From a virus (lineage: Duplodnaviria; Caudoviricetes): a stretch of 64,000 nucleotides of DNA. The translations under genes were made by a program, and so were the position numbers. Where the stretch lies: positions 96,001-160,000 of the IMG/VR virus record IMGVR_UViG_3300031992_000007; one strand, given 5' to 3'. The notes under the pieces were generated by a model. That model was not told the origin of the DNA. It searched no databases and saw nothing but the letters and a program-made list of their open reading frames with translations. Shown here piece by piece: positions 1 through 64,000 of the stretch. How positions within the stretch are numbered: position 1 is the first letter of the stretch; each line of letters begins with the position of its first letter.

Positions 1-487
1 CAGCAGGTATAACGATGCAGTATTCGATGAGAGCCCTGTCCTTATACTTGATCATGATGTTGATCTTGTCTTCACGGCGAAGAGACTGATTCTTCTTGAA
101 GTTGATTTCTTTGAAGTGCTTCAAAAAGAAAGAATATCCAGTATCAGCACCTTCTTCGGTCTCACTGGACCGAATGAAGTCTTTCTCTTGCTTGTCCCAG
201 ATGGCATACTCTCTACCAGCCATGATCTCCACGTAGAACCTCTTCATAGCCTGCAAGTTCTGGTAGATGACAGGATGAAGGACTTTACAGTTAAGACGGA
301 TGAACGCGTGTCTGGTCATGCGCTCTTCAGAAGTAACTGGGGCGAAGATGAGTTCTGAGAAGAGCCCCTCTGGGTGGAAATCTGAACTTGAGGAATTATG
401 GATAAGTGGAGATGTGACCTCTTTGAGAGCGTGATCTTTGATGAACTTTTCTACATCCATGATCGCTATGTTCAAAGGCGCAGCCAT
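1..487 (-). CDS. Virion RNA polymerase beta'-like subunit, N-terminal part (phiKZ gp180-like); truncated by the window edge
   Basis: Missing from the ORF track because it has no stop in the window. Hand translation from ATG 487 (AGGAG RBS upstream) gives MAAPLNIAIMD...DFHPEGLFSELIF...HAFIRLNCKVLHPVIY...TGYSFF...CIVIPA, the beta' N-terminal GLFSxxIF/HP/IPA pattern. Confidence 0.85.
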   Translation of the reverse strand, partial: MAAPLNIAIMDVEKFIKDHALKEVTSPLIHNSSSSDFHPEGLFSELIFAPVTSEERMTRHAFIRLNCKVLHPVIYQNLQAMKRFYVEIMAGREYAIWDKQEKDFIRSSETEEGADTGYSFFLKHFKEINFKKNQSLRREDKINIMIKYKDRALIEYCIVIPA

Positions 488-534
488 GATGTTTCTCCTT
501 TTAGATTCAAAATAAAAATGGCATAGGATGTTTG

Positions 535-563
535 CCCTCCCCTCCTTATTAGGGAGGGGAGGG
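535..563. terminator. Intrinsic terminator-like hairpin
   Basis: CCCTCCCCTCC...GGGAGGGGAGGG inverted repeat just downstream of the minus-strand ORF ending at 571. Confidence 0.6.
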
Positions 564-570
564 TTGTGGT

Positions 571-897
571 TTAGTCGTGGTCGTGTGGGTTGAGTTCCTC
601 TTCGACCTTTAACCACTTTCTTGCGACGGGCATGTAGAAGAGTATTCTCTGCTCCACATACGGAGTGAGTTCTTCTGACACCCAGAACTCGGTTCGGTTG
701 TAATACCTCCGAGCTTCGAATACTGTGCCTGTTATCAGACGCCAACCCATGATCCGGACATACTTCTCATCTGCACCGTCGTGACGACAGAAGAAAACAT
801 ATCCGTTGATGGTTATGCCTCCGGTTATTTCTCCATACTGACTCAGGAGTTTGTCTATCTCCTCAGCGAGTTGAGAGTTTGTCTCTAGCTTCTTCAT
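571..897 (-). CDS. Hypothetical early protein (108 aa)
   Basis: Start moved to ATG 897 (MKKLETNSQ), with an AGGAG RBS and a TATATTAC promoter upstream. Confidence 0.7.
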   Translation of the reverse strand: MKKLETNSQLAEEIDKLLSQYGEITGGITINGYVFFCRHDGADEKYVRIMGWRLITGTVFEARRYYNRTEFWVSEELTPYVEQRILFYMPVARKWLKVEEELNPHDHD

Positions 898-937
898 CGG
901 GGATCTCCTTTTGTTGTTGGTGGTTGTTAACAATATC

Positions 938-945
938 GTAATATA
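938..945 (-). promoter_or_regulatory. phiKZ-type early promoter motif TATATTAC
   Basis: GTAATATA on + (TATATTAC on -) about 40 nt upstream of the start; recurs upstream of several minus-strand genes. Confidence 0.7.
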
Positions 946-971
946 TAAATCAAGAGTATTGATTAACTTTG

Positions 972-1791
972 AGGTGAGCATCCAGAACTTGGATATTGGA
1001 TAGCATATCACGAAGGTGGTTCTGATAGAGAGGGAACGTGTGTTTCAGCGTGGACTCGCAGTGGATATTATTCAGTAGACAGACTAGCATGTAGGCTCTC
1101 CTATCTGGAGGTGAGGGTGAACGCTATTGGCATGCTGGGTGGTATGGAGCAATGGCTGTAGACAGAGAAGGAAAGAAATTGAATGTGACTATCTACTGGG
1201 TAGTTAATCTTGATATACACAATAGGCTCTCCTCAGAGGTGAGAACAGAGAAGGACAGTCGATATGTCTACGAGCAGTCGCTGATCAAGAGAATAATTCC
1301 TCACACGATGTCTTAACGTTCTACTCAAATAGAATCATGAACTCGATGTATCCTGGATCTGTGTATCGTAAAAGGCTCTCCCCCTCCAGAGGTGTAACTG
1401 ATCAGTCTTACGACACAAGATTTATTGTTGATAACAGAACTGTTGGTGGAACTGTTCCTGGTTCGACATATTCAAGTGGTTCTAGTTTGAATCGAGTTTA
1501 TGGAATGACTAACAGGCTCTCCTAAGGAGGTGAAAGAACAGGCTACGTATGTCAGTGTTACATTGGACTTGCAGGATATTGTGGGACTGATACAGGCAAC
1601 ACTACAATGAATCCAGCACGACCGTTATACGATGCAGAATTTCCCAGGCTCTCCTAAAAGGTGGACAGTCTAATGGCGCACCTCTCTTTGAATATGCGTG
1701 GAGACACTGGTTCATGATGAAGAATGGGTTTCACGGAACGAACTTCTCACCTAACTGGGATAATGATGTCTCCATAAACACAAGGCTCTCC
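972..1791 (+). repeat. Cassette array A: 6 in-frame variable peptide cassettes bounded by AGGTG and AGGCTCTCC
   Basis: AGGCTCTCC at 1093, 1224, 1373, 1514, 1646, 1783. Cassettes (GGT..TCC) are 973-1101, 1110-1232, 1238-1381, 1391-1522, 1529-1654, 1660-1791; all are multiples of 3 and stop-free. Confidence 0.9.
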
Positions 1792-1812
1792 AAAAAATAA
1801 AAGCAAGCAATG

Positions 1813-1840
1813 CCTTCCCTAGGCCGAAGCCTAGGGAAGG
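1813..1840 (-). terminator. Intrinsic terminator
   Basis: CCTTCCCTAGGC-CGAA-GCCTAGGGAAGG 12-bp stem; the A-run at 1792-1802 is the U-tract on the minus strand. Confidence 0.8.
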
Positions 1841-1847
1841 TTATGCC

Positions 1848-2226
1848 CATCACTATCCCTGATGTTGAGACATTTCCAGTATCACACCCCATGAGAGCTC
1901 GTCTCTAACACGGGTCAATCACTCCCGTGCCGCAGAAAGGACGCCGGAGAGTCAGCTCTCTCCGGCAGTTCGACGAGGGATAGCCGTGTACAGGTAGGAT
2001 AACCATTAACCCACCTACGTGCTAACTGTAGCAAGTCCATGCCCTCCATACAGAGAACACGCCTGGTTAAGATACACGGCTGGAGCCCAGACCATTTGAC
2101 AAGTGTGTTTTCGATGTCCCTGGCACGAGTTCTGTAGTACACCACTATACCCCTAAACAAGGGCGGAGATCAGTGGTGGAAAGGACTCGGGGCGGCCCAA
2201 CTCCGGCTACATACATTCGTGATGAC
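1848..2226 (-). ncRNA. Candidate ~380-nt structured non-coding RNA
   Basis: No credible ORF. Many nested inverted repeats: CATCAC/GTGATG, CTATCCCT/AGGGATAG, GCCGTGTA/TACACGGC, GCCGGAGAG/CTCTCCGGC, CACGGG/CCCGTG, ACCACT/AGTGGT. Strand inferred from the flanking gene and terminator. Confidence 0.5.
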
Positions 2227-2238
2227 TGTTTAAATCGC

Positions 2239-3843
2239 TTACCAGTTCCTACGACGGTAACCGCCATGGAAACTGGGACCATCCTGAACTTCTGCCAGTG
2301 TTACCCAGCGTCCAGGTATATGATGAGTTGCGATCCAAGATTCATCCTCGAGACCGTAGTCGCGGCGGGCGATAGCGATCCTCCAGAACTTGCCATCTTT
2401 CATCTTGACGAATGCCCAAACGACGTCGTCGTAGAACACGTCAGATTCAGTCGGGTAAGTTCCCTGACCATCGATCTTCGTCTCCAAGAACGACTTGGTC
2501 TTAGCCTGGTTGTGGTAGTCGTTCAGGAAGGTGTGAACGTGGTTGGCTGACGGAGCTGTTGTTCCGAACATTGCCATGAGCGTTCCGTTGCGATACTCAG
2601 GATCGGTGATATCAACGAAGTCAGTTTTCACGGGCTTGTCCTCCTTGTCTGATTGCATGGTATTCTGAAGTTCCCTTTCAGGTTCCTTGATCCTGATCTC
2701 GACAGTGTAACCCTTGTCGAAGTCATACTTGACTCCACCGATCTCGTAGTCGCGATCAAGCAGCTTGCCTGTCGCTATCGGGGATTCGATGAGTTTGTTG
2801 AGCACGATTTCGGCACGGTCGTGTTCAACTTCGAGGCAGTTTATATCGTTGCCCAATACAGTCTGTCCAATTTCATCCTTGATCTTATCGTAGAGTTCGG
2901 TCTTGCTCTTGTCAACGTACGGGCTGACATCAAGCTTGGAGTCTGCATACTCGGGCATTACTTCGACCCAAATGGTAGTGCTTCCTGTATTCACTTCTGG
3001 TTCCTCCTTAGGTTGTTTTTGCTCTTCGACTGGTTCAGGTTCTTCAGCAGGAGCTTCTTCTACTCCTGGTGCGTCATCCCCGTCGGTTCCTCCGTCGGAT
3101 TCGGATCCAGCATCTCCTTCTTCAGGCTCTGCAGGTTCCTGCTCGTCTCCGGAGTCGTCGGGATCGGGGGAGTCTGGCTCGGATTGTTCATCTGTTCCGC
3201 TATCTGTGACGACACCGCTTTCCAGAACGGACTCTCCAGTGGATCTATCATCTTTGACCTCCTGTTTTTCTTCGGTTGATTCTAGTGTCTCGGTAGAAGG
3301 CTGTTCTTCTTCTTCAGGTTCATGGTGAACCTCCACGACCTCTGGTGGTTCGTGGAAGAGGGACTCATTCTTGAGTCCCTTCACGAAGTTCTCCTTCTGG
3401 TCGACTTTGAACACAGTAATCCTCTGACTGCTGTATTCGATGAGAGGACGGCTGACAACCGCCTCGTATTCAGATCCATCGAGTTCCTTGGCGAGCACTT
3501 CGTATTCAAGCGTGATGCGAGAAACGTTGTGTCCGTCTGGACGAGGGAGTTTGCTTAGAATGATGTTCAGACCATAATCGGTCGTAAACTTCCACACAAC
3601 TCCGAGACGGAACTTGTTGATGAGATGCATTCCGAGTGCATGGCTCTGATCGCCACAGGAGTTCAAGATCCCATTGGCGATGTCATGGATGCTGCTTTCT
3701 CCATAGTTGTTGCTGGAGATACTGAGCAGCATGCGGCAAAGCTGCATGCTGTCGATACGATCCAGACATCCGAATCCTTCCTTCTTGATGCGATCTCCAA
3801 GAGAAGTAACATTCGGACCTGATAGCTTGATTGTACTAATCAT
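2239..3843 (-). CDS. Hypothetical protein with a long acidic Glu/Asp/Pro-rich linker
   Basis: Long ORF; start set at ATG 3843 (MISTIK) with an AGGAG RBS. Confidence 0.75.
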   Translation of the reverse strand: MISTIKLSGPNVTSLGDRIKKEGFGCLDRIDSMQLCRMLLSISSNNYGESSIHDIANGILNSCGDQSHALGMHLINKFRLGVVWKFTTDYGLNIILSKLPRPDGHNVSRITLEYEVLAKELDGSEYEAVVSRPLIEYSSQRITVFKVDQKENFVKGLKNESLFHEPPEVVEVHHEPEEEEQPSTETLESTEEKQEVKDDRSTGESVLESGVVTDSGTDEQSEPDSPDPDDSGDEQEPAEPEEGDAGSESDGGTDGDDAPGVEEAPAEEPEPVEEQKQPKEEPEVNTGSTTIWVEVMPEYADSKLDVSPYVDKSKTELYDKIKDEIGQTVLGNDINCLEVEHDRAEIVLNKLIESPIATGKLLDRDYEIGGVKYDFDKGYTVEIRIKEPERELQNTMQSDKEDKPVKTDFVDITDPEYRNGTLMAMFGTTAPSANHVHTFLNDYHNQAKTKSFLETKIDGQGTYPTESDVFYDDVVWAFVKMKDGKFWRIAIARRDYGLEDESWIATHHIPGRWVTLAEVQDGPSFHGGYRRRNW

Positions 3844-3859
3844 GTTTTCTCCTTTTAGT

Positions 3860-5944
3860 TTATGGTACAGGATAGACATCCGAAAATAGAAGTTTACTGT
3901 CTTCAAAACCACAAGCTACACCTATCTGCTTCAAGAGAAGATGACAAGGCTTGACGTTGTGATAGATAATGTCAGTGAACTTCACAAGAGGGATGATCTC
4001 GGGTGGCACCTTACCACCAACGGGATTGATGACGAATGTAGATGGCGGCTTGTTCTTCGCAAGGAATGCCATCATGCGCTGATAGATGTCTGGACTGGTC
4101 TTGGACAACCAGTTCAGATATTCCTTGTTCGGAACATGCACTTGAACTGCTGGAGCCTTGGTAGGAATCAGGATGTCTCCGTATTTCTGAGCAAAGATCT
4201 CCTGCCAGGCGTAGTAGTAATACCAGTTGGACTGAAGAGGTGTGGCGTAATCAGTCTTCTTGCGGATAGACAGACTCTTGAACCAGGTGGAACTACCTTC
4301 CTGCAAGTCCTGTCTAATCTTGTTCTCGAATGTACTGACTTTGTGCACCAACTCATGTCCTGAGATCTTACCATTGTTGTTCATGTTTATCAGAACGTCG
4401 TTCTCAGAAAAGTTCTTAGCGAAGGTAACTGCTTCCTTGCAGATATCAGATCCCTTGAACTGAACACCTTTAATGTCGATCTCTGGCTTGGGTAGCAGAA
4501 CACCTTCCTGAATAGCCACGATGCCAGCATAATGTTTCTTCACATCAGCCAGGATCATAACCGTATACAGGAACTCGTTCTTCATAGCCATCACTGTCTT
4601 GTATTCATCCCTTGCTCCATGAGCTTCACTGTAGATCAAGAGAGTGTGGGCGATAGCCTGGGTTATCCAGTAGATCATCACACAAGCGATGTGATAGGAT
4701 TCAGGAGCAGTGCTGTAGACATCTCCAGTATACCACTTAACCCAGTCCTTAACTGTAAAGATGACCGAGTCAGTATCGGAAATAACTGCAGAGTTCCTGA
4801 TCATGTTGGGTCGGGTTCTGACAGAAGTCCTATTAATAGGAGTAAAGAGGAACGTGTTGAACAGTTTGTCCATGTCCTTGAGCTTCTTGTCCACATACCT
4901 TGCGATATGCACGAACTTGACAGCCAGGTCAGGGAAGAGTTTAGGAAGGTCGTAGACCTGAACCTCAGGATCGTGTGGGTCAACATGCTCTCTGAACGCC
5001 ACGTTGCACAGAATAACTAGAGCTCCGTCTAGTTTGAACAGATCGTCTGGGACTACTTTGCTGTCGGAGAAGTCGACATTGTTGATGTCGAACAGTTCCT
5101 TGAACCAGCCTTTCATTGTCCCTTCGTTACCCATGAACATGTGACGAAGATTCTGGAAGTACCAGAAGTACTGAACCTCCGAATCATTCAGCTTGCTTAT
5201 CATGTCAGTGAGCATGGAGAAGTCATCATACCTGTGGTACATGGTAAGACACTTCTTGTAGAACTCGAAAAGATCGTTGTGAGTGGCTCTCTTCAACTTG
5301 TAGGTGGACATGACTTCTTCAACAGCAGCACAGTCTATACCTTTATTGAGGTGAGCTACGATGTGTTGAAGAAGTTCGTCCATAGAGAACCAGGCAAAAT
5401 TGCCTCCAAGAACAGCTTCGATCTCAGAGTTGGCATAGCCAATCAAAGATCTGCCACACGAAGTGATGGCGTTGTAGTTAGCCTTGCTGTAGAACAACGA
5501 ATACGGAGATCCGTAGTTACCAGGCAAGCTGTTCATGGTTATCTTGATTAACGTCTGAGCGTAGTAGTGCTTGAGTTCCTCGGTGGTATTACCGGCAGCC
5601 TTAGCTTTAAGCTGGAGTTTCTTCTCCCTCTTCCGGTTAGCCATCATCTCGATGATCATCTCGATCGTCTTGGACATCTTGACACTGTGCTGGCAGAACA
5701 CAGAACCCGAGTCAGACAGGATGTTATCCTTCTGAGCATCGAACCACGAAGCCAGGTCGACTGCCTTGATGACAGGGACTCCGTCTTCCTTGGTTTCCTC
5801 GATTATTGCTGTTAACGGGTGGTACGTTTCCTTGCACAGTTCCAGGCTGTATGTCCTGGCTTTATCTTCTGGTAGTCCGTACTTCCTCATCATGTACGTA
5901 GCTACTTGGTCTCGGTAACATTTGAGCAATGGTTGACGAGCCAT
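3860..5944 (-). CDS. Family-B-like DNA polymerase, polymerase-domain subunit (phiKZ gp50-like)
   Basis: Motifs KITMNSLPGNYGS (KxxxNSxYG-like), ITSCGR, ISDTDSVIF and KKHYA..KGVQF. Confidence 0.85.
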   Translation of the reverse strand: MARQPLLKCYRDQVATYMMRKYGLPEDKARTYSLELCKETYHPLTAIIEETKEDGVPVIKAVDLASWFDAQKDNILSDSGSVFCQHSVKMSKTIEMIIEMMANRKREKKLQLKAKAAGNTTEELKHYYAQTLIKITMNSLPGNYGSPYSLFYSKANYNAITSCGRSLIGYANSEIEAVLGGNFAWFSMDELLQHIVAHLNKGIDCAAVEEVMSTYKLKRATHNDLFEFYKKCLTMYHRYDDFSMLTDMISKLNDSEVQYFWYFQNLRHMFMGNEGTMKGWFKELFDINNVDFSDSKVVPDDLFKLDGALVILCNVAFREHVDPHDPEVQVYDLPKLFPDLAVKFVHIARYVDKKLKDMDKLFNTFLFTPINRTSVRTRPNMIRNSAVISDTDSVIFTVKDWVKWYTGDVYSTAPESYHIACVMIYWITQAIAHTLLIYSEAHGARDEYKTVMAMKNEFLYTVMILADVKKHYAGIVAIQEGVLLPKPEIDIKGVQFKGSDICKEAVTFAKNFSENDVLINMNNNGKISGHELVHKVSTFENKIRQDLQEGSSTWFKSLSIRKKTDYATPLQSNWYYYYAWQEIFAQKYGDILIPTKAPAVQVHVPNKEYLNWLSKTSPDIYQRMMAFLAKNKPPSTFVINPVGGKVPPEIIPLVKFTDIIYHNVKPCHLLLKQIGVACGFEDSKLLFSDVYPVP

Positions 5945-6013
5945 ATTCGTTTTCCTCCAATGTTCATTCAATGACCAAAAGTTGTAAACATTTAGAGGTC
6001 GATTTACATTAAG

Positions 6014-6021
6014 GTAATATA
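6014..6021 (-). promoter_or_regulatory. Early promoter motif TATATTAC upstream of the DNA polymerase
   Basis: GTAATATA on + strand. Confidence 0.65.
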
Positions 6022-6092
6022 TGTGCCAGGAGTAGACGGGGTAAATCTATCCTATGGTCCTTACTTTAAATGAATAAGAAAGGTAAAAGACA

Positions 6093-6839
6093 ATGTTCAA
6101 CTTCGCTCTTAAGAAACAGACCAATAAACCGGCCCAAGAAAGCCTCGTGGAAAAGACGCCGGAGATACGCGACTATGTTGCGCTCAACCTAAGTGAAGGT
6201 GGACGTTATGTCGTCATCACTGGGACCGTCCGTGGCATAGTGTCAGCTCTGGCCAAGCTCCTCCGTTTGCGCGGAGAGAAACCAGATGCTATCGCAGAGA
6301 AGATCAAACCTTTTATCGCCAGCTGTGTATCGGCTGGAGACCTTCGTAAGGATACGGCTGAGTACATCCTTAGCGATGACTGGTATTTTACACAGAGTGA
6401 TTACATCCCGTGCTATTGCAGGCCTTCGGATTCCATGTGGTCGTTGTTCAATGACATCCTTGAGGAAGCCAAGGGTTCCAAGTATTGGAACTCAGATCTC
6501 AAGAACGATCTAAAGCTAAACATCAACCCGCAGGAGAAAGCTATCCTCGATGCATTCGAGACAGCCCGTAAGGCGTACTACGACGCCATGCGAGTTCGTG
6601 ATGACTATTTCTCCAAGCGTGGTGCCCTCATCGTTCATGACGTCCTCCGTAAGTATGCGCAGCATATTTCCAGCATTGACGAGGAGTTCTATAAGTTTAT
6701 GGCAGATCAGATAGCTGAGACTCTGTCCCAGCTCGATGACGATCAATCGTGTCCGTCTGATCCTAGCATCAAGAATGAACTTGCTGTTAGTAGGGCTGGG
6801 CTCACGTTGTCTGAGCAAGCAGAAGAGTCAGACAGCTGA
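6093..6839 (+). CDS. Hypothetical protein
   Basis: 248-aa ORF with an AAGG RBS. Confidence 0.75.
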   Translation: MFNFALKKQTNKPAQESLVEKTPEIRDYVALNLSEGGRYVVITGTVRGIVSALAKLLRLRGEKPDAIAEKIKPFIASCVSAGDLRKDTAEYILSDDWYFTQSDYIPCYCRPSDSMWSLFNDILEEAKGSKYWNSDLKNDLKLNINPQEKAILDAFETARKAYYDAMRVRDDYFSKRGALIVHDVLRKYAQHISSIDEEFYKFMADQIAETLSQLDDDQSCPSDPSIKNELAVSRAGLTLSEQAEESDS

Positions 6840-6870
6840 GTTAACCCTTGTAGGAGAAAGGAGGTGTTGC

Positions 6871-7089
6871 ATGAACAACACCAGAAACTTCCCTGTCGCA
6901 AGACAGGAGACCAACCACAAGGTGGGCGACTCAGTACTCAGCGTCTTCGATAAGAGGATAGCTGTGTTAGAAGCACTGCACTTCGATATAGGCGCTAGAC
7001 TGGGTAAGGCGAAGATACGTCACCTTCACACGTACAACTATGCAGATATTGTGCCTCTTGAGGTTGATCATACTTTAATACCAGCTTGA
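6871..7089 (+). CDS. Small hypothetical protein
   Basis: ATG 6871 preceded by AGGAGGTG. Confidence 0.55.
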   Translation: MNNTRNFPVARQETNHKVGDSVLSVFDKRIAVLEALHFDIGARLGKAKIRHLHTYNYADIVPLEVDHTLIPA

Positions 7090-7124
7090 CCTATCCGATG
7101 ACCACAAGTCGGAAAGGTTTAGTT

Positions 7125-7943
7125 ATGGCTACTGAAGTATCGTTCAATAAGAAACTGAACGAGGTCAAGTTACTGCTGTCTTCGCTGTTCGCCAGGAAAC
7201 TAAACTGGGTGATATTTAACGGAGATGATCCCAACAACCTTATCTTCACCACAGTTGAGGTTAACAGGATTGCGTTTTATCGCCCAGAGATCGATGATCA
7301 GATGGCACTGGTCAAGTTAACGGACGAGGGTATCAAATACCTCTATGAGTTGTTCCCTATCTTCAGGTCAACATGCGGGGTTATATTCTTGCCGACTTTC
7401 TTGTCGACGATGAATAAACTCATAGCTGAGACCAAGGGAGTAGCACCGAACATTAGGTTGGATATGGGTACGGAAGCCTTTTACATGGCAGCGCCCAAGT
7501 CAACCAGACCAGAGTTCGAGTTGGATGAGGACTCCAGACCCACGGAAGTGTGTGTAGGGAACCTGACGATATCTGCTTTCTACGAACAGTATAAGCAGGT
7601 ATTTACCAACCATGTTAACTTTGGTTCTCAGCTCATCGAGAAGAACATAACTCTTGGAGATCAGGCTAAGAGAGATAAGATAACAAGTATTGATGTTGAT
7701 GTTCCCAATCATCTCTTCAATACGGACACTTTCTTCAGACTGCCTATCCAGGATGGTACGAACATCGTTTCGTTTACGGAGTACTTGAGCAAGCGCAAGG
7801 CGGAATGGAAATACCGTCTTCTGATCTACTACGATGAACGTCACAGTGTAGCACGGACTGCTTACGTCTACAAGGATGAGTGGTTGGAGGCAGTCTCTAT
7901 AACTCCAGCTGCGCTGTGGTTCCCATTCAGGAAAAAGAAATAA
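7125..7943 (+). CDS. Hypothetical protein
   Basis: Start set at MATEV; followed by a terminator hairpin. Confidence 0.75.
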   Translation: MATEVSFNKKLNEVKLLLSSLFARKLNWVIFNGDDPNNLIFTTVEVNRIAFYRPEIDDQMALVKLTDEGIKYLYELFPIFRSTCGVIFLPTFLSTMNKLIAETKGVAPNIRLDMGTEAFYMAAPKSTRPEFELDEDSRPTEVCVGNLTISAFYEQYKQVFTNHVNFGSQLIEKNITLGDQAKRDKITSIDVDVPNHLFNTDTFFRLPIQDGTNIVSFTEYLSKRKAEWKYRLLIYYDERHSVARTAYVYKDEWLEAVSITPAALWFPFRKKK

Positions 7944-7955
7944 CGACCAAGTGTA

Positions 7956-7995
7956 ACCACCGACGGGCAACCGTCGGTGGTGTACTTAACTTTTT
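7956..7995 (+). terminator. Intrinsic terminator
   Basis: ACCACCGACGG-GCAA-CCGTCGGTGGT followed by a T-rich tract. Confidence 0.75.
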
Positions 7996-8060
7996 ATTTA
8001 TCCCTACGGCTACTATTTAATACATGTTGACAATTCACAACCAAATAAGGAGAAGTCACT

Positions 8061-9878
8061 ATGGCTGAGTCCAATGAACAAACCCCCGTGAAGCCGGCAG
8101 AACCTATTGCCGTCGATGTAGATGCTGCCGTGGACGAATCGGCCGGTGTTGTGTCGACCGAACCTACTCCGGCTCCTATCATTCCCCCGTCCGGAGATGC
8201 ACCTGCAACCACAGTTGAAGATTTGTTCCGTGCTGGAGAAGAAGAACGTGCCAAGCAGGAAGCTGCCCAGCAGACCGGAGCTAGTACTAGCGAAGCACCT
8301 GACCTTCCTGCAGCTGAGGCCCCGGCAAAAGAAGCTGCTCCCTCCGCTGAAGAACAGCCTGTTCCTCAGGCTAAACCCGCAGAATCTCCAGCCGAATCGC
8401 CGGCAGCACCAGCTGCCGAACCTAAGTCTTCTGTAGAAGATGAAGACGTCTTCGGCGAGGAAACTGAGGACGATGATGATGAACCTTTCGATGATATTCC
8501 TACCGACCTCAAGGTGAACTCCATCCTTCTGGACAACATCGATGTTGCCCTCCAGGATATTCGCGCTACGTACAAGACAGCCAAGGAGTTCGATGCTGCT
8601 CAGAACGACCCAACCTCCAAGCTGAGCAAGTACATGACAGCTGCTCTGCATGGTTGGCCCACGGGCAAGCGCAACTTCCTTATCCCTGTTATCAAGGGAA
8701 TCGAGGGTAACCTCGTCAAGCAGGCTGAAGCAGGAGTCCAGCCCATTGTTGATGGTCGTCCTACCATCACTCATAAGCGTGGAGTTAACCTCAGTGGTAA
8801 GGAAGCCACTCTCGTTCTCCAGAGCTGCCTTGGCGGTCTGCATCGTGTGTGCCTGCTCAACTCTGGTTTCTGGGTGCTTCTCCGTGCTCCTGGTATGGAT
8901 GAACTCAATGAGCTCTTCAACACAATCGATGCTGAAGGTAAGGAACTCGGTCGCTCGCTCGGTGCGCACTACGCACTCATCTCTGACATGTACATCAAGA
9001 AGCGTTTCTTGGATATGCTCATCAAGAAGAGGATCATCCAGGATTCGAACTTCAAGGATATCTTCGAGAAGGATGCATTCAATCGCGTTCTGTCGTTCAA
9101 TGACTACGACGCCCTTATGCACGGCATCCTGTCCATGTGCACCCGTCAGGGTCTGCGTCTGCAGCTTTACTGTCCGAAGTGCCACGAGGAGTCCACTGCG
9201 ACGAACATGGACATCAGCGCTTGCAAGTTCATCAACCGCAACTTGCTCACTGACAGCATGATCGACCACTGGAACAGGAAGCGTGATGCCAAGGGTCAGC
9301 GTATCATCCACACTCGTGATGATCTCCAGAAGTATCAGGAGATGCTCCCTGTGCAGACTGAGACGATTACCCAGGTTGTCGATATGGGTCTGAATAAGAC
9401 GAAGATTGAACTGGTTCTCTCTGTTCCGTCCTTCGCTCGTTTCTTCCGTGTTGGTGACAAACTCATTGCTGCCATCAACCAGACGATCAACAACATCGCC
9501 AAGGGTAACGAGGCTAAGGAGGAACTGGTTCGTGACTCTCTCGAGATTCACGGTTACCAGCTCATTGCTCCTTGGGTCAAGACGCTCAAGGTCTTCGAGA
9601 ATGAAACCGATACTGAACCAATGATGATCACTGAGGATACCGATGTTATCTTGGATTACCTTGACAGCATCGTTCAGCAGGATCTCACTCTCGATACGAT
9701 CAAGGTGCTTAACGACTTCGTCCAGAAGACTCGTATCACCTACATCGGAACGTTCTCGCTCGACTGCCCGTACTGCCACGCGAAGCCCGATACGGATGGA
9801 ATGAATTTCTACCCGATCGATGTGCACACCGTTTTTTTCGGCCAGTGCTTCCGGTTGTTTCAGAAGGGTTCGAAATAA
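8061..9878 (+). CDS. Putative baseplate-hub/tail assembly chaperone-like protein with acidic Pro/Ala-rich N-terminus
   Basis: 605 aa; CPKC and CPYC zinc-ribbon pairs and a near-terminal FF, resembling T4 gp26/gp51-type assembly proteins (recalled resemblance only). Confidence 0.5.
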   Translation: MAESNEQTPVKPAEPIAVDVDAAVDESAGVVSTEPTPAPIIPPSGDAPATTVEDLFRAGEEERAKQEAAQQTGASTSEAPDLPAAEAPAKEAAPSAEEQPVPQAKPAESPAESPAAPAAEPKSSVEDEDVFGEETEDDDDEPFDDIPTDLKVNSILLDNIDVALQDIRATYKTAKEFDAAQNDPTSKLSKYMTAALHGWPTGKRNFLIPVIKGIEGNLVKQAEAGVQPIVDGRPTITHKRGVNLSGKEATLVLQSCLGGLHRVCLLNSGFWVLLRAPGMDELNELFNTIDAEGKELGRSLGAHYALISDMYIKKRFLDMLIKKRIIQDSNFKDIFEKDAFNRVLSFNDYDALMHGILSMCTRQGLRLQLYCPKCHEESTATNMDISACKFINRNLLTDSMIDHWNRKRDAKGQRIIHTRDDLQKYQEMLPVQTETITQVVDMGLNKTKIELVLSVPSFARFFRVGDKLIAAINQTINNIAKGNEAKEELVRDSLEIHGYQLIAPWVKTLKVFENETDTEPMMITEDTDVILDYLDSIVQQDLTLDTIKVLNDFVQKTRITYIGTFSLDCPYCHAKPDTDGMNFYPIDVHTVFFGQCFRLFQKGSK

Positions 9879-9898
9879 AGAACTATCTAGAGGACACG

Positions 9899-10303
9899 AT
9901 GCACTTTAGGACAGCTTTGATGTCTGTCATTGCTGGAGTGGGTGACGTGTCCAATGGCGTACTGAAAGACTTTGTCCTGCGAACTGCGTTCGCTAAAGAT
10001 CTCGGTTGGTGGGACAAAGTCATGTCTGAGTTCAAAGTAACTGAGAAGTTCCATAGGTTCGAGGTAGTTAACCATGAAGGTGAAGCGGTGGGGGTTGATC
10101 ACCTCACCGCCTTACCTTTTGAACGCGCTTTGGATCTGTGTGGATACGATGTGACTAACGCCAACCTCGGGTTAGGTCTAATGGACCTAATGAAACTAGA
10201 CGTTGCATCCTTCAACCGAGTAGAACAATGGGTGCACAAGTACGCCGAAGAACAACGGAAGCGAATGCCCAAACAGCTAAAAGAAGAAATGGGAGGTAAA
10301 TAA
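9899..10303 (+). CDS. Hypothetical protein; possibly also the -1 frameshift extension of the upstream ORF
   Basis: ATG 9899 with a GAGG RBS; the frame is open back through the T-run at 9832-9838. Confidence 0.6.
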   Translation: MHFRTALMSVIAGVGDVSNGVLKDFVLRTAFAKDLGWWDKVMSEFKVTEKFHRFEVVNHEGEAVGVDHLTALPFERALDLCGYDVTNANLGLGLMDLMKLDVASFNRVEQWVHKYAEEQRKRMPKQLKEEMGGK

Positions 10304-10305
10304 AC

Positions 10306-12246
10306 ATGTCAGAAGCAGAAGTTCCCCCGTACTCGAAAGCCATTCTCAATGCCAACCGAGGAGTGACTAACATAATCGAGGCGGATGTCATTCGAGATGA
10401 TCTGATCAAAGTGATCGACAAACTCTTCAATACTCTCAAGAAGCACTACGGACCTCTTAGTGAGTTCGCAGCTCTTGACAGTAGAGATCCTCTGTCCAAA
10501 ACCAAGTTCACTAAGGATGGTATCAACATCGTTCGTGCTATCGAGTTCACTTCTCCTCAGGAGGACTGGATCCGCAAGACGGTAGCCTTCATCGGTGAGC
10601 GAGTCGAAGCATCTGTTGGCGATGGTACGACATCAGCGATGATGTTCACCTGCGCTATGATGAAGCGCATGATGCAGTCCATTGATAAACTTCGCCCGAT
10701 TTCTTACATCGAGCTTCAGCAGAAGTTTATGAATCTGGTGTACGACATCGAGGACAACATCAAGTTGGTGACCTACGGACCAAAGGTTGACGGAGAGGTC
10801 GATAGTAATCGAGTCCACCAAATCGTCTACAACCAGGTGTATACCGCTTCACACGGTGATGTTGAGTTGGCCAAGGCTGTTGCTGAGCTGTATGACTCAA
10901 CACCTGAGGAACTGTGGGACAAGATGATCTACGAACGTCTGACCTACGAGTCGGACAAGAGATTCGATGTTGTCTACACTGGCGGTCAGTATCAGATGCC
11001 ATGTGAAGTCATGATGAACGGAATGTTGAACCAGGAGTTCTGCTCCAGGTACGATCACGAGCACTGCACGTTCGTGGTTATGAACAACCCGATCATGATG
11101 GACACGGATGCGTATCAGTACGTCATCGATACGATCGAGTCGGATGAAGTTAGCAAGGATAAGCCCCTTGTAATACTCTGTCACTCGAACATCGATACAG
11201 CCACTTATCAGGACCTAATAGCCAGGCTGAACGAGTATGTTACTCGCGATAAACCTGTTGTCATCTTCTACGTCAATACAACGATGGGTGATTGGAATCC
11301 TGAGGTGAACGACTTCCGTACACTTCAGCTTCTCTGTGGAATGGAGATTACCAAACTTCGTCGTACACAGAACAGGAATGAGTTGGTTATCGTCAAGGAT
11401 GTCCATGTGTCCTGGACGAACAAGACCCTTGTTCTTGATCACCTCTACGAAGTTCCTGAAGAGTGGAAAGACGAACCTCGTCGTCACATGGCTATCGACG
11501 GCAAGCACATGCAGTATACGGACTACCTGGCTGCAGTCAAGAAGTACGCCGAAGCATACGCCAAGCTCCCTGCCAACAAGAGCAACAAGGAGATGACGAC
11601 TCTCATGTACAGGACTTATGCCAAGCTGATGTATACCAAGCTCGGTTGCATCCGCATCGGTGGTTCTGTCCATGACAATGTGGCTCTCTTGGATATCGTG
11701 GATGACTGTGTAAGAGCTTCCTCTAGGGCACTCTGCAAAGGTATCACCTTCGGTAACAACAGGTCTCTGTACATCATCCTTAAGGAGTTCGAGGATATCG
11801 AGAAGTACGACCGCGTTCGTTCGTGGTTGATCTCGAACATGATCGCTGCTCTTGAGGATATGGCCGTTGCTCAGATGGAGTTGATCTTCCCTGGTGAGAA
11901 ATTCAGCAAACGCAGGAAACGTCAGTTCGTAGAGACCTGGTACACTCACGCGATCAACGTCATTGGTCTCTTTGACAAGTTGCACGATGATGATGCGGAT
12001 CAATTCGATCCTCTTGTGGATCTGAGTGAGACTAACTTGGTTAATAAGCTGGCAGACGCCCTGGTGTCTACCATGGACTTCCAGGAACTCCTCACCGATC
12101 CTCTTATTACCCAGCCTGCTGATACCGACATTTCTATGCTCAAGCGTTTTGGAGAAGTTGCTCTCAAATTTGCTCTCTCTGGGAGAATCATAGTGAGCAA
12201 TTCTGCCTACGTGAATGATAATGAAAGGAAGGCAGGTAAGAAATGA
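10306..12246 (+). CDS. groEL: Divergent GroEL/chaperonin-like protein
   Basis: HYGP, TKDGINIV, VGDGTTSA (ATP-binding), IRIGG and DDCVRA..AL..GI motifs in GroEL order. Confidence 0.8.
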   Translation: MSEAEVPPYSKAILNANRGVTNIIEADVIRDDLIKVIDKLFNTLKKHYGPLSEFAALDSRDPLSKTKFTKDGINIVRAIEFTSPQEDWIRKTVAFIGERVEASVGDGTTSAMMFTCAMMKRMMQSIDKLRPISYIELQQKFMNLVYDIEDNIKLVTYGPKVDGEVDSNRVHQIVYNQVYTASHGDVELAKAVAELYDSTPEELWDKMIYERLTYESDKRFDVVYTGGQYQMPCEVMMNGMLNQEFCSRYDHEHCTFVVMNNPIMMDTDAYQYVIDTIESDEVSKDKPLVILCHSNIDTATYQDLIARLNEYVTRDKPVVIFYVNTTMGDWNPEVNDFRTLQLLCGMEITKLRRTQNRNELVIVKDVHVSWTNKTLVLDHLYEVPEEWKDEPRRHMAIDGKHMQYTDYLAAVKKYAEAYAKLPANKSNKEMTTLMYRTYAKLMYTKLGCIRIGGSVHDNVALLDIVDDCVRASSRALCKGITFGNNRSLYIILKEFEDIEKYDRVRSWLISNMIAALEDMAVAQMELIFPGEKFSKRRKRQFVETWYTHAINVIGLFDKLHDDDADQFDPLVDLSETNLVNKLADALVSTMDFQELLTDPLITQPADTDISMLKRFGEVALKFALSGRIIVSNSAYVNDNERKAGKK

Positions 12247-12650
12247 GTTCATCTACAAATGTGACGATCAATGGCATCGTCTGTGTCAAAGAGCTGGAAG
12301 TCTCCTTTAAGACCAAGAGTCGTGTTGACTCTCAGACCTACTACGGAACTATCGTCGGTACTGTGAACTTTGATGTCGCCGCTAACTTCGACGACATCAT
12401 CGCTATTCACAAGAACATGGTTGCTTCTGTAGCCAAGTCTGAAGTGACGACTCAGGAGTTCCTTCTTGTCAAGACACGTGATGGTGCTACGAGGCCCTTC
12501 GCGGTGAATTGGATCGACGCTGAAACGTTTGAACGAGTTGATGCTCAGTCTGACGCAGTTATCGTCATCCACAGAATCACTGAGGAAAAGCTGATAGAGA
12601 TCATGACTGAGATCAGAGGTCTTGGTTACGAAGTCGAGAAACGCAGCTAA
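12243..12650 (+). CDS. Hypothetical protein
   Basis: 135-aa ORF; ATGA overlap with the chaperonin stop. Confidence 0.75.
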   Translation: MSSSTNVTINGIVCVKELEVSFKTKSRVDSQTYYGTIVGTVNFDVAANFDDIIAIHKNMVASVAKSEVTTQEFLLVKTRDGATRPFAVNWIDAETFERVDAQSDAVIVIHRITEEKLIEIMTEIRGLGYEVEKRS

Positions 12651-12669
12651 CGAAAAAATAAGTTGGTTA

Positions 12670-12698
12670 CCTAGGGCTGCCAGTGCGGCAGCCCTAGG
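12670..12698. terminator. Terminator between convergent genes
   Basis: CCTAGGGCTGCC...GGCAGCCCTAGG stem. Confidence 0.75.
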
Positions 12699-12708
12699 AT
12701 GTTGGTCT

Positions 12709-13926
12709 TTATTTCAACTCAGGGTTGAGATCCTTCATTACAGAAGACATCTTTGACTGGATGACACGAGCGTCCCTATCAAGAGTGGTAGAGACACGCA
12801 TCAGTTTGGTTACGATGGTTCCGAAGATGTTGGTCAATGTTGTGAAGTTCCGGAGGGTCACCTGTTTACGCAGGTATTCGGGATCCTCGTTATCTACATT
12901 CACATTGGCTGTCATCTGACGAACATCACTTTCTATCTTCCGTTTGACAGAATCAAGAAGTTTCTGTTTGTCGTCAAGACTCTTCACAGTGTCGTACGCA
13001 AGCTGAGATGCAACACCAAGCTGTTTGAGATAGTGCTCTTGTTGTGGTTTATCAAAGCTGGAATACCCAAATTTGATTACAGGAATCTGATCCCCACTCT
13101 CGCAGACAGGAGCAAACTGGATACCCATGTTGTCCGAGGCCACGAACATGAAACCGTTGTGCTTCATGTCCGGAGGTACTTTGAACTCAGGATGATCTTT
13201 GGAAGTTACCCACCAGGTCTGCAAGACTTGGATCACACAGCCGCGAGATCCTTCGATCTCTCGAGAGATAGCTTCCTGGAGTTGCTTACCAAGAGGGGAG
13301 TTGGTAATGTCATACATTATACTACCCATCTGGACAACTATATCCGAAAGCGCAGCATAGCTCTTGATGATCGGGATGATAGCATCAGGATCCTTCTGGG
13401 AGATATCGGCGAAGCAATACTTCACAGCAGCTTCAGTTTGACCTCCGTTCTTCTCCATGAGATCAACAACCTTTCTGTAGGTTGTCTCAAGTTCACCTTT
13501 CGGACGACCCTGGTGTACCCAGAGTCCCATGATCCACACAAGGGCTTTCTTAATCTTGACGTAGAATGCTTTGATCCATTCCCAGACAGCCTTGGCCCAC
13601 TTCTTGATGGTGTCAATAATGGCACCTTCACAAGCAGCTTGCTTGGCCTCATCTCCACCGAAGAACTTGGGCATCTCAACATCAACAACAGCCATGAAGT
13701 TGTTGTCTCTATTGATGATGTCAAACCACTCGGTGGAATAACCAGCAGTTTTGAGAGAGTCCTTCGCCAAGGTCAGCTCATCGATAAGATGCATGCAGCC
13801 CTGGATCTTCTGACTGAGTTCTGTGAGTTCGCCCATAAGCTGGGCATTCTCAGTAACTGCATCCAGTCTCCTCAGCTCCTCAGTCTGTTCGTATGCTCCG
13901 ACCAGATTTGATGCAACAAGTTTCAT
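12709..13926 (-). CDS. Putative internal head/virion structural protein
   Basis: Propeptide-like N-terminus ending A-C-E-G, then the amphipathic IIDTIKKWAKAVWEWIKAFY helix typical of phiKZ-like head proteins. Confidence 0.6.
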   Translation of the reverse strand: MKLVASNLVGAYEQTEELRRLDAVTENAQLMGELTELSQKIQGCMHLIDELTLAKDSLKTAGYSTEWFDIINRDNNFMAVVDVEMPKFFGGDEAKQAACEGAIIDTIKKWAKAVWEWIKAFYVKIKKALVWIMGLWVHQGRPKGELETTYRKVVDLMEKNGGQTEAAVKYCFADISQKDPDAIIPIIKSYAALSDIVVQMGSIMYDITNSPLGKQLQEAISREIEGSRGCVIQVLQTWWVTSKDHPEFKVPPDMKHNGFMFVASDNMGIQFAPVCESGDQIPVIKFGYSSFDKPQQEHYLKQLGVASQLAYDTVKSLDDKQKLLDSVKRKIESDVRQMTANVNVDNEDPEYLRKQVTLRNFTTLTNIFGTIVTKLMRVSTTLDRDARVIQSKMSSVMKDLNPELK

Positions 13927-15513
13927 TTATTTAGATCCTTTACGTTTTTGTGCCAGAGCCTGAAGCTTCATTCCATAGAAGTGGATCATGTTGTTGCTCA
14001 GTCTCTGAATGTCGTCAAGAAGGTTGTCAAGCTCACGGGAGATCCGCCCATGAACGATACAGTCGAAGATACCAGGGATGGAGATGTACGAGTTAAATGT
14101 CTCGTAACCTTTAATAACTTTGGCCATGTATTCATCATACTGACTGCAGTTATCGATCTTCTCCTTGATAACCTCGATGTCGTCCATATACTTACGGACC
14201 AGTTCAGGATCCGCAGAGTTGGCTTTGAGTTGCTGAATCGAGAGTGCCATCAGTTCCTTGAACCTCTGACATCCAGCAGGATAGAGACTATAGCTCCAAT
14301 CACCACAAATAAGCGGTGCGTACACAAGCAGTTTCATCTTGTCGAGGATGCTTATGTTCTTGTGAAGCCTCTCTATTGCATTGATTTTCTCGATCTCCTC
14401 CTCACTCTTACCAATACGGTTGAACAGCTGTCCAAGTTTGGTAAGCGCACTGACTTGGTCTGACCCATAGCCGTGCGAGAAAGCGTACTCATCAGCTTTA
14501 CGCTCCTGCCAGGTAACCATCCTTCCGTTAGCACGGAGATCACCGAATTTCTTCTTCTGATCGGATGCTTTGTACTTGGAATTAGCCTGGGTACCGAACA
14601 GCATCTGGGCTGGAATAGCTATCGCATCGAAGATGATGTAGATGACAGCCATGATGAGTCCACCAATGAGTTTCTTCTTGGTAGGAGGATCCCCAGCAGC
14701 TCCAGCCTTAGCGAAGTCAGCTTCGAACCTCAACGCAAGAGCATTGACTTTCTTGGCAGCATCTTCGTTACCACGGAGTTTCATTACCGCAGCTGCTTCC
14801 TTAGCCAGACTTACAGCACCCTTGTAGTCTGTATCGTGAGCAGCCATGTAAGCGGCACTCAGATAGTTGAAGGTAGCGGTTCTGGCATACAGGTCTGCAC
14901 AGTGCTCAACGAGAGTAAGAGTGTGCCCTATCTCGTGAAGGACAATAGCCGTGATCTCTCTAGCAGTGAAGTTGTTAACACCACTGCCTTTAGGGAGGAA
15001 GTCAGCCATCAAGAAACCTGTACGGATATCGAATCCGATAACAGAAGTGACGAGCTGTTTGATCTTATCGCGATCTTCCTTCTTGATAGATCCAGATATC
15101 TTGTCGTAGCTGCTAGCCAAAGTCACAAGATCCTTGGCAGACAACTCATCTGGGATATTCGTGTGCCAATACTTCTCAGTATAGCCACCATTGAGAATGT
15201 TCTCGATCTGAAGGGTGCCAGCACCACTTCCGGAACCACCGAAGGTCATCCAGGTGCAGAAGCCACTGTCCCACAGTTCGACGTATCTAACCTCCGAGAT
15301 CCAGAGACCAGTATACCTCCAAGTAAGGTCCATGAACTTCTTCGCGCAGTTGTTGTGGAAGAACTCTTTGACCTTCTTGTAACGAATGCGGTAGTCCAGG
15401 TTAGCAAGTTCCTTGTCACGGTAGTCTATAACAGACTGCCAGAGAGCATCGAGCTCTTTTCCGAACTTGCTTTGGACGGTAGCCTGCATAGCCTCAAGAG
15501 CTAATTTAAACAT
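13927..15513 (-). CDS. Putative virion protein with zinc-metalloprotease motif
   Basis: EITAIVLHEIGH (HExxH) and downstream ERKADEYA...GYG; ALE site near the N-terminus. Confidence 0.65.
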   Translation of the reverse strand: MFKLALEAMQATVQSKFGKELDALWQSVIDYRDKELANLDYRIRYKKVKEFFHNNCAKKFMDLTWRYTGLWISEVRYVELWDSGFCTWMTFGGSGSGAGTLQIENILNGGYTEKYWHTNIPDELSAKDLVTLASSYDKISGSIKKEDRDKIKQLVTSVIGFDIRTGFLMADFLPKGSGVNNFTAREITAIVLHEIGHTLTLVEHCADLYARTATFNYLSAAYMAAHDTDYKGAVSLAKEAAAVMKLRGNEDAAKKVNALALRFEADFAKAGAAGDPPTKKKLIGGLIMAVIYIIFDAIAIPAQMLFGTQANSKYKASDQKKKFGDLRANGRMVTWQERKADEYAFSHGYGSDQVSALTKLGQLFNRIGKSEEEIEKINAIERLHKNISILDKMKLLVYAPLICGDWSYSLYPAGCQRFKELMALSIQQLKANSADPELVRKYMDDIEVIKEKIDNCSQYDEYMAKVIKGYETFNSYISIPGIFDCIVHGRISRELDNLLDDIQRLSNNMIHFYGMKLQALAQKRKGSK

Positions 15514-15569
15514 ACCGAAATCTCCATTAAAAGACGGGTTATAGTATGGATTCAAACAAAAAAGAAAGG

Positions 15570-15601
15570 CAGGACCGGTCCCTTTTCGGGGACCGGTCTG
15601 C
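15570..15601 (-). terminator. Intrinsic terminator
   Basis: GACCGGTCCC...GGGACCGGTC stem with an A-run on its left (U-tract on -). Confidence 0.75.
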
Positions 15602-15654
15602 TGAAAGAACTAGTTGTTACAGAACCGATGACCATCTGAATAAGTTTGACCAAA

Positions 15655-15717
15655 TTAAAGCAGCACAATAGCCGCTTTGCCGCCAGTCCAGGCAGCCAGA
15701 ATAGCCACGATCAACAT
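15655..15717 (-). CDS. Putative 20-aa hydrophobic peptide MLIVAILAAWTGGKAAIVLL
   Basis: Hand translation; AAGGAA RBS, own TATATTAC promoter and downstream terminator. Confidence 0.5.
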   Translation of the reverse strand: MLIVAILAAWTGGKAAIVLL

Positions 15718-15752
15718 TTCGATATTTCCTTTCATTGCTTAGTTGCAACTAA

Positions 15753-15760
15753 GTAATATA
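15753..15760 (-). promoter_or_regulatory. Early promoter motif TATATTAC
   Basis: GTAATATA on + strand. Confidence 0.65.
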
Positions 15761-15783
15761 TCGACATGCAAATTCGATTAACA

Positions 15784-16794
15784 CTAGCTCCTAATGAACT
15801 CATCGAACTTCCTAGCGAATGTTTTATCGACCATTCCATTATCCTCCATCAACTTCAGAGCCTGAGAGTGAATGGCTTTGAGTACATTCGTCGTCCCAGT
15901 CGTCCTGTTGTTGATGATGGCTATGGAATTTCCGATGATTCTAGTCAGTCGGAGTTTGAGGGCGATGACCTTCTGCAAGTCCCTGACGTTATCGACAGAA
16001 GTGTTGGCGTTCATCGAATCAGCAATACGCTTCTCGAGGACCTTGATTTCCTTTTCCAGGTTAGTCTTGGTTTCTTTGAGCGTCTCAACTCCCGATAGAG
16101 AGTTGATGTGTTCGTCAACACACTTCTGAAGACCGCTGAGAGTCCAACCAGCCTGAGCGAAGCTGTTCCACCTTCTACCAGATATCTGAGCACACAGATC
16201 CGTGAACTGATCGTTCTGAACCTTAATGGCTCCGACACTGGAGAACTGAGCAAGCAGATCATCTACTGACTGATGATCTGTGCAAGCAGCACAGAACTTG
16301 ATCAGGTTGATGAGGTGCTTACTCTTCTGGATAACACTTATCGTGTCTGTCTGAGAGATAACTGCACAGGGAATCGATTCGAATTTCTTGACTATATCAG
16401 GACGGCTAGCAAGAAGAACGAGATGTTTCGTGATACCAAGGAATTGCTTCCTAGACCTGTAGTGTTTGTCAAACAGAGTCTTGAAGATATCGACGATGAA
16501 CTCGTAGATCTTGATGATAGCATTCTTGAGGCCAGCCAGGATCTTCTTGATGAAAGCGACTACACCACTAGAGTTCTCTCCCTTACCACCGATGTTGATA
16601 GTCAACCCTTCGGCGCAGATGGCAGAATACTTCGTGACATAGTCAAGGACTTCCTGAGGAATCTCCTCATCCCTGTCAAGCATGTTGACCCTCTGAAGCA
16701 TTTCGGAACAATGCTCGTACTCGTCGAGTTTGAGGTTTAAGGAGTAGAGCAGATTCGAAATTACCGCAGTGCTGTCACTTACGTTACAAACCAT
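15784..16794 (-). CDS. Putative internal head/virion structural protein
   Basis: CAEG site followed by FIKKILAGLKNAIIKIYEFI; similar architecture to 12709-13926 and 55652-56584. Confidence 0.6.
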   Translation of the reverse strand: MVCNVSDSTAVISNLLYSLNLKLDEYEHCSEMLQRVNMLDRDEEIPQEVLDYVTKYSAICAEGLTINIGGKGENSSGVVAFIKKILAGLKNAIIKIYEFIVDIFKTLFDKHYRSRKQFLGITKHLVLLASRPDIVKKFESIPCAVISQTDTISVIQKSKHLINLIKFCAACTDHQSVDDLLAQFSSVGAIKVQNDQFTDLCAQISGRRWNSFAQAGWTLSGLQKCVDEHINSLSGVETLKETKTNLEKEIKVLEKRIADSMNANTSVDNVRDLQKVIALKLRLTRIIGNSIAIINNRTTGTTNVLKAIHSQALKLMEDNGMVDKTFARKFDEFIRS

Positions 16795-16813
16795 AATGTT
16801 TCTACCTCCTTAT

Positions 16814-18031
16814 TTAACCACAGCAGGGATCTTCAGCACAATCACAGCCACACGGACAGCAGTCCCGTGTCTGTCCAGTCTTTTCCATATGCCGTCTAGC
16901 ATATTCCGACAGATGACGAAGTTTCACCCTCTCAAGAGCGATCTCGTATTTCACGAACATCTTGACTGCAGACGAAGTTGCCGGGAACAGAGATGTAAGG
17001 TAATGCTTGATCATCTTCTGGTCCCAGTGATGCATCGGGAGGCAGTCGATTTCGTCGTTGTACATGCTGAGCATGTTCATCCTGCCATTATGTCCCAGCA
17101 TGAACGAAGCAAGCGGAGACATCTTGGAGCATAAGTCAACAGTGTGATCTACTGAGGACATACGGAGGTTGTGCTGATCACGAACTCCGTAGAACGGCTC
17201 ATCGTACCTGCAACCACGTTCACGACCCACCTCAGCCATCTTGGCATACTCGTGGACAGTAAAGATGTTGGAAGCAGCGACATAGCCATTCTTGTAGTCC
17301 AGGACAAGCAGAACATCAATCAGGTTGCACAGAGCATCCCACACGAATTTGTTAGGCAGCTTGCGAGACAATTGGAATTCTCCAGTGACTCGGCGAGCGA
17401 TGCTCCTGAGTCGGCAAATCGTGTTAGCCTGCTTTGGTGTCACTGCATCGAAACCATATTTCCGCCAGATGTCAGTCTGAGCCATGTGGTTGTACTCAGC
17501 CAGCTTAGCCCGACGATCGTTGGTAATGGTGAGCGACTCGTTGATGATAACTGCCCTGAGGGAGTCAATGACCGGACGATGGTCAATGAGCTCAGCCTCA
17601 TTGGTAATATTAGCAGTGTCGAGAATATCCCGAACCTTCTTTGGAAGTGCGTCGATCCTAGTTCCCCACCCGTCACAGGGTGAGTAAAGTTCACCATAAT
17701 CACAGCCACTGTACAGAAGTGCACAAACTTCGTGGAAGAGCACTGCCATTCCGTAGTCGTACGTCATCTTCCTGAGTCCAGTAGGGATATTCAGGAGAGT
17801 GTCCTTCTTATTAAGCGCAGCACTGTGCCAGTCCTCATGAGTGGACCTTTCCAGGTCACTCATCACACATTCCTTAAGACCCGAGTTGTCGCAACAAACC
17901 AGATACATAAGGACTGCGTCGTCCTTGACTGATTCCCCGACTTCACGCAGTACATCAACAGCGGCGATGTTTCTTGCCAACTGTAGCCTAGAATCGACAG
18001 GCACTAGTGGCCAACTGAAGTTATAATCCAT
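16814..18031 (-). CDS. Hypothetical protein with Cys-rich C-terminus
   Basis: 405-aa ORF with an AGGAGG RBS. Confidence 0.75.
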   Translation of the reverse strand: MDYNFSWPLVPVDSRLQLARNIAAVDVLREVGESVKDDAVLMYLVCCDNSGLKECVMSDLERSTHEDWHSAALNKKDTLLNIPTGLRKMTYDYGMAVLFHEVCALLYSGCDYGELYSPCDGWGTRIDALPKKVRDILDTANITNEAELIDHRPVIDSLRAVIINESLTITNDRRAKLAEYNHMAQTDIWRKYGFDAVTPKQANTICRLRSIARRVTGEFQLSRKLPNKFVWDALCNLIDVLLVLDYKNGYVAASNIFTVHEYAKMAEVGRERGCRYDEPFYGVRDQHNLRMSSVDHTVDLCSKMSPLASFMLGHNGRMNMLSMYNDEIDCLPMHHWDQKMIKHYLTSLFPATSSAVKMFVKYEIALERVKLRHLSEYARRHMEKTGQTRDCCPCGCDCAEDPCCG

Positions 18032-18054
18032 AGTGCTTTACCTCCTAGGTTAAG

Positions 18055-19026
18055 TTAGTCATTTTCGTACTTGGCTATCTTGGCGTTCAGCCTGTCGATA
18101 AGAGCCTGGTAGTTCTTGATGATGGTTGCGTACTTCTTGTACTCAGGGCTGTCCTGCGCAACACCATTGAGCTCGAGCTGGAGAAGCTGAGCACGGGCAT
18201 CGAGCTGGTCGCGTTCAGCAATCAGTTTCCTACGCTTGGCATCCGCAAGGCTGACGAACCAGTCACCGATGATACGGAAGATAGCGAGACCCTTGGCGCC
18301 AGCCTTGATATCACCATCCGTAACTTCATTGTTGATCTTGGCGAACTGGACAGTCGACTTGCTGTCCGTATTGACAACACCGATGTCGGCGCCAGAAGCA
18401 TGATACTTCTTGATAGCCTGGACGAAGGACTTGTCAAGCTGACCACCAAGCGTACGGTTGATCGTATCCGTAACTTCTGTCACATGAGCCTTGAGAGAAT
18501 CAAGCGTGTACTTGGCAGGCTTGAACAGCGTCTCGCTACGATCACTCATGAAGAGAGCGATGTAGTCCGTCACGAACTGAGCGAACACTCGGGCACTCTG
18601 TAGCATGCCATAGACAGCCACATGAGAGATCTTGGTGTTGTAGATCGTGATATTCTTGTCAGCGAAGAGCTGATCGATATTGTCGATCGTCTGATTGAGT
18701 ACCAGATAGAGCCCACTGAGAGTGTCCTGGAAAGCGCCAAGGAACTTCGACTCCATGGACTTCTTGGCAGCAGACATCAGCTGACCGTTGATCTGGTTGT
18801 AGATCTTGATCGACTCAAGGTTACTCCTGGCATTCTGATCCAAGTAGGCCTTGAGCTTGGGTCCAACCTCACCTTGGTTGATGATGCTGAGGAAGGAGTT
18901 GACATTGGACAGATAAGCTGTCGTATCGTCGATAACCGTGATGAGTTGATCCTTGGTCATCGTCTTGCCAGCAGCATCTTTGACTGTCTCGGTTACAGCC
19001 TTGTCGAGCTGATCGATGGATTTCAT
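18055..19026 (-). CDS. Putative virion structural (head) protein
   Basis: 323 aa with a C-terminal coiled coil; lies in the phiKZ gp87-gp90-like block (recalled). Confidence 0.55.
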   Translation of the reverse strand: MKSIDQLDKAVTETVKDAAGKTMTKDQLITVIDDTTAYLSNVNSFLSIINQGEVGPKLKAYLDQNARSNLESIKIYNQINGQLMSAAKKSMESKFLGAFQDTLSGLYLVLNQTIDNIDQLFADKNITIYNTKISHVAVYGMLQSARVFAQFVTDYIALFMSDRSETLFKPAKYTLDSLKAHVTEVTDTINRTLGGQLDKSFVQAIKKYHASGADIGVVNTDSKSTVQFAKINNEVTDGDIKAGAKGLAIFRIIGDWFVSLADAKRRKLIAERDQLDARAQLLQLELNGVAQDSPEYKKYATIIKNYQALIDRLNAKIAKYEND

Positions 19027-19050
19027 TGTTAAGTTACCTTTCTAAGGATA

Positions 19051-20127
19051 TTAGAATTTCGGGGCTGAACCAGCAGCGATAAGAGTCATGACCTGCTTGA
19101 GGTCAACTCCATCATCCTTCTTAGTGGCAGCCTCAACCATCTTGGCGTTGTACTGCCCGTAGTTCTGGATGCCGTTCATGAAGAGGTCGATAGTCTCGTA
19201 GCTGGGATCATAAACCACAATCATGAGAGTCATAAGTTCACTCATGAGCTTCTGCCTCTGTTGGAAGTTCTCCAGCTTGATGCCATTATCACGGCAGATG
19301 CGATCCATACGCTGCTTTGAGATAAGGATCATCGAGTTAGCAGCATTGTGATTCGTAACGACAGTGTTCGGCTTTATCCAGTTCCAAAGCTTCTTGAAGA
19401 AACCCTGGTCACGAGTATCTTCGACTTCACGAAGGATGCCGTCCTTGTCAAGCTTGAGAGCTTTCTTCCTCTTGGCGATACGATCAGCCTCGAAGACGAA
19501 GTCTCTCCAGAACTTGATCTCGCCAGCCTTCCACTGTGCCCAACGAAGAGCCTTGGACGGTTCAATGTGGTTACCGATGAACTGATCGAGAACAAGACCC
19601 GGGAGGATCTTGGGAAGCATCTGAATGAAGAAGTAGAGCTTGGCCGTATTCTGACCAGAACCGAGGTTGGCTTCAAGAAGACGTCCCGTGAAAAGTTTGG
19701 AAGCATCTGTCTCGATCTTCACGTCCTTGATACCGAAGTTGTCCTTCTGGTCATTCGATTTCTGCTTGTCCTCGTTAGCCTCGGTTGAAGGTTCGGCGTC
19801 ACCGAAATCCTTGACCATGTCCATGACAGACTTGTAGACGTCTTCAGTTGCAACAGCACCGAGCATCTGACGAACAGTGCGTCCACCAGAGATGACATTG
19901 TTCAGACCAAGTGCGCAGAACACCATGCCAGCGTAGATCTGGTTGCACAGTTTGAGAATGTTCAAAACAGTCGGTTCGCCCGAGATGATATCCTCGATGT
20001 AAACACGGCTCGTGATAAGAGTTTGTTTGGTGTACTCTGACAGAGAAGAGATACCACGGTCTTTAGCTTCCTCAACAACTTCCATGAGGTTCGACACGGT
20101 ATCGATGGTTTCTTTAATAGCAGCCAT
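19051..20127 (-). CDS. Putative virion structural protein (phiKZ gp89-like)
   Basis: SLSEYTK..ITSRVYIE and RWAQWKAGEIKFWRDFVF motifs; ATE and STE sites. Confidence 0.6.
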   Translation of the reverse strand: MAAIKETIDTVSNLMEVVEEAKDRGISSLSEYTKQTLITSRVYIEDIISGEPTVLNILKLCNQIYAGMVFCALGLNNVISGGRTVRQMLGAVATEDVYKSVMDMVKDFGDAEPSTEANEDKQKSNDQKDNFGIKDVKIETDASKLFTGRLLEANLGSGQNTAKLYFFIQMLPKILPGLVLDQFIGNHIEPSKALRWAQWKAGEIKFWRDFVFEADRIAKRKKALKLDKDGILREVEDTRDQGFFKKLWNWIKPNTVVTNHNAANSMILISKQRMDRICRDNGIKLENFQQRQKLMSELMTLMIVVYDPSYETIDLFMNGIQNYGQYNAKMVEAATKKDDGVDLKQVMTLIAAGSAPKF

Positions 20128-20220
20128 TTTAATGCCTTTCTTGTGTCTATGGAAAACCCATTTTTGACCATAGTATAGTTTTTTGTTTTCCTCAGAAAAA
20201 CCAAGGGTAGAGGAGGAAAA

Positions 20221-21768
20221 ATGGCCAATACGACAGTCATGCATGGGGGTGTGAAATATCGCATCCCGATTGCAAGTTCCAACCCTCAGCGGGTGCGTCA
20301 AATTTACAACAATTTAGCGAAGAAAGAACGTGCTGAAGTCTGGGATGGTCGACCCCTTGATGCGGAGGATAGACGACGCATTATGTCGGAAGCCAGAGCC
20401 CAGGAAATGAATGAGCGTGAGAATGCTGCAAGAAATGCATTTATAGCTGCCCATCCGCTTCCTAGGGATATCTCAGATCCTCAAGCAGAAAACAAAGCTC
20501 CCAATGGTCCTGGCAAAGGTGATGTCGGATTGTCTCAAAGACGAGTAACTCCAGTGCAGTCACTTGGAGGAATCGTACCTGATGAGAAGCACTATCTGGA
20601 CGATGCTAATGCCAAGGTCATGACGGATGCAGAACGAGATGCTCTTGTTCCTGCTTTGGCTGAGAAGTTCCGTAGGGATATCGCAGCTAACAAGAAGCCA
20701 GGTGGATTTGTTCACAAACCCATCGTTCCTTCTAACGATGGAGAGTTCGGTGATAAGCTGGTGGACATGGCTTTTCAGGCTGCTGGTTTAGGACGTCAAC
20801 ATTCGCAGATATCCAACTTCTTCAGAGAACATGATAGGTTTGAGCAGTCTTTCGTTCCTCCATCGGATGACTACGTTGGGTTCACCTTCTTCACAAGACC
20901 CCGGTTGAACCTTTCCGATGTCAACCTTGCTGGTGACAGAGTCTTTGCCCCAATGATGACAACGAGAACCAATGATGCGGCTTTTGCTATCAGGTGCTTG
21001 TTGGATACAGAGTTCTGTGACCAGCACTTCGCAACAGTTGCCGGATGCCCTCTCGTCAATGTCATGAACCCGTTCAATACTCTCTGGGGAAATGCCTGTA
21101 AGAGTATCACTGGTTTCCAGGATCCTCAGGTTTCTGTTGAAACCTCCAATCCAGGCTACTTTGGTGAAGAGCAGACAACTGCTATCGGTGGTGACGAGAA
21201 CAACAAAACCATCGACATCACTTGCACTTTCAGAGATACTGCTGGAACTCCAGTAGCTATGTCCTTCGAATGGTTTAGGCGTTATCTTACTAACCTCTAT
21301 CTAGGGAACTTCGTCCAGTATGCCAAAGATATCGACGCTAACAGGTTAGGCTACACGATGTCCATCTACAGGTTCATCGTAGACCGTACCTGGAAGACGA
21401 TAACCAAGGCTGCTAAACTCACTGGATGTTTCCCTGCCCACTCTCCGATAGGAGTTCCGTTCAACAAGAACGAAGGTGATAGAAGGATAACAGCCCTGGA
21501 CAACTTCAGTATCACTTTTAAGTGTAACCATGTGGATTTGGTTGACAACATTGTTCTCCACGAGTTCAACATGCTTGTCCGTAAGTTCAACCACTTGAAT
21601 AAATTCAAACAAGTTCAAGCCTATGGATATGAAGCCTCTGATAACCATGCTGGTATTCCTTACATCCGCGTAGGTCCAAGAGGTCCAGAGTTGATCTTCG
21701 CCAAGTTCGATAGCGATGCTGTTATCAACAGCGGTAGCGGGTTTGTCTCTGGAACTGGGTTAATTTAA
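20221..21768 (+). CDS. Putative virion structural protein (phiKZ gp88-like)
   Basis: GFTFFTRPRLNLS...IRCLLD...NPF and YTMSIYRFIVD motifs. Confidence 0.6.
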   Translation: MANTTVMHGGVKYRIPIASSNPQRVRQIYNNLAKKERAEVWDGRPLDAEDRRRIMSEARAQEMNERENAARNAFIAAHPLPRDISDPQAENKAPNGPGKGDVGLSQRRVTPVQSLGGIVPDEKHYLDDANAKVMTDAERDALVPALAEKFRRDIAANKKPGGFVHKPIVPSNDGEFGDKLVDMAFQAAGLGRQHSQISNFFREHDRFEQSFVPPSDDYVGFTFFTRPRLNLSDVNLAGDRVFAPMMTTRTNDAAFAIRCLLDTEFCDQHFATVAGCPLVNVMNPFNTLWGNACKSITGFQDPQVSVETSNPGYFGEEQTTAIGGDENNKTIDITCTFRDTAGTPVAMSFEWFRRYLTNLYLGNFVQYAKDIDANRLGYTMSIYRFIVDRTWKTITKAAKLTGCFPAHSPIGVPFNKNEGDRRITALDNFSITFKCNHVDLVDNIVLHEFNMLVRKFNHLNKFKQVQAYGYEASDNHAGIPYIRVGPRGPELIFAKFDSDAVINSGSGFVSGTGLI

Positions 21769-21834
21769 CCTTCAATAGAGCGAAGGTGTTTCGGCACCTT
21801 CGCTTCTATAACCTCTTTATTAAAGGAGTGAGTC

Positions 21835-24800
21835 ATGAACAATACAGATTGGACAATGGACGGAATGAACGATCCGTTGCTCCTACAAGAGAAACTGCTC
21901 AACAGGTTCGAACAAGAAACTGGGACTGCGATCGTCGATCCCAACAACACACCTTCTCTACTCATGGAGGCTTTTGCTGACACGACGTCTGGGTTGATAA
22001 GGAAGATCGAGGATACTGTACGCCCTGCTATCTACCCGGCACGAGCCAAGGAAGCAGTAGAGCTGTACAAGCATCTCAGCGACTACGATTACGTCAATGT
22101 CTTTGCAACACCTGCTCAGACAACTCTTCTGATGACCTTGGACAAAGCGTACGTGATGGCTAATGCCATGTCGTTCACTGACAAGGACGGGGTTCTCTAC
22201 TACAAGCTCATCATACCCAAGACAACCATCTTCACTATCGGCGACCACAAGTTCGGTCTCTACTACCCGATAGAGATAAGGTGTAATGTCACGACCAACC
22301 GACTATACATCGTCTACGATACTTCGGAAGTCAACCCGATGCACTCTCTTGCCTCCAATGTCCTTGAGTACGACATCCGTGAGGTTGAGGGTCATGACAT
22401 CATCTACTTGAAGATACCAGTCTATCAGTTCCAGGTCGATGTCTACGATGACAACGTCGTTATTGGCTCTGGCTACAAGAGGGTTATCAGTTACAATGAT
22501 CGCTTCTATGCCATCCGCGCAAGGGCTTCTGTTCTCCAGAACCCCGGACACGACGAGAATGTTGATGATGAATGGGCGATGGAGGAAATCAAACTCTGCG
22601 CGTCTGGCATGAACTACGACACCGACCAGGTGACGATGGTGTTCACACCAGATCCGGATGCTTTGACTGTCACTCTCGAGATTCCCTACATCTACTTCTC
22701 CAAGGGTCTTATCAACGGAGATGTCGAGGTTGAGATCTACACCACAGAAGGTGAGATCAACTACACCCTTCCTACCATCGAGGAACAGGAAGAGCTCGAA
22801 CTCTGCACGGTTGATATGTTCAACCGCCTTGTTACGGATGATGGCATTACTCCTTATGTCGATCCTTTCCGCAAGATGCCTGCTCTGTCTATCGTTCCTT
22901 TGAACGCGGCGGTAGTTGGTGGGTCTAACGGGATGGACCTCGATACTCTAAGGAGACATGTTGTCAACGGAACTCTCAAGAGCAAGACTCTTCAGACCCC
23001 TGCCGACATCAACGCCTATTTCGAAACCCAGGGTTACAAATCGACTATCCTCAGGGATGGTGTAACTGACCGTATATTCTTGGTTCACTCTTCGGTTCAG
23101 AATGTCTCCAACGAGATCATCTCGGCTGGTACTCTGAACACGATCTTCGACTTCAGGGATAACAACCTGAAGAACTACTCGACGATTACCAAGAGTGATA
23201 ATGGTCATATCTTCACGGTCCTTCCATCTACTGTCTACAGGTTCGATTATGACAAGAACGTTGTTGTGCCTTTGACGGACAATGAGAGAACTGAGCTGGA
23301 TGAGCTTGCTATGGCTGACCAAGTTGCTGAATACAACAAGAGCATCTACACGGTCAACCCATTCCACTTGCAGGTAGATACTTCTTCTCGCTACCCGACC
23401 TCTATCACGTACGACATGCGTGACATCGAGATCAAGTCTAGGCAGTTCATCGGGGACAGGGACTCCCAGGAGTACCAGCTTATCCTCAACTCTATCTCGG
23501 TTGCTATCGAGAAGAGTGAGAAGAACCCTCTGACTGACAAGTACGTCTTTACATTCAGAGTCAGCCACTCTGGTCTGGATGATGTTCCTCCAGTTGTTGT
23601 TCAGGAAGATGGATCTGTTGTCAAGAACTTCAGAGTTATTTGCGGTCTGAAGAACATTGATGGAGCTTATGTGTTCAATGAAGCTGAGTTCGTCAAGGAG
23701 GAAGATGGTTTCTACTACTTCAAGCTCAGCATCTATTCGGACTACAGGTTCCACCAGGACAACAACGAACACTCCGTCGAGTTCACGATGTTCGGTAATA
23801 ACGACGAAGTGACCAATATCTTCTACCTTACTTCGGAGATGCGTGTCATGCTCACCATCAATGGTGACATAGGCAACGTCAAGGATCCTGATGGTGATGG
23901 TATTGTTACAGCTTCTCGTGGTATCATCACGGATTACACCAATGCTCCGCTCATCGACAATGTTGATGACTACTATGCTCTTACGGAGTACAGACTTGCT
24001 TGCAAGTTCGGTTCGGTAGTGGATGAGCTGGACCAGAGGGTCAACCTGACTTACAGTCAGATGGAATACCTCAGGTACGGCTACACCAAGTTCAAACAAC
24101 TTGCTCAGCCTCTGTACAAGACGGACTACAAGGGCGACCTTGAACTCGAATCGTACGTGGATGAAGAAGGAGTTACTCAGTGGCGTCCAGTCAAGCTGTT
24201 CCCTGCTGGTATACTCGAGTGCCTCACGGAAACTCTTGAGGAAACTATAACTTTCAATAAGTTCACTATCAAGAACTACGTTGGATGTGAGGTAACAAAG
24301 GGTCCGTCTGAAACCAGTGGAACTATAGTCCCCGAGTACGACTCGGCACATCCTGACATCCAGCAGAACTGGTGGAACAAGACATTCACTGTGCTCAAAG
24401 CCCCGATAGTTCCTAGGTTCAAGGTAATTGATGCCAGCGATGTTGAGGGAACCTCGACCATTGCAACTGGTGTGTACGAATTACTGAATGCCAAGGAAGC
24501 TGCAAGAGCTACAGCTTACTTCACCGACAAGTGGGTCAAGACGGTCCCTGCTGTTACAGTAGGTCAGCAGACCAACTGGGTGAACAACTTCGAAGTGGTT
24601 GACATACTTCAGTTCATTCGTGACTCCTACTCGATCGTGGAACATTCTCAGATGAGCAAGTATACTCCAAAGGTAGGCGAGTTCATTCTTGAGACCAATA
24701 TCGCAGCTGGTGAGTTCGATGACCTTGAGAAGGGTGAACTTCTTGGGCAGATTCGGTCCAATGTGAATTGGGCTCGTATCTTGTACTGCTGCAACAAGAA

Positions 24801-25908
24801 CCTCGAACCTGCGGTTCTTGCTTCGGTACAGAACGATGTCGCTCTTGGAGAGATCATTACTGCTGGTGGGTGGAAATCCATTCCGGGCTTCGATGACGAC
24901 GGAAATCCTCTTCCGCCTGTCTACCACTACTGTGGATTCGTCTACAGAGCTCACATGCTTGAAGACAGTGCCATTACTGGAACGACGATCAATCAGGAGT
25001 TCGTCCACTTCTTCAAGACAACTACACTTGAAGATGGTGGAGTTGTACCTGCTCTTACGTACACGACTGTTGAGAAACAGTACGAGACGGATGCAGAGAA
25101 TCTCAGTTATGCCAAGGAGAAGGCGTGGTACAGCAACTGCGAGAAATATCCTTGGGACTGCGAGACCTGGTATCTGATCGATGACAGCTCTACACCGATC
25201 ACCATCAAGATCGACCAGAAGTTCGACATTCAGCTTGATGAATCCCGCATGTACAAGTACCTTGTACACAGTGGACGTCAGTATGACTTGGACGAGAAGG
25301 GCAATCTTCAGGAGGATCCGAATGCAGACTCTCGTCACATTGAATACATGATCGCCATGCTTCAGCTGGATGCCAAGCACACCAAGGTAACTGGGCAGAG
25401 TAACTTCCTCTCCACTATCTCTGGTGTACTCAGGACGCACTTCGATAACCTCGGTAACGCTCGTAACGAGATGTTCACCAACACAAGGTTGTTCTTCGAG
25501 GCATTCAAGTCCATCGGTTACGGAGTATTCCGTGTTGGACCAGATGTCAATGAACAGCTTCAGTTGGACATCGAGGTGTCTCTCAGATTGCATGTTGCTT
25601 CTGACACAGCTGCTGATGCAACTCTTCGTGAGTCCATCAAGAACCAGATAGTCTACATCATCGATACGAAGCTTCAGCAGGGTTACCTCAACCTTAATGA
25701 AGTTGCCAATCAGGTGATGTCTGACTTGGCCGGCACGATCATCCTGGTCGATGTGCTTGGGATCAATGGACGTCCTGATATTCAGACTCTCAAGTCTTTG
25801 GATAGCAGTGTTCGTCCTCACCTCAAGCATTCTCTTGTTCTCATGGACGATGGAACTACGACAGTTGTCACACGTGGACTCAACCTTGAGTTCGTCGTTG
25901 ATGATTAA
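21835..25908 (+). CDS. Putative baseplate wedge-like structural protein (phiKZ gp87-like)
   Basis: 1357 aa; IVDPNN..LLME, YP..A....LYKHLSDYDY..F.TPA, IYTT.G and GGSNG motifs. Confidence 0.6.
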   Translation: MNNTDWTMDGMNDPLLLQEKLLNRFEQETGTAIVDPNNTPSLLMEAFADTTSGLIRKIEDTVRPAIYPARAKEAVELYKHLSDYDYVNVFATPAQTTLLMTLDKAYVMANAMSFTDKDGVLYYKLIIPKTTIFTIGDHKFGLYYPIEIRCNVTTNRLYIVYDTSEVNPMHSLASNVLEYDIREVEGHDIIYLKIPVYQFQVDVYDDNVVIGSGYKRVISYNDRFYAIRARASVLQNPGHDENVDDEWAMEEIKLCASGMNYDTDQVTMVFTPDPDALTVTLEIPYIYFSKGLINGDVEVEIYTTEGEINYTLPTIEEQEELELCTVDMFNRLVTDDGITPYVDPFRKMPALSIVPLNAAVVGGSNGMDLDTLRRHVVNGTLKSKTLQTPADINAYFETQGYKSTILRDGVTDRIFLVHSSVQNVSNEIISAGTLNTIFDFRDNNLKNYSTITKSDNGHIFTVLPSTVYRFDYDKNVVVPLTDNERTELDELAMADQVAEYNKSIYTVNPFHLQVDTSSRYPTSITYDMRDIEIKSRQFIGDRDSQEYQLILNSISVAIEKSEKNPLTDKYVFTFRVSHSGLDDVPPVVVQEDGSVVKNFRVICGLKNIDGAYVFNEAEFVKEEDGFYYFKLSIYSDYRFHQDNNEHSVEFTMFGNNDEVTNIFYLTSEMRVMLTINGDIGNVKDPDGDGIVTASRGIITDYTNAPLIDNVDDYYALTEYRLACKFGSVVDELDQRVNLTYSQMEYLRYGYTKFKQLAQPLYKTDYKGDLELESYVDEEGVTQWRPVKLFPAGILECLTETLEETITFNKFTIKNYVGCEVTKGPSETSGTIVPEYDSAHPDIQQNWWNKTFTVLKAPIVPRFKVIDASDVEGTSTIATGVYELLNAKEAARATAYFTDKWVKTVPAVTVGQQTNWVNNFEVVDILQFIRDSYSIVEHSQMSKYTPKVGEFILETNIAAGEFDDLEKGELLGQIRSNVNWARILYCCNKNLEPAVLASVQNDVALGEIITAGGWKSIPGFDDDGNPLPPVYHYCGFVYRAHMLEDSAITGTTINQEFVHFFKTTTLEDGGVVPALTYTTVEKQYETDAENLSYAKEKAWYSNCEKYPWDCETWYLIDDSSTPITIKIDQKFDIQLDESRMYKYLVHSGRQYDLDEKGNLQEDPNADSRHIEYMIAMLQLDAKHTKVTGQSNFLSTISGVLRTHFDNLGNARNEMFTNTRLFFEAFKSIGYGVFRVGPDVNEQLQLDIEVSLRLHVASDTAADATLRESIKNQIVYIIDTKLQQGYLNLNEVANQVMSDLAGTIILVDVLGINGRPDIQTLKSLDSSVRPHLKHSLVLMDDGTTTVVTRGLNLEFVVDD

Positions 25909-25919
25909 AATAACCTTAG

Positions 25920-25946
25920 CCTACCCCGACCGTAAGGCCGGGGTAG
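25920..25946. terminator. Terminator between convergent genes
   Basis: CCTACCCCG...CGGGGTAGG stem. Confidence 0.7.
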
Positions 25947-25959
25947 GTGATGGGTTCTT

Positions 25960-26760
25960 TTAGTTAAAGAACGCAGTACTGTTGAGTTGTTTGCAGAGTT
26001 CAGTAAGGAACTTGATAGACCAAGCTTCAGGGCTAGCAGCATCGTTGAGAATATCCCTGTCAACTTGCAGCTTATCTATCTGGTTCTCAGAAGCATGGTT
26101 CATGAAATGATCCTGACCTTCTCTCTTGATACGGAGAACAATACCTCCTTCAGACTTGATCATATCCCTTTCGTTAGGGAAACGAACATCCGTAATCAAG
26201 AGTATTCCAGGATAATCTGATTCCTTACGGAAATCCAAGATCTTCTTCCTACAGAGCTCTACCCAGATATCATCCCTCCAGACATTGCGGAACATTTCAG
26301 TACCGCACATCTGCAGGAACTGACGAGGAGATATTCCCCAGAAAGGATCAATCTCGTTCTTCAACTTGGGATCGTAGCACTGTTCGAATGTGAATCCAAC
26401 TGCCATTGCAATCTGCTTGAGCGGCTGAGCAAAAGCAATCTTGGAACAACGAAGAGATTTCAGCAGTCCAGTCGTTGTCTTGCAGGGGGTACTTTCCGCA
26501 TAGCCATTGGGTGTTCTTACTGACCAGTCATGGTAAACATTCCCCAGATCCTGAAGTAGTTCAACTCCAGTATCCTTGCCAGATCCAGCATAGCCAGTAA
26601 TACCGACTATTAGAACCTTATTGGGCTTGCTATTGCAAGCATCTGTGATAGTTCGAGCTACGCGTTCGAAATACCAACTGGTACTGGGTTGTGCCCAAGT
26701 GTACAGATCAGATCTGTTCAAATGGGTATTGAGCTCACTTATCAGTTTTGATGTATTCAT
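25960..26760 (-). CDS. Deoxynucleoside monophosphate kinase
   Basis: GITGYAGSGKDT P-loop, FAQPLK, SPRQFLQMCGTE, ITDVRFPNE, HASE. Confidence 0.92.
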   Translation of the reverse strand: MNTSKLISELNTHLNRSDLYTWAQPSTSWYFERVARTITDACNSKPNKVLIVGITGYAGSGKDTGVELLQDLGNVYHDWSVRTPNGYAESTPCKTTTGLLKSLRCSKIAFAQPLKQIAMAVGFTFEQCYDPKLKNEIDPFWGISPRQFLQMCGTEMFRNVWRDDIWVELCRKKILDFRKESDYPGILLITDVRFPNERDMIKSEGGIVLRIKREGQDHFMNHASENQIDKLQVDRDILNDAASPEAWSIKFLTELCKQLNSTAFFN

Positions 26761-27224
26761 TTTCTGTCTCCTAACAGTTGAACGAACCTGTCTAACTCGG
26801 ATGGAAAGATCTCGATGTAGTGGATACCCGCAGCAAGACTGTCAACGTCAATCGTAGTCTCACAACGCAGTCTCCTGGTAGCAAGAGAAAGTTTAAAGCT
26901 TGCAGAATGACACTTGAAAGGAATGTGTACCTTTAAAGTGACGCGTGCTTTGGATCTACCACCAAGATACCTTGCTCTTTTGATCGAACTAATATCCTTG
27001 GGTTCGGATATAGCCGTCTCATGAATACCTGGCTTGTATGTTGGGTGACAACAAACAAAGTCTGCTTGTGTCATAACCAAGATATCCTTGTCAGGAAGAA
27101 CACTACAGTTAGTGAGTCGCTTGACTTGTACCCTCCACATATTGGAGGCTATGATGTCATGGTCGAACCACCTAAGCAGGGCTACGAAAGGTCTCTTTAT
27201 TTTCCAAAACAAGTCGTAGAACAT
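26757..27224 (-). CDS. Hypothetical protein
   Basis: 155-aa ORF with an AGGAGG RBS; overlaps the kinase start. Confidence 0.65.
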   Translation of the reverse strand: MFYDLFWKIKRPFVALLRWFDHDIIASNMWRVQVKRLTNCSVLPDKDILVMTQADFVCCHPTYKPGIHETAISEPKDISSIKRARYLGGRSKARVTLKVHIPFKCHSASFKLSLATRRLRCETTIDVDSLAAGIHYIEIFPSELDRFVQLLGDRK

Positions 27225-27235
27225 AGTTCCACCTC

Positions 27236-27433
27236 CTACACAACTCTTGAAGGTATGCTGTGGTTAATAGGTGAAGGCTTGCCGCAAGGCATGATGTCGA
27301 CTTCTCCATCATGAGAGCATTTAATAGAGTGCTTGCAAGTGAGACATGTGTCCTTCCCAACAGCGTGAAAATCCTGTGGGAGACTGTCGTCTCTCTCATA
27401 ACGTGAACAGGTCGAAGACGAATACATTTCCAT
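27236..27433 (-). CDS. Small Cys/His-rich hypothetical protein
   Basis: AGGAG RBS; a TATATTGC promoter variant at 27462-27469. Confidence 0.55.
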   Translation of the reverse strand: MEMYSSSTCSRYERDDSLPQDFHAVGKDTCLTCKHSIKCSHDGEVDIMPCGKPSPINHSIPSRVV

Positions 27434-27754
27434 TGCTTAACTCCTTTGATTGGTTAACTTTGCAATATATGTCAAACTAGGTTAATTAACTAAACCCTTG
27501 TCTGAACCATGCTATGGAATTCCGTTTCGGTTAGCTACCGAAAACATCCGTTAACGTTAACTCATAAATGAGGAATTAGGCCAATGGCTGCGATAAACAA
27601 ACGACAAGTCCTCGCAACACTGACTGCATACGCGATTGTGCGGTCTGTTGTTGATGAGGTCAAGCCGAACACAGGTGGTCCTGAACTCGAACAGAAGAAG
27701 GATCGAGTGGTGTTCGATAAACTTATGAAAGCAATGAATGCAAAGGAGGCTGCA

Positions 27755-29444
27755 AATGGCTAACCTGCAAGGCTTTCGTGCGATGCTGACAGAATACGTC
27801 AATACTGGACGTGGTCTCCCTTGCATTGCGCTCAAACAGGACAACGAATTCGGTCAAGCGTTCTCCCGCATAGTTACTGTGGACAACCGCAGGACTGGTG
27901 AGAGTGACTCCATGGTGACCGGCAGATATGTGGATGAGATTTGTGCAGCTCTTGCTGACGAATCCAATGCCGAGACTATCAAGGTGTTCGACTCTCTCTG
28001 CGACGCATTCGCTGCTAAAGTCACAGCTGCGTGGAAGAGCATCGGTGGAGTAAGAGAGTCTGCCAGGGAAATGGCTCACGAGATCAACACTCTCGCTGAT
28101 GCCCTTGCCAAGGCAGATGGTTACATCGAGACTCACGCTGCTTATGGTCAGCTCAGTGAAGACTTCCCGTCATTCACCTGGGGTGGTCTTAGTGTCATGG
28201 GCGCTATCAACGAAGTGATCAAGTCTGTCCATACTCTCGCTGCTCCTGGTTCTGATGGAATTTCAGATCAGGTTGACAAGCGTGCCTTCGATATCGTCGT
28301 TGCGAACATTGACAAGTTCGTCACGATCAAGAAGGTTCCTGGTGTAAAGGAAGAGGATCGCACTGCTCTCGTTGATGCGACCAAGAAGGTTGTTCCTGAT
28401 ACCCCTGTCGCTACAGTGGTTGACATTGTGGATCTCGTTCTCGGCATCAAACCGTTCATCGAGATCTTCAAGAGCCTTAAGAATGTCACTTCCAGTATCG
28501 GCAAGGACTTCTTCAAGGATCTCCGTAGGTTCGACAGCTTCATCAACGATGTCTATCCTGTTGTGGATGGAATGGTCAACAACAGCATCGCTCTTCCTGA
28601 AGCTATCAAGGCCGAAGTGGCAGCCAACGCTATGTCGATGGTGACCTTCTGCAAGATAGCTGCCTACTACGAACACATGCTCCGTACGACTATCTTCCGC
28701 GAAGCTTTCCTCCTCCAGGACGGAATGCTCAATGAGGATAACCGCAAGGCATTCGAGGAAGCTGGCGGCAAGCCCGAGATGATCTCCACCTACATCCGCA
28801 AGATGTATAATGACAAGCGTGAAGAGATTCCTGCTCTTGGTGTCAAGAGCGAGAGCATCATCAAGGCTTATGGCAACATCTCTGAGCAGGTCAAGGAGGA
28901 CATCAAGGAAGTTGAACGCAAGGTTGCTTTGGCTCGTACCAAGGCTAACGTGTCGGCTTTCGTACGTGTTGCCCGCGAGTATCTTGCCAAGCATGCAACG
29001 CCCGAGTTCGCTAGCACTGGCACCTACATCGATGCCAAGATGCGTGACTATGGCATGTGCATAGCGGATACCATCCGTCATTACAACATCAACATGGTCG
29101 ATGCGTGCATGTCGCTCATCGTCAAGACTGAGTATCCTGGCACGTTCGTGGAAACCCTCCATGACAAGCTCGGTGTTGCTTACCTTGCGATGGTCAACGA
29201 CGGCAACGGAGAGGTCAACGAGGAAGATATCTGCTGCGCAGAGGTTGGTGTCATAACTGACGTCGTCTGTGAATTCGTGATGGATCGCTTCTTCGAAGTT
29301 GTTGTTTGTCAGGAGAGGGTTGTTCCTTCGGCTCTTCAGAACCAGAAGATCGAGGAGACTACTCCTGAACAGACCGATCACATTCAGACTCCTGAGGAGA
29401 AGGTAAAGGATAATCCTGCCGCCACTCCTGCCACGGAGTCCTAA
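27755..29444 (+). CDS. Hypothetical protein, probably a virion protein
   Basis: Long ORF with strong codon bias; likely start MANLQG (about 27756) after AGGAGG. Confidence 0.65.
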
Positions 29445-29479
29445 TCTTTAACACCTGTTAGGGATATAAACAAGCAAGC

Positions 29480-29506
29480 CCCTACCCCGGGAGTACCGGG
29501 GTAGGG
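29480..29506. terminator. Terminator between convergent genes
   Basis: CCCTACCCCGG...CCGGGGTAGGG with a T-tract on the right. Confidence 0.75.
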
Positions 29507-29525
29507 AACCTACTTTTCTTTTTGT

Positions 29526-29753
29526 TTATTTCAATACAGTTCGGATCTTGTCGAGCTTCGTGTTCGCTTTCTTAAGCTGTCTGCGAAGAAGTTTGGTTTC
29601 ATCGATGTTCTTGGCATTCGGCGAAGAAGCCTTGAGTCGACGAACCACTTCGAACAGCTTCGCCCTGGCTATGTCGTCGTTGAGGGAATGTCTACGCAGT
29701 TCCTCTTCGATCATGTTAGCCAGAGAAGCGTTAGATGCGTTCTCGTACCCCAT
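29526..29753 (-). CDS. Small hypothetical coiled-coil protein
   Basis: MGYENASN... start preceded by GAGGTG. Confidence 0.55.
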   Translation of the reverse strand: MGYENASNASLANMIEEELRRHSLNDDIARAKLFEVVRRLKASSPNAKNIDETKLLRRQLKKANTKLDKIRTVLK

Positions 29754-29761
29754 GTGACACC

Positions 29762-31129
29762 TCACATTCTAGGTTGTTGTGGCTTTTGAATGGGTTTGAT
29801 GGGAGGTTTAACAGGGAGTTCCCTCTGGTACCACCACAACCCTCCGTTGTATTCCGTAATTGTATCAGCTGCTTCAGGGGTAGCCCTTACTACAGCATCT
29901 CGAACATCCTGAAGCTTCGTAGTTTCATCGGCTTTGTACACACAGACTCTGTACCAACCAGAGTTGGTCAAAGTCCATCCAAGATAGAGCTTGATGATCT
30001 CGCCACTATCAGGGATGATGCAGTTGCTGGAAGTCGTGACTACCCTGAGCACATCAGGAAGGAATTGATGGTTGATCGCTAGTACAGGATACCCGCAGAA
30101 ATCCCTGTACGGGAAGATGCAAGCCTTGGTAGAGATGCTCGTTCCACGGTCAAGCCACTGCTTGATCACGATCGAGTTTTCTCTCATTCTCTGCAACCTC
30201 GTGTAAGGCTCCAGGGCTTCTGCTATTGGAGTAGGTTTCCTGACGCTAGGAAGTGGAAGTGGATAACAGTCTGGCTGTAACCCTGCAGCTTTCGGGTGTC
30301 CACTACCATCAAACATCTGAGCAATAGGCAAAATGATCTTGACGTTGTCCGGGCTGTAGAAAGAGCATCTCCACCTGCCGATGTTCGCCGTGTACTGTCC
30401 GGTGAACACTGCGTCGCAGTTGGATTTATCCACTCTGTCGAACACAGAGCTATTGCCGGTTCTTACACCCATGGCAAGAATGTTCTTCTTGCCTTCCGGA
30501 GTTGAAATAGAAGTGAAGTACGCAAGATCCTTGCAGTAGGTATCATCCCTAAGCTGGACGTACTTGTTGATGTGTCCGCCAGCTTCGAGTACCTGCTTAA
30601 GTCTTGCTGGGTTCTCTGCGATGAGATCTCTCCAGAAAGCATCGCCTGCTGGAGTACCAGGACGAATCTCCCACAGACCAAGTCCGTATGAAAGATCCTT
30701 AGTTCTTGGATCCTCGAACTTCCACAGATCGTAGTCGTTAACCAACTTAACGATAGTGGGCATAGTTTCTGCAGGCATGCCGTTGTGGAGATACATCCAC
30801 GTCAGTGCAGCACCGCAGTAGTCATCTCTGCGAATGCCATCGCACTGCATCCATCCAGGATCACGTGCGTAGATCTCGTCGTAGTTGGCTTTGTGATGGT
30901 CTATCCACACGATCTGTACATTGCGCTCTTTGAGGCGCATGAACTCATCGTAGTGCAGAGTGAAGTCAGTAACGAAGACCAAGTCACCAGGCTTGATACG
31001 GAAAAGGTTTCTGTACTTTCCGTAATTGGTGATCATCGGGATGGCGTTCGGGTAGACTGACTTCACAAGAGCTGCTGATAGAATTCCATCTGAGTCGGAG
31101 TGCGAAATCGCCCAGACTGTTCTTTCCAT
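29762..31129 (-). CDS. DHH-family phosphoesterase
   Basis: HSDSDG, VTDF, WIDHH, DYDLW and GSGHPKAAG (DHHA1-type GGGH variant). Confidence 0.88.
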   Translation of the reverse strand: MERTVWAISHSDSDGILSAALVKSVYPNAIPMITNYGKYRNLFRIKPGDLVFVTDFTLHYDEFMRLKERNVQIVWIDHHKANYDEIYARDPGWMQCDGIRRDDYCGAALTWMYLHNGMPAETMPTIVKLVNDYDLWKFEDPRTKDLSYGLGLWEIRPGTPAGDAFWRDLIAENPARLKQVLEAGGHINKYVQLRDDTYCKDLAYFTSISTPEGKKNILAMGVRTGNSSVFDRVDKSNCDAVFTGQYTANIGRWRCSFYSPDNVKIILPIAQMFDGSGHPKAAGLQPDCYPLPLPSVRKPTPIAEALEPYTRLQRMRENSIVIKQWLDRGTSISTKACIFPYRDFCGYPVLAINHQFLPDVLRVVTTSSNCIIPDSGEIIKLYLGWTLTNSGWYRVCVYKADETTKLQDVRDAVVRATPEAADTITEYNGGLWWYQRELPVKPPIKPIQKPQQPRM

Positions 31130-31198
31130 ATGTGTTGTCTCCTTCTGAGGTTTTAAAGATCATACTACGGAGACAAAAAGTGAAATAATAAAATAATG

Positions 31199-31525
31199 TC
31201 AGAGCTTCATCATGGTATTGAACTTCTCCACGGACAGAACGGCGATTATTTCACAGACACTCTTTCGCATGTATTCCAACGAAGCCTTTGTCCCACGTCT
31301 GAACTTCTTTTTGCTGTACAACTGCCATTTGCAAAAGAGATCTGGATTCCTCGTCATGTAGACGATGGACTGATCGAGGTAGTCTCGGCAGTTAGTCAGT
31401 TCCTTAATTGGGTCTTTACCGGCGGTCTTGAGCTGGGCAATTATCCTTGTGATGTCAGGACTCAAACGCCCAGCCGCATCAAGGACTGGACGTCGAGTTA
31501 TCTTTCTTATAAATTCGCAATTCAT
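31199..31525 (-). CDS. Hypothetical basic protein
   Basis: 108-aa ORF. Confidence 0.55.
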   Translation of the reverse strand: MNCEFIRKITRRPVLDAAGRLSPDITRIIAQLKTAGKDPIKELTNCRDYLDQSIVYMTRNPDLFCKWQLYSKKKFRRGTKASLEYMRKSVCEIIAVLSVEKFNTMMKL

Positions 31526-31623
31526 GTTTACCCCATACCAAATTAAATTCTACACGACTAGATTCTTGTATGAAACAAATCGTGCATACGATGGCAAACC
31601 CTTGTCTAACAAAGGAAGAAACA

Positions 31624-33318
31624 ATGAAACTCAAGTCAACCCCCGAAGAAGTCGATAAACAAACCGAACTCCCGCCGGTGGATGTGTCCTTCGTCGATTA
31701 CACAGTCGAAGTTGTGGACCCTTCCAAAACCATGCAGGAGAAGATCGCTCTCGCTGCTAGAACCTGCTACAGGAGCGAGGGTGGTAAGACCAGCGACAAG
31801 AACCTTATCGCTGGTTGTGTGAAGCGTGGTCACACGTCCGTTCTCGAACATGGAGCTCTCTCACTCTATCTCCCTGTTTCGCCTGATCCCGAAACAGCCA
31901 AGATGATCGCGACTGTTCTTGGTACCAAGGGTCAGCCGATTCCTCTCAGGAAGATCTGGGATCGACTCCCGGTTCTGTCTGGTCAGCGTTATTCCAGTCA
32001 GTTCAATGACTCGTCGATGTTCACGAAGCATTACGATGAACTGGATCCTGCGGTCAAGAAATACCCGAAGGATGCAGACATTGCACTTCCGGTTATCGTG
32101 GCGGACGTCCGGGCATGGAGGGACATCCTCTTTGAGCGTCTCTACATTGCCGACAACGTGACCAACGATCCGATCTCGTGGCTTGTCACGGTTGCTGTTG
32201 TGTTCAGGATGTACAATGTCATTCCTGAGGCATTCGGTGATCTCGTCGATGGTATCAACAAGAGGATCGCAAGCTTCAAGGTCGAGAGGCAGAAAGCTGA
32301 TCAGCAGCCCAGGTTCGCTCCGATCGAATCTCTCGTTCTCAACAAGCTTACGGACGAGGAACTGGATAATCCCTGTCTTGCCAAGTTCCTTGAAAAGTTC
32401 TTTGGAGAAGACTTCAAGGTCATCGTCGCAGATGCTGTCGATCCGTCCATGACTGTCACGATCGTACTCAATACTGATCGTGCGGTTACCCACGAACATG
32501 TCCGTCACCGTCGTGACGTTGGTTATTCGCAGGAATCCCAGCGTTACGTCAACTACGCGAAGAAGGGATACGAGTCCCTTAAGTTCACTTGTGATCCCGC
32601 CAAGGCTCCGGAAGGTGTCGAGGTTGGAATGTATGACGGTATCGTGGCTGAGGATGAAGTTGGCGCTCGAGTCTACGAGATGTCCGTTACCCAATCTTTC
32701 GCAGCATACGAGAAACTCATCGGGATGGGTTACCCGCCCGAGTGCGCTCGCAAGGTCCTCCCGAATGCCTGCCGTACGCAGATCGTCGTTACCTGGTTGC
32801 TCCCGATCGGGTTCTCGAACTTCATGCGTTGGCGCACGGAGAAGTTCGCGCAGTACGACATCCGTCTTGCTGCCGACAAGATCCTCTATCAGATGCTCAA
32901 GATGAAGCATCCGTTCCTCACCATCCTCGGCACTCGTGATCTCTATCACTGGTTCAACTGGATGAAGGAACAGAATATCTTCGACAAGGCGATCCTTGAT
33001 GAGATCGATAGTGCTCTTGCAGAGCGTTCTGCTGTGGAAGAGGAACTCATGCGTCAGGCTAAGGAAGCTCATGAAGCTGAGGAAGCCAGACGTATGGAGC
33101 AGATGAAGAAGATGACTGAAGGTGATGGGGTTGTCGTTGACGATCACACTACCAAGAAGCTTCCTTCGAACGCTGAACCTCCGGCAGTCGTGAATGTTGG
33201 TCACAATGATCAGTCTGCCACACCTTCTGAGCCTGTGACGGAACGTCCTGCAACGATCCAGCTCGAACCCAAGAAGGACAAGAGTGCAGAAGAACACATT
33301 GGTGATGTCCCGTGCTGA
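31624..33318 (+). CDS. thyX: Flavin-dependent thymidylate synthase with a large insertion and charged C-terminal tail
   Basis: AARTCYRS, GHTSVLEH, THEHVRHR..GYSQESQRYVNY, PECARKVLPNA..T, AQYDIR. Confidence 0.9.
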   Translation: MKLKSTPEEVDKQTELPPVDVSFVDYTVEVVDPSKTMQEKIALAARTCYRSEGGKTSDKNLIAGCVKRGHTSVLEHGALSLYLPVSPDPETAKMIATVLGTKGQPIPLRKIWDRLPVLSGQRYSSQFNDSSMFTKHYDELDPAVKKYPKDADIALPVIVADVRAWRDILFERLYIADNVTNDPISWLVTVAVVFRMYNVIPEAFGDLVDGINKRIASFKVERQKADQQPRFAPIESLVLNKLTDEELDNPCLAKFLEKFFGEDFKVIVADAVDPSMTVTIVLNTDRAVTHEHVRHRRDVGYSQESQRYVNYAKKGYESLKFTCDPAKAPEGVEVGMYDGIVAEDEVGARVYEMSVTQSFAAYEKLIGMGYPPECARKVLPNACRTQIVVTWLLPIGFSNFMRWRTEKFAQYDIRLAADKILYQMLKMKHPFLTILGTRDLYHWFNWMKEQNIFDKAILDEIDSALAERSAVEEELMRQAKEAHEAEEARRMEQMKKMTEGDGVVVDDHTTKKLPSNAEPPAVVNVGHNDQSATPSEPVTERPATIQLEPKKDKSAEEHIGDVPC

Positions 33319-33415
33319 TAAGATACAGACATAACTAGCACACCTTCCTACCCAGCCGAAGCTGGGTAGGTTGGTACTTTATAAAAACATTTTATGAACC
33401 AATCCCTAAGGAGGA

Positions 33416-33886
33416 ATGTTTATGTTTGAGAAGCTAGTTTCTAAACTCAGAGCTATTCCGGCTCTGGGTGTAATTAAAGAGATCGAGCATCTTGCGGGTG
33501 GTGTAGTTCCGAGGTTGTACCTTTACAAGGCAGTTCTGGTCAACTATGATGGAATAGAGCAAGTTCTTGCGTTCACCCCAAGTGAGTGGGATGACTGCAT
33601 CAGTAGATCTGATAAACACGGGTTTACTGCAAGTGCCGCTAGTAAAGAACTTTTTGCCACCGTTGAAAAGATCACATATACGGCCAACATCAGGAAGAAA
33701 CTTACAACGTGTGATGCCTATCTGCTCAAGGTAATACATGAAGGTATTTACTATTACCTCATGATGAGACCTTCTGATCTTAAGCAAGCTGTTGATCTGG
33801 GTATACGCGCAGAGCGCATGACTAAGATGCGCTGCGGAAAGTTCAAGAAATTCATTCGGAAAATAGGTCTGTTTATATTCGGTTAA
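33416..33886 (+). CDS. Hypothetical protein
   Basis: 156-aa ORF with an AGGAGG RBS. Confidence 0.65.
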   Translation: MFMFEKLVSKLRAIPALGVIKEIEHLAGGVVPRLYLYKAVLVNYDGIEQVLAFTPSEWDDCISRSDKHGFTASAASKELFATVEKITYTANIRKKLTTCDAYLLKVIHEGIYYYLMMRPSDLKQAVDLGIRAERMTKMRCGKFKKFIRKIGLFIFG

Positions 33887-33914
33887 TAGGAACGTGTTGA
33901 GAAAGGAGACTAAC

Positions 33915-34349
33915 ATGAAGCGAGTTTGGGAATTCCCTTCTGAGGGTAAGCTTAAACCCATCAAACAGGATAATCAATCGCCTGTCATGTATGCTGTTGC
34001 TCTTAAGTCTCCGAACATATTGTCTAACGACACAAGTCTCACGACGACAACTTCGAACCACATCTTTACGGAGAATGAAGTCAAACGAGCTGCGGTTAGG
34101 TTCTATGTAGAGACGGGAGAAACAGTGCGGAGGAAATTGGCTGTTGGATATGTAGGTGTAACTACCTTCTTCAACTCTCAGGGGGTGTTAGTGACTAGAC
34201 ATATAGTCAACCTGAAAGAACGAGGAGAAGTATTCACTGCACTGTTCAGCAGCAGAGAGTTCACTAGATCGATGGATCGGTTTAAGACAATGTTTCCCGA
34301 TACGCCACGTACCTGGAAAGAACGTATTCTTGGTTGGTTCAAAAAATAA
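33915..34349 (+). CDS. Hypothetical protein
   Basis: Start MKRVWE after an AGGAG RBS. Confidence 0.65.
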   Translation: MKRVWEFPSEGKLKPIKQDNQSPVMYAVALKSPNILSNDTSLTTTTSNHIFTENEVKRAAVRFYVETGETVRRKLAVGYVGVTTFFNSQGVLVTRHIVNLKERGEVFTALFSSREFTRSMDRFKTMFPDTPRTWKERILGWFKK

Positions 34350-34405
34350 AAGGCAGGCCACCCTGGACCCTTTCGGGTCCAGGGGGTCGCCCTTATTTGG
34401 CTCTC

Positions 34406-35455
34406 TTAGCTCAGCTTGATCGAATCCAGCTGTGCACCAAGAGTGGCACCGAGGTTCCCGAATCCACCCTCTGGCGCAGGCGTCGCTGCAGTGGTAACAG
34501 CTTCGGCCGGCGCCTCCTGAGTAGAAGGAATCTCTTCGGTGTTTTCCCTGAAGCGCGGAGGCTTCTTGCTCTTCGGCTTGTTGTTCGGCATCTCACGTTC
34601 CTCGCGGTCGCGACGATCACGACGCTCCTCACGAGGCTGCCTGCCACCACCACTCTGCTCCCTCTCGGGGGCAGCAGTCGTTCCACCAGGGCCCTGGGTG
34701 AACGACGAGGGCAGCGCTGCATCCGTAGCTGCGATGTTGTAATCGCAGATCGGATTCGAGCAGACATAATGACCTTGGCTATCCTTGGCCACATCAGACC
34801 CACACTCGCTGCAGGTCATGCTGCCATCTTCGGCGACCTTGATCCATTCGGGAATCTTTTCACGGACCCCGAGGAAGTCACCGAACAAGATCTTGACCGC
34901 GTCGTTAGACGTAGTCGTGATCCTGGCGATAGCCTTGGCGAACAGCGCGAACCGTTCGGCAAAGGTGCCACCGGTTCCAGCGGCCTCTTCTCTACGGGAC
35001 GGCCAAGCGGCATCCCTGACGTTGAAGAGGAATTTCTCCTCCGAGCTAAACTCGTGGAACTTTCGTCCCGCGAACCCGAAGAATGCATCAACAGCGTTCC
35101 GCTGCACACCGTTGGACGAGTATTTCGTCCTCCACTGATCTACCGTGTCGCCAAGCGGCTTCACGGAGAAGAACCGGAGGATTTCCCGGACGGACCCTTC
35201 AACGTCCTCCTCAGACAGGGACTCGGCTTCTGCGAGCCTCGTACCCAGTCGGATGAACATTGTCACCAACAACCCGCCTGCAGGACGGGGGTTGCCACGA
35301 GAGTCCATCTCGAAGCTTTTCGCCTTGATGGCGAAGCTGGTGATTAGGTTGGCGCTTTCGGCACCATAACCGGCGAACTCGTGTAGCCGGTTGTTCCACT
35401 CGACGATCCGATCTGCGTCGGACATCGGTGGACGGGGATTATGGTTTGTTTCCAT
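34406..35455 (-). CDS. Hypothetical early protein with zinc ribbon and disordered C-terminus
   Basis: CSECG...CSNPIC; TATATTAC upstream. Confidence 0.75.
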   Translation of the reverse strand: METNHNPRPPMSDADRIVEWNNRLHEFAGYGAESANLITSFAIKAKSFEMDSRGNPRPAGGLLVTMFIRLGTRLAEAESLSEEDVEGSVREILRFFSVKPLGDTVDQWRTKYSSNGVQRNAVDAFFGFAGRKFHEFSSEEKFLFNVRDAAWPSRREEAAGTGGTFAERFALFAKAIARITTTSNDAVKILFGDFLGVREKIPEWIKVAEDGSMTCSECGSDVAKDSQGHYVCSNPICDYNIAATDAALPSSFTQGPGGTTAAPEREQSGGGRQPREERRDRRDREEREMPNNKPKSKKPPRFRENTEEIPSTQEAPAEAVTTAATPAPEGGFGNLGATLGAQLDSIKLS

Positions 35456-35563
35456 AGTTTTCCTTTGACCTTGAACTTTGCATTGAGCTGATCAGACCCA
35501 ATACATTTTGACCTTATTTCAACAAGCAGCCACGTTTGCTACTTGAGGTGATCGATCACATAA

Positions 35564-35571
35564 GTAATATA
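35564..35571 (-). promoter_or_regulatory. Early promoter motif TATATTAC
   Basis: GTAATATA on + strand. Confidence 0.65.
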
Positions 35572-35632
35572 TAGGTAAAATAAATTGACAGACACCCTAG
35601 CCCGTGTAGGGCTAGGGTGCATATTAGGAGCA

Positions 35633-38600
35633 TTACGCTTCTTTCCACATAGCAAGCATGTCGTTCTCAAGCTTCTCCAATACAGAATTACACAGACCTT
35701 GGAGGAACGGACTTGTAATAAGACGTGCAAGTATGCCACGTCCACTTGTACAAGCCTCTACTTTCTCTCCATCCTCAGTCAAGATGTAATCATCGTATTT
35801 GGTAGACACTGTGCTCTTAAGAGCAGAGTCGAAGAACAACTTGTCGCCAGGATTCATCCCCTTGGTCTGCTTGATGTAGAACCTAAGGATTACGGTCTCC
35901 TCGGTAAGATCGACTGTACCTACCTTAGAGGTAGCAGCCAACGGAGCAGACTTCCTGAACTGGTTCGCGTTGTCACAACCAGCAGCTCTTTCGGCACGAG
36001 CGTCTTTGTCTTTGATCACGTGACGAACAAGCTTCTGTAAAGACGGACTCATCTGGGAGATTGGGCATTTGTACAACGCCTCGATCTTCATGATCGTTCC
36101 AGAGTGTCCTGCCTTAGGAGCCTGTCTATTCAGTTCACTAAGTTTCTCAGTGAGAACCTGGTCGTCTCCAGTATCGAACGGAAGAGCTGACTGATCGAAC
36201 ACGATAAGAGGTTCAGTGTTAAGAACATCCGTACCTAAGTCAGCGAACGAGTGAACGTTCGTGTCCTTAGTTATCACTATCTCCTTAACATGGATTGGGT
36301 TGAACACCATCTTGTCTGCAAGGGGTTGAGTGATGATGGACGCGTCCTCAACTGTGCCACCATTGTCGAGAATAGCAACCTTGGCTAGAATACCAAGTTT
36401 CATCTCAACTTGCTTATCGTAAGGATTGGCCTGGAAGAACTGCCTATTGTAGATCAAGATATCTCCTGGCTTGAACTTATCTCCAGCCTTGAAGTTATTG
36501 ACCACAACCTCCTGGTCGACGAAGAAACCATTGGCAGAGTTGTTAGTGGCTTCCGAACCAAAAGGTAGACAGACCTTCTTACCATCCTTGTAACGAATGA
36601 TCATCGTCCTGCTCTTCTCATCCACAGACTGTACAGTACCTTCACTCTGCGCAGCATAAGCAAAGTTTGGGTTAGTACACTTGTGAGCAACAACTCCTTC
36701 ATAACCGGTCTTCAGACGAGACACTTCGGATTCGGCTATCGGCACATAGTGCGACATCTGAATGTTGATGAAGTTCGCGCGCTTTGAATCGTCGGAGGTT
36801 GCACCAGGGACAAGAAGGCTAGTAATAGACAAGACATTCTCAGGTTCGAGTTTGTCTATGTCTGCCTCAGTCACGGCCATACCTCTGGCATTCGTGAAGA
36901 TAGGGTTGAAAGGAAGAGTTGCATTGAGGCCAGTAGTTCCATTATCGACAGTTGCCTCACTGACGATACCAAGTTGGTCGTCTGTGAACTGACGATCTGG
37001 AATCATGAATGTGTCATTGCTACGACCACCGTCACCAGCATTGGAGAACTTGGAGTACATCTTGATGTCATGGATCGGGTTGATCACGCTGACATTCTCC
37101 ACCAACTGATGATGCATGATACGCTGAGCAACAGCATACTCACTTATTGAGAACTTGTTAGATGAACCAACAGAACGATTCTTGTAGCCAGCGAAAGCAC
37201 GAGCCAACTCGTTGTACACCATACCAGTTATCTGTTCAACTCCACGGAAACGGAAGTTAGAAGCAGAAGCCGGATGCTTGTGCTCGGTGGTTGTAAGCAT
37301 CGCTACAGCACGGATGAGAAGGTCCCTGATGTCAGTAGGCTCTCTCATCTCACGGAGAACATCCTTGGTTGTAGGATCGATGAAGAGGTTGAACACCCCA
37401 TCGATACCCTTGATCATGTTAGGAGAGATTCCCTTCTGACTGAGCATGTCGTAGTAGACATCCTTGTCATCCATATCCTCAATAGAGAAGTTGCCAAGAT
37501 CGTAGATACTTAACCCACCGAACAGAAGAGCGTTAACTCTCGGGTTACGACGGATGATGAGCTTCTTATCCGAGAACTGGATGACGATATCAGAAATCCT
37601 CTTCTCCACACGGGCATTCTTGTCGAAGATCTCGTAGTCGACATTGCAGTACTTGAGCATGTTCCGCAATCCGTACTTGTAGCACAGCATGTGCGCAACA
37701 GGGATCACGTAGCTCATAATAGTAACCTGAGCATACTCGACCATCGAGTTGAATTCCATCCCAGTGATGTACTCCACGAAGTCCATGAAGGCTCCGTAGA
37801 AAGGTTCCGTATCAGGATCCTTGATGGATCTAGAGCAGACCTGTCCAGTTACGGTGATGAAGAAGTGTTCGTCTCCACGAGAACCGAACCACACTCCACA
37901 TTCCTTCTCCATCTTGGAGATCTCTTTCTTGAGAGCATCAGGAATGACAACCTCTCTGTTCATGATGTCGAAGAACATGAACCCACCCTGGAAGTCTATC
38001 CTGGTGTATTTGGATCCAAGTTCTGTCAACTCGAACGGGAAAGCTTTGATGGGGTATTTGCAGGAACCATGAGAAAGAGTGTACTTGAACCCAGCTTCAC
38101 CGGCTTTCTTAAGGGCTTTGTCGAACCAGGTCTTAAAGTCATGAGCAGCATTCGTGTTCCTCGTAACCAACAACTTGTTGTAGTTGGAGTTGAGGGTTAC
38201 ACGATCATCCTTGACTTTACAAATAGGATTTGAGACTCTCTGTTTGTGGATCGTCTTGACCGAGCCGTTGTCCAAGAAGTTGCCGTTCTTGTCAACCTTA
38301 GGAAGACTGAGCTTGAAGGAATGGTTCTTGTGGTTGAGGTCTTCGTACTTAACCTTGTAGACAGTCCTTGAGTTAAGGTCGTCAACCAAGTCTTCCTGTT
38401 GGAAGTCCACCAGGAACATACCCTGCTTATTAAAGGAAGTGAAGATCGCAGCCAAGTCCTTGTTCATCAGCTTATCGATGTACTGAGCATCCAAGTCAGC
38501 TGTAGTAGAACCTGCGAACATGTGTTCGTTAGTTCCACTGATAATAGCTTCCTTAGGCTGAGAGTCAAGAACTTTCTTCTCCTGTTTCTTGAGTTCAGGA

Positions 38601-39967
38601 GGAGGTTCAAGATCGAACTCAGGAACTTCAGTAAGAACCTGTTGGAAGGATTTGCCACCGATAGTAAGCTTCTTGTAGGAGGTGCTTATCTTCCTAGCAT
38701 GCTCCTTCTGAGCAGTTGACAGAGGTTTGTCATCTGCTGTTATGTTGGCGCTCAGGATGGCATCGAAGTCATCCAGTTCCTTCATGTCAATATCCGAAGC
38801 TTCCTGTTTTTCTTTGAGAGTCATCGGAGCTACGAACTCAGGCTGGTTGGCTTTGTTACCACCTTCTTCGACATCGACTATTTCCTCAGAGACTGACTCC
38901 GGTTCGGCAGTCTGGATGAAGGTAGAAGGAGCAGCACTTCCAGTAAGCATGTTCACATGGTTGATGACACGGATAATGCCGGAACCATTATGCCCTGCTA
39001 TCTCCTTAAGATCTCTGAGGTTGTAGATGATGAAGTTCTCTCCACAAGTAAGGAAGATGTTGATGTTCTCCAGCATCCTAGGAGGAAGGAATTCAAAGAT
39101 CGACTTCTTGTACGGATTCTCTGTATCCTTGAGAGTCAACTCTTCCATGGCACAGATGTTATCCGACTCCACGAAAGTCCTCACGTTTGTAAGGAACTCT
39201 TCGGAAGTAAGATCGGGATCGTAGGTAGAAGGATCGATAGCGAATGCTTCGATAGCCTTCTTGTCCTCTTCCTCTTCGCCCTCCATCTGTCCTCGTTTGG
39301 GCAAGGACATCGGTTTGGCTAACAAACCATACAGGTGTGCTAGGAACAAGTACGAGGATATCTCAGGGTATTTGGTAGAGATACGATCGTACTTCTTGAA
39401 GATCCTAACGAAGTCACTCTTCTCGAACCTAAGTGCTTCCAGAGGGATGTGGATATAATGCATCCTGTCAGGAGCAGTCATGATCGTGTTGAGGACATAG
39501 GCAAAAAGAAAGTTGAGGAATCTCGGCTTCCTTCTTATTCCCATGACTCTAGCACGGAAAATCGAGTTGTAGTTGACGAGAGGAAGAGTGTTGGGCCGAA
39601 TGGGCATCGACTTGATGTCATTGAACGGAAGCACTCTGCCCTTCATATCCCTTCTGTAAGCATTAAGCTGAGAGATCAGCCCGGATGCTGTCAACCTTAT
39701 CCTGTTCCTTACAACAGGGACAGTTTCGGGAAGAGACTCCATCCCAGTCACATGATGAACAAAGATCTTGTAGTTGTTCATCGTGGTGATAGGGTTGTCG
39801 AACGCAGGAGCGAAGTTGACCACACCCTGGTTCATTGGGAAGTTATCCAGCACATGAGCTATAGCACCAACAGGGAGTTCGGATAGTTCATTGATCTTGT
39901 GAAGTTCCTTGAACTGACCTTGACGGAAAGTCTGGAACCTGCGCCGGAATTGGGCGAATTTGATCAT
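35633..39967 (-). CDS. Virion RNA polymerase beta-like subunit (phiKZ gp178-like)
   Basis: 1444 aa; QRVSNPICK..LNSNYNK, GDGGRS, VSEATVDNG..G, DDSKRANFINIQMSH, EDAS, GDKL..LKS motifs. Confidence 0.9.
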   Translation of the reverse strand: MIKFAQFRRRFQTFRQGQFKELHKINELSELPVGAIAHVLDNFPMNQGVVNFAPAFDNPITTMNNYKIFVHHVTGMESLPETVPVVRNRIRLTASGLISQLNAYRRDMKGRVLPFNDIKSMPIRPNTLPLVNYNSIFRARVMGIRRKPRFLNFLFAYVLNTIMTAPDRMHYIHIPLEALRFEKSDFVRIFKKYDRISTKYPEISSYLFLAHLYGLLAKPMSLPKRGQMEGEEEEDKKAIEAFAIDPSTYDPDLTSEEFLTNVRTFVESDNICAMEELTLKDTENPYKKSIFEFLPPRMLENINIFLTCGENFIIYNLRDLKEIAGHNGSGIIRVINHVNMLTGSAAPSTFIQTAEPESVSEEIVDVEEGGNKANQPEFVAPMTLKEKQEASDIDMKELDDFDAILSANITADDKPLSTAQKEHARKISTSYKKLTIGGKSFQQVLTEVPEFDLEPPPELKKQEKKVLDSQPKEAIISGTNEHMFAGSTTADLDAQYIDKLMNKDLAAIFTSFNKQGMFLVDFQQEDLVDDLNSRTVYKVKYEDLNHKNHSFKLSLPKVDKNGNFLDNGSVKTIHKQRVSNPICKVKDDRVTLNSNYNKLLVTRNTNAAHDFKTWFDKALKKAGEAGFKYTLSHGSCKYPIKAFPFELTELGSKYTRIDFQGGFMFFDIMNREVVIPDALKKEISKMEKECGVWFGSRGDEHFFITVTGQVCSRSIKDPDTEPFYGAFMDFVEYITGMEFNSMVEYAQVTIMSYVIPVAHMLCYKYGLRNMLKYCNVDYEIFDKNARVEKRISDIVIQFSDKKLIIRRNPRVNALLFGGLSIYDLGNFSIEDMDDKDVYYDMLSQKGISPNMIKGIDGVFNLFIDPTTKDVLREMREPTDIRDLLIRAVAMLTTTEHKHPASASNFRFRGVEQITGMVYNELARAFAGYKNRSVGSSNKFSISEYAVAQRIMHHQLVENVSVINPIHDIKMYSKFSNAGDGGRSNDTFMIPDRQFTDDQLGIVSEATVDNGTTGLNATLPFNPIFTNARGMAVTEADIDKLEPENVLSITSLLVPGATSDDSKRANFINIQMSHYVPIAESEVSRLKTGYEGVVAHKCTNPNFAYAAQSEGTVQSVDEKSRTMIIRYKDGKKVCLPFGSEATNNSANGFFVDQEVVVNNFKAGDKFKPGDILIYNRQFFQANPYDKQVEMKLGILAKVAILDNGGTVEDASIITQPLADKMVFNPIHVKEIVITKDTNVHSFADLGTDVLNTEPLIVFDQSALPFDTGDDQVLTEKLSELNRQAPKAGHSGTIMKIEALYKCPISQMSPSLQKLVRHVIKDKDARAERAAGCDNANQFRKSAPLAATSKVGTVDLTEETVILRFYIKQTKGMNPGDKLFFDSALKSTVSTKYDDYILTEDGEKVEACTSGRGILARLITSPFLQGLCNSVLEKLENDMLAMWKEA

Positions 39968-40016
39968 TGGTCTTTACTCCTTTCTAAATAAAAGAAAAGC
40001 ATACGATGGCTGACTA

Positions 40017-40719
40017 AGGTGAAGATGGGACATCTATCCATGTTTCTAGAGTCGTTCAAACGTGGGGAGTGAGTAATGTTGGAGATATAAACATTTCCAA
40101 CTCCGTACACACTTATCCTCACTTATCAGAAGCCAGGCTCTCCGGAGGTGATGTCACTATTTACAACCAATATGGGTTAGCACAACCAAGTAACCTTATC
40201 GTTATGGATTATTCCGTAAACAATGGATGTCTTCCTAATAATCACATGGGTTTTGGATTGATTTTTATAGGAAAACCAGGAAGGCTCTCCCAGATAGGTG
40301 AGACGACAACTCCAGAATGGTTGAAGAACAAGATGGGAATGTGTAGTGCCGAAAGTCAGGGTTCGACAAGAACGTACGATCAATCTCCTAACACAGTTGT
40401 AACCAGACAGGGTGGCTTTATTCCAAGGCTCTCCAGGTGGAAATACCGAAAATAAAGACGTACATAGTAGACAGGAAACATTGGTCATAATGTCTAATGG
40501 AAGTGCGCATTACCACGATTCAAGATTGTGGCCAGCAGCTAATGATCCAGAAAGAGTAAGGCTCTCCGCTCCGCCGGAGGTGTTTCGTACGCACAGACAC
40601 ATTATTTCTTTCCGCACTGCGTAGCTCCAATAATCGACGACGGTGTGATGTGGCAGAACGGGTGGCAGGGTGCAGATTTGATGCATTATAGCGGAATATT
40701 TAAGCAAATAAGGCTCTCC
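40017..40719 (+). repeat. Cassette array B: 5 in-frame variable peptide cassettes bounded by AGGTG and AGGCTCTCC
   Basis: AGGCTCTCC at 40135, 40282, 40426, 40559, 40711. Cassettes are 40018-40143, 40147-40290, 40297-40434, 40436-40567, 40579-40719; all are multiples of 3 and stop-free. Confidence 0.9.
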
Positions 40720-40797
40720 AGCAATTAGTATAAATTTATCTTCTCCAACACCATACTACAACTTAATCGACCTCTTTACAAAACTAAGGAGACAACA

Positions 40798-41181
40798 ATG
40801 AAAGCCAAGACAAAAACAACGAAGAAGACTGCAGCCTCCAAGGCGAAGAAGCCTGTGAAGAAGGTTGCTAAGAAATCCGCCAAGTCGGTCAAGCCGGACA
40901 AGAAGAAAGTCAGCAAGATCAACAAGAAGGACAACGAAATCGGTTCCAAGATCGTTGATCTTCTGAAGAACACTCTTGCTCCAACTTCGACACTCAAGGC
41001 CGCTCCGTCTGCTCCGGCAACTCAGAGCAAGTCGCCGGTTGCAACGATCGGAACGTGCACCCAGGCCCAGGTTAAGTCAGTGACTCGCTTCTCTGCAACT
41101 CCTGTTGCTAAGACAAGGTTCGTTGCAGCTGGCGTGTCGCCCAAGACTAACTTGCCTGTCACTCTTGTTGCCAGCAAGTAA
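40798..41181 (+). CDS. Lys/Ala-rich histone-H1-like basic protein
   Basis: MKAKTKTTKKTAASKAKKPVKKVAKKSAK N-terminus; AAGGAG RBS. Confidence 0.7.
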   Translation: MKAKTKTTKKTAASKAKKPVKKVAKKSAKSVKPDKKKVSKINKKDNEIGSKIVDLLKNTLAPTSTLKAAPSAPATQSKSPVATIGTCTQAQVKSVTRFSATPVAKTRFVAAGVSPKTNLPVTLVASK

Positions 41182-41211
41182 CAACCATCTTTTGACGCCA
41201 ACCCAATTAGA

Positions 41212-41995
41212 GGATGCACTCAGCGCTTTACTACAGAGGATGACCTTAGGTCTTTCTGTACATTCCTAAAGCCTAACGGAGGACTGTGTGGACGTGTGAG
41301 TAATAGACGTGAACCTTAACCTATCCCACGTTTGATTATCTTCGCACGGAGTCCTTCTAAAATTGAGTTGATGTAACGTCATCGATCCGACTAACTACCC
41401 TCAGTGCGTTGCCCGCGGCCTGCTGCTCCGCGGTAAATGAATGAACAGATATAGGTGAATGAAGGATCGGGATATCGAGGGAGTACAAGGTCGATAGACA
41501 AACATCAGAGCAGAAGTTAAAAGTGTGTGCCGATAGAACACCACGTCATTACCTTAGGGCGTTCTGAGAGGAGCCTAGAACTTATCAGAATGCCCGCCTA
41601 GCTAGCGTCAAAGGTATCACCCACATAACGTTCGTCATGACGTATCCGAATCTGGGAAGGTTCGGTTGGATGTGGGGTTAGGTTAAAAGGTAGATTCTAT
41701 CTGCGCGGAACGTGTCCTGGTGGATGTTCTAATTCCATCAGGTTCGCGCATACCCACAATAGACAGATGTTCTGTTATTGTGACAAATTAGCGGTTCGTC
41801 GGTTGTGTGAGTATAAGTGAATCCGAGTTTAAGTTATCAGAGTCAGTGATGACCCACAGGTGGCATCTGCAAAGGTGGCTCCGGTGGGCATTTGGTCGAA
41901 CTGACATCCAAGTCTGTAACTGCTTCGGTGCTACGCTCCCCTCAACCGGAAGTAATTCCGGAGAAACCGATACCTTCTTAACAGCGGAGAAAGGT
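41212..41995 (+). ncRNA. Candidate ~780-nt structured non-coding RNA
   Basis: ORF-poor tract with many stems and a long-range pairing of 41316-41333 with 41668-41686; G-U pairs favour the + strand. Confidence 0.6.
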
Positions 41996-42004
41996 TGACT
42001 GCAA

Positions 42005-42244
42005 ATGGCATTGCGACCAAAACATCAGGTTGAAGCATATGAGAAAGCGACAGTCCTTGATATGCCATGTGGTTTCTGTTGTACAATGATGCCTGTTCCT
42101 AGGGAACTCTATGAACAAGGTGGTATCTACAGATGTCCAAAGTGCAAGATGGCTGTTAAATTCAAGAAACACAAGATCAAGGTTGCCAAACGGACCAGGA
42201 AGTTCAATATTCGGAACCGAATTAACGTACCAGATTTCTCGTGA
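42005..42244 (+). CDS. Small basic zinc-ribbon protein
   Basis: CGFC...CPKC. Confidence 0.6.
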   Translation: MALRPKHQVEAYEKATVLDMPCGFCCTMMPVPRELYEQGGIYRCPKCKMAVKFKKHKIKVAKRTRKFNIRNRINVPDFS

Positions 42245-42312
42245 TATACCAGTTGTAGAAATTGACATTACCTTTCTATGTAGGCAACCGCCTACAGGAA
42301 GGTATGGGTCAG

Positions 42313-43032
42313 ATGAAGAAACTAATCTTGGCACTGTTGCTAGTTGCCACATGTTGCATAGTCGGCATCGGAGCAGCTACCTCAGCCTCAACGGTATCCG
42401 CGTTAGAAGTGGTCGATGAATACAAGCTCACGATGATACTCCAGGTTCCGCATACGTTCGATAACATGCAGTCTCTAGGGTATCGTAAGCTCAAACATCA
42501 ACGTGTCGAAGGTACACTGAAGATCGTCTATTCGGCAGATGGTTCACGTTCTCCCTACATAGAGGTCACCAATCTGGTCAACAGGAGCTACAAGCTCAGC
42601 AATGGTAAGTATGTAACGTATACCGCACTGATGGGCGATGTGTTCCACATTGGCTATATCGGTAACAACAGAACTGGGGTGTTCAAGAAACCCTTTGTCT
42701 CATTCTCTATGGACTGCGATCCGTCGTACAATGTCGGCGACGATGAACCCGATAATACCCTTGTCCTTGAATGCTCTGGGTATGGTACTTCCAGGACCAT
42801 GCTTTGGAACGGCTACAAGGTCAGGTATATCCGTTCACTGGTAGGAGAACTCGCTGGTAACTTGGGTTGTGGTTGCAGAGCTTACGGTCATACTTCAGCC
42901 ACTCGTCAAGCTGGTTGGATTGGTCCCACTGACACAGTGGTGGACATAGCTGCTATTAAAGCTGGCAGGTGGCGTATCGCATGGAAAGCTCGGTATATCA
43001 GAGAAGCCCAGTCTGACGACGAGGATTACTAA
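42313..43032 (+). CDS. Putative secreted protein with signal peptide
   Basis: MKKLILALLLVATCCIVGIGA signal-like N-terminus; GCGCRAYGH motif. Confidence 0.7.
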   Translation: MKKLILALLLVATCCIVGIGAATSASTVSALEVVDEYKLTMILQVPHTFDNMQSLGYRKLKHQRVEGTLKIVYSADGSRSPYIEVTNLVNRSYKLSNGKYVTYTALMGDVFHIGYIGNNRTGVFKKPFVSFSMDCDPSYNVGDDEPDNTLVLECSGYGTSRTMLWNGYKVRYIRSLVGELAGNLGCGCRAYGHTSATRQAGWIGPTDTVVDIAAIKAGRWRIAWKARYIREAQSDDEDY

Positions 43033-43050
43033 AAAGAAAAGGAGGGTGAT

Positions 43051-43278
43051 ATGCTCCATACATTGCTCATCGGTGTTGCAATAGTGGTCGGTGTCATTGT
43101 AGCCCTCCTAGTTATAGCTTTTCTCGGTTGTCTATACTACGCTTGTGTGTTAGCACGAGCAGAAACAATTAAAGCGCAGACTGGTTGTACTGATGAAGAA
43201 GCAGTGGCCAGAGCCTTGCACGAAGTATCTGCCAATGCAAGCACGATTCAGAATCCAAATGGTCTTCAGTTCGGTTGA
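43051..43278 (+). CDS. Small membrane protein
   Basis: N-terminal hydrophobic helix; GGAGG RBS. Confidence 0.7.
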   Translation: MLHTLLIGVAIVVGVIVALLVIAFLGCLYYACVLARAETIKAQTGCTDEEAVARALHEVSANASTIQNPNGLQFG

Positions 43279-43295
43279 ACAAAAAAGAAACATCA

Positions 43296-43323
43296 CCTCC
43301 ACGAGCCCGAAGGCTCGTGGAGG
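43296..43323. terminator. Bidirectional terminator
   Basis: CCTCCACGAGCC-CGAA-GGCTCGTGGAGG flanked by A and T tracts. Confidence 0.8.
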
Positions 43324-43341
43324 ATCAGTCTCTCTTTTTCG

Positions 43342-43638
43342 TTAATCCCCGATGCGCCGATCAGGGTCGACTTCGTCTTCCTTGGCCGACTTGCCGGGAT
43401 GCTTGATCGCTTCCACGATCTGCTCCTTGATAGAGCTTATCGCTTTGTTGACGATCGCCTCGACGAACTGCTTGGTCTCGGTGCTAGGTTTGCGAATGAT
43501 CTCGCATTCCTTGCATTCACGACGCAGTTCCTTGCGCTGCTCCCAATCCAGACGCTTGACATCGATGATGTCCTTGATGTCCAGATCGAGCTCACCGAGT
43601 TCGAAGCTGCAGTTGACTTTGATTCCATTGATCTTCAT
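43342..43638 (-). CDS. Hypothetical early protein
   Basis: AGGAG RBS; TACATTAC promoter variant at 43681-43688. Confidence 0.7.
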   Translation of the reverse strand: MKINGIKVNCSFELGELDLDIKDIIDVKRLDWEQRKELRRECKECEIIRKPSTETKQFVEAIVNKAISSIKEQIVEAIKHPGKSAKEDEVDPDRRIGD

Positions 43639-43767
43639 GTTTGTATCTCCTGTTTGAGGTTTATGGTTTATGACACCTGAGTAATGTATACGTGAAGAAA
43701 TTCGATTAACACGTCTTTAAACTTTTACATGTCTGCTTTATGTTTATGCTTAACTGGAGGACGACAA

Positions 43768-43965
43768 ATGTGGGGATCTGAACTTCACTACGCTATCGAG
43801 ACTGTTGAGCTCACTTGCCCTAATGATGACTACCTCGATATTCTGTTTAGACAGGATCAAGAGACCTTTAAACGTCGTAGTGATGAGTTGTCAGAACAAG
43901 CACACTTCCTTAGGAAGAAGTGGCTCCCATCCAGACCCAAGAAAGTAAGATGGAGAAAGGGATAA
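43768..43965 (+). CDS. Small hypothetical protein
   Basis: GGAGG RBS before MWGSEL. Confidence 0.6.
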   Translation: MWGSELHYAIETVELTCPNDDYLDILFRQDQETFKRRSDELSEQAHFLRKKWLPSRPKKVRWRKG

Positions 43966-43968
43966 ACC

Positions 43969-44184
43969 ATGCCTGTATCACCTGTTCGTGTTACCTTCGT
44001 CTTCCATGACGATGAGCAACTGCACCATTTCCTGGATAAAAATAACATCGACACCTATACTTATAATTGGAAGAAGGGTGAATACCTGATCGATTTGTCA
44101 GGCGATGTTAAAGAGTCGATCAAAACTGTTGCGGCGGAACCTGTCAAGGAACAACCTGCCTCAGTGGTTAGCGAGTTCATCTAG
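43969..44184 (+). CDS. Small hypothetical protein
   Basis: 71-aa ORF immediately after the previous stop. Confidence 0.6.
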   Translation: MPVSPVRVTFVFHDDEQLHHFLDKNNIDTYTYNWKKGEYLIDLSGDVKESIKTVAAEPVKEQPASVVSEFI

Positions 44185-45375
44185 TGATTTCAACAGTACG
44201 CATCACCATGTAGCGAAAGCTACCAGATGTTGCGGGCTCTGACCTATCAGGTAGTGCTGTAGGTTGCAAACTCAGCACAGCTATTGATAGGTGCCTTAGA
44301 CCGATGGGCTCGACTCTCGCGGTAGCCTTAGGCTTGGCGGGAGATGAGTCAATGTACAACATAACCACACAGTTCATGTCGCCTAAGAAAGTGACTTGCA
44401 GGTGACAAACTGTATGTGGAGTGAGTACAATGAGACCATGGGAAGACGACGCGGCAGCAATCACTAGCTTCATGCGTCTATCGGTAGGCTTTACCCGTGG
44501 TTTCCATTAAGTGGAAAGTGGTTCACTTACACCGTGTTGGGACCGAACGAGCCGAACCTAAAGTCGGAAATAGAACACGGTTAGATCCGCAGGGTGTTCG
44601 AATACGCTCTGCTAATGCTTCGCGGGAGTTCGTGAATTGCAACTCCTGCACCCCATATACGACCACGCACCACGGTTGGTAAATGGTTTTGAGGATGCGT
44701 TATGATTCGTCCATGCTAGCTGGCGGATGAGCAGAGTACTCCTTAACGTATCTCTCTGACTTTTTAGACAGTTCGAATCTGTCATGCGTGGTCACCCTAT
44801 CGATGTGGACTGGTGGAAGCAGATGAACACTATCCGGCTGCGATGCTGGACGAGGGACAAGAGGCTCATTTAGGCAATGTAGAATTGCCTTTGAGGTGAG
44901 TACTGGTGTAACACTCTCAGGCAGACACTATCTTGAAAGCTGCGAGTTGATCACATACACAGAAGATCGCATCAGCTGTGTGTGGTCGGGATGAACGGTT
45001 CGCAGTGAGTGAGAGACCGTGGCGGTACGGCAACGACGCCCACTATTGGTTCGAGTCCAATGCACATCGTCCCTTTCAATTTCTTGTCGGTCGATCAAAA
45101 AGAAAAGAGACCGCTACGGCGATCCTTCTCCTGCATGTAGTATACTTCATCGGAATAGTAAGCGCCAATGTTTGTCACTGTGCATGTATTTTCGATCGAC
45201 ATTTTGTCTTCTCCAGCTGTCGCAATGCATGGCGATAGATGGAAAGTGGAACAACCGAACCTAATCGGTGTAGCCCCTATCCCAGTAGAGGAAGCTGAGG
45301 CGAAAACAAACCCTGTTCGCAGGTCAGTTGAGATGAGTGGCGCCATCTTGTAAAAACTATGCCGGCCTTTCAACA
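44181..45375 (+). ncRNA. Cluster of structured RNAs including tRNA-like elements (44664-44794, 44801-45072)
   Basis: No credible ORFs. T-arms GACAG-TTCGAAT-CTGTC and ATTGG-TTCGAGT-CCAAT are each followed by strands complementary to upstream acceptor-like 5' ends; many other hairpins. Confidence 0.6.
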
Positions 45376-45397
45376 ACAAACAAACCAAAGGTGACAC

Positions 45398-45628
45398 ATG
45401 AGTAAATTGAAGCCGCCTGGTGTAAAACTTAAGATCACTGACTGCTCTAAGATCGATGGTGCGACTCCCATGACATTCATGTGTTCTCCACGCGGACCTG
45501 TGATAGTAAACTCTCCGGAAGAGTTTGACGACCTAACTGGTGAACCGCGTGGAACTACAAGGAAGATGATTCGTGCAACTGGAGCGAGACGTATATCGAT
45601 GATCGGTCGCATAAAGGTACCATCTTGA
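45398..45628 (+). CDS. Small hypothetical protein
   Basis: AAGGTG RBS; 76 aa. Confidence 0.55.
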   Translation: MSKLKPPGVKLKITDCSKIDGATPMTFMCSPRGPVIVNSPEEFDDLTGEPRGTTRKMIRATGARRISMIGRIKVPS

Positions 45629-45644
45629 TTAAGGAGGACTTTAA

Positions 45645-46442
45645 ATGAACCAGAAAGAGTTTGAAGATCACCTTACTCAGTGGATCAGAAGTATCAACTC
45701 GCATGAGGTCAGTGAGATTAAAGCCTTTACTGAGCTCGATAAGCTAATGCACGAGATTCCTCAGTGGGGCGATGAATCCATTGTGCCTGCAGACAGTAAC
45801 CTACTGCATTTGTATCGCAATCGCACTGTATTTTGGTTACATGCAATATCGTTAACACAGGTTGAACACACCTTTGTTCTTACTGGCGCTAAATCGAACG
45901 GTGAGTGCGGATACGTATATGTTGGACTGCCAACAAGTGTAGTTGAAACAGGACTAAAGGCGTACTTTAAGCAACGCCAAGAGAAACTGAAACTTGAACA
46001 AGGAAAACCAATGTCAAAAGTAAAACTCGGATTCAAGAAACTCGATCCTAAAGCACAGCTTCCGAAGTACGCCCACGAGGGTGATGCTGGTATGGACGTG
46101 TTTTCTCTGCACGATGTTGAGCTTCCTCTCAACAAGCCTGTCATTGTCAAGACAGGCATTGCTGCAGAGATACCTGACGGTTACGAACTCCAGGTCCGTC
46201 CTAGGTCAGGGTTCGCCGCCAAAGGCATCACTGTTTGGAATGCTCCTGGCACCATTGATTCTAAGTATCGTGGTGAGATTGGCGTGATACTGTTCTCCAC
46301 TGTTCCTGTTTATCGGGTCAATAGTGGAGATAAGATCGCCCAGCTCGTTCTTGCTCCTGTAACCTTCGCTGAACCTTACGAGGTCCATGAGCTTTCTGAA
46401 ACTGATCGTGGCACTGGTGGATTTGGTTCCACAGGGAGATAA
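45645..46442 (+). CDS. dut: Trimeric dUTPase with a ~122-aa N-terminal extension
   Basis: AGMD, RPRSG, GTIDSKYRGEI, KIAQL, RGTGGFGSTG (motifs I-V). Confidence 0.95.
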   Translation: MNQKEFEDHLTQWIRSINSHEVSEIKAFTELDKLMHEIPQWGDESIVPADSNLLHLYRNRTVFWLHAISLTQVEHTFVLTGAKSNGECGYVYVGLPTSVVETGLKAYFKQRQEKLKLEQGKPMSKVKLGFKKLDPKAQLPKYAHEGDAGMDVFSLHDVELPLNKPVIVKTGIAAEIPDGYELQVRPRSGFAAKGITVWNAPGTIDSKYRGEIGVILFSTVPVYRVNSGDKIAQLVLAPVTFAEPYEVHELSETDRGTGGFGSTGR

Positions 46443-46444
46443 TC

Positions 46445-46681
46445 ATGGCAACAGTAACAGATAGGATCAAGAACCTTCTTGTTGACCAACTGGGGTTGAA
46501 CAAGGAGGAGGTCGAAGATACGTCCAAGTCGTGGTCTGACCTTGGTGCTGATGAACTTGACATCGTTGAGATCATTATGGCTTGCGAAGAGGAATTCAAC
46601 GTTACCATCTCCGAGGAAGAATCGGACAATGCCACGACGGTCAACAAACTCATCGAGACCATCGAGTCCAAGCTGAAGTAA
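46445..46681 (+). CDS. Acyl carrier protein-like protein lacking the phosphopantetheine serine
   Basis: DLGADELDIVEIIMACEEEFNVTISEE compared with canonical DLGADSLDxVELxMxxEEEFxxEI. Confidence 0.85.
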   Translation: MATVTDRIKNLLVDQLGLNKEEVEDTSKSWSDLGADELDIVEIIMACEEEFNVTISEEESDNATTVNKLIETIESKLK

Positions 46682-46689
46682 ATTTCCTG

Positions 46690-47322
46690 GTATACTGGAC
46701 ATCCCAGGCAGCTCCGTAGCCATTTAATTCCCTTGATGGTTATTGGACCTGAAGTCCCCAAAGCGAGCACCGATCTTGTTCGTTAGAGCCGGATCGGTGG
46801 GGATGAGGTGTAGGTGCCCTCCTCGAGTATTGACGGGTAGTAGGTCGAGGCTTAGCCGCCTGACGATCGAATCCGTGGTTGCTGCGACAGTATTTGAGTC
46901 TGATCTTCCTGTCGAGATGCAATACTGAAGGATCAACTTGTTAGTACGTTATGCCTCGCGTCGAACCTATCGCCTCTACCTCGTAGAGGGGTCTAGTAGA
47001 CGGATCTCATTCTTAACCCATGATCTGGCGAGTATGGAAAGAAAGCTGGAGGAAAGTTAAGTCACCATCTCGGAACTATTCGCAGATGGACACCTCGTGA
47101 GATCGACTAACGAAAGTAAAAATTAAGGCAATGAGGTCATCGATTTCAAGGAGCTTGTTTAGAAACGGACAAGGCTTAGGCCGAAATGTAAAGTAGAGAG
47201 TTACCTCGATTAGGTATTGCATTAGTAGTGGCGAGCGAAAGTTGCTAGTTCTCATGATGTCTGAGAGCGACTCGAAATCAGAGTAGGGTGGGTAGCGCGT
47301 GGTTATCTAAACAAGTTCTACT
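46690..47322 (+). ncRNA. Candidate large structured RNA(s) upstream of the tRNA cluster
   Basis: ORF-poor. GAGCTTGTTTAGA (47151-47163) pairs with TCTAAACAAGTTC (47306-47318); CACCGATC/GATCGGTG, CCTCTAC/GTAGAGG and GAAA-capped hairpins. Confidence 0.5.
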
Positions 47323-47326
47323 AGAA

Positions 47327-47458
47327 CGCTGTATGACTGAGGTGGACTAAGGTTGGCGGACGGATTCGGAAGGCCGTCTCTGCACAAGACCGTGGATGGT
47401 ATGCACCACGATGCCTGGCTGAAAATGCCCGTGGGTTCGAATCCCACTGCAGCGATCA
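47327..47458 (+). ncRNA. Enlarged tRNA-like element (132 nt)
   Basis: Acceptor CGCTGTA/TGCAGCG, class-II-like D arm, T arm GTGGG-TTCGAAT-CCCAC; extra hairpins and no canonical 7-nt anticodon loop. Confidence 0.65.
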
Positions 47459-47459
47459 T

Positions 47460-47535
47460 TCCAACTTAGCTCAGTTGGTAGAGCGCCGCACTGTTAATGC
47501 GGTGGTCCCAGGTTCGAGTCCTGGAGTTGGAGCCA
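47460..47535 (+). tRNA. trnN: tRNA-Asn (GTT)
   Basis: 76-nt cloverleaf: TCCAACT/AGTTGGA acceptor, anticodon arm CCGCA-CTGTTAA-TGCGG, T arm CCAGG-TTCGAGT-CCTGG, encoded CCA. Confidence 0.97.
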
Positions 47536-47545
47536 ACTTCCATAT

Positions 47546-47707
47546 CGTTGTCTAGTCCAGTACGTAGCTGGGGCCGCCTGTTTCAGCGGCTGTCTAGAGA
47601 GAAGGTGCACGTAGTATCTCTGGACCATAGAGCGTCAGCTTAAGGACTTCTGTGTAAACAGAACACCCTGGGTAATCGGTTCGGTTAAACTCCCTCGGCG
47701 ACGACCA
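47546..47707 (+). ncRNA. tRNA-like element with acceptor stem and CCA end (162 nt)
   Basis: CGTTGTC pairs with GGCGACG, followed by A-CCA; non-canonical interior. Confidence 0.45.
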
Positions 47708-47726
47708 ATACATTAAGGAGGAGCTC

Positions 47727-48095
47727 ATGAACATCACTCAAGGAATTTACGCCGGATGGAATATAGTGGTACACATGATCCCGCAGACTTCTGGACAGAT
47801 AGCTGTTAGCGCGAGATCGACCATCGATAAATGGAGGCCAGTGTTCTGTGAGAAGATAACGGTAGATCAAATCAGGTCTGCATTTAACATTACTGGTGAA
47901 GACTTTGGTTTCGTTAATATCCTCGAGCGCACAGCTGACAACGAAAAGGAATTCGGTTTTCAGTGGACATTCATGTTCGACAGACTTAGTGGAAAGATGT
48001 CGCAATACGAATTCCTGTCGTGCATATTCAAAGGCATCGACAAACTTAACGCCTTTATACGAGAGAATCTCGGTGAACAAACATCAAAGGAGTAA
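47727..48095 (+). CDS. Hypothetical protein
   Basis: AAGGAGG RBS; 122 aa. Confidence 0.7.
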   Translation: MNITQGIYAGWNIVVHMIPQTSGQIAVSARSTIDKWRPVFCEKITVDQIRSAFNITGEDFGFVNILERTADNEKEFGFQWTFMFDRLSGKMSQYEFLSCIFKGIDKLNAFIRENLGEQTSKE

Positions 48096-48097
48096 TC

Positions 48098-48295
48098 ATG
48101 GCGAACAAACCCGCACCTAAGAAAGAAGCAGCGCCTGCGGCTAAGAGCAAGAAGCCGCATTTCAAAGGCATCAACCACCCGAGGAACATCCACAAAGGAT
48201 TCCGTGGAAGTGGCAATGGTCAGCTGATCAAAGCTGCTCTTGAAGCACAGAGACGGAAACCTGTCGCTCCAGTCGCCTCTTCTACTAAAGAGTAA
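48098..48295 (+). CDS. Small basic protein
   Basis: AAGGAG RBS; followed by a terminator at 48314-48356. Confidence 0.7.
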   Translation: MANKPAPKKEAAPAAKSKKPHFKGINHPRNIHKGFRGSGNGQLIKAALEAQRRKPVAPVASSTKE

Positions 48296-48380
48296 GTTGA
48301 CGATTTCCTCATCCCTACTCTGGCTTCGGCCAGAGTAGGTCTTCCGCTATTTTTTGCTTAATCTAATTTAGGAGGTTGCT

Positions 48381-48956
48381 ATGGCAGATGAGACGAACTG
48401 CTCCAGCTGTGGTGCATTGCTGAGCGACTACAAAGTTGAACACGTGAATTATGATCAGTGTGGTAAATGTGAGTTCCAGTGGTCTAAAATAGCTAAGCCT
48501 ATAGAAGAGTTTAAGTTCGACGAATGTCCTAAGTGTGCAGCGAAGAGTCTGGAGTGTGGTCCGAATGACCAACGGATGTGCAAGACTTGTCGTTGGCTGT
48601 GGACAGTAGGACAGGAAGAGGCAGGCAAGTATGACACTACAGACGGTCAACCTGCTGAACCAGGTGGTGGGAACTGTGGTGGATGTGGTGGTTGCTGCAA
48701 TAAAGATGTAGTTCTAGAGAAGAAGGATCCCACTAAGACTTCATCTTGTCCAGGTGGCTGCTGTGGTAAAGGCGGTTGTTGTGGAGGTGGAGGAGGATGT
48801 TGTTGTGGCGGTGGATGTTGCGGAGGATGCTGTGGTGGTAAAGGTAAACAACAGCCTGTAGCTAAACCAGCATCTGAAGCATCGGCTGGAGGTGGTGGGC
48901 CCTTGTGGTTCGTCATCGATATTGCCAACACACTGACAGTTGCTGTTCCTCTGTAA
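48381..48956 (+). CDS. Cys/Gly-rich protein (CxxC repeats plus GGCCGG tracts)
   Basis: AGGAGG RBS; four CxxC motifs followed by low-complexity Gly-Cys runs. Confidence 0.7.
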   Translation: MADETNCSSCGALLSDYKVEHVNYDQCGKCEFQWSKIAKPIEEFKFDECPKCAAKSLECGPNDQRMCKTCRWLWTVGQEEAGKYDTTDGQPAEPGGGNCGGCGGCCNKDVVLEKKDPTKTSSCPGGCCGKGGCCGGGGGCCCGGGCCGGCCGGKGKQQPVAKPASEASAGGGGPLWFVIDIANTLTVAVPL

Positions 48957-49009
48957 GAAGTTAACTTGGAGGGATATTTTGTACATTCAATACACACAGG
49001 AGGTTCCAG

Positions 49010-49972
49010 ATGAAAATTACCATTGAACTCGATACGGAATCGTGCTGCATCCATGACGAAATAAGTGCTCTTCACGAGATCGGAAACTGTAGGAGACTTG
49101 CAAGGATGTTGCTGCAGAACGCACACAACATCGCGATGCATCTCGCCAAGGAATGCACCGAACTTGGAGAGAGCATACTGGATAATCCAATCGTCAAGAG
49201 TATCGGCGAGCAGATCGAAATTTTCGATAAGGTTGAGGAGGAACTGAAAGTCAGTGTCAAGACCAAACCGGCGAACGAATTGCCCAAACCTCCGAGGGAT
49301 GTTTTCACACCTGAACAGGAAGATGCCATAGCACGTGCTAGACAGATAGCTGAGAAGATGAAGAAGGAGGCTAATCAACACGCTGAGACTCCGACTCCAG
49401 AACCTAAGAAGGAACCAGTCATCCTCAAGAGACACGGTAAATACAGAGACAAGATCTGTTTAGACTGCAAGAAGGTGTTTACACCTAAGAGTGGTCGTCA
49501 GGATCGTTGTCCTGAATGTCGTGAGAAACACTTGGAGAAGTTGGTTTCTGAACAGCGTGCTCGACAGAAGACTCGTCGTCATGCGGCTAGTGTCGCTAAG
49601 AAGGAAGAGGAGAAGAAACCAGTTCCTCCCGAACCTGTCAATCCCACACCCCCTCCTTCGCAACCCAAGATTATCAGCTGTCGTAGGTGTCACAAGCCTT
49701 ACATACCTACGGTAGATGATAAGAACGGGTATTGTCCTAAGTGTGTTGCTAAACTTCAGAATAGCCCTAAGATTACACCCAAACCTGTAAGTGGATTCTT
49801 TACCGTTGCTGAGGTCATGGCAATGCCTGTTGTTGAACGGTACAAGTATGCTTATATGTGGACGTACAGAGAACGTCAGGAAGCTCTATCGATGAAGCCA
49901 CTTGGTGCAATGACACCTGAGGAACATGAGTTCTTTAATCGTTGTGCAACTGGTGATTTCGCGTCCGAATAA
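49010..49972 (+). CDS. Hypothetical protein with two zinc-finger-like modules
   Basis: CLDC..F.PKSGRQDRCPEC and CRRC...CPKC. Confidence 0.75.
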   Translation: MKITIELDTESCCIHDEISALHEIGNCRRLARMLLQNAHNIAMHLAKECTELGESILDNPIVKSIGEQIEIFDKVEEELKVSVKTKPANELPKPPRDVFTPEQEDAIARARQIAEKMKKEANQHAETPTPEPKKEPVILKRHGKYRDKICLDCKKVFTPKSGRQDRCPECREKHLEKLVSEQRARQKTRRHAASVAKKEEEKKPVPPEPVNPTPPPSQPKIISCRRCHKPYIPTVDDKNGYCPKCVAKLQNSPKITPKPVSGFFTVAEVMAMPVVERYKYAYMWTYRERQEALSMKPLGAMTPEEHEFFNRCATGDFASE

Positions 49973-50075
49973 CACGTTGGTAGGGGGTGGGTAACCACTC
50001 CCTACTACTATCTTTATTATGCATAATCCCATGTTATGATTTTCCATTTCTTAAGTCTAAAGAAGGAGATTCTGT

Positions 50076-51953
50076 ATGTTGAATCAGCAACTCATTCTTG
50101 GAAGTGTGTACAGAGTTAAGTTCAAGGGTGTATTCGAGAGACACGGTGTCTGCACAACCCCTGGACTTACTTGTCTGCACAAGGGGAATGGCGTGTTTAG
50201 ATTGGAAGCTATCACCACTTTCAGGACACTTGTTCTGAGTGGTGTTAAGCTGTATGACACGTTCTTCGCTCCCTTAGGCATAACTTCCGAAGAATACGAT
50301 CAGTACTACAGCGATAAACCGGCTGATAAGTACAGCCCTGTATACGCAGTTCAGGAAGTTAAAGAGAAGGACACTCAGACCGAGTGGGCGATGGCCAAGG
50401 ATAATCCTGGGCAGCTCATCCCGATCAAGAAGACTGTTACAGTTACGAACGAGAAGTTCGTGGAGACTGGAGAGAGTGTTCTTGCCAAGTATGCCAAGGA
50501 CAGTGTCAACTTCGCAGCTTACCCGATCTACAAGTTCGTGGATGTGGTTGACCCCAACGATATTGTCTATGCACCTGCTTTGACGATCGATGGGTTCCCG
50601 GAAATAGAGATCTCCGAGTATCAGGACCTGAGTCTCGTATTCAGGCTCGGTTACTTCGATGATCCTACCAAGCTGGATCCGATGCTTCTTGCTATTCGTG
50701 AGAGGATGGCAGCTTACGGAGTTAAACCTCGCTACATCAAGCTCTACTCAACTGGTTCCAAGTTCATGAACCCGGATGAGTACGAGAAGGTTAGGAACGT
50801 TCGTCTTCCTGCTGAAGTTATTCAGATCCCCGAGGATGCTCTTGCTTCCGACTATGTCGAGAAGCAGATCATTCAAACCAACAAGATCCTCATCATCAAG
50901 GATCCCGCTGAGGGTGAACAGCTGGCAGATGACGAAATTGACTTCAAGACTCTCAAAGCCAGAGAGATGATCCTCGATGGTCGTCTCTACAGAGTTGAAG
51001 TAGACGGTAATGACCTCTTCAATGGTTCTAGCACTTACTACGAACTGCTCAAGCGCGGTGATGGTGAAACCTTCGATACCTTCAGGGTTCTAAGCGACTG
51101 CCCGACTGGCGGACGAGTAATGAAGCTGGTTGAACGTATGTACATTCAACCGGATGCTAATGTTCATAGACCAGCTTATACGGTTACTAATGACGTTTAT
51201 GTGCAGATAGCTTTCAATGAGCCGAGGTCTCTGTCTCTGTACATGAAAGAGACTACCAAGACTGAACGTGAGGAAGTTAGTGTTGATACGATAACTGAGT
51301 ACCGTCACCCAACTCCTGCTGAACTCGATGATCCTAACCTTGTACTGTACCGCAAGCTTTCGCCTAGGTACGAGAAGGTAACGAATCCGGTAGTTGGACA
51401 GACGTATTTCGTGTCCGAGTCTCAGACATCTACTATTGGAACTGGTATTATCTACAGAGACAACTATGCTGATTCTAAGATCCTTGAACTCGTTGGAACT
51501 AACTTCGAGTACAAGACTCAGACAGCAGCAGTCCGTCATGTAACAACAATGACAGCTGCCGATATCATCAACTTCGCTCAGGGAGCTGAGGTAGAAGGTA
51601 TCGAACTGTATATCGCTGGGGATGATGCTACTAACCAAGCTAGGGCTGGTTTGTATGGTGGTAGATTGTTCCGTACAACCAAGTCAGTGACGGTTAATGA
51701 GAAGACTGAGACCATCCCTGTTGAAATAGTTGTTCCTGACGAGCCTGATCCTAAACTGGCTGGTATAACTGGGGACATTCTAGGACAACGTGGTATTGTC
51801 TCGAGGGATACGTATCTTCTGCTTACCGAAGAACTGGGTAGGAATTACTACATCAAGTATTTGAAGGAAGTGCAGGAGAATCGTGAACTCAGTGCTCGGA
51901 ACAAGAAGCTTGAACTAGCGATCAAGCAACTGGCTGAGAAACAGCAAGCTTAG
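50076..51953 (+). CDS. Hypothetical protein, probably tail-associated
   Basis: 625 aa; AAGGAG RBS; co-oriented with the downstream structural gene. Confidence 0.6.
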   Translation: MLNQQLILGSVYRVKFKGVFERHGVCTTPGLTCLHKGNGVFRLEAITTFRTLVLSGVKLYDTFFAPLGITSEEYDQYYSDKPADKYSPVYAVQEVKEKDTQTEWAMAKDNPGQLIPIKKTVTVTNEKFVETGESVLAKYAKDSVNFAAYPIYKFVDVVDPNDIVYAPALTIDGFPEIEISEYQDLSLVFRLGYFDDPTKLDPMLLAIRERMAAYGVKPRYIKLYSTGSKFMNPDEYEKVRNVRLPAEVIQIPEDALASDYVEKQIIQTNKILIIKDPAEGEQLADDEIDFKTLKAREMILDGRLYRVEVDGNDLFNGSSTYYELLKRGDGETFDTFRVLSDCPTGGRVMKLVERMYIQPDANVHRPAYTVTNDVYVQIAFNEPRSLSLYMKETTKTEREEVSVDTITEYRHPTPAELDDPNLVLYRKLSPRYEKVTNPVVGQTYFVSESQTSTIGTGIIYRDNYADSKILELVGTNFEYKTQTAAVRHVTTMTAADIINFAQGAEVEGIELYIAGDDATNQARAGLYGGRLFRTTKSVTVNEKTETIPVEIVVPDEPDPKLAGITGDILGQRGIVSRDTYLLLTEELGRNYYIKYLKEVQENRELSARNKKLELAIKQLAEKQQA

Positions 51954-51964
51954 GAGCAGAAGCA

Positions 51965-54900
51965 ATGAACACTTACAATTCACCAGGTCTTTTAACATCT
52001 GGTCGCACTGTACAGGAAGGTGGGCATGATGTAGTCTTCGATATCCTCGGCACTGAGGAATCGTTTAAGAAAACATATCTGCTTGACTTCTATGTCGGTG
52101 CCAACAATGATCAGGTTATAACTATTCCGTATCCTGCATACGCCATAGTTCCGAGTGCATCCGGAGATACCTCTCCTGCTCTTACGGTAGAGATCGTTTC
52201 TACTGTATCGAACGGGCAGCTCAACACAAGGGAGCTTACGTACAGGGCAACACCTGCAGAGTTCGAGAGTGCTGACGAAGGTTGGTGTGTAGAAGAGATC
52301 GACCAAGACGCCATGGCCAAAGCCCACTATCTGTGGAATAGACCTAAAGGCGTTGATGAGTGGTCCTTCAACGGAATTATCGTCAAGAAGATCCGTGTTA
52401 AGGAGAAGAGTGCAAGTTCTCAGGACAAGCTTACTCTCAAGGTCAGTTATCGTGCGTTCTACAAGGATGCTATCGATACTGATCAGTTTAGGTCTGAACA
52501 AGGTCCTGAATACTCCAGGGAGCTGGGCAAGTACATCCTTGACACACTGGAAGGTCTGAAGACAGCTACAGATGTTCAGCTGAAGAACATGTTCGGTAAC
52601 ACGAGTCATGTTGAAGACATCTTGGCTGAGGATCTTACTGGTGTTGCTAAAGAGAACTGGATAGAGAATGAACTGCATGTTGTTGATACAACAACTGGCA
52701 AGAGCATGCTTGCTCCCGCTCACGGTTCGTTCTATCCCGGAACTGATGCGGACAAGACGACTCTTAAACTGTTCCTGTATCACATCGAGCAGGGCAAGAT
52801 AGATTCGTCCGTTATCGCGTCGGGTTCGAAGCTCGGATGGCTGTTCATCTACACTCTGAACAACCTCACTGCGTTCTCGGTTGCAACCGATCCGAAGTTC
52901 TTGTCGCATGCCAAGTACTACCAGACCAACGTTGCTGGTGAGTACGTCCAGATAACTGACTATACGGCTGGTGATTCGATAGACGCCTACCGTCAGGCTA
53001 GTGGTAAGGAAGTCTATGTCCTCAAAAGGATACCTTTCGATCCCAAGCTTCAGTTGGATGGACTGATTAACGATTCGTCTGCGGTCATTACAACTACGCA
53101 GAGTGTGGTGCTTACTGAGGACAATATCGAGAAGTACGAGAATTATTCTGGTACCTTCGTGCTCCTTGACCCCTCTGACTCAAAGACCAGGAAACTCGTT
53201 CTTGGACAGGACTATGAGTTCGCAGATGTGAATCAGGCTAAGACTGAGAGGACTTATACTCGTCAGCCAGTCTACGATCACATCCGTCTACTTGAGCCTA
53301 TTGTCACAGATGCTTCCCACAGGATCGGCATAAGTTACCAGGCATTCGGTGGACAGGTCAATGCTACCGATGTTCGCAACATCCGCCAGGATCTCACGAA
53401 CTTGTTGGAGTTGGTTGCTAGCAGTAACCTTCTGACCTTCAAGGGTCTTACTAACCACCCGATCATCAAGCAGATAGCTCATCGTCTTTCGAGAATGGAG
53501 AACTACCACCACCACTTTAACAGGGTGGATCATGTTATTCCTATCCGGATGATGAACATCGTCAGTGATGGAACTGGTTCAGATGAACACACTATCTCCA
53601 CGATAGTGGACGAAACTGATTTCCACTGGTTCAACATCGCTCAGCTTTACGGCACTCGCTGGATGAACGGACCCAACTCTTGCAAAGACATCGGACATTT
53701 CCGTATCTCTTCTAGAGAGCAGGGTTGGACATACGAGTTCATCGTGACCGTCGATCTCTCTGCCAAGGGCACTAACCGTATGGTTATCAAGACCTTGGGT
53801 GGAACAGGAACACAGTTCCCTGGAGTCGACGACTTCGAAGCTCTTACCAAGAAGGAACTCGTTGGTCTTAGGTTAGTGTGGAATGGAGATGGTAAGTCCA
53901 CTGGAGCACTGCTTCAGGTTGGTATCAACTACTCCAGGTATAACTTCAACCCGACCAATGAAGAGACTGAGCTTATCGGAGATACTCGTGACACAGATAC
54001 GATCACTGTGACTAATAAGTCTGGTGATACGTCTAGCTGGGAGTTGTTCTACAACCCACAGGAGACAACGTACGAGGCTTCTGCCTATGTTGGTGTGTAC
54101 GGTCGTCCGAAATACACTCAGGTGGTTAACGAGAAGGCACACGCGAACATCGCGTACTACACTCCTATTGATGACTACAACTACTACGTCACTCCGTATG
54201 AGCTCATCAGAGATGGAGTTGACTACTTCGTCTACAACGAGACCCAGAAGAAGTACGAGCAGATAACAACCCTCGAAGTTGGAACCGAAGTGTCCAGCTA
54301 CGACTTCCCGATCTATGAACGCACCTTCTACAGAAGGCGTTGGATCCGCGATACTCATGCTGAAGGTGAGATGATCACCAAGCAGTCCAATGTGTACGTG
54401 GTTGACGGGATGTTGTCCTGCGATAGTGTCAAGTGCACTCTGCCTGACAAACAGACGGAGTGGGCTGAAGACCTCTCGGACTCGCTGTCTGTCACTCGTC
54501 TGCTTGAACGCGATGATGGCGGTACTGTAGTTTGGGTTGGATCTGTTCCCCTCTCGTACTTCTCTTTTGGGCCGAATGATTCTGTCGAAACGCTGACGCT
54601 GCATCTTAGTCTGTCTAAGATCTTCCAGAGGTATCTGGATCTGGATGGAGTAAGAGCTCTGGACTTCTTCTTCCATGACAGAAGACTCAACAGGTATTTC
54701 TCCACGAGGATTGCGGTGAATAGGGATGACCTTGATCCGTCAACTAGTGTGAGAGGTGAAGGTATCTTCTTCATCGAGGATCTCTGTGCACTGCAGACTC
54801 GTCTCGGTCACATGAGGAACAAGATGGATCCTGGTGAGATATTCGTTTCTGGAGTGACGTACTTCGTCAAGGACAAGAATGGTAACCTTGCTGGATACGA

Positions 54901-55201
54901 CATCGAAACTGAGGGAATGATCGGCAAACCAGTTCCTGAATATGAACTGACTGCTGATGAAACCTTCAAGGCTGGTAAAGAGTACTACATTCAGTCGGGT
55001 TATACCTTCGCTCGCCTTGAGATAGGAGTTGACTACGATATTGGTGACAGTATTGCGGAGTACTCAACCACGGTGTACGAGACAGCACGGGAATTCTATT
55101 CTGAGGATGCTCTGCTTGTTGCTGACATCGACATAGCCCTGGGAACATCAAGTTACATCAACCAGCGTTTCGACCTGCGTCAGGTACGGATGCACATGTA
55201 A
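51965..55201 (+). CDS. Putative tail/baseplate virion structural protein
   Basis: 1078 aa; EDLTG....NWIENELH...AP.HGSFY and ISYQAFGG motifs recalled from phiKZ-like tail proteins. Confidence 0.55.
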   Translation: MNTYNSPGLLTSGRTVQEGGHDVVFDILGTEESFKKTYLLDFYVGANNDQVITIPYPAYAIVPSASGDTSPALTVEIVSTVSNGQLNTRELTYRATPAEFESADEGWCVEEIDQDAMAKAHYLWNRPKGVDEWSFNGIIVKKIRVKEKSASSQDKLTLKVSYRAFYKDAIDTDQFRSEQGPEYSRELGKYILDTLEGLKTATDVQLKNMFGNTSHVEDILAEDLTGVAKENWIENELHVVDTTTGKSMLAPAHGSFYPGTDADKTTLKLFLYHIEQGKIDSSVIASGSKLGWLFIYTLNNLTAFSVATDPKFLSHAKYYQTNVAGEYVQITDYTAGDSIDAYRQASGKEVYVLKRIPFDPKLQLDGLINDSSAVITTTQSVVLTEDNIEKYENYSGTFVLLDPSDSKTRKLVLGQDYEFADVNQAKTERTYTRQPVYDHIRLLEPIVTDASHRIGISYQAFGGQVNATDVRNIRQDLTNLLELVASSNLLTFKGLTNHPIIKQIAHRLSRMENYHHHFNRVDHVIPIRMMNIVSDGTGSDEHTISTIVDETDFHWFNIAQLYGTRWMNGPNSCKDIGHFRISSREQGWTYEFIVTVDLSAKGTNRMVIKTLGGTGTQFPGVDDFEALTKKELVGLRLVWNGDGKSTGALLQVGINYSRYNFNPTNEETELIGDTRDTDTITVTNKSGDTSSWELFYNPQETTYEASAYVGVYGRPKYTQVVNEKAHANIAYYTPIDDYNYYVTPYELIRDGVDYFVYNETQKKYEQITTLEVGTEVSSYDFPIYERTFYRRRWIRDTHAEGEMITKQSNVYVVDGMLSCDSVKCTLPDKQTEWAEDLSDSLSVTRLLERDDGGTVVWVGSVPLSYFSFGPNDSVETLTLHLSLSKIFQRYLDLDGVRALDFFFHDRRLNRYFSTRIAVNRDDLDPSTSVRGEGIFFIEDLCALQTRLGHMRNKMDPGEIFVSGVTYFVKDKNGNLAGYDIETEGMIGKPVPEYELTADETFKAGKEYYIQSGYTFARLEIGVDYDIGDSIAEYSTTVYETAREFYSEDALLVADIDIALGTSSYINQRFDLRQVRMHM

Positions 55202-55211
55202 GGAGGAAACC

Positions 55212-55592
55212 ATGAACTACTATATCGTGTTCTTCTGCAACTGGCCATCCCGTTCTAACGCTATAGTCCGTAGTGTTGAATTGACTGTCGTTGATCCTAG
55301 TACCTACGTTAAACAGACCAACAACTATGTCTACGTAGACTTGACGGCTCACTTGAAGTCAACTGAGGAGAAGCCTTTCGGTACTACCATCGATGCTGTC
55401 ATGCGTGAGTTCACAAGGAAAATAGGTGGTCTGTCTATCAATGGAGTTCCGAGTACAGCTACTCAGATCTCCATGAGTACAGTCAGGATTGAAAGCTCGA
55501 CTCCTTCCAGTAGGCAACTTACCGACTGGAATGATGTTGTCAAGCCTGCACTTCTGCGTGTTGCTCACACGTCTTCGTTCGGTACACTCTGA
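55212..55592 (+). CDS. Hypothetical protein
   Basis: AGGAGG RBS; 126 aa; terminator at 55609-55639. Confidence 0.7.
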   Translation: MNYYIVFFCNWPSRSNAIVRSVELTVVDPSTYVKQTNNYVYVDLTAHLKSTEEKPFGTTIDAVMREFTRKIGGLSINGVPSTATQISMSTVRIESSTPSSRQLTDWNDVVKPALLRVAHTSSFGTL

Positions 55593-55651
55593 TCGAAAAA
55601 GAAACAACTACCTCTCGGCCCCTTACAGGGCCGAGAGGTGATTCCCACTTT

Positions 55652-56584
55652 TTATTTCTTAGAAGCGGAAGAAATAGCAGCACGAAGGACTCTATCGAGA
55701 CCACGAGCTGTTACGAACGCATTGCTCTTGAAGCGCATCACAAGCTGACGGATGAAACTCAGGTAAACCTTGTCCTCAGGATCAGCGTTCTTGAATAGCT
55801 TCTCCAGAGCACCGAAGGTTTTCCTGTACTCGATCTCGTCAGACAGAACATTGATGGCGTCATTCATGTCTGTCTCAAGAAGAGAGAACCTCCACCTTGC
55901 AGCACCAAGCGTTGTCAGAACAACGTCGTACTTCGGGTGTCCCTGTTCCTCTACCTTAAGACCAGGTCCGATGAACTGACCGAACTCGGCGCAGCAAGTT
56001 GCCATCTGAGGACGATTGGATTCTACCCACTTCTTAAGATCTTTGTTAGGGATCTTAAGGAAGAGGTCATTCATCGTGTTGCACGCCGCAACCATCTTGA
56101 GCCAGTAAGGCTTGTGGTAGACAGTAGCCTGGATGGATTCGAAGTCTGCGGGGTTACCGAACATAGAAGCATTTTGTTGGTATGCAGCCAGCTTAGCGCG
56201 GAGCTTAATCCGTGTGTTACGGTTGAGATCCCACCAGTCAAGGAACCATTCCTTGAAGGCTTCCCACATACGAGCGATGGCTTCTTTGATCTTCTGACCA
56301 AGACCTTCAATAGCCTCGTCTATTATCCTAAGCTGCTCCTCACGAAGAGCTTCGCAAGCACAGTTGTCCATCACAGGAGGAAGACCAGGCAGAAGACACT
56401 CCATACTCCCATCCATGTTGAGGAAGTCATAGAGCTTCTCAGTAAGGTTGCCTTCTATAATTGTCTTGCGAAGGGCAACCAGTCCTTCCCTCTGATGGTA
56501 AAGACGATCGAGCTCAAGTTCTATCTGATTAACACGAACGCTATTTGGCTGAGAGAACGGTCGTTTCTTGTTTATTCGAACCAT
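55652..56584 (-). CDS. Putative internal head/virion structural protein
   Basis: ACE and AIEG sites followed by LGQKIKEAIARMWEAFKEWF. Confidence 0.6.
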   Translation of the reverse strand: MVRINKKRPFSQPNSVRVNQIELELDRLYHQREGLVALRKTIIEGNLTEKLYDFLNMDGSMECLLPGLPPVMDNCACEALREEQLRIIDEAIEGLGQKIKEAIARMWEAFKEWFLDWWDLNRNTRIKLRAKLAAYQQNASMFGNPADFESIQATVYHKPYWLKMVAACNTMNDLFLKIPNKDLKKWVESNRPQMATCCAEFGQFIGPGLKVEEQGHPKYDVVLTTLGAARWRFSLLETDMNDAINVLSDEIEYRKTFGALEKLFKNADPEDKVYLSFIRQLVMRFKSNAFVTARGLDRVLRAAISSASKK

Positions 56585-56593
56585 ATCTACTCC

Positions 56594-58411
56594 TTAGTTA
56601 TTTGGTACACGATGATAGGGTGTAAGAGCCATGATAGTACGGACGATGGACGAGTTGCCCATAACGTAACCACGATAGATCGGGGAGAACGTCGTGTTAC
56701 GAGCAACAAGCGCCGCCGCAGCAATCTGTCTCTTCAACTGTCCAAGACGGAAGTGTCGTTCCTTAAGACCGATAGCAGCAAGCGTTGCAAGGTATTCGTG
56801 AAGCTTGGTGTTATTGGAGAATGCCTGAGCAAATACTCCAGTACCACCCATGCTCAAGAACAGCATCGGACTAAGATCGTCGATCGAGATACTCACATCT
56901 GCAACAGTAGGGAGTTTACTAACTGCCCAACCATAATCACCAGAGCCACGGGTAATGGACAACGAGCTCACTATACCAGCAGGGATGGCGAACATACCCT
57001 TGCTGAACACTCTCACGATGAACGGAGAAGTGTAAGTGGAATCACCAACAGCTCTGGGTAGAGACATGGCAAGAAGCATCGCTATTGGAATCATGATAGA
57101 CTGATAGATCGACACAGGGTCGCCACCTGTCTTGGAACGAAGTTTCATGCTAAGATTGATGGACCTACTCATACCACCAGAACCACCCCACTGTTTAGGA
57201 AGGTCGAAGTAACCATTACCAGCAGCAAGATAGGTGATAGCAGACTCAAGTCCTCCACCGCTAGTGAAGTTCTTGATGGCTTTCTTAACACCAGAGATCT
57301 GTCTACCCCACTTCATCATCTTGGCAGTTATACCTTCGCCGTTAGCTTCGCCTGAAGCAGCATCGCGTTTAGCCTGGACTTCAGAGTTTAGCTTACCAGC
57401 AAGTGAGGAGTCCTGAGTGGAGTTACTGAAGGTTTCTCCAGACTCAGTCTTGTCAACTCTCCATCCGACGAAGTTGGCACCTTCAAGTGCACCTGTCGTG
57501 AGACCAGACCAGAACTTACCAAGCATGCCGACTTTCTCATTCGGATTGTCGACATAGTTGTTGACCTTCTGTAGCTGGGAGTCCGTATCGATAGGCTGAT
57601 TGGAACTTGTACCCAGACGAAGTGCACGCTTAGACATGATCCTGAAAATATCAGGGCCGTTCTTGATGATGTCAGGAACACTCTGACCACCACTACTTCC
57701 ACTACCAGAAGATCCGATACCCATATTGACAGCCAGGTGACACAGAATCGTGTTCACATACCTGTAATAGAGAGGCATGGTTTCACGGAAAGCGAAGTAC
57801 TCTGTAACGGGATAAGTCTTGATGTTGTTAACAACCTTGTAAGCCCAAATAGCAGGAAGCCAAGGAAGTTCGATAGCAAGTTTAAGACCACCTTTGATAA
57901 GGTCGCCCAACTTACTCCATACCGAGATCTTGCCCTCTTCATTGAGCTCAGCAAGTTCCTTCTTGGTTGCATTCTTGAGCCATGTAGTCAGGTTGCGGTA
58001 TTTTGGAATACCCATCGTGAAATATACAACTTGCTGGCGAGAGTCGTACATCTCACTGTATACACGCCCCATACCGAACATCTGTCCATTGTTGGTTGAG
58101 AATAGAGTGTGAATGAGATCGTCATTCTCGTTGAATGCAGCGAGAGGATTCATCACATCATTTCCACCAACACTAGCATCTGAGACGGAAGGTGCCTTGT
58201 AAGAGTAGGCCATGCTAGCAGGGTCGTTGATGTAGGTACCATATTCACCTTTATCCTCTTTGATCAAACTAGCGCCTTTACCATCTGCTATCTTGTTGAG
58301 CTGAGCAGTAAGAGCTTTCTCGTAGTTGGCATAATCACTGCCAACAACAATGCCTAGTGGATTGTGATTCCATGACGCATTGTCCTGAACTGCTGCAGAA
58401 TTGTTTGCCAT
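56594..58411 (-). CDS. Putative virion structural protein (phiKZ gp182-like)
   Basis: GMGRVYSE.YD, YTSPF, GIVSSLSITRG...GW...P...DVS.SI.DLS motifs; lies near the tape-measure-like gene. Confidence 0.6.
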   Translation of the reverse strand: MANNSAAVQDNASWNHNPLGIVVGSDYANYEKALTAQLNKIADGKGASLIKEDKGEYGTYINDPASMAYSYKAPSVSDASVGGNDVMNPLAAFNENDDLIHTLFSTNNGQMFGMGRVYSEMYDSRQQVVYFTMGIPKYRNLTTWLKNATKKELAELNEEGKISVWSKLGDLIKGGLKLAIELPWLPAIWAYKVVNNIKTYPVTEYFAFRETMPLYYRYVNTILCHLAVNMGIGSSGSGSSGGQSVPDIIKNGPDIFRIMSKRALRLGTSSNQPIDTDSQLQKVNNYVDNPNEKVGMLGKFWSGLTTGALEGANFVGWRVDKTESGETFSNSTQDSSLAGKLNSEVQAKRDAASGEANGEGITAKMMKWGRQISGVKKAIKNFTSGGGLESAITYLAAGNGYFDLPKQWGGSGGMSRSINLSMKLRSKTGGDPVSIYQSIMIPIAMLLAMSLPRAVGDSTYTSPFIVRVFSKGMFAIPAGIVSSLSITRGSGDYGWAVSKLPTVADVSISIDDLSPMLFLSMGGTGVFAQAFSNNTKLHEYLATLAAIGLKERHFRLGQLKRQIAAAALVARNTTFSPIYRGYVMGNSSIVRTIMALTPYHRVPNN

Positions 58412-58575
58412 GGTGAAATTCCTTAGTAAAAAATAAAAGTCTATAGGATAGAACTCCCCTGTAACTAAGGTTTAAAATAAAAAGAAAAGAAAGAATAATT
58501 TGTGTCAGTCGAACCTAGGTGGGTACAGAGACTCAACCTCTCTGGCCTCGCGGCCAGAGAGGAAGAATTTTCTTT

Positions 58576-59079
58576 TTATTCCCAGTGTCCGGGGATGTAC
58601 ACCTGTTGACCATTCTGCCAAAGATATTGACCAGGAATCCAGCGTTGCTGCTGAATGGTGGTCTGTACAGTAGCAGGAGTTTGCACTCCTGTTATCTGTA
58701 CTCCGTTGACATAGACCGACTGCGGTGGAACGTAGACGCTTCCGGTCGCAACAGGCGTTGTGACGACCGGTGCTACCACTGGCGTGATAACTGTGGTATT
58801 CTGGTAGACTGGGGTAGTGTATACCGGCGCTGGAGCCGCTATGGCACTACCAACAATTCCACCAACAACTCCGCCGGCGAAAGCCGGCAGAAAATTGCGA
58901 CCTCCACGACCCCAGTAGCTTCCGCTCCTGTGGTAGTTCGGGTGTACTTGCACGCCACGGAAATACCCAGCATGTCCTACCGGGTGTCTGGGACCCCAAC
59001 TGCTCCTCCCGTGATGAGGACGAGCCAGAACGACGGTCGACATTAAGGCAACGACCAGAGCCATGATGATCTTCTTCAT
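58576..59079 (-). CDS. Putative secreted Gly/His/Pro-rich protein
   Basis: Signal peptide MKKIIMALVVALMSTVVLA, glycine-zipper-like GGVVGGIVG, WIPGQY/YIPGHW repeats. Confidence 0.7.
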   Translation of the reverse strand: MKKIIMALVVALMSTVVLARPHHGRSSWGPRHPVGHAGYFRGVQVHPNYHRSGSYWGRGGRNFLPAFAGGVVGGIVGSAIAAPAPVYTTPVYQNTTVITPVVAPVVTTPVATGSVYVPPQSVYVNGVQITGVQTPATVQTTIQQQRWIPGQYLWQNGQQVYIPGHWE

Positions 59080-59081
59080 GG

Positions 59082-59537
59082 TTATTTCTCCATTTGAAGT
59101 GCACGTTCTTCACGTGCGAACTGGCTCGCAGATTTGTTGGCGAGACGTGCTGCCAACTCTTTTCTCTCCAAACGGGCAAGCCGATTCCGTTCGCAGATAG
59201 CAGCTTGTGCTGCCTTGTAGTCCATCTTTTCCTTCCACGCGGCGTGAGCTTTGGGTGCTACCCTAGCTATTACGTCCCATGGAAGTATCTGGTTCAGAAG
59301 ATAAGCCAACTGATCGTCTGTAGTTTTGTTTGCTAAGACGTTCAGGAACCTGTCCCTGACCACGATACCGTAATGCAATTTCCCATCAATAGTTGGGAAC
59401 GCAGTTACAGTCTTCTCGAAACCAGCATCGGTTGTACTGATGTCAGTCCCGAGCAGAATGAAGTGCAGCCCAGTGATAGGCTGCCTCCATACCTTGTCGG
59501 CGATGAACTGTTCACCGACTGTTTTGTCCTCAGCCAT
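59082..59537 (-). CDS. Hypothetical early protein
   Basis: AGGAG RBS before MAEDK; TACATTAC promoter variant at 59581-59588. Confidence 0.7.
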   Translation of the reverse strand: MAEDKTVGEQFIADKVWRQPITGLHFILLGTDISTTDAGFEKTVTAFPTIDGKLHYGIVVRDRFLNVLANKTTDDQLAYLLNQILPWDVIARVAPKAHAAWKEKMDYKAAQAAICERNRLARLERKELAARLANKSASQFAREERALQMEK

Positions 59538-59605
59538 AAAATCTCCTTTCTTATTGATGGTTGATGGTTCAGACACTAAAGTAATGTATAAACGAATAAA
59601 AATGA

Positions 59606-59634
59606 ACTACCCTCCGGCTTGCACCGGAGGGTAG
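59606..59634. terminator. Terminator hairpin
   Basis: ACTACCCTCCGG...CCGGAGGGTAGT. Confidence 0.75.
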
Positions 59635-59642
59635 TTTTGACC

Positions 59643-62600
59643 TTAAACTTGTTTCTTACGAAGATCGAATCCAGTCTGTGGCCCACCATTGTTGTCGTTG
59701 TACGACACATTGTTGGTATCACCACCGGCAGGCATACTGGAGATAGCAGAAGCCAGGTCTCCCATGCCATCGACCTTAAGACCATTCTGTCCGATGACAG
59801 ATGCAAGTAGACCGATGAGCTTCTGGTTCTGCTCGATAAGCTGTGCAAGTTTGTCGTCGTTAGGCGATTCCTTTGGTAGAGGTGCCGGTTTAGGCTCTTC
59901 CTTCTTCGGTGAGAAGAAGTCAGTAACACTACTCTTGAGCTTGTCCAGCCATCCGCCACTGGTTTCAGGTTCGATAACCTTAGGCTGAATGTTCTTACTA
60001 AGCTCAGTAGCCATGAGGTTGGTAGTAGGTTCGCTAGCCTTGTCCTCAGCATGAACAACACCATCCGCAGTCTTGACGTCATTGGCAGGGCCGATGTCCT
60101 CACCATGGAGAAGAGAGTTGAGCTTGGAACCAACCTTGGACAGGAGGTTACCAGCAACGTTACGTACAGGCATGATAGCCTCAGTACCTGCTTCTCCAGC
60201 TTCAACAGGAACACCATCTCCAACAAGAGCTTCTTTAGCCTTGTTAAGGAAGGCACCTGTCTTCTTGAACATCGCACGTTGGATGCCGAATGGATCAACC
60301 GCAGTGGCTAGACCCTTCTTAGCAAACCTCTTAAGTTTACCAAAGAATCCGCCTTTAGCGAAACGTTCCTCGAACTCGTCGTCCTCCTCACGAGCTTTGG
60401 CTTTCTTAGCAGCACGACGTTCCTCATAATCAGGGAGTTGTTCTTCGTACATCTCCTTGACATAATCAGGGTAGTTCTCGTACTGCCCCATAGCCTTCGC
60501 CATGCCGATGATACCCATTTGCTTGTCGGTAAGACCGTCCTTGCTAACAGGTTCACCAGCGATACGAATACCCGTGCGGGATGTCGATTCGGTAACGCTA
60601 CCGTCCTCGTCCTCAGAGGTTGTGCTAGATACCTCATCGTAAGTGCCATCGTCAATAGAAGTGGTCTTACCTTTCTTCTTGGGCGACTTACCGTACGTAG
60701 AAGCATCTTGACCGGTCTCCATCTCCCAGGCTTCTCTGGCTGCCTCTTCGGAGTCAGGATCGCCAGGCTGTTCAACTTGTGCCAACCATGGTTTCCGCTG
60801 TATAGCCAGTTTGCCATAGTGCTCTTCAGCAAGAGGATTACTGTACCCAGGTTCTGGTGGTTTCTCTTCAACTACAGGAGCGTTTCCGGTCACAGGGTTG
60901 ACGGACTTAGCTGCATCAGCGAGTTCCTGGTTCTTCTGTTCCAGTTCTTCTGCTTCCGCATCTTCTGCCTCTTCCTCGGCTTCCTCTTGCTTACGCTTGA
61001 GGTCCGAGACGACAGCATCCTCACCCGCTATGTCCTTCAGCTTCTTCTGCCAACCCTCAAGTTTCTCATCCGACCATTCAGCAGACGCGGAATCCACTTC
61101 ACGACGGAGTTCCTTAAGAGAATCGACAGTACGACCGTTGAACCACCTCTTGTCAGCCTTGACAGTAGATTCGTCGATGTCTTTAATCAACTGTCTACCG
61201 CGACGTTCGAGATCCTGATCCTCAGCATCGAAGTTGTAGCTGCTCTTAGCCTTGTCCCCGGCGATCTCCTTAAGCTTCTCCTTGAACTGCTTAAGGTTTT
61301 CGTCATCCCACTCTGGCTTCTTAGCTTCAACCGCTTGTTTGAGAGATTCAAGTAGGGACTTCTCGCTATTCCACCAATGGAACTCCTCCTTAGTCTTGTC
61401 AATATCTTCGACAAGAGATTTGCCCTTGGCCAGAACATTCTCGTCCATACCAGCTTCAAGATCTTCGTTGTCCTTGTCAGGAGCATCGTCGATACCGAAG
61501 AACTTAACCATCTTGCGATACTTCTCGCGCCATTCGTCGAGTTTCTCCTTGGACCATTCTCCGCGACCCCAGTCGATGCGAGTCTTGAGCGCCTTAAGAG
61601 CACCCTTCTTAACCAGCATCTGACCGAGTCCACCGGAACCACTGAAGAATCCGACTTTACTGGAAGCATCGTCGATGTCCTTCATTAGGGCTTCACCGCG
61701 CTTAGCGATTTCATCCTGGTCTTCCTCACCTTCTTCGTCCATAACTTCATGTGTGTCATCCTTCATGCGTTTAGCACGCTTGAGGATATCACGCCATTTG
61801 TCCTGGATGCCCATAGTGAGTTTCTCGAGAGCCTTCTTGCTAATAGAACCGATGCCAGGAGTATTGAACGAAGGGTGATTCTGTATCTTGGAGATGTGAG
61901 CAACGAGGTCATCGAGCTCCGCAACCTCAGGACTATTCACATTCATTCCGACTGCGGACTTCATGATGCGGTCCTTGAGATTGTCGAAGTATTCGATCAT
62001 CTCACCCCTGGTCATCTTGCCAAGCTTCGCGGCTTCTTCCTCAGAGTTACCTAACCCAAACTCAGCAGGATCTATCTCTTCAGAGTCACTGGTTCCTTCA
62101 CCATTCTCTTCCTTCTCTTTCTGTTCGAGTTCAGATAGAACAGCATCATCCCCAGCGATATCTTTAAGACGTTTTCTGTACTCTTCAAGCTTGTCGTCAG
62201 TCCATTCGGTTTCCTCACCTTCAACCCTAGACTTGAGTCGAGATAGATTCCACTTAATCTTAGGACTTCCGATCCACGAAAATTTGTTAGCAGTATCCTT
62301 AATGTCCTGAAGGACCTTCTTACCGTTTCTGTCGACACGCTCCTTATCCGCCCATTCGTCGTCATCTTTAGGGACTTCTGTAAGGACAGCGTCGTCACCA
62401 GCAATTTCCTTCAGCCTATCACGGAACTTATCAAGTACTCCATCTTTAGCCCACTTCATCTCTTCGCCTTCAACCTGAGATCTCAGACGAGAAAGATTCC
62501 ATTTGATCTTCGGACTAGTGAACCAAGAGAATTTGTCAGATGTCTTGTCTATGTCCTTCAGAAGCATTTTACCTTCTTTATCGGCACGCTCGGCATCTTT

Positions 62601-64000
62601 CCATCCCTCATCACTTTCCATGCTAGCCTTGAGCTCTTCAGCATCCTGACCAGTCAGCTCAGCGAACTGCTTCGCAACGTTATCGAAGAGTTCGTCGCTC
62701 CAAGTAGCTCTCTGAGCGGACAGCATGTCATAGAGACCTGTGAGTTGTTTCTTAAGCAGAGGGCTAGAGAACCAAGAGAGTTTGTTGCGGTACTCATCGA
62801 TCTTGTCGAGGAGCTTTCTACCGCCCTTCTCTATCTCGGGATCACCGAACTTCTCTTCCTTCCACTCAGGCGCAGAGATAACAGCATCTTCTCCAGCGAT
62901 CTCTTTGATTTTGTCACGCCACTCATCGAACTGTTCATCGTTCCACATCGAGAGGTCACCCTTGATCTCACTTCTCAGTGCAGCTAGGCGACTCTTGATA
63001 ATGGGACTACCGATCCAGCTGAAGTTCTCGGATGTTTTGTCAACATCTTTGAGTAGCTGTTTGCCCTTCTCCATCGTTTCGTCGTCAACACCCTCGGCTT
63101 CTTCACCGAAGACATCCTCACCAGTGATGGAGCTATATCGATCACGGAGTTCTTCGAAGTACTCGTCAGACCATTCGCCAGAGTTCTTCAAGTCGCTACG
63201 AAGAGATTTGAGCCGCATCTTCTTGATCGAGAACCAGCTATTGTCGCTCTCGATAGCTTTGCTGATCTTAGCGTCGAGTTCCTCAGCCTGTTTCTTATAC
63301 TGCTCGTAACCATCAGAAGTGAGGTTGTGTTTCATCGCCAGTTCCTGAGGTTTGAGCTTCAGGATATCCTTAGCGAGGTCCATAGCCTCATTATACTTCT
63401 GCCTACGAACAAGCACATCGAACTGAGTAATACCCGCGTCTACGAGACCAGTTTCATCTTCAGATGCTTTCTCTTCGAGTTCCTCTTTGATCTTCTGGCA
63501 GTCTTCGTAGTCCTTCTTACCAGTGATGAAGTTCCAGAAAGACTTAGCGCCTTTGACAACACTGCCTACGACACCACCAAGTTTGATACCAGCAAGCTTC
63601 TTAGCCTTCTTCCAGTTCTGGTTTTCAACAGCCTGGTTGAATGCATCGAGCAACTTGGATGCCTTTGGATCGCCATCCTCAACACGCTGCTCCAATTCCT
63701 TCTGGAACTTGTCGATTTCCTCAGGCGACATTGCATCATCATCGGAACCGAACAGGAAGTTTCCTACAGACTTAAGCGCACGTTTAGCGATGTTCTCATA
63801 CGGCATCTTAGCCAACTTACGAGCCTTTTCCCACTTCTCATCTGCGACGTAGTCTTCGAACATGTCGGAGCGTTTCTGAGCGCCCTTCTTGTTCTCGGCT
63901 ATGTCGATCTGGAATTGCTTTCTAGCTTTAGCGAGTTCAGCTTCGTCCATCGGTTTGCCGTCTCCACCAAGGATCGTTCTCCACTGGTTGAGCCAAGCGT
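59643..64000 (-). CDS. Very large tape-measure-like tail protein (phiKZ gp181-like position), C-terminal part; start lies outside the window
   Basis: Frame stays open to the window edge upstream of Met 63950; helical repeats and a GEAGTEAIMP motif. Confidence 0.6.
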   Translation of the reverse strand, partial: AWLNQWRTILGGDGKPMDEAELAKARKQFQIDIAENKKGAQKRSDMFEDYVADEKWEKARKLAKMPYENIAKRALKSVGNFLFGSDDDAMSPEEIDKFQKELEQRVEDGDPKASKLLDAFNQAVENQNWKKAKKLAGIKLGGVVGSVVKGAKSFWNFITGKKDYEDCQKIKEELEEKASEDETGLVDAGITQFDVLVRRQKYNEAMDLAKDILKLKPQELAMKHNLTSDGYEQYKKQAEELDAKISKAIESDNSWFSIKKMRLKSLRSDLKNSGEWSDEYFEELRDRYSSITGEDVFGEEAEGVDDETMEKGKQLLKDVDKTSENFSWIGSPIIKSRLAALRSEIKGDLSMWNDEQFDEWRDKIKEIAGEDAVISAPEWKEEKFGDPEIEKGGRKLLDKIDEYRNKLSWFSSPLLKKQLTGLYDMLSAQRATWSDELFDNVAKQFAELTGQDAEELKASMESDEGWKDAERADKEGKMLLKDIDKTSDKFSWFTSPKIKWNLSRLRSQVEGEEMKWAKDGVLDKFRDRLKEIAGDDAVLTEVPKDDDEWADKERVDRNGKKVLQDIKDTANKFSWIGSPKIKWNLSRLKSRVEGEETEWTDDKLEEYRKRLKDIAGDDAVLSELEQKEKEENGEGTSDSEEIDPAEFGLGNSEEEAAKLGKMTRGEMIEYFDNLKDRIMKSAVGMNVNSPEVAELDDLVAHISKIQNHPSFNTPGIGSISKKALEKLTMGIQDKWRDILKRAKRMKDDTHEVMDEEGEEDQDEIAKRGEALMKDIDDASSKVGFFSGSGGLGQMLVKKGALKALKTRIDWGRGEWSKEKLDEWREKYRKMVKFFGIDDAPDKDNEDLEAGMDENVLAKGKSLVEDIDKTKEEFHWWNSEKSLLESLKQAVEAKKPEWDDENLKQFKEKLKEIAGDKAKSSYNFDAEDQDLERRGRQLIKDIDESTVKADKRWFNGRTVDSLKELRREVDSASAEWSDEKLEGWQKKLKDIAGEDAVVSDLKRKQEEAEEEAEDAEAEELEQKNQELADAAKSVNPVTGNAPVVEEKPPEPGYSNPLAEEHYGKLAIQRKPWLAQVEQPGDPDSEEAAREAWEMETGQDASTYGKSPKKKGKTTSIDDGTYDEVSSTTSEDEDGSVTESTSRTGIRIAGEPVSKDGLTDKQMGIIGMAKAMGQYENYPDYVKEMYEEQLPDYEERRAAKKAKAREEDDEFEERFAKGGFFGKLKRFAKKGLATAVDPFGIQRAMFKKTGAFLNKAKEALVGDGVPVEAGEAGTEAIMPVRNVAGNLLSKVGSKLNSLLHGEDIGPANDVKTADGVVHAEDKASEPTTNLMATELSKNIQPKVIEPETSGGWLDKLKSSVTDFFSPKKEEPKPAPLPKESPNDDKLAQLIEQNQKLIGLLASVIGQNGLKVDGMGDLASAISSMPAGGDTNNVSYNDNNGGPQTGFDLRKKQV

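Follow-up and report, generated by a model that had tools for sequence, protein, structure and literature searches.

A putative library of silent tip cassettes for one fibre-like gene of a phiKZ-like jumbo phage

Two programmed routes are known by which phages retarget their receptor-binding proteins, namely the mutagenic retro-copying of diversity-generating retroelements (DGRs), and invertases that switch between few alternatives. DGR homing proceeds with a fixed 3' boundary and a variable, homology-dependent 5' boundary. Silent gene copies that supply a single expression site are a theme of antigenic variation in bacteria and parasites, and the vls donors of Borrelia lie on the strand opposite to their expression site. 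In this report we describe silent cassettes in a phage genome that shares features with each of these systems, outline the gene that probably receives them and discuss how they might be transferred.

The phage system resembles DGRs, such as the one acting on Mtd of BPP-1 or the gut-phage DGRs with DUF6273/C-lectin-like targets, in that a short C-terminal variable region lies between invariant brackets (WWLRS... and ...LSPLITIG), transfer follows a copy-paste mode leaving the silent template unchanged, a candidate Avd-like gene adjoins the target, and a fixed 3' boundary is paired with a variable, homology-dependent 5' boundary. In contrast to DGRs, no reverse transcriptase was found in the 265-kb genome, and approximately 52 unrelated templates, dispersed over the whole genome, take the place of one template repeat. 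Moreover, the copies are faithful (160 of 160 nt, including every adenine) and show no adenine mutagenesis; diversity is stored here and not generated.

With the bacterial silent-cassette systems pilE/pilS, vlsE/vls and Anaplasma msp2 the phage has in common a single site of expression, numerous partial copies that lack a start, donors that are retained upon non-reciprocal transfer, and variants that differ among near-clonal genomes. As in Borrelia vls, most donors are found on the strand opposite to the acceptor. The gene conversion of trypanosome VSG and of chicken Ig pseudo-V segments provides eukaryotic parallels. Unlike the bacterial examples, the present system resides in a virus, replaces the whole cassette between anchors of 8 nt and 5-14 nt rather than forming mosaics via a long framework, lacks internal homology among the cassettes, and features an Avd-like partner and no phage RecA. 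Finally, Mu Gin, P1 Cin and the Rci shufflon of R64 also offer alternative C-terminal ends of adhesins or fibres that are stored inverted, yet no invertase or integrase was found here, the donor is kept, 52 alternatives replace the 2-8 of those switches, and the alternatives reside up to ~220 kb away. Full-text literature searches returned no comparable silent-cassette or cassette-array system of a phage. The silent-cassette principle itself is known from bacteria and parasites; its occurrence in a virus is new, and so are anchors of such small size, the lack of known enzymes and a setting that resembles DGRs.

On the strength of the sequence comparisons outlined below, we are confident that some 52 silent cassettes form a donor library, the members of which are copied non-reciprocally, one at a time, into a single acceptor gene. 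The cassettes would represent alternative versions of a segment of 38-51 residues near the C-terminus of the acceptor.

Organization of the silent cassettes

The window, i.e., the whole stretch of DNA analysed, comprises 64,000 nt and corresponds to positions 96001-160000 of a virus record of 265,480 bp; coordinates of arrays refer to the window unless marked as genome coordinates. Each silent unit spans (A)GGT(G) to the 3' anchor GGCTCTCC. Array A (972-1791) consists of six head-to-tail units, which start with GGTG preceded by A and end with AGGCTCTCC, and array B (40018-40719) of five units of 126, 144, 138, 132 and 141 nt. The features of both arrays are as follows:

973-1101, plus strand: silent cassette A1, 129 nt, encoding G...RLS, with TGA directly 5'
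1110-1232, plus strand: silent cassette A2, 123 nt
1238-1381, plus strand: silent cassette A3, 144 nt
1391-1522, plus strand: silent cassette A4, 132 nt
1529-1654, plus strand: silent cassette A5, 126 nt
1660-1791, plus strand: silent cassette A6, the final unit of array A, 132 nt
1792-1840, minus strand: A-run and hairpin (1813-1840) closing array A; on the minus strand, a hairpin followed by a T-rich run
40018-40143, plus strand: silent cassette B1, 126 nt, with TAA directly 5'
40147-40290, plus strand: silent cassette B2, 144 nt
40297-40434, plus strand: silent cassette B3, 138 nt
40436-40567, plus strand: silent cassette B4, 132 nt
40568-40578, plus strand: linker GCTCCGCCGGA, the same 11 nt as those 5' of the cassette in the acceptor gene (footprint of the acceptor flank within array B)
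40579-40719, plus strand: silent cassette B5, the final unit of array B, 141 nt

A preliminary description of this DNA had reported the six units of array A with their lengths and translations, the TGA preceding the first unit, the lack of start codons at the unit starts and linkers of 5-9 nt, all of which we confirm. The linkers measure 8, 5, 9, 6 and 5 nt, are of mixed phase and include stops. Upon inspection of the unit starts, no in-frame ATG, GTG or TTG was found at any of them, and A1 contains none of these codons in frame over its whole length. The same description had noted that all 11 units of the window are in phase, an observation that now extends to the entire genome: in 52 of 52 silent units the length is a multiple of three and the GGT frame is free of stops. 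When the interiors were shuffled as a chance control, the GGT frame stayed open in 3.2 units on average and in 9 at most, and the remaining five frames are stop-free in 0-13 of the 52 units. The claim that the 3' anchor always reads AGG CTC TCC needs correction. In the window, AGGCTCTCC occurs 11 times (0.71 expected). Genome-wide, the base 5' of GGCTCTCC is A, T or G and never C, and accordingly the encoded segments end in R/W/G-L-S.

The 52 units are distributed over eight tandem arrays and one solo unit on the plus strand, and one two-unit stretch on the minus strand, which meets the array at genome positions 10854-11913 in head-to-head fashion, 5' anchor against 5' anchor; GGCTCTCC itself occurs 50 times on the plus and three times on the minus strand. 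Unit lengths range from 111 to 153 nt (approximately 45 codons). The interiors cannot be aligned, and only the end anchors are common to the cassettes. That the 11 cassettes of the window belong to the library of about 52 silent donors is supported by these features.

The cassettes sit in intergenic gaps, and 50 of 52 are on the plus strand, opposite to the acceptor gene; over the whole genome, 158 of 224 crude open reading frames (ORFs) are on the minus strand. An A-run and hairpin follow eight of the nine plus-strand loci and, read on the minus strand, correspond to the terminator of a converging gene. The hairpin closing array A likewise looks like such a terminator; a scan for consensus terminators made no call at this site, because the T-run begins 12 nt past the stem. 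On their 5' side, the plus-strand loci border on either a terminator of the plus strand or the beginning of a gene that diverges from them, a layout that suggests little sense transcription of the arrays. The codon usage of the cassettes is unlike that of the phage genes (GC3 of 0.33 vs 0.545; RSCU correlation r = 0.00), which fits sequences that are expressed only occasionally. Altogether, the arrays amount to several kilobases of "non-coding" DNA overlooked by gene callers.

Alternatively, the units might be expressed in place, be it as small proteins, as RNA-joined exons or as structured RNAs, in which case the copy in the fibre gene would be incidental. The missing start codons, above all in A1, the terminator-like hairpins or divergent gene starts at the loci and the codon usage unlike that of expressed genes argue against this reading, which draws on a Shine-Dalgarno-like GGAGGTG at the unit starts and on three array B units that run on contiguously in one shared frame. 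No Rfam family was matched in the arrays, using both gathering and E-value thresholds, and the coding constraint on the units is fully accounted for by DNA copies in acceptors (see below). We regard expression in place as very improbable.

Several related candidates were discarded. Small ORFs are ruled out, as in-frame starts are lacking and the other frames are closed. Arrays of structured RNAs, tRNAs or ribozymes, and likewise CRISPR-like arrays of repeats and spacers, are ruled out by the Rfam result and by ARAGORN, which predicted only a tRNA-Asn at 47460 and nothing in the arrays. A polyprotein produced by frameshifting or hopping was dropped in view of the linkers of mixed phase with stops and of the acceptor found, and a circular or concatemeric never-ending ORF (DRT2 "neo") in view of the missing reverse transcriptase and of some units without a start codon.

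The acceptor gene and its cassette

The preliminary description had proposed that the cassettes are swapped into an expressed gene elsewhere in the genome, which should contain both anchors in frame. Such a gene exists outside the window: the sole acceptor is a fibre-like ORF of 1412 amino acids (P0001) at genome positions 224574-228812 on the minus strand. The protein terminates in ...YWWLRSAGG-[cassette]-[R/W/G]LSPLITIG, with the cassette six residues from the C-terminus, and in the genome under study the tip reads ...YWWLRSAGG-GEIWSY...NKHRLS-PLITIG followed by the stop. At the DNA level, the codons TGG CTC CGC TCC GCC GGA precede the cassette, which begins with GGT GAA and ends with AGG CTC TCC, and CCG CTG ATT ACT ATT GGG TAA complete the gene. 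Since WWLRS, PLITIG and the 13-mer GGCTCTCCCCGCT are each unique in the genome, there is a single expression site.

The cassette currently residing in the acceptor has a perfect silent counterpart. Positions 224754-224595 of the acceptor are identical over 160 of 160 nt to positions 243698-243857 (genome) on the plus strand, comprising the last unit (243708-243857) of the array at 243018-243857 and 10 nt upstream, CTCCGCCGGA. This donor is still in place, 19 kb from the acceptor, and on the 3' side the identity ends exactly at GGCTCTCC.

Among the 52 units, the exact 5' homology between donor and acceptor amounts to 5-7 nt in 43 and to 9-19 nt in six more, and the exact 3' homology to 8 nt in 45. 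The acceptor codons GCC GGA GGT explain the GGAGGTG at the unit starts, and therefore this motif reflects homology to the acceptor and not a ribosome binding site. None of the 11 window cassettes was found in any acceptor examined, and their role as donors is inferred from their identical grammar.

The acceptor protein matched neither Pfam nor PHROG. From its size, gene neighbourhood and motif, we infer that it is a receptor-binding fibre, of which the cassette would form the exposed tip. A protein-language feature comparison (atlas) placed its C-terminus near clusters of DUF6273 with a score of 0.95; as regards membership of this family, the HMM was not significant, nor was hhalign (E 0.05-0.19). 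DUF6273 is a C-lectin-like domain that carries the variable region at its C-terminus in many phage DGRs (PMC10743442, PMC11792537, 10.1101/2024.10.15.618418). The gene module of the acceptor includes DUF6273 paralogues, and DK(v/i)W(L/I)PS...WWLRS...P-x-x-TI(G/A) motifs are common to the acceptor and to the DUF6273-bearing and other paralogues of the module. AlphaFold models of the acceptor C-terminus were unusable (pLDDT 36 with an alignment of six sequences and 40 with one of 20), and a PDB sequence search with the fibre C-terminus yielded no match.

Relatives, tip switching and selection

With the C-terminal 283 residues of the acceptor, only 10 representatives were matched among 1.84 billion proteins. 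A word-index search identified six full-length fibre relatives with 40-64% identical C-termini on jumbo-phage contigs of up to 259 kb from ENA. Fibre relatives were found in ENA assemblies only and not in IMG/VR or the JGI metagenomes; blastn against a phage collection gave no match, and the 11 matches of a two-anchor pattern scan of IMG/VR are all chance pairs. The six relatives end in YWWLRSAGG-[43-50 unalignable residues]-[R/W]LSPLITIG, and a more distant one in YWWLRTAGG-...-GLSPLITIG. One relative's contig ends 25 nt past the acceptor.

The relatives keep GGCTCTCC and GCCGGAGGT as DNA, while the adjacent L-R-S and P-L-I-T-I-G codons vary synonymously. Since the anchors are fixed and the neighbouring codons are not, the anchors are selected as DNA. 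The relatives also carry arrays of the same grammar, in opposite orientation to the fibre gene, with nine units in L027, 13 parsed units in L028 and three in L031, every one of which is in phase and open. Units 2, 3 and 6 of L027 correspond to units of three different arrays in the genome studied here, and the syntenic arrays of L027 and L031 have no cassette in common. Homologous cassettes thus occur in different arrays, with different neighbours and linkers between genomes, and therefore the single cassette is the unit of movement.

These recurrences bear on the possibility that the arrays were created by faulty assembly, or that they merely collect dead fragments of tips without present function. 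All sequences are metagenome assemblies, one of which ends close to its acceptor as mentioned above, and frameshifted or truncated tips are present in some members of the fibre clusters. Against this stands that the same grammar recurs in assemblies that are independent of each other and stem from several samples and assemblers, that 52 of 52 frames are open with dN/dS below 0.5, and that reads spanning the acceptor-cassette junctions must exist for the contigs to assemble. Artefact or decay is hardly credible as an explanation.

Tip replacement in nature was assessed among the members of fibre clusters of 90% identity, by comparing the tip and the 300 residues 5' of the cassette. Within clusters, these 300 residues are 97-100% identical and the tips unrelated. 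Among its 10 full-length members, the P0008 cluster has at least seven different tips; P0003 and P0016 differ in their tips despite identical flanks; and P0004 and P0005, 85% identical overall, are nearly identical in the last 250 residues before unrelated tips. Some cluster members show frameshifted or truncated tips. At the DNA level, L026, L048 and L049 are 99-100% identical over 14 kb, a comparison offset after about 11 kb by an indel in L049, and possess three different tips. Hence, near-identical relatives differ in the cassette alone, and switching is apparently fast relative to point mutation.

The three genomes also disclose a second donor. The tip expressed by L048 equals a solo silent cassette, which L026, L048 and L049 have all kept on the other strand, 9.4 kb upstream. 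The identity extends from CCGGAGGTG to GGCTCTCC with three mismatches in 159 nt, which show no adenine pattern. As the donor is retained in two independent cases, namely this one and the genome under study, transfer is non-reciprocal and of the copy-paste type. The identity 5' of GGT spans 10 nt in the genome under study, as opposed to 5 nt in L048. The acceptor of L050 is flanked by the donor-linker-like GTCGGAGGT in place of GCCGGAGGT, i.e., the 5' flank was co-converted, and acceptor-type linkers (GCCGGA, GCTCCGCCGGA) in turn occur within arrays. Taken together, the alignments show a 3' boundary that is fixed at the 8-nt GGCTCTCC, and a short, variable 5' boundary made up of AGGT(G) and 0-14 nt of the acceptor GCCGGA flank. 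Two to four tandem cassettes were found in the acceptors L028, P0025 and P0012; these could be assembly chimeras of mixed populations.

A reciprocal, invertase- or shufflon-like recombination at the two anchors, catalysed by a site-specific recombinase of an unrecognised family, would fit the short and exact sites, the placement of 50 of 52 donors (and likewise of the relatives' arrays) in opposite orientation to the acceptor, and the inverted two-unit stretch that abuts an array head to head at genome positions 10854-11913. Such a reaction is difficult to reconcile with donors that are kept after transfer in two independent cases and with a 5' junction that is not fixed; each switch would require an inversion of 10-220 kb, and searches for serine and tyrosine recombinases and for IS110, TnpB and Y1 enzymes were negative. 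We therefore judge reciprocal exchange to be improbable and prefer non-reciprocal copying from the silent library. The preliminary description had left open recombination or RNA-level joining. As exchange is visible at the DNA level, RNA-level joining appears superfluous.

The cassettes also bear the signature expected of the coding role that had been proposed for them. For five homologous pairs, two of them from this genome and three formed across genomes, dN/dS ranges from 0.13 to 0.46 at dS values of ~0.8-2.3, and indels comprise whole codons. The silent cassettes are thus kept open under purifying selection, despite lacking the codon usage of expressed genes. The turnover and coding constraint that were to be sought in relatives are both evident, as the arrays are reshuffled and their frames open. 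Together with the perfect donor match, the near-identical relatives with exchanged cassettes and the copy in L048, this selection favours the notion of cassettes swapped into an expressed gene.

Candidate machinery and biological meaning

The phage is phiKZ-like, as judged from phiKZ internal head proteins, a split multisubunit RNA polymerase and divergent DnaB and family-B polymerase. Recombinases and reverse transcriptases, for which a genome scan had been recommended, were not detected: six-frame searches of the 265-kb genome gave no match to reverse transcriptase (PF00078), serine recombinase (PF00239) or tyrosine recombinase (PF00589), and a Pfam scan of 176 ORFs likewise retrieved no reverse transcriptase, so that copying through cDNA as in DGRs would lack its enzyme. 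RecA, IS110 and Y1 transposase were also absent from six-frame searches of the genome, as was any credible TnpB, and overall no invertase, resolvase, integrase or transposase was found in the genome. The Pfam scan of the 176 ORFs returned general functions only, i.e., RuvC, SMC_N (SMC/SbcC-like), DHH, RNase H, NAD ligase and topoisomerase II, and the sole HNH_3 endonuclease, located at 177.3 kb, is unlinked to the cassette system.

Instead, an Avd-like gene emerged. In seven of seven genomes examined, a match to PHROG 3206 ("Avd protein of DGR") was obtained for a gene adjoining the acceptor, with E-values from 3e-9 to 1e-4. This gene encodes 295-347 amino acids and is located at 221824-222822 in the genome studied here. 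The match extends over roughly the first 135 residues and over positions 7-130 of the 154 in the profile. One orthologue reached an E-value of 0.027 in NCBIfam, and the atlas score to the bAvd cluster is 0.85. Neither the Pfam bAvd profile nor a PDB sequence search produced a match. The Avd-like gene beside the acceptor, an assignment resting on one library, suggests descent from a DGR.

Based on these observations, we envisage a polar and templated replacement. The process would begin at the fixed 3' anchor GGCTCTCC, copying would then run through the donor cassette, and the 5' side would be resolved by microhomology near AGGT. Multi-cassette tracts could arise if copying returns at a later GGCTCTCC. 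The Avd-like protein, whose conserved gene lies next to the acceptor, may assist the copying, and the system as a whole may descend from a DGR that has lost mutagenic reverse transcription. The cassette would occupy the position at which DGRs mutate DUF6273/C-lectin-like targets.

The same library and acceptor might also operate with no dedicated machinery. General replication and repair would then exchange the cassettes by microhomology gene conversion or template switching at the anchors, and the Avd-like gene would be a relic or serve another job. In line with this reading, site-specific recombinases, reverse transcriptases and transposases were not found, functions of the RuvC-like, SMC/SbcC-like, DHH, RNase H, NAD-ligase and topoisomerase II kinds are supplied by the phage itself, the 5' junction varies and depends on homology, multi-unit tracts match synthesis-dependent annealing, and even rare events could be fixed in large phage populations under strong selection. 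However, for homologous recombination to be efficient, anchors of 5-8 nt are very short, no phage RecA was found, and switching looks fast, with at least seven tips in 10 genomes of 98-100% identical flanks. Furthermore, every base of the anchor is retained among phages with fibres only 40% identical, 50 of 52 donors share one strand, and the Avd-like gene lies beside the acceptor in seven of seven genomes. We consider general recombination a possibility to be taken seriously, if a doubtful one.

Between general recombination and a dedicated templated mechanism linked to the Avd-like protein, we lean towards the latter, at somewhat less than an even chance. Its full form is proposed more tentatively: a DGR-descended machine, centred on the Avd-like protein and devoid of reverse transcriptase, would copy about 50 templates faithfully to a fixed site by means of the 8-nt 3' anchor, ~5 nt of 5' homology and some polymerase or priming mechanism. 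The probability left over by the Avd-linked and the general mechanism falls to a site-specific enzyme of unknown kind or to other routes. The mechanistic puzzle is how a segment of ~140 nt is replaced precisely with anchors of 8 nt and 5 nt, no recognisable recombinase or reverse transcriptase and an Avd-like neighbour. If true, the novel machine would amount to programmable, polar, copy-paste gene replacement, and if a dedicated enzyme exists, it might serve as a short-anchor gene-replacement tool.

In addition to mutagenic retro-copying and invertase switches, this phage appears to have a third route to retarget its fibre, in which ~52 ready-made tips are stored and copied into one expression site. 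The collection represents a natural set of interchangeable tips on one scaffold for studies of specificity. The logic is that of bacterial and parasite antigenic variation, now in a virus, and it would account for the ability of a lytic jumbo phage to track the variation of host receptors without new mutations.

An Avd-like gene and a paralogue

In every genome examined, the acceptor, a fibre-like gene with a cassette near its 3' end, is neighboured by a gene whose product resembles the accessory protein of diversity-generating retroelements (Avd-like), despite the absence of a reverse transcriptase. The N-terminal part of the Avd-like protein, some 135 aa long, is four-helix-bundle-like; a conserved middle and a tail rich in Pro, Glu and Lys follow. 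In our phage the gene lies outside the window, adjoining the acceptor, and orthologues are found on contigs of relatives:

Genome 221824-222822, - strand: Avd-like gene
L025:15420-16388: orthologue
L026:15066-16106: orthologue
L027:15555-16520: orthologue
L028:15992-16969: orthologue
L031:15276-16241: orthologue
L047:5984-6868: orthologue

A paralogue of 1570 aa, P0009 (genome 229950-234662, + strand; L020:5950-10662), terminates in ...VWALRTCPRYTAGG-(25 aa)-YIVPHFTIA*; it shares the end motifs of the acceptor, the segment between them is short and fixed, and the DNA anchors are absent. Directly after its terminator begins a cassette array (genome 234729-235269).

Tandem cassettes and possible assembly breaks at acceptors

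The acceptors of some relatives contain two to four cassettes in tandem (L028:15142-15640; proteins P0025 and P0012), and in L028 the reading frame ends after the second cassette, ahead of the PLITIG tail. These multi-cassette acceptors are by-products of the copying process or else chimeric assemblies. The 156-kb contig from one sister phage stops 25 nt past the acceptor gene, at L049:14759, and some cluster members carry frameshifted tips; both observations are consistent with mixed populations that break assemblies at the acceptor site.

Other features of the window

A stretch of 445 nt without an ORF (window 1795-2240) separates the closing hairpin of array A from the stop codon at which the next - strand gene ends. 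It abounds in strong hairpins (fold z-score -2.2 on the - strand, -2.6 on the + strand); it has no match in Rfam, and a second copy was not found in the genome. Two further features were recorded:

Window 47460-47535: tRNA-Asn (GTT), by ARAGORN and Rfam
Window 48763-48838: repeats of 24 and 30 nt in tandem, with abundant GTGGAGGAGG; they probably encode a repetitive acidic/Gly-rich protein segment

Composition and arrangement of silent cassettes

Taken over every silent cassette in the genome, GC at the third codon position amounts to 0.33, whereas phage genes reach 0.545; in their choice of synonymous codons the cassettes show no correlation with phage genes (r = 0.00). Two cassettes are inverted:

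Genome 10854-11106, - strand: inverted pair, adjoining the + strand array 11111-11913

The pair and the first unit of that array meet head to head (CACCTCATGGTG), an arrangement suggestive of a local inversion whose breakpoint lies at the 5' anchors.

Before five cassettes stands the 5' flank of the acceptor itself (CTCCGCCGGA; window 40568-40578; genome 11380, 57555, 243702 and 246687). Three of these cassettes close their array. This hints, on weak statistics, that the ends of arrays occasionally receive acceptor sequence, through archiving or reciprocal events.

Follow-up and report, generated by a model that had tools for sequence, protein, structure and literature searches.

The 64,000-nt window analysed here comprises positions 96001–160000 of a 265,480-bp virus record (Duplodnaviria; Caudoviricetes), which is rated complete by CheckV, and it carries two arrays of short open cassettes (Table 1). 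The arrays are delineated by the sequence AGGCTCTCC, of which the window holds 11 exact copies, all on the + strand and spaced 131–152 nt apart, forming one group at 1093–1791 and another at 40135–40719. By chance, approximately 0.5 exact copies would be expected per 64 kb when both strands are considered. Across the complete genome, the same sequence occurs 35 times in forward and twice in reverse orientation, as opposed to one occurrence in each orientation for a control pattern. Allowing one mismatch extends this 3' border box to xGGCTCTCC, where x is A, T or G. An AG/G at both borders, as described in an initial annotation of this DNA, is found throughout the window, whereas across the donors of the complete genome the 3' box opens with A in 35, with T in 13 and with G in four.

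Each junction between neighboring cassettes can be parsed into the 3' border box of one cassette (xGGCTCTCC), a filler, and a 5' border box, (GCC)(GG)AGGT(G), with which the following cassette starts. The CTCC…GGAG motifs singled out by the initial annotation are these cassette borders, with the end box of one unit and the start box of the next standing back to back. The strings quoted there, namely CTCC-TATCT-GGAG (1098–1110), CTCC-TAA-GGAG (1519–1529), CTCC-GGAG (40140–40147) and CTCC-GCC-GGAG (40569–40579), were re-read in the window and are correct, as are the AGGTG motifs at 1659, 40296 and 40435. The perfect Shine-Dalgarno-like TAAGGAGGTGA is likewise present, starting at 1523 within the CTCC-TAA-GGAG junction. 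A blastn search of a phage collection with both arrays returned zero matches. Two viral contigs (L009 and L010) which matched the box-box-box pattern consist of collagen-like GSPGVTG repeats at these sites and were discarded as false positives.

Table 1. Cassettes, junctions and flanking elements of arrays A and B (window coordinates).
Feature	Position	Strand	Description
Cassette A0	972–1101	+	5' box AGGTG 972–976; open frame 973–1101; 3' box AGGCTCTCC 1093–1101; opens array A, 3' box upstream absent
Junction 1 (site in question)	1093–1113	+	3' box AGGCTCTCC; linker TATCTGGA (8 nt, frame shift +2); 5' box GGTG; reads CTCC-TATCT-GGAG
Cassette A1	1110–1232	+	41 codons, G...RLS
Junction 2	1224–1241	+	3' box; linker TCAGA (5 nt); 5' box AGGTG; without GGAG
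Cassette A2	1238–1381	+	48 codons
Junction 3	1373–1394	+	3' box; linker CCCTCCAGA (9 nt, in frame); 5' box AGGTG
Cassette A3	1391–1522	+	44 codons
Junction 4	1514–1532	+	3' box; linker TAAGGA (6 nt, in frame, yet with TAA stop); 5' box GGTG; the perfect Shine-Dalgarno-like site
Cassette A4	1529–1654	+	42 codons
Junction 5	1646–1663	+	3' box; linker TAAAA (5 nt); 5' box AGGTG
Cassette A5	1660–1791	+	44 codons; 3' box 1783–1791; closes array A
A-rich tract and 12-bp GC-rich hairpin (1813–1840)	1792–1840	-	Faces 3' end of array A; on the minus strand a T-rich run follows ~9 nt later; terminator-like, unlisted by consensus terminator scan
Cassette B0	40017–40143	+	5' box AGGTG 40017–40021; 42 codons; 3' box 40135–40143
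Junction B0/B1	40135–40150	+	3' box; linker GGA (3 nt, in frame); GGTG
Cassette B1	40147–40290	+	48 codons
Junction B1/B2	40282–40300	+	3' box; linker CAGATA (6 nt); 5' box AGGTG
Cassette B2	40297–40434	+	46 codons
Junction B2/B3	40426–40439	+	3' box; linker A (1 nt, frame +1); GGTG; boxes almost fused
Cassette B3	40436–40567	+	44 codons
Junction B3/B4	40559–40582	+	3' box; linker GCTCCGCCGGA (11 nt); GGTG
Cassette B4	40579–40719	+	47 codons; 3' box 40711–40719; closes array B

Genome-wide, 52 such cassettes of 37–51 codons each are distributed over approximately ten arrays, with 11 of them located in the window. All 52 donors are open in frame from A/GGT/G to xGG/CTC/TCC, and the open phase of each cassette reads AGG CTC TCC, corresponding to Arg-Leu-Ser. 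The linkers, counted from TCC to GGT, measure 1–13 nt (up to 27 nt in one relative), and their lengths modulo 3 are spread as 14/13/15 across the 42 junctions, or, with two relatives included, as 22/22/19 (chi-square p = 0.87). Only nine of the 42 junctions are both in frame and free of stops, and five of the 14 in-frame linkers contain stop codons. Given that linker lengths are spread randomly over the three frames and that few junctions are open, an array does not represent one gene, and the selected unit is the single cassette. A single interrupted gene, decoded by bypass, frameshifting or mini-introns, is ruled out by the same randomness, by the stops and by the single-base linker.

The donors are mutually unrelated, as all-against-all BLASTP detects similarity in only two of 1326 pairs (59–61% identity). 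A similarity at the DNA level was rejected as well, since a MAFFT alignment of 13 units aligns the boxes only. Within the 5' box, GGT is present in all 52 donors, A(-1) in 51, G(+3) in 50, G(-2) in 32 and G(-3) in 19, and the A(-1) is conserved although it is non-coding in the donors. The 3' box is invariant over 8 nt across the 52 donors and in every relative. Five homologous cassette pairs, found within this genome and between relatives, display dN/dS values of 0.07–0.52, while their linkers and neighbors differ, which indicates that cassettes are kept as proteins and reshuffled at the junctions.

The surroundings of the arrays follow a recurrent pattern. At the end of nine of the ten arrays, an A-rich tract leads into a GC-rich hairpin, i.e., an opposite-strand terminator-type element with a T-run which lies adjacent to the hairpin at the array at genome position 243849 and further away in array A (Table 1); array B is the exception, with no terminator at its 3' end. 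Two arrays, as well as the lone cassettes of relatives, start directly after a sense-strand terminator, and the other arrays abut the start of a divergent gene. A scan for sigma-70-type promoters found none around both arrays, a result which is uninformative if the phage uses its own RNA polymerases. From this arrangement, the donors appear to be shielded from transcription.

The expression site to which the cassettes correspond lies outside the window, in a gene for a 1412-aa fibre protein on the minus strand (genome 224574–228812; locus L011), and 50 of the 52 donors are located on the strand opposite to this gene, an orientation also found in the four loci examined in relatives. The fibre protein ends in ...AQYWWLRSAGG, a 50-aa tip and RLSPLITIG, and its gene reads, in frame, GCC GGA GGT G where the tip starts and AGG CTC TCC CCG where it ends. 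The expressed tip is identical at 160 of 160 nt, adenines included, to a silent cassette at genome 243693–243857, and this identity runs from CTCCGCCGGAGGTG to the exact end of AGGCTCTCC. Expressed tip and matching donor thus coexist in one genome, i.e., the donor is retained. The boxes are the DNA image of two constant fibre segments which clamp a variable tip, and they are the sole sequence common to the mutually unrelated cassettes and the expression site. Homology between donors and expression site is limited to 8 nt at the 3' box and 4–19 nt at the 5' box, where the junction at 40559–40582 shares the genome's longest match, 19 nt, with the 5' flank of the expression site (GCTCCGCCGGAGGTG and beyond). 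Long proteins carrying the tips of cassettes B0–B2 were searched for and none was found, a negative of little weight. The fibre protein matches no family in Pfam or PHROGs. An hhalign comparison relates its C-terminal domain to a neighboring DUF6273 protein with 88% probability, in an alignment which ends before the tip, and an AlphaFold2 model of the last 300 residues is unusable (pLDDT 36).

Searches of a viral contig collection via a neighboring gene and the fibre protein yielded no relatives; all relatives come from a protein database, which provided seven fibre homologues with 41–64% identity over the C-terminal region. Five of the seven keep the arrangement ...YWWLRSAGG, 40–50 unrelated residues and (R/W)LSPLITIG, and the other two end aberrantly past WWLRS; these are P0006, where a stop terminates a tandem-cassette site, and P0007. 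Five expression sites were read as DNA, and in all of them GGAGGT and GGCTCTCC are invariant. The codons beside the boxes vary synonymously, with Leu-Arg-Ser encoded as CTC CGC TCC here and as TTA AGG TCA in another lineage, and with CTG/CTT and ATT/ATA exchanges. Since the boxes are fixed while the adjoining codons, including those for Pro-Leu-Ile-Thr-Ile-Gly, drift, the constraint acts on nucleotides and on the boxes only.

A finer resolution is provided by clusters of closely related strains. In clusters at ≥90% identity, the fibre bodies are 98.5–100% identical and the tips are unrelated, with two different tips in one cluster and eight in another. Comparison of the sister strains L014, L017 and L019–L022 reveals that identity on the 5' side is lost after GCCGGAGGT, or after GCCGGAG in L019, L020 and L021, and that it returns on the 3' side of the tip at (A)GGCTCTCC. 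As the breakpoints fall within GCCGGAG(GT), the GGAG belongs to the 5' exchange homology. In L021, the earlier loss of identity amounts to a single base inside a tip shared with L022 and is possibly due to a point mutation. The tip expressed in L017 is approximately three positions off a lone silent cassette located about 9 kb away in the same genome, and L014 and L019 harbor this lone cassette as well, with different tips at their expression sites. This donor has its 5' box, CCGGAGGTG, straight after the T-run of a terminator, lacks an upstream CTCC and lies between two convergent terminators. Its match to the tip expressed in its own genome implies that a donor without the palindrome has evidently been used. 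In L016, the expression site contains three cassettes with two ordinary junctions ahead of WLSPLITIG. Furthermore, four sister-strain contigs end 51–55 nt past the start of the 3' box. De Bruijn assemblers stop where several variants converge on one flank, and these contig ends are a hint, not proof, of mixed tips within samples.

On the strength of these genome comparisons, tip switches likely start and stop in the boxes, with a cassette being copied without loss into the fibre gene. The direction of transfer would be from silent to expressed rather than the archiving of expressed tips, to judge from the silent cassette which persists in strains expressing other tips. As for the mechanism, we favor synthesis-dependent copying which would be anchored at the 3' box and resolved at the 5' box. 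Such copying would amount to a templated, non-reciprocal synthesis of one cassette into the fibre gene, for which the invariant 8-nt 3' box probably serves as priming site or anchor, with the 5' side being resolved by annealing at a short homology of variable length (4–19 nt). The graded composition of the 5' box would follow if additional homology were simply an advantage. A copy that runs past a junction without exit would insert several cassettes together, and the triple-cassette site of L016 is what would be expected of a templated copy running through junctions before its exit. The process may be aided by an Avd-fold protein whose gene lies downstream of that for the fibre.

The gene for this Avd-like protein (333 aa) is located 1.8 kb downstream of the fibre gene, and its position is kept in five relatives. 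The protein matches phrog_3206 ("Avd protein of DGR") in five of five relatives, with a best E-value of 3e-9. Its N-terminal 145 residues are modeled by AlphaFold2 as a four-helix bundle (pLDDT 84), for which the top Foldseek matches are 2gsc, 2rld, 4dwl and 8ube with target-normalised TM-scores of 0.72–0.88; these matches represent the 23S-IVP/Avd family and include the DGR RNP 8ube. Searches of the protein or its profile against PDB sequences returned nothing relevant, and NCBIfam likewise nothing. Six-frame searches of the complete 265-kb record for reverse transcriptase (PF00078, RVT_1) gave no candidates at E ≤ 10, and those for tyrosine and serine recombinases and the Y1 transposase (PF00589, PF00239 and PF01797) gave no match, with control genomes being positive in both cases.

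Several observations weigh against synthesis-dependent copying in the form outlined above. Boxes of 8 nt and 4–9 nt are far below the usual requirement of RecA/UvsX-type recombination. The A(-1) and the invariance of the 3' box are equally well explained by a sequence-specific protein. The Avd-like protein is without a known partner here, with RVT_1 giving no match. A related reading, which we regard as a tentative possibility, is that the boxes are cis-sites of an undescribed dedicated copying machine, either descended from a DGR or parallel to it, which would combine the Avd-fold protein with a polymerase not recognisable as an RT. Such a machine would prime at the 3' box, copy one of the approximately 50 tips faithfully and exit at GGAGGT.

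It is unlikely that the boxes are instead the recognition and cut sites (GGCTCTCC and GGAGGT) of a dedicated enzyme, i.e., a sequence-specific recombinase or nuclease from a family not yet recognised, which would exchange the segment between them. This reading is a looser form of the recombinase half-sites which the initial annotation had suggested for the junctions. Part of that suggestion stands: tip replacements begin in GCCGGAG(GT) and end at AGGCTCTCC, and the junction therefore holds both exchange borders. The boxes are not palindromic half-sites, however, as each junction combines boxes from two different cassettes at no fixed distance, a donor lacking CTCC has evidently been used and no known site-specific recombinase is found. 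The looser form draws on a 3' box that is invariant in 52 donors and in relatives, on the non-coding A(-1) in 51 of 52 donors, on homology too short for general recombination and on boxes kept at synonymous sites in relatives with fibre C-terminal regions of only 41–64% identity. Conversely, no Phage_integrase, Resolvase, Y1_Tnp or RVT_1 is detected in six frames, the two boxes differ and share only a 4-nt inverted repeat (GGAG/CTCC), and box spacing at the junctions is unconstrained. Moreover, the 5' breakpoints are variable (GCCGGAG or GCCGGAGGT, with homology of 4–19 nt), which resembles annealing rather than a fixed cut.

Less probable still is a DGR-like pathway devoid of mutagenesis, in which array RNA would be copied into cDNA by a polymerase together with the Avd-like protein and the cDNA would replace the tip, with the 3' box as counterpart of (GC)14/IMH and the 5' box providing homology for template switching. 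The pathway would account for the synteny of the Avd-fold gene with the target gene in five relatives and for the position of the variable 110–150-nt segment at the extreme 3' end of the fibre gene. Furthermore, a fixed GC-rich 3' element, recipient-unique sequence after it and variable 5' homology correspond to the layout of BPP-1 (PMC3240598). On the other hand, a reverse transcriptase is not detected, and the expressed copy equals its donor at 160 of 160 positions, adenines too. The donors are located between terminators, and the one in L017 begins about 5 nt past a sense-strand T-run, leaving no room for a promoter. A hairpin downstream of the 3' box, comparable to the hairpin or cruciform beyond the variable repeat of DGRs, finally, appears not to be conserved: it is seen in this genome (z-score -2.65) and in L013 (-2.0), is not significant in L014–L016 (-0.3 to -1.0), and the five genomes yield no common structure.

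The palindromes and the Shine-Dalgarno resemblance had also been read as signs of RNA processing or translation. The quoted palindromes are real, yet only 17 of the 42 internal junctions contain CTCC…GGAG. The gaps range from 0 to 8 nt, most often measuring 3 nt like the gap of the expression site, and in four junctions the gap is too small for a hairpin; the junction between B0 and B1, for instance, reads CTCCGGAG and lacks a loop, so that a hairpin is impossible. In L016, gaps of 3–24 nt are found. Cassettes that open an array or stand alone, where CTCC is missing upstream, carry GGAGGT about as frequently (about four of 12) as internal junctions do (17 of 42), and in L016 the motif is preceded by A in nine of 13 junctions, as in the expression flank of that genome (GCAGGAGGT). 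The earlier remark that no in-frame start follows at normal spacing holds genome-wide: an in-frame ATG, GTG or TTG 4–10 nt past AGG is found in five of the 52 cassettes, where seven would be expected. At the expression site, read in frame, the CTCC-GCC-GGAG palindrome is present as Ser-Ala-Gly-Gly codons. The complementarity of CTCC and GGAG and the Shine-Dalgarno look arise because Leu-Ser codons (CTC TCC) adjoin Gly-Gly codons (GGA GGT). The resemblance to a ribosome-binding site is incidental, and the palindrome is not needed for donor function.

It is therefore highly improbable that the junctions are RNA signals, either micro-hairpins yielding ~130-nt RNAs or Shine-Dalgarno, bypass or splicing signals for cassette translation, even though CTCC can pair with GGAG in some junctions, one junction is exactly complementary to the 16S rRNA 3' end and every cassette has an open frame, since most junctions lack the pair or, in four cases, cannot fold it, GGAG is equally common without an upstream CTCC, in-frame starts are at or below chance, linkers are random for frame and the same motifs lie in frame inside the 1412-aa gene as Gly-Gly and Arg-Leu-Ser. 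RNA-processing hairpins releasing individual RNAs find no support, given the uneven hairpin potential among junctions, the opposite-strand terminators adjoining nine of the ten arrays, the sense-strand terminators directly ahead of several arrays and the outcome of Rfam, which at the gathering threshold identifies only a tRNA-Asn in the window and nothing in the arrays; a conserved stem-loop, the feature of CRISPR-like or processed-repeat RNA arrays, is missing from most junctions. Signals for unusual translation or splicing fare no better, given the absence of starts past the Shine-Dalgarno-like motif and the frame-random linkers.

Synthesis-dependent copying from stored cassettes, as favored here, places the junction motifs among the exact cis-elements of an apparent stored-library host-range switch, consisting of an 8-nt box, a graded 4–9-nt box and a tip of 37–51 codons. 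Phage receptor-binding diversity is currently ascribed to mutation, DGRs, invertible segments and exchange between phages. To these, the exchange of tips from a finite internal library at very short boxes would add a further route, and a search of the literature found no phage or virus system of this stored-cassette kind. The arrangement also raises a question of enzymology, namely how homologies of 8 nt and about 5 nt suffice to replace a 110–150-nt segment. With the boxes as markers, the system should be easy to detect in other genomes and to test by amplification across the tip from the constant flanks; in principle, the boxes also point to a way of replacing fibre tips in phage-host experiments in the laboratory. 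A dedicated copying machine, if it exists, would constitute a programmable phage host-range switch with a finite library. The present analysis contributes the anatomy and statistics of the junctions, breakpoints at the nucleotide level, a palindrome-free donor, a tandem-cassette site and the array-flanking terminators.

Several known systems share individual features with these arrays. Shine-Dalgarno sites resemble the junction motif in that GGAGGTG(A) is complementary to the 16S rRNA 3' end, and genes of this phage use AAGGAG-type sites; unlike such sites, however, the motif shows no excess of start codons at a working distance and at the expression site represents Gly-Gly codons within a long gene. 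Invertases, shufflons and integron attC sites differ in that no cognate recombinase is found here and inverted half-sites at fixed spacing are absent. DGRs, exemplified by the mtd/TR/avd/brt layout of Bordetella phage BPP-1 (PMC3240598), share several features: the last ~110–150 nt of a tail-fibre gene are diversified in a "copy and replace" manner, with the template located elsewhere, the 3' end of this segment is formed by an invariable GC-rich element also found in the template, the sequence beyond that element is recipient-specific, the 5' end is joined via homology, and an Avd-fold accessory gene lies near the target. In contrast to DGRs, no reverse transcriptase is found, adenine mutagenesis is absent (160 of 160 positions identical), and 52 unrelated ready-made templates which are apparently shielded from transcription take the place of one template repeat.

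The closest known parallel is provided by the vlsE/vls system of Borrelia burgdorferi, where one expression site is served by 15 silent cassettes and 17-bp direct repeats flank the variable region (PMC9159922). The vls cassettes share ~90% identity with the expressed region, which is converted in segments (PMC11499132). Both systems combine one expressed gene with many promoterless in-frame cassettes in head-to-tail arrays, a transfer, unidirectional in vls and probably so in the phage, in which the donor is kept, and short border repeats in expression site and arrays. They also share inverted donors: the silent array of B. burgdorferi strain B31 is inverted relative to vlsE, as are 50 of the 52 phage donors relative to the fibre gene. 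In contrast to vls, where segmental conversion relies on extended homology, the phage cassettes are unrelated, which leaves the boxes of 8 nt and 4–9 nt as the sole homology, and tips are exchanged in full. Furthermore, the phage donors are scattered over approximately ten arrays of a virus genome, and their target is a phage fibre tip rather than a bacterial surface antigen. In common with silent-cassette conversion of the vls/pilS/tprK kind, the phage has one expression site and 52 start-less cassettes, its donor is retained, and variation is confined to the cassette region.

Because the 5' flank of the expression site consists of the 3' box and one additional codon (table below), imperfect direct repeats flank the tip in this genome, a likeness that is gone in the lineage with TTA AGG TCA. 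On the 3' side of the tip, a hairpin extends from the final fibre codons across the stop codon into the beginning of the 3' UTR, with z-scores of -2.65 at this locus (L011) and -2.0 at the related locus L013; at the other three relatives' loci, L014–L016, the hairpin z-score is not significant.

Features at the expression site, in the window and in related loci
Feature	Coordinates	Strand	Remarks
Hairpin, ~14 pairs	L011:4555-4595	minus	Just 3' of the expression-site 3' box
Expression-site 5' flank, TGG CTC CGC TCC	L011:7233-7260 (reverse-complement coordinates)		3' box TGGCTCTCC plus one codon
Two donors of exceptional orientation	genome 10862 and 11004	minus	Head to head with forward array
703-aa protein	window 3860-5971	minus	Pfam PF20286 'Divergent Family B DNA polymerase', E = 5e-113
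Two DUF6273 proteins in one relative	L014:16226-19486; L011:143-1450		Downstream of Avd-like gene
~390 nt without convincing ORF	window 1845-2235		Between array A terminator and end of 557-aa minus-strand gene
~820 nt without ORF	window 41182-42005		3' of lysine-rich 127-aa gene (40798-41181)

Across the whole genome, 50 of the 52 silent tip sequences (donors) are inverted relative to the fibre gene, on the other strand, and the same inversion is seen for arrays and lone cassettes near the fibre genes of the relatives (L013–L016). The expression site of one relative (L016:15119-15660) carries a fibre gene with three tandem cassettes separated by two ordinary junctions, where the first linker is 12 nt long and in frame (RLS-ILL-GG) while the second, of 27 nt, contains a TAA stop. 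The terminal PLITIG is found only after the third cassette, and the called fibre protein therefore ends early. These tandem cassettes may represent a run-on copy or an intermediate of array formation.

Four metagenome contigs from sister strains (L019, L020, L021 and L022) terminate 51–55 nt past the initial nucleotide of the 3' box, an overhang of approximately k-1 for an assembly with k = 55. Contig ends at this distance beyond the 3' box suggest that several tips coexist in the source samples.

Neither of the two ORF-poor stretches in the window has an Rfam match at the gathering threshold; complementary segments are numerous in the one following array A. Among the other proteins listed, one of the DUF6273 proteins was matched by hhalign to the C-terminal domain of the fibre with 88% probability (E = 3e-6).

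Follow-up and report, generated by a model that had tools for sequence, protein, structure and literature searches.

Five short units, each stop-free in a single frame and each closed by the same nucleotides, lie in tandem beside the gene for a phage multisubunit RNA polymerase beta subunit, raising the question of what such a run of units is for. The array they form, hereafter referred to as array B, occupies positions 40018-40719 (plus strand) of a 64,000-nt window corresponding to bases 96001-160000 of a 265,480-bp IMG/VR virus record rated complete by CheckV; in genome coordinates the array spans 136018-136719. The polymerase gene (35633..39967, minus strand; phrog_3148, E 3.9e-236) starts 51 nt to the left of the array and, judging from this gene, the virus is a phiKZ-like jumbo phage. 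To the right, a 78-nt gap containing a TATAAAT motif separates the array from a plus-strand gene with its own Shine-Dalgarno sequence (40798..41181), which encodes a 127-aa lysine-rich protein. A family search that included PHROGs returned no match for this protein, the N-terminal half of which is very rich in lysine and alanine and histone-H1-like.

The units of array B measure 126 nt (B1, 40018..40143, 42 codons), 144 nt (B2, 40147..40290), 138 nt (B3, 40297..40434), 132 nt (B4, 40436..40567) and 141 nt (B5, 40579..40719, the last unit of the array), all on the plus strand. B1 directly follows a TAA, and the four linkers, GGA, CAGATA, a frame-shifting single A and GCTCCGCCGGA (3, 6, 1 and 11 nt, respectively), precede B2 to B5. 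Each unit starts with GGT, preceded by A and followed by G, and ends in AGGCTCTCC / GGCTCTCC, with copies of the 8-nt 3' anchor GGCTCTCC starting at 40136, 40283, 40427, 40560 and 40712 (the last spanning 40712..40719). The GGT frame (GGT...CTC TCC) is free of stops in all five units, and the other two sense frames contain 2-6 stops each (2-3 in B1). Within the window, AGGCTCTCC occurs 11 times, always on the plus strand, against 0.71 copies expected, a number reached in none of 100 shuffles; five copies close the units of array B and six close those of array A (973..1791, genome 96973-97791, plus strand), a set of six donors of 129, 123, 144, 132, 126 and 132 nt following the same grammar. 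A sequence-only reading of this stretch had described the five in-frame, stop-free units of array B, claimed identical anchors at the two loci and stated that they have no interior in common. On recheck, its unit lengths, linkers, translations and leading TAA were all correct, the anchors were the same, and no B unit resembled any A unit.

Several other readings of the units were discarded. Rfam and tRNA scans of the window, run with a known RNA family in mind for the units of arrays A and B, gave only a tRNA-Asn (GTT) at 47460-47535, the sole tRNA of the genome. Interpretation of the junctions as splice sites (AG|GTGAG after a pyrimidine run) was rejected because the exons would be of zero length, and ribosomal bypassing over the linkers was rejected because matched take-off and landing codons are absent.

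The complete genome contains 53 copies of GGCTCTCC, every one of them at the end of a unit and none elsewhere: 52 close donor units and one lies inside a gene. The 52 donors sit in about 11 intergenic arrays distributed over the 265-kb genome, as anticipated by the prediction of further arrays outside the window. Besides arrays A and B, these include arrays at genome 1424-2268, 10854-11106 (two units, minus strand), 11111-11913 (six units, plus strand), 56724-57695 and 234729-235269 (both between convergent terminators), 243018-243857, 246106-247384 and 262969-263112. A genome-wide tally of phase, which the sequence-only reading had proposed, found all 53 anchor-bounded units (108-153 nt) to be multiples of 3 and open in the GGT frame (frame 0) only, the chance of shared phase alone being (1/3)^53; the random phase and frequent stops that would have refuted that reading did not occur. 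Linkers between units take any length from 1 to about 19 nt. The unit interiors are enriched in Gly, Asn, Trp and Tyr (Trp 3.6% vs 1.2% in the long ORFs of the phage) and depleted in Leu, Lys and Glu. An IMG/VR pattern scan for two successive anchors returned 11 single, chance-level matches and no relatives, and megablast against a phage collection gave no match.

The one copy of GGCTCTCC inside a gene belongs to a 1412-aa fibre-like ORF outside the window (genome 224574-228812, minus strand), where the cassette (genome 224595-224744, minus strand) forms the penultimate segment of the protein, giving the layout ...WWLRSAG-cassette-LSPLITIG-stop. The 5' junction of this acceptor reads ...TGGCTCCGCTCCGCCGGA|GGT, the A|GGT(G) element taking the form GCCGGAGGT. 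The WWLRS...PLITIG frame is present in one gene only in the whole genome, and the donors lie 6 to >200 kb from it, array B at a distance of about 88 kb. This arrangement supports the earlier proposal of a dispersed, trans-acting system, for which the acting enzyme has not been shown.

The identity of the acceptor as a receptor-binding fibre with a DUF6273/C-type-lectin-like tip is inferred from context and a language-model lead, because the 1412-aa protein has no Pfam or PHROG match and the AF2 model of its C-terminal 333 residues (6-sequence alignment) was unusable (pLDDT 34). A deeper alignment was not obtainable, since an exhaustive search of 1.84 billion representatives identified just 10 relatives of the protein, a small clade; a search for related loci with the fibre C-terminus found none. 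ESM-Atlas features of the C-terminal 283 residues pointed to DUF6273 in 28 of 30 matches (score 0.93), and among the neighbours of the acceptor are one protein assigned to a tail-fibre PHROG and others carrying DUF6273, one of the latter having a matching WWLRS...terminal-strand layout. DUF6273 is C-type-lectin-like and a target of diversity-generating retroelements (DGRs), with a C-terminal variable region (PMC10743442; bioRxiv 10.1101/2024.10.15.618418). Several large neighbours of the acceptor (genome 217831-234662) also have an N-terminal motif, ...LPTxSxxNFG..., in common, which suggests a cluster of fibre paralogues on one adaptor, with the cassette site in one of them alone.

Three donor-acceptor pairs could be traced, none of them involving array B. 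In the genome analyzed here (G000), the acceptor cassette together with 10 upstream nt is identical over 160/160 positions to the last unit of the array at 243018-243857, which lies in inverted orientation, and the identity stops exactly at the anchors; the other 51 donors are unrelated to this cassette. The expressed cassette of relative L019 copies a silent single-unit array located 9.3 kb upstream and still present in L019, the common tract starting at CCGGAGGT, ending at GGCTCTCC and differing by three substitutions (A>G, T>C and G>A). In P0003, the expressed cassette is 48/48 identical to the last silent unit of an array in the sister strain L020. As far as comparison of assembled genomes can establish it, transfer is thus a DNA-level copy bounded by the anchors, with the donor retained; there is no read-level evidence of switching within one population. 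Since the donor is kept, the process is copying and not inversion, and the earlier argument against a local inversion shufflon stands, no tyrosine or serine recombinase having been found either. In each of the three pairs the donor-side unit stands last, or alone, in its array, which is suggestive of a preference for last-in-array donors, only acceptor-near arrays of relatives having been inspected.

The relatives further show the cassette to be the part of the fibre that varies. All homologues keep WWLRSAGG and [R/W/G]LSPLITIG, and the sequence between these flanks is unrelated. Within 90%-identity clusters, different cassettes are found on fibres whose bodies are 98.5-100% identical in their last 400 residues, with at least 7 different cassettes among the 10 full-length members of one cluster. 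Genomes L016 and L019 are 99.6% identical over 24.7 kb, and the sole piece that cannot be aligned is the 148-nt cassette. Such comparisons show that cassettes turn over rapidly among strains that are otherwise nearly identical. Two or three cassettes with linkers stand in tandem at the expression site in L018 (15143-15616), P0007 and P0018, and truncated or out-of-frame products are found there in P0015 and P0016, which is what occasional mis-resolved transfers would leave. One case among the three tandem sites has a linker stop that truncates the fibre ahead of LSPLITIG.

Sequence belonging to the expression site is also found in the arrays. The 11-nt linker ahead of B5 (40568..40578, plus strand) equals the 11 nt ahead of the cassette in the acceptor gene; nothing else ties array B directly to the acceptor. 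The acceptor's GCCGGA precedes several other array units. Going by these footprints, flank information has flowed from the expression site into the arrays as well, which could happen via co-conversion or archiving of expressed cassettes.

The two boundaries differ in stringency. The 3' anchor (8-9 nt) is strict and the 5' anchor (4-9 nt) looser: among donors, A at -1 and GGT are invariant, apart from one plus-strand unit at genome 11100-11115 with T in place of the A, while G is present at -2 in 64-77% and at +4 in 68-95%. About half of the junctions contain GGAGGT(G). Between phages, the codons for WWLRS and PLITIG vary synonymously, whereas GCMGGAGGT (GCC/GCA-GGA-GGT) and GGCTCTCC(CCGCT) remain unchanged, and the anchor nucleotides are conserved across fibres that are just 44-63% identical, which shows the anchors to be constrained at the nucleotide level. 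Outside the arrays of G000, GCTCTCC occurs only 3 times on both strands, compared with 18.6 (Markov) or 27 (composition) occurrences expected, a depletion with a probability of about 1e-5 by our own Poisson estimate; GGCTCTC is not depleted. The corresponding count in five smaller relative loci (4 vs 5.7-11 expected) is not significant. We read the depletion in G000 as suggesting that this DNA word either is the target of some factor or poses a hazard through recombination.

Silent units also bear traces of selection on the protein they would encode. Five orthologous or paralogous silent pairs gave dN/dS values of 0.18-0.53 at dS 0.6-1.5. The constraint thus acts on the protein; it is weaker than we would expect of constitutively expressed genes and would fit intermittent expression.

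The minus strand carries three quarters of the coding length, and plus-strand arrays are antisense to their neighbours. Most arrays fill a gap flanked on one side by the terminator of a minus-strand gene and on the other by the start of the following minus-strand gene; read on the plus strand, this terminator is an A-run and then a GC hairpin, right after the last anchor. Array B is the exception, with no hairpin after it and a plus-strand gene following. No recognisable promoter was found in any array, and we infer that the arrays are stored in transcriptionally quiet DNA. Beside the RNA polymerase gene of relative L026 (4421-6001; beta subunit 65% identical) there is no syntenic array, nor any GGCTCTCC unit in 11.4 kb; array positions are therefore lineage-specific, and the system itself perhaps is too.

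From the common grammar, the copy found in the acceptor, the cassette swaps of relatives and the retention of donors, we conclude that array B is a silent donor array of a duplicative, anchor-bounded cassette-replacement system, in which a library of 52 donors is copied one at a time into a single fibre-tip expression site. We assign a probability of about 0.72 to this reading as a whole; no array B unit has been shown to be used. The library of 52 donors in about 11 arrays would serve the last ~45 codons of the 1412-aa gene, one donor being copied into the expression site per event and kept, with the copied tract bounded at the 3' end by the invariant GGCTCTCC and at the 5' end by A|GGT(G). 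Each copy would replace the probable ligand-binding loops of the DUF6273/C-type-lectin-like tip, and so would probably change receptor specificity.

Two explanations do without any such system. If tips were merely swapped between co-infecting phages by ordinary recombination, with the arrays as decaying debris, relatives would be expected to differ mainly at the tip, as they do, and an array could well be missing beside the 65% identical RNA polymerase gene. Debris would hardly remain stop-free and in phase in 52 of 52 units or stay under purifying selection while silent, and unprogrammed exchange does not account for anchor nucleotides conserved across such divergent fibres or for expressed cassettes found silent in the same or a sister genome; we regard it as scarcely tenable. 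Still less credible is the translation of units in place, as small peptides or a RiPP-like precursor, through a Shine-Dalgarno-like GGAGGTG. The frequency of GGAGGT(G) at the junctions would fit this idea, as would a 128-aa ORF formed by B1-B3, which arises by chance. Yet an in-frame ATG lies within the first 8 codons of only 6 of 51 donors, a stop codon stands right after the last codon in only 8 of 51, the GTG within AGGTG is out of frame, and the same units occur fused in frame within the fibre gene. Codon usage of the units is unrelated to that of the phage genes (RSCU r = -0.04), with A at third positions at a frequency of 0.32 vs 0.15. The scarcity of in-frame ATGs and the arbitrary linker lengths thus mark the array units as untranslated where they are stored.

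How a cassette would be moved is less certain, and searches for enzymes provided few leads. A six-frame PF00078 search of the complete 265-kb record returned no reverse transcriptase candidate, and no ORF has the motif arrangement of such an enzyme. Neither PF00589 nor PF00239 (tyrosine and serine recombinases) matched in the genome, control genomes being matched, and RecA (PF00154) and GIY-YIG gave no match there; a single weak HNH match lies at genome 177290-177379. In G000 and in each of the five relatives examined, the acceptor is followed, one to three genes further downstream, by a gene for a protein of 322-347 aa. The first 135 residues of this protein match phrog_3206 'Avd protein of DGR' (six orthologues, E 3e-9 to 1e-4). 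In the AF2 model of this Avd-family protein these residues form a confident four-helix bundle (pLDDT 88), with best Foldseek matches to 2RLD, 2GSC and Avd chains of the DGR ribonucleoprotein 8UB7 (TM 0.65-0.71 by query) at weak E-values (best 1.9e-3). Pfam PF05635, NCBIfam and PDB sequence (profile) searches missed the protein, and the match is a remote one.

The most likely route, for which we infer somewhat better than even odds, is templated repair via DNA, induced by a nick or break and primed at the anchor, running from the strict 3' anchor to the looser 5' one. Once a nick or break at the acceptor's GCTCTCC anchor had freed a 3' end, that end could anneal to the matching 8-9 nt that close any donor and prime a copy of the donor, with synthesis then switching back to the acceptor through the (GGA)GGT(G) microhomology; the donor would remain intact. 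Recognition of GCTCTCC by a sequence-specific factor and participation of the neighbouring Avd-family protein are both inferred. A DNA intermediate is favoured by the transcriptionally quiet placement of the arrays. Against this route, anchors of 4-9 nt are very short, and no nuclease, recombinase or RecA-family protein was identified beyond the weak HNH match; recombinase-driven gene conversion normally needs flanking homology longer than these anchors.

The adjacent Avd-family gene points instead to an RNA/cDNA route, in which the arrays would be transcribed and a polymerase, aided by the Avd-family protein, would copy a unit faithfully into cDNA primed at GGCTCTCC, the cDNA then replacing the acceptor cassette. 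This would make the system a non-mutagenic, multi-template descendant of a DGR with an unrecognised polymerase. The Avd-family neighbour in all six genomes, with its PHROG match and four-helix model, the position of a 108-153-nt cassette at the C-terminal end of a probable C-lectin-like domain, as in DGR variable regions, and the strict 3' and loose 5' boundaries all agree with it. We nevertheless hold this route to be unlikely, given the absence of reverse transcriptase from both the six-frame search and the motif scans, the placement of two arrays between convergent terminators and the lack of a recognisable promoter in any array. Avd-like four-helix bundles are also known outside DGRs, and the evidence for this one is limited by the weak Foldseek scores and the missed database searches. 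Adenine-specific mutagenesis was rejected, adenines being copied faithfully: there are 0 changes in the 160 nt of the G000 pair, and one of the three L019 changes falls at a donor A. Much further from what we observe is an integron- or shufflon-like scheme, very improbable in our estimation, whereby a site-specific recombinase, cutting at the CTCC core of GGCTCTCC, releases cassettes as circles, which it then inserts into the acceptor or into other arrays. Units with acceptor-flank footprints (GCCGGA, GCTCCGCCGGA) do resemble insertions at that core, some expression sites hold tandem cassettes (two or three) with linkers, and the anchor is invariant and avoided elsewhere in the genome. This scheme, however, would require a tyrosine or serine recombinase, of which none was found, and donors are retained; moreover, linkers are of arbitrary length (1 to about 19 nt) and phase is kept from GGT only, so that the functional 5' junction lies at GGT and not at the upstream CTCC.

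Returning to anchor-bounded, donor-retaining copying, we tentatively entertain the possibility that the system is a DGR descendant devoid of reverse transcriptase, in which the Avd-family protein and a GCTCTCC-recognising factor would direct faithful copying from 52 templates into the lectin-like tip. The arrangement looks like a DGR target-plus-Avd module fed by a cassette library instead of one mutagenised template. Should this conjecture hold, it would represent a new molecular mechanism of programmed gene replacement and the first silent-cassette variation system known in a virus.

Silent donor libraries are a feature of antigenic variation in bacteria. For tprK of Treponema pallidum, two reports describe 53 silent donor cassettes and non-reciprocal, segmental gene conversion into one expression site (PMC10063172, PMC8480903). 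The tprK system resembles that of the phage in that one expression site draws on some 50 donors kept elsewhere without promoter or start, and in that short, discrete segments of a surface protein are overwritten by copying that retains the donor; unlike tprK, which has seven variable regions, the phage would replace one segment whole. The tprK donors are clustered at one chromosomal locus, whereas those of the phage are spread over about 11 arrays in a virus, have two fixed nucleotide anchors and come with an adjacent Avd-family gene. In Neisseria pilE/pilS and Borrelia vlsE, likewise, cassettes from silent arrays are transferred duplicatively and are bordered by short direct repeats (17 bp in vls), features that the phage has as well. 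Their cassettes, however, have a common conserved framework sequence that provides homology, in contrast to the unrelated interiors of the phage units, which have only 4-9 nt in common at each end and belong to a lytic-type jumbo phage. Of the hallmarks of silent-cassette gene conversion, the phage shows one acceptor with 52 donors lacking start and promoter, retention of the donor (G000, L019) and variation among near-identical strains; switching within one lineage during growth, dependent on recombination functions, would be expected by analogy only.

Two programmed ways of varying phage receptor-binding tips are known: invertases pick among a few alternatives, and a DGR mutagenises a single template. 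Invertase switches and shufflons (Mu Gin, P1 Cin, R64 Rci) rely on a recombinase, inverted repeats and reciprocal inversion of adjacent segments to select among 2 to about 12 alternatives, and Rin of a Bifidobacterium prophage is reportedly another phage switch of this tail-fibre/shufflon kind. Like them, the phage stores alternative C-terminal fibre tips silently in its genome; unlike them, it has no recombinase that we could find, its donors are dispersed and kept as duplicates, and the alternatives number 52. With DGRs (Bordetella phage BPP-1 Mtd; DUF6273 targets in gut phages, PMC10743442) the system shares an Avd-family gene beside the target, a template of 100-150 nt and one-way, donor-keeping transfer; its target, the C-terminal ~45 codons of a probable C-lectin-like receptor-binding domain, would be a further resemblance if that assignment is right. 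It differs from them in the absence of a detected reverse transcriptase and of adenine mutagenesis, and in having 52 unrelated templates and not one resembling the variable region. Full-text literature searches on phage silent cassettes, tail-fibre gene conversion, hypervariable cassettes of jumbo phages and the anchor word returned no account of a system of this kind. By our comparison with tprK, pilE/pilS and vlsE, what appears to be new is that the host is a virus, that the fixed anchors are so short, that donors are scattered over about 11 arrays and that an Avd-family gene lies next to the acceptor. If confirmed, the system would provide phages with a third strategy, in which about 50 ready-made, selected tips are copied on demand according to the logic of bacterial and parasite antigenic variation, and it would account for a giant-phage lineage changing specificity faster than its genome diverges. 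It would also imply an enzyme system able to replace about 130 bp precisely with 4-9-nt anchors, of value as a tool, and would show how a DGR (target plus Avd) might have evolved into a cassette library.

The arrays themselves are subject to change. L017 and L021, which are 95% identical, have six units in common and differ at one internal and at terminal positions. At genome 11100-11115, the two-unit minus-strand and six-unit plus-strand arrays stand head to head with their GGT starts 4 nt apart (...CACC TCAT GGTG...), an arrangement that looks like a past inversion with its breakpoint at the 5' anchor. One silent donor (598-756 in L016, L019, L024 and L025) differs at 5/159 positions among four strains that are otherwise 99.6-99.7% identical, the pairwise divergence being 0.6-3.1% inside the unit and 0.3-0.4% outside; first or second codon positions account for four of the five variable sites, and the changes show no specificity for adenine. 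Finally, metagenome contigs of relatives (the ends of L024 and L025; P0002, P0039) frequently stop where an array is located or no more than about 50 nt from the acceptor cassette, as expected if duplicates of 110-160 nt or population heterogeneity break assemblies.
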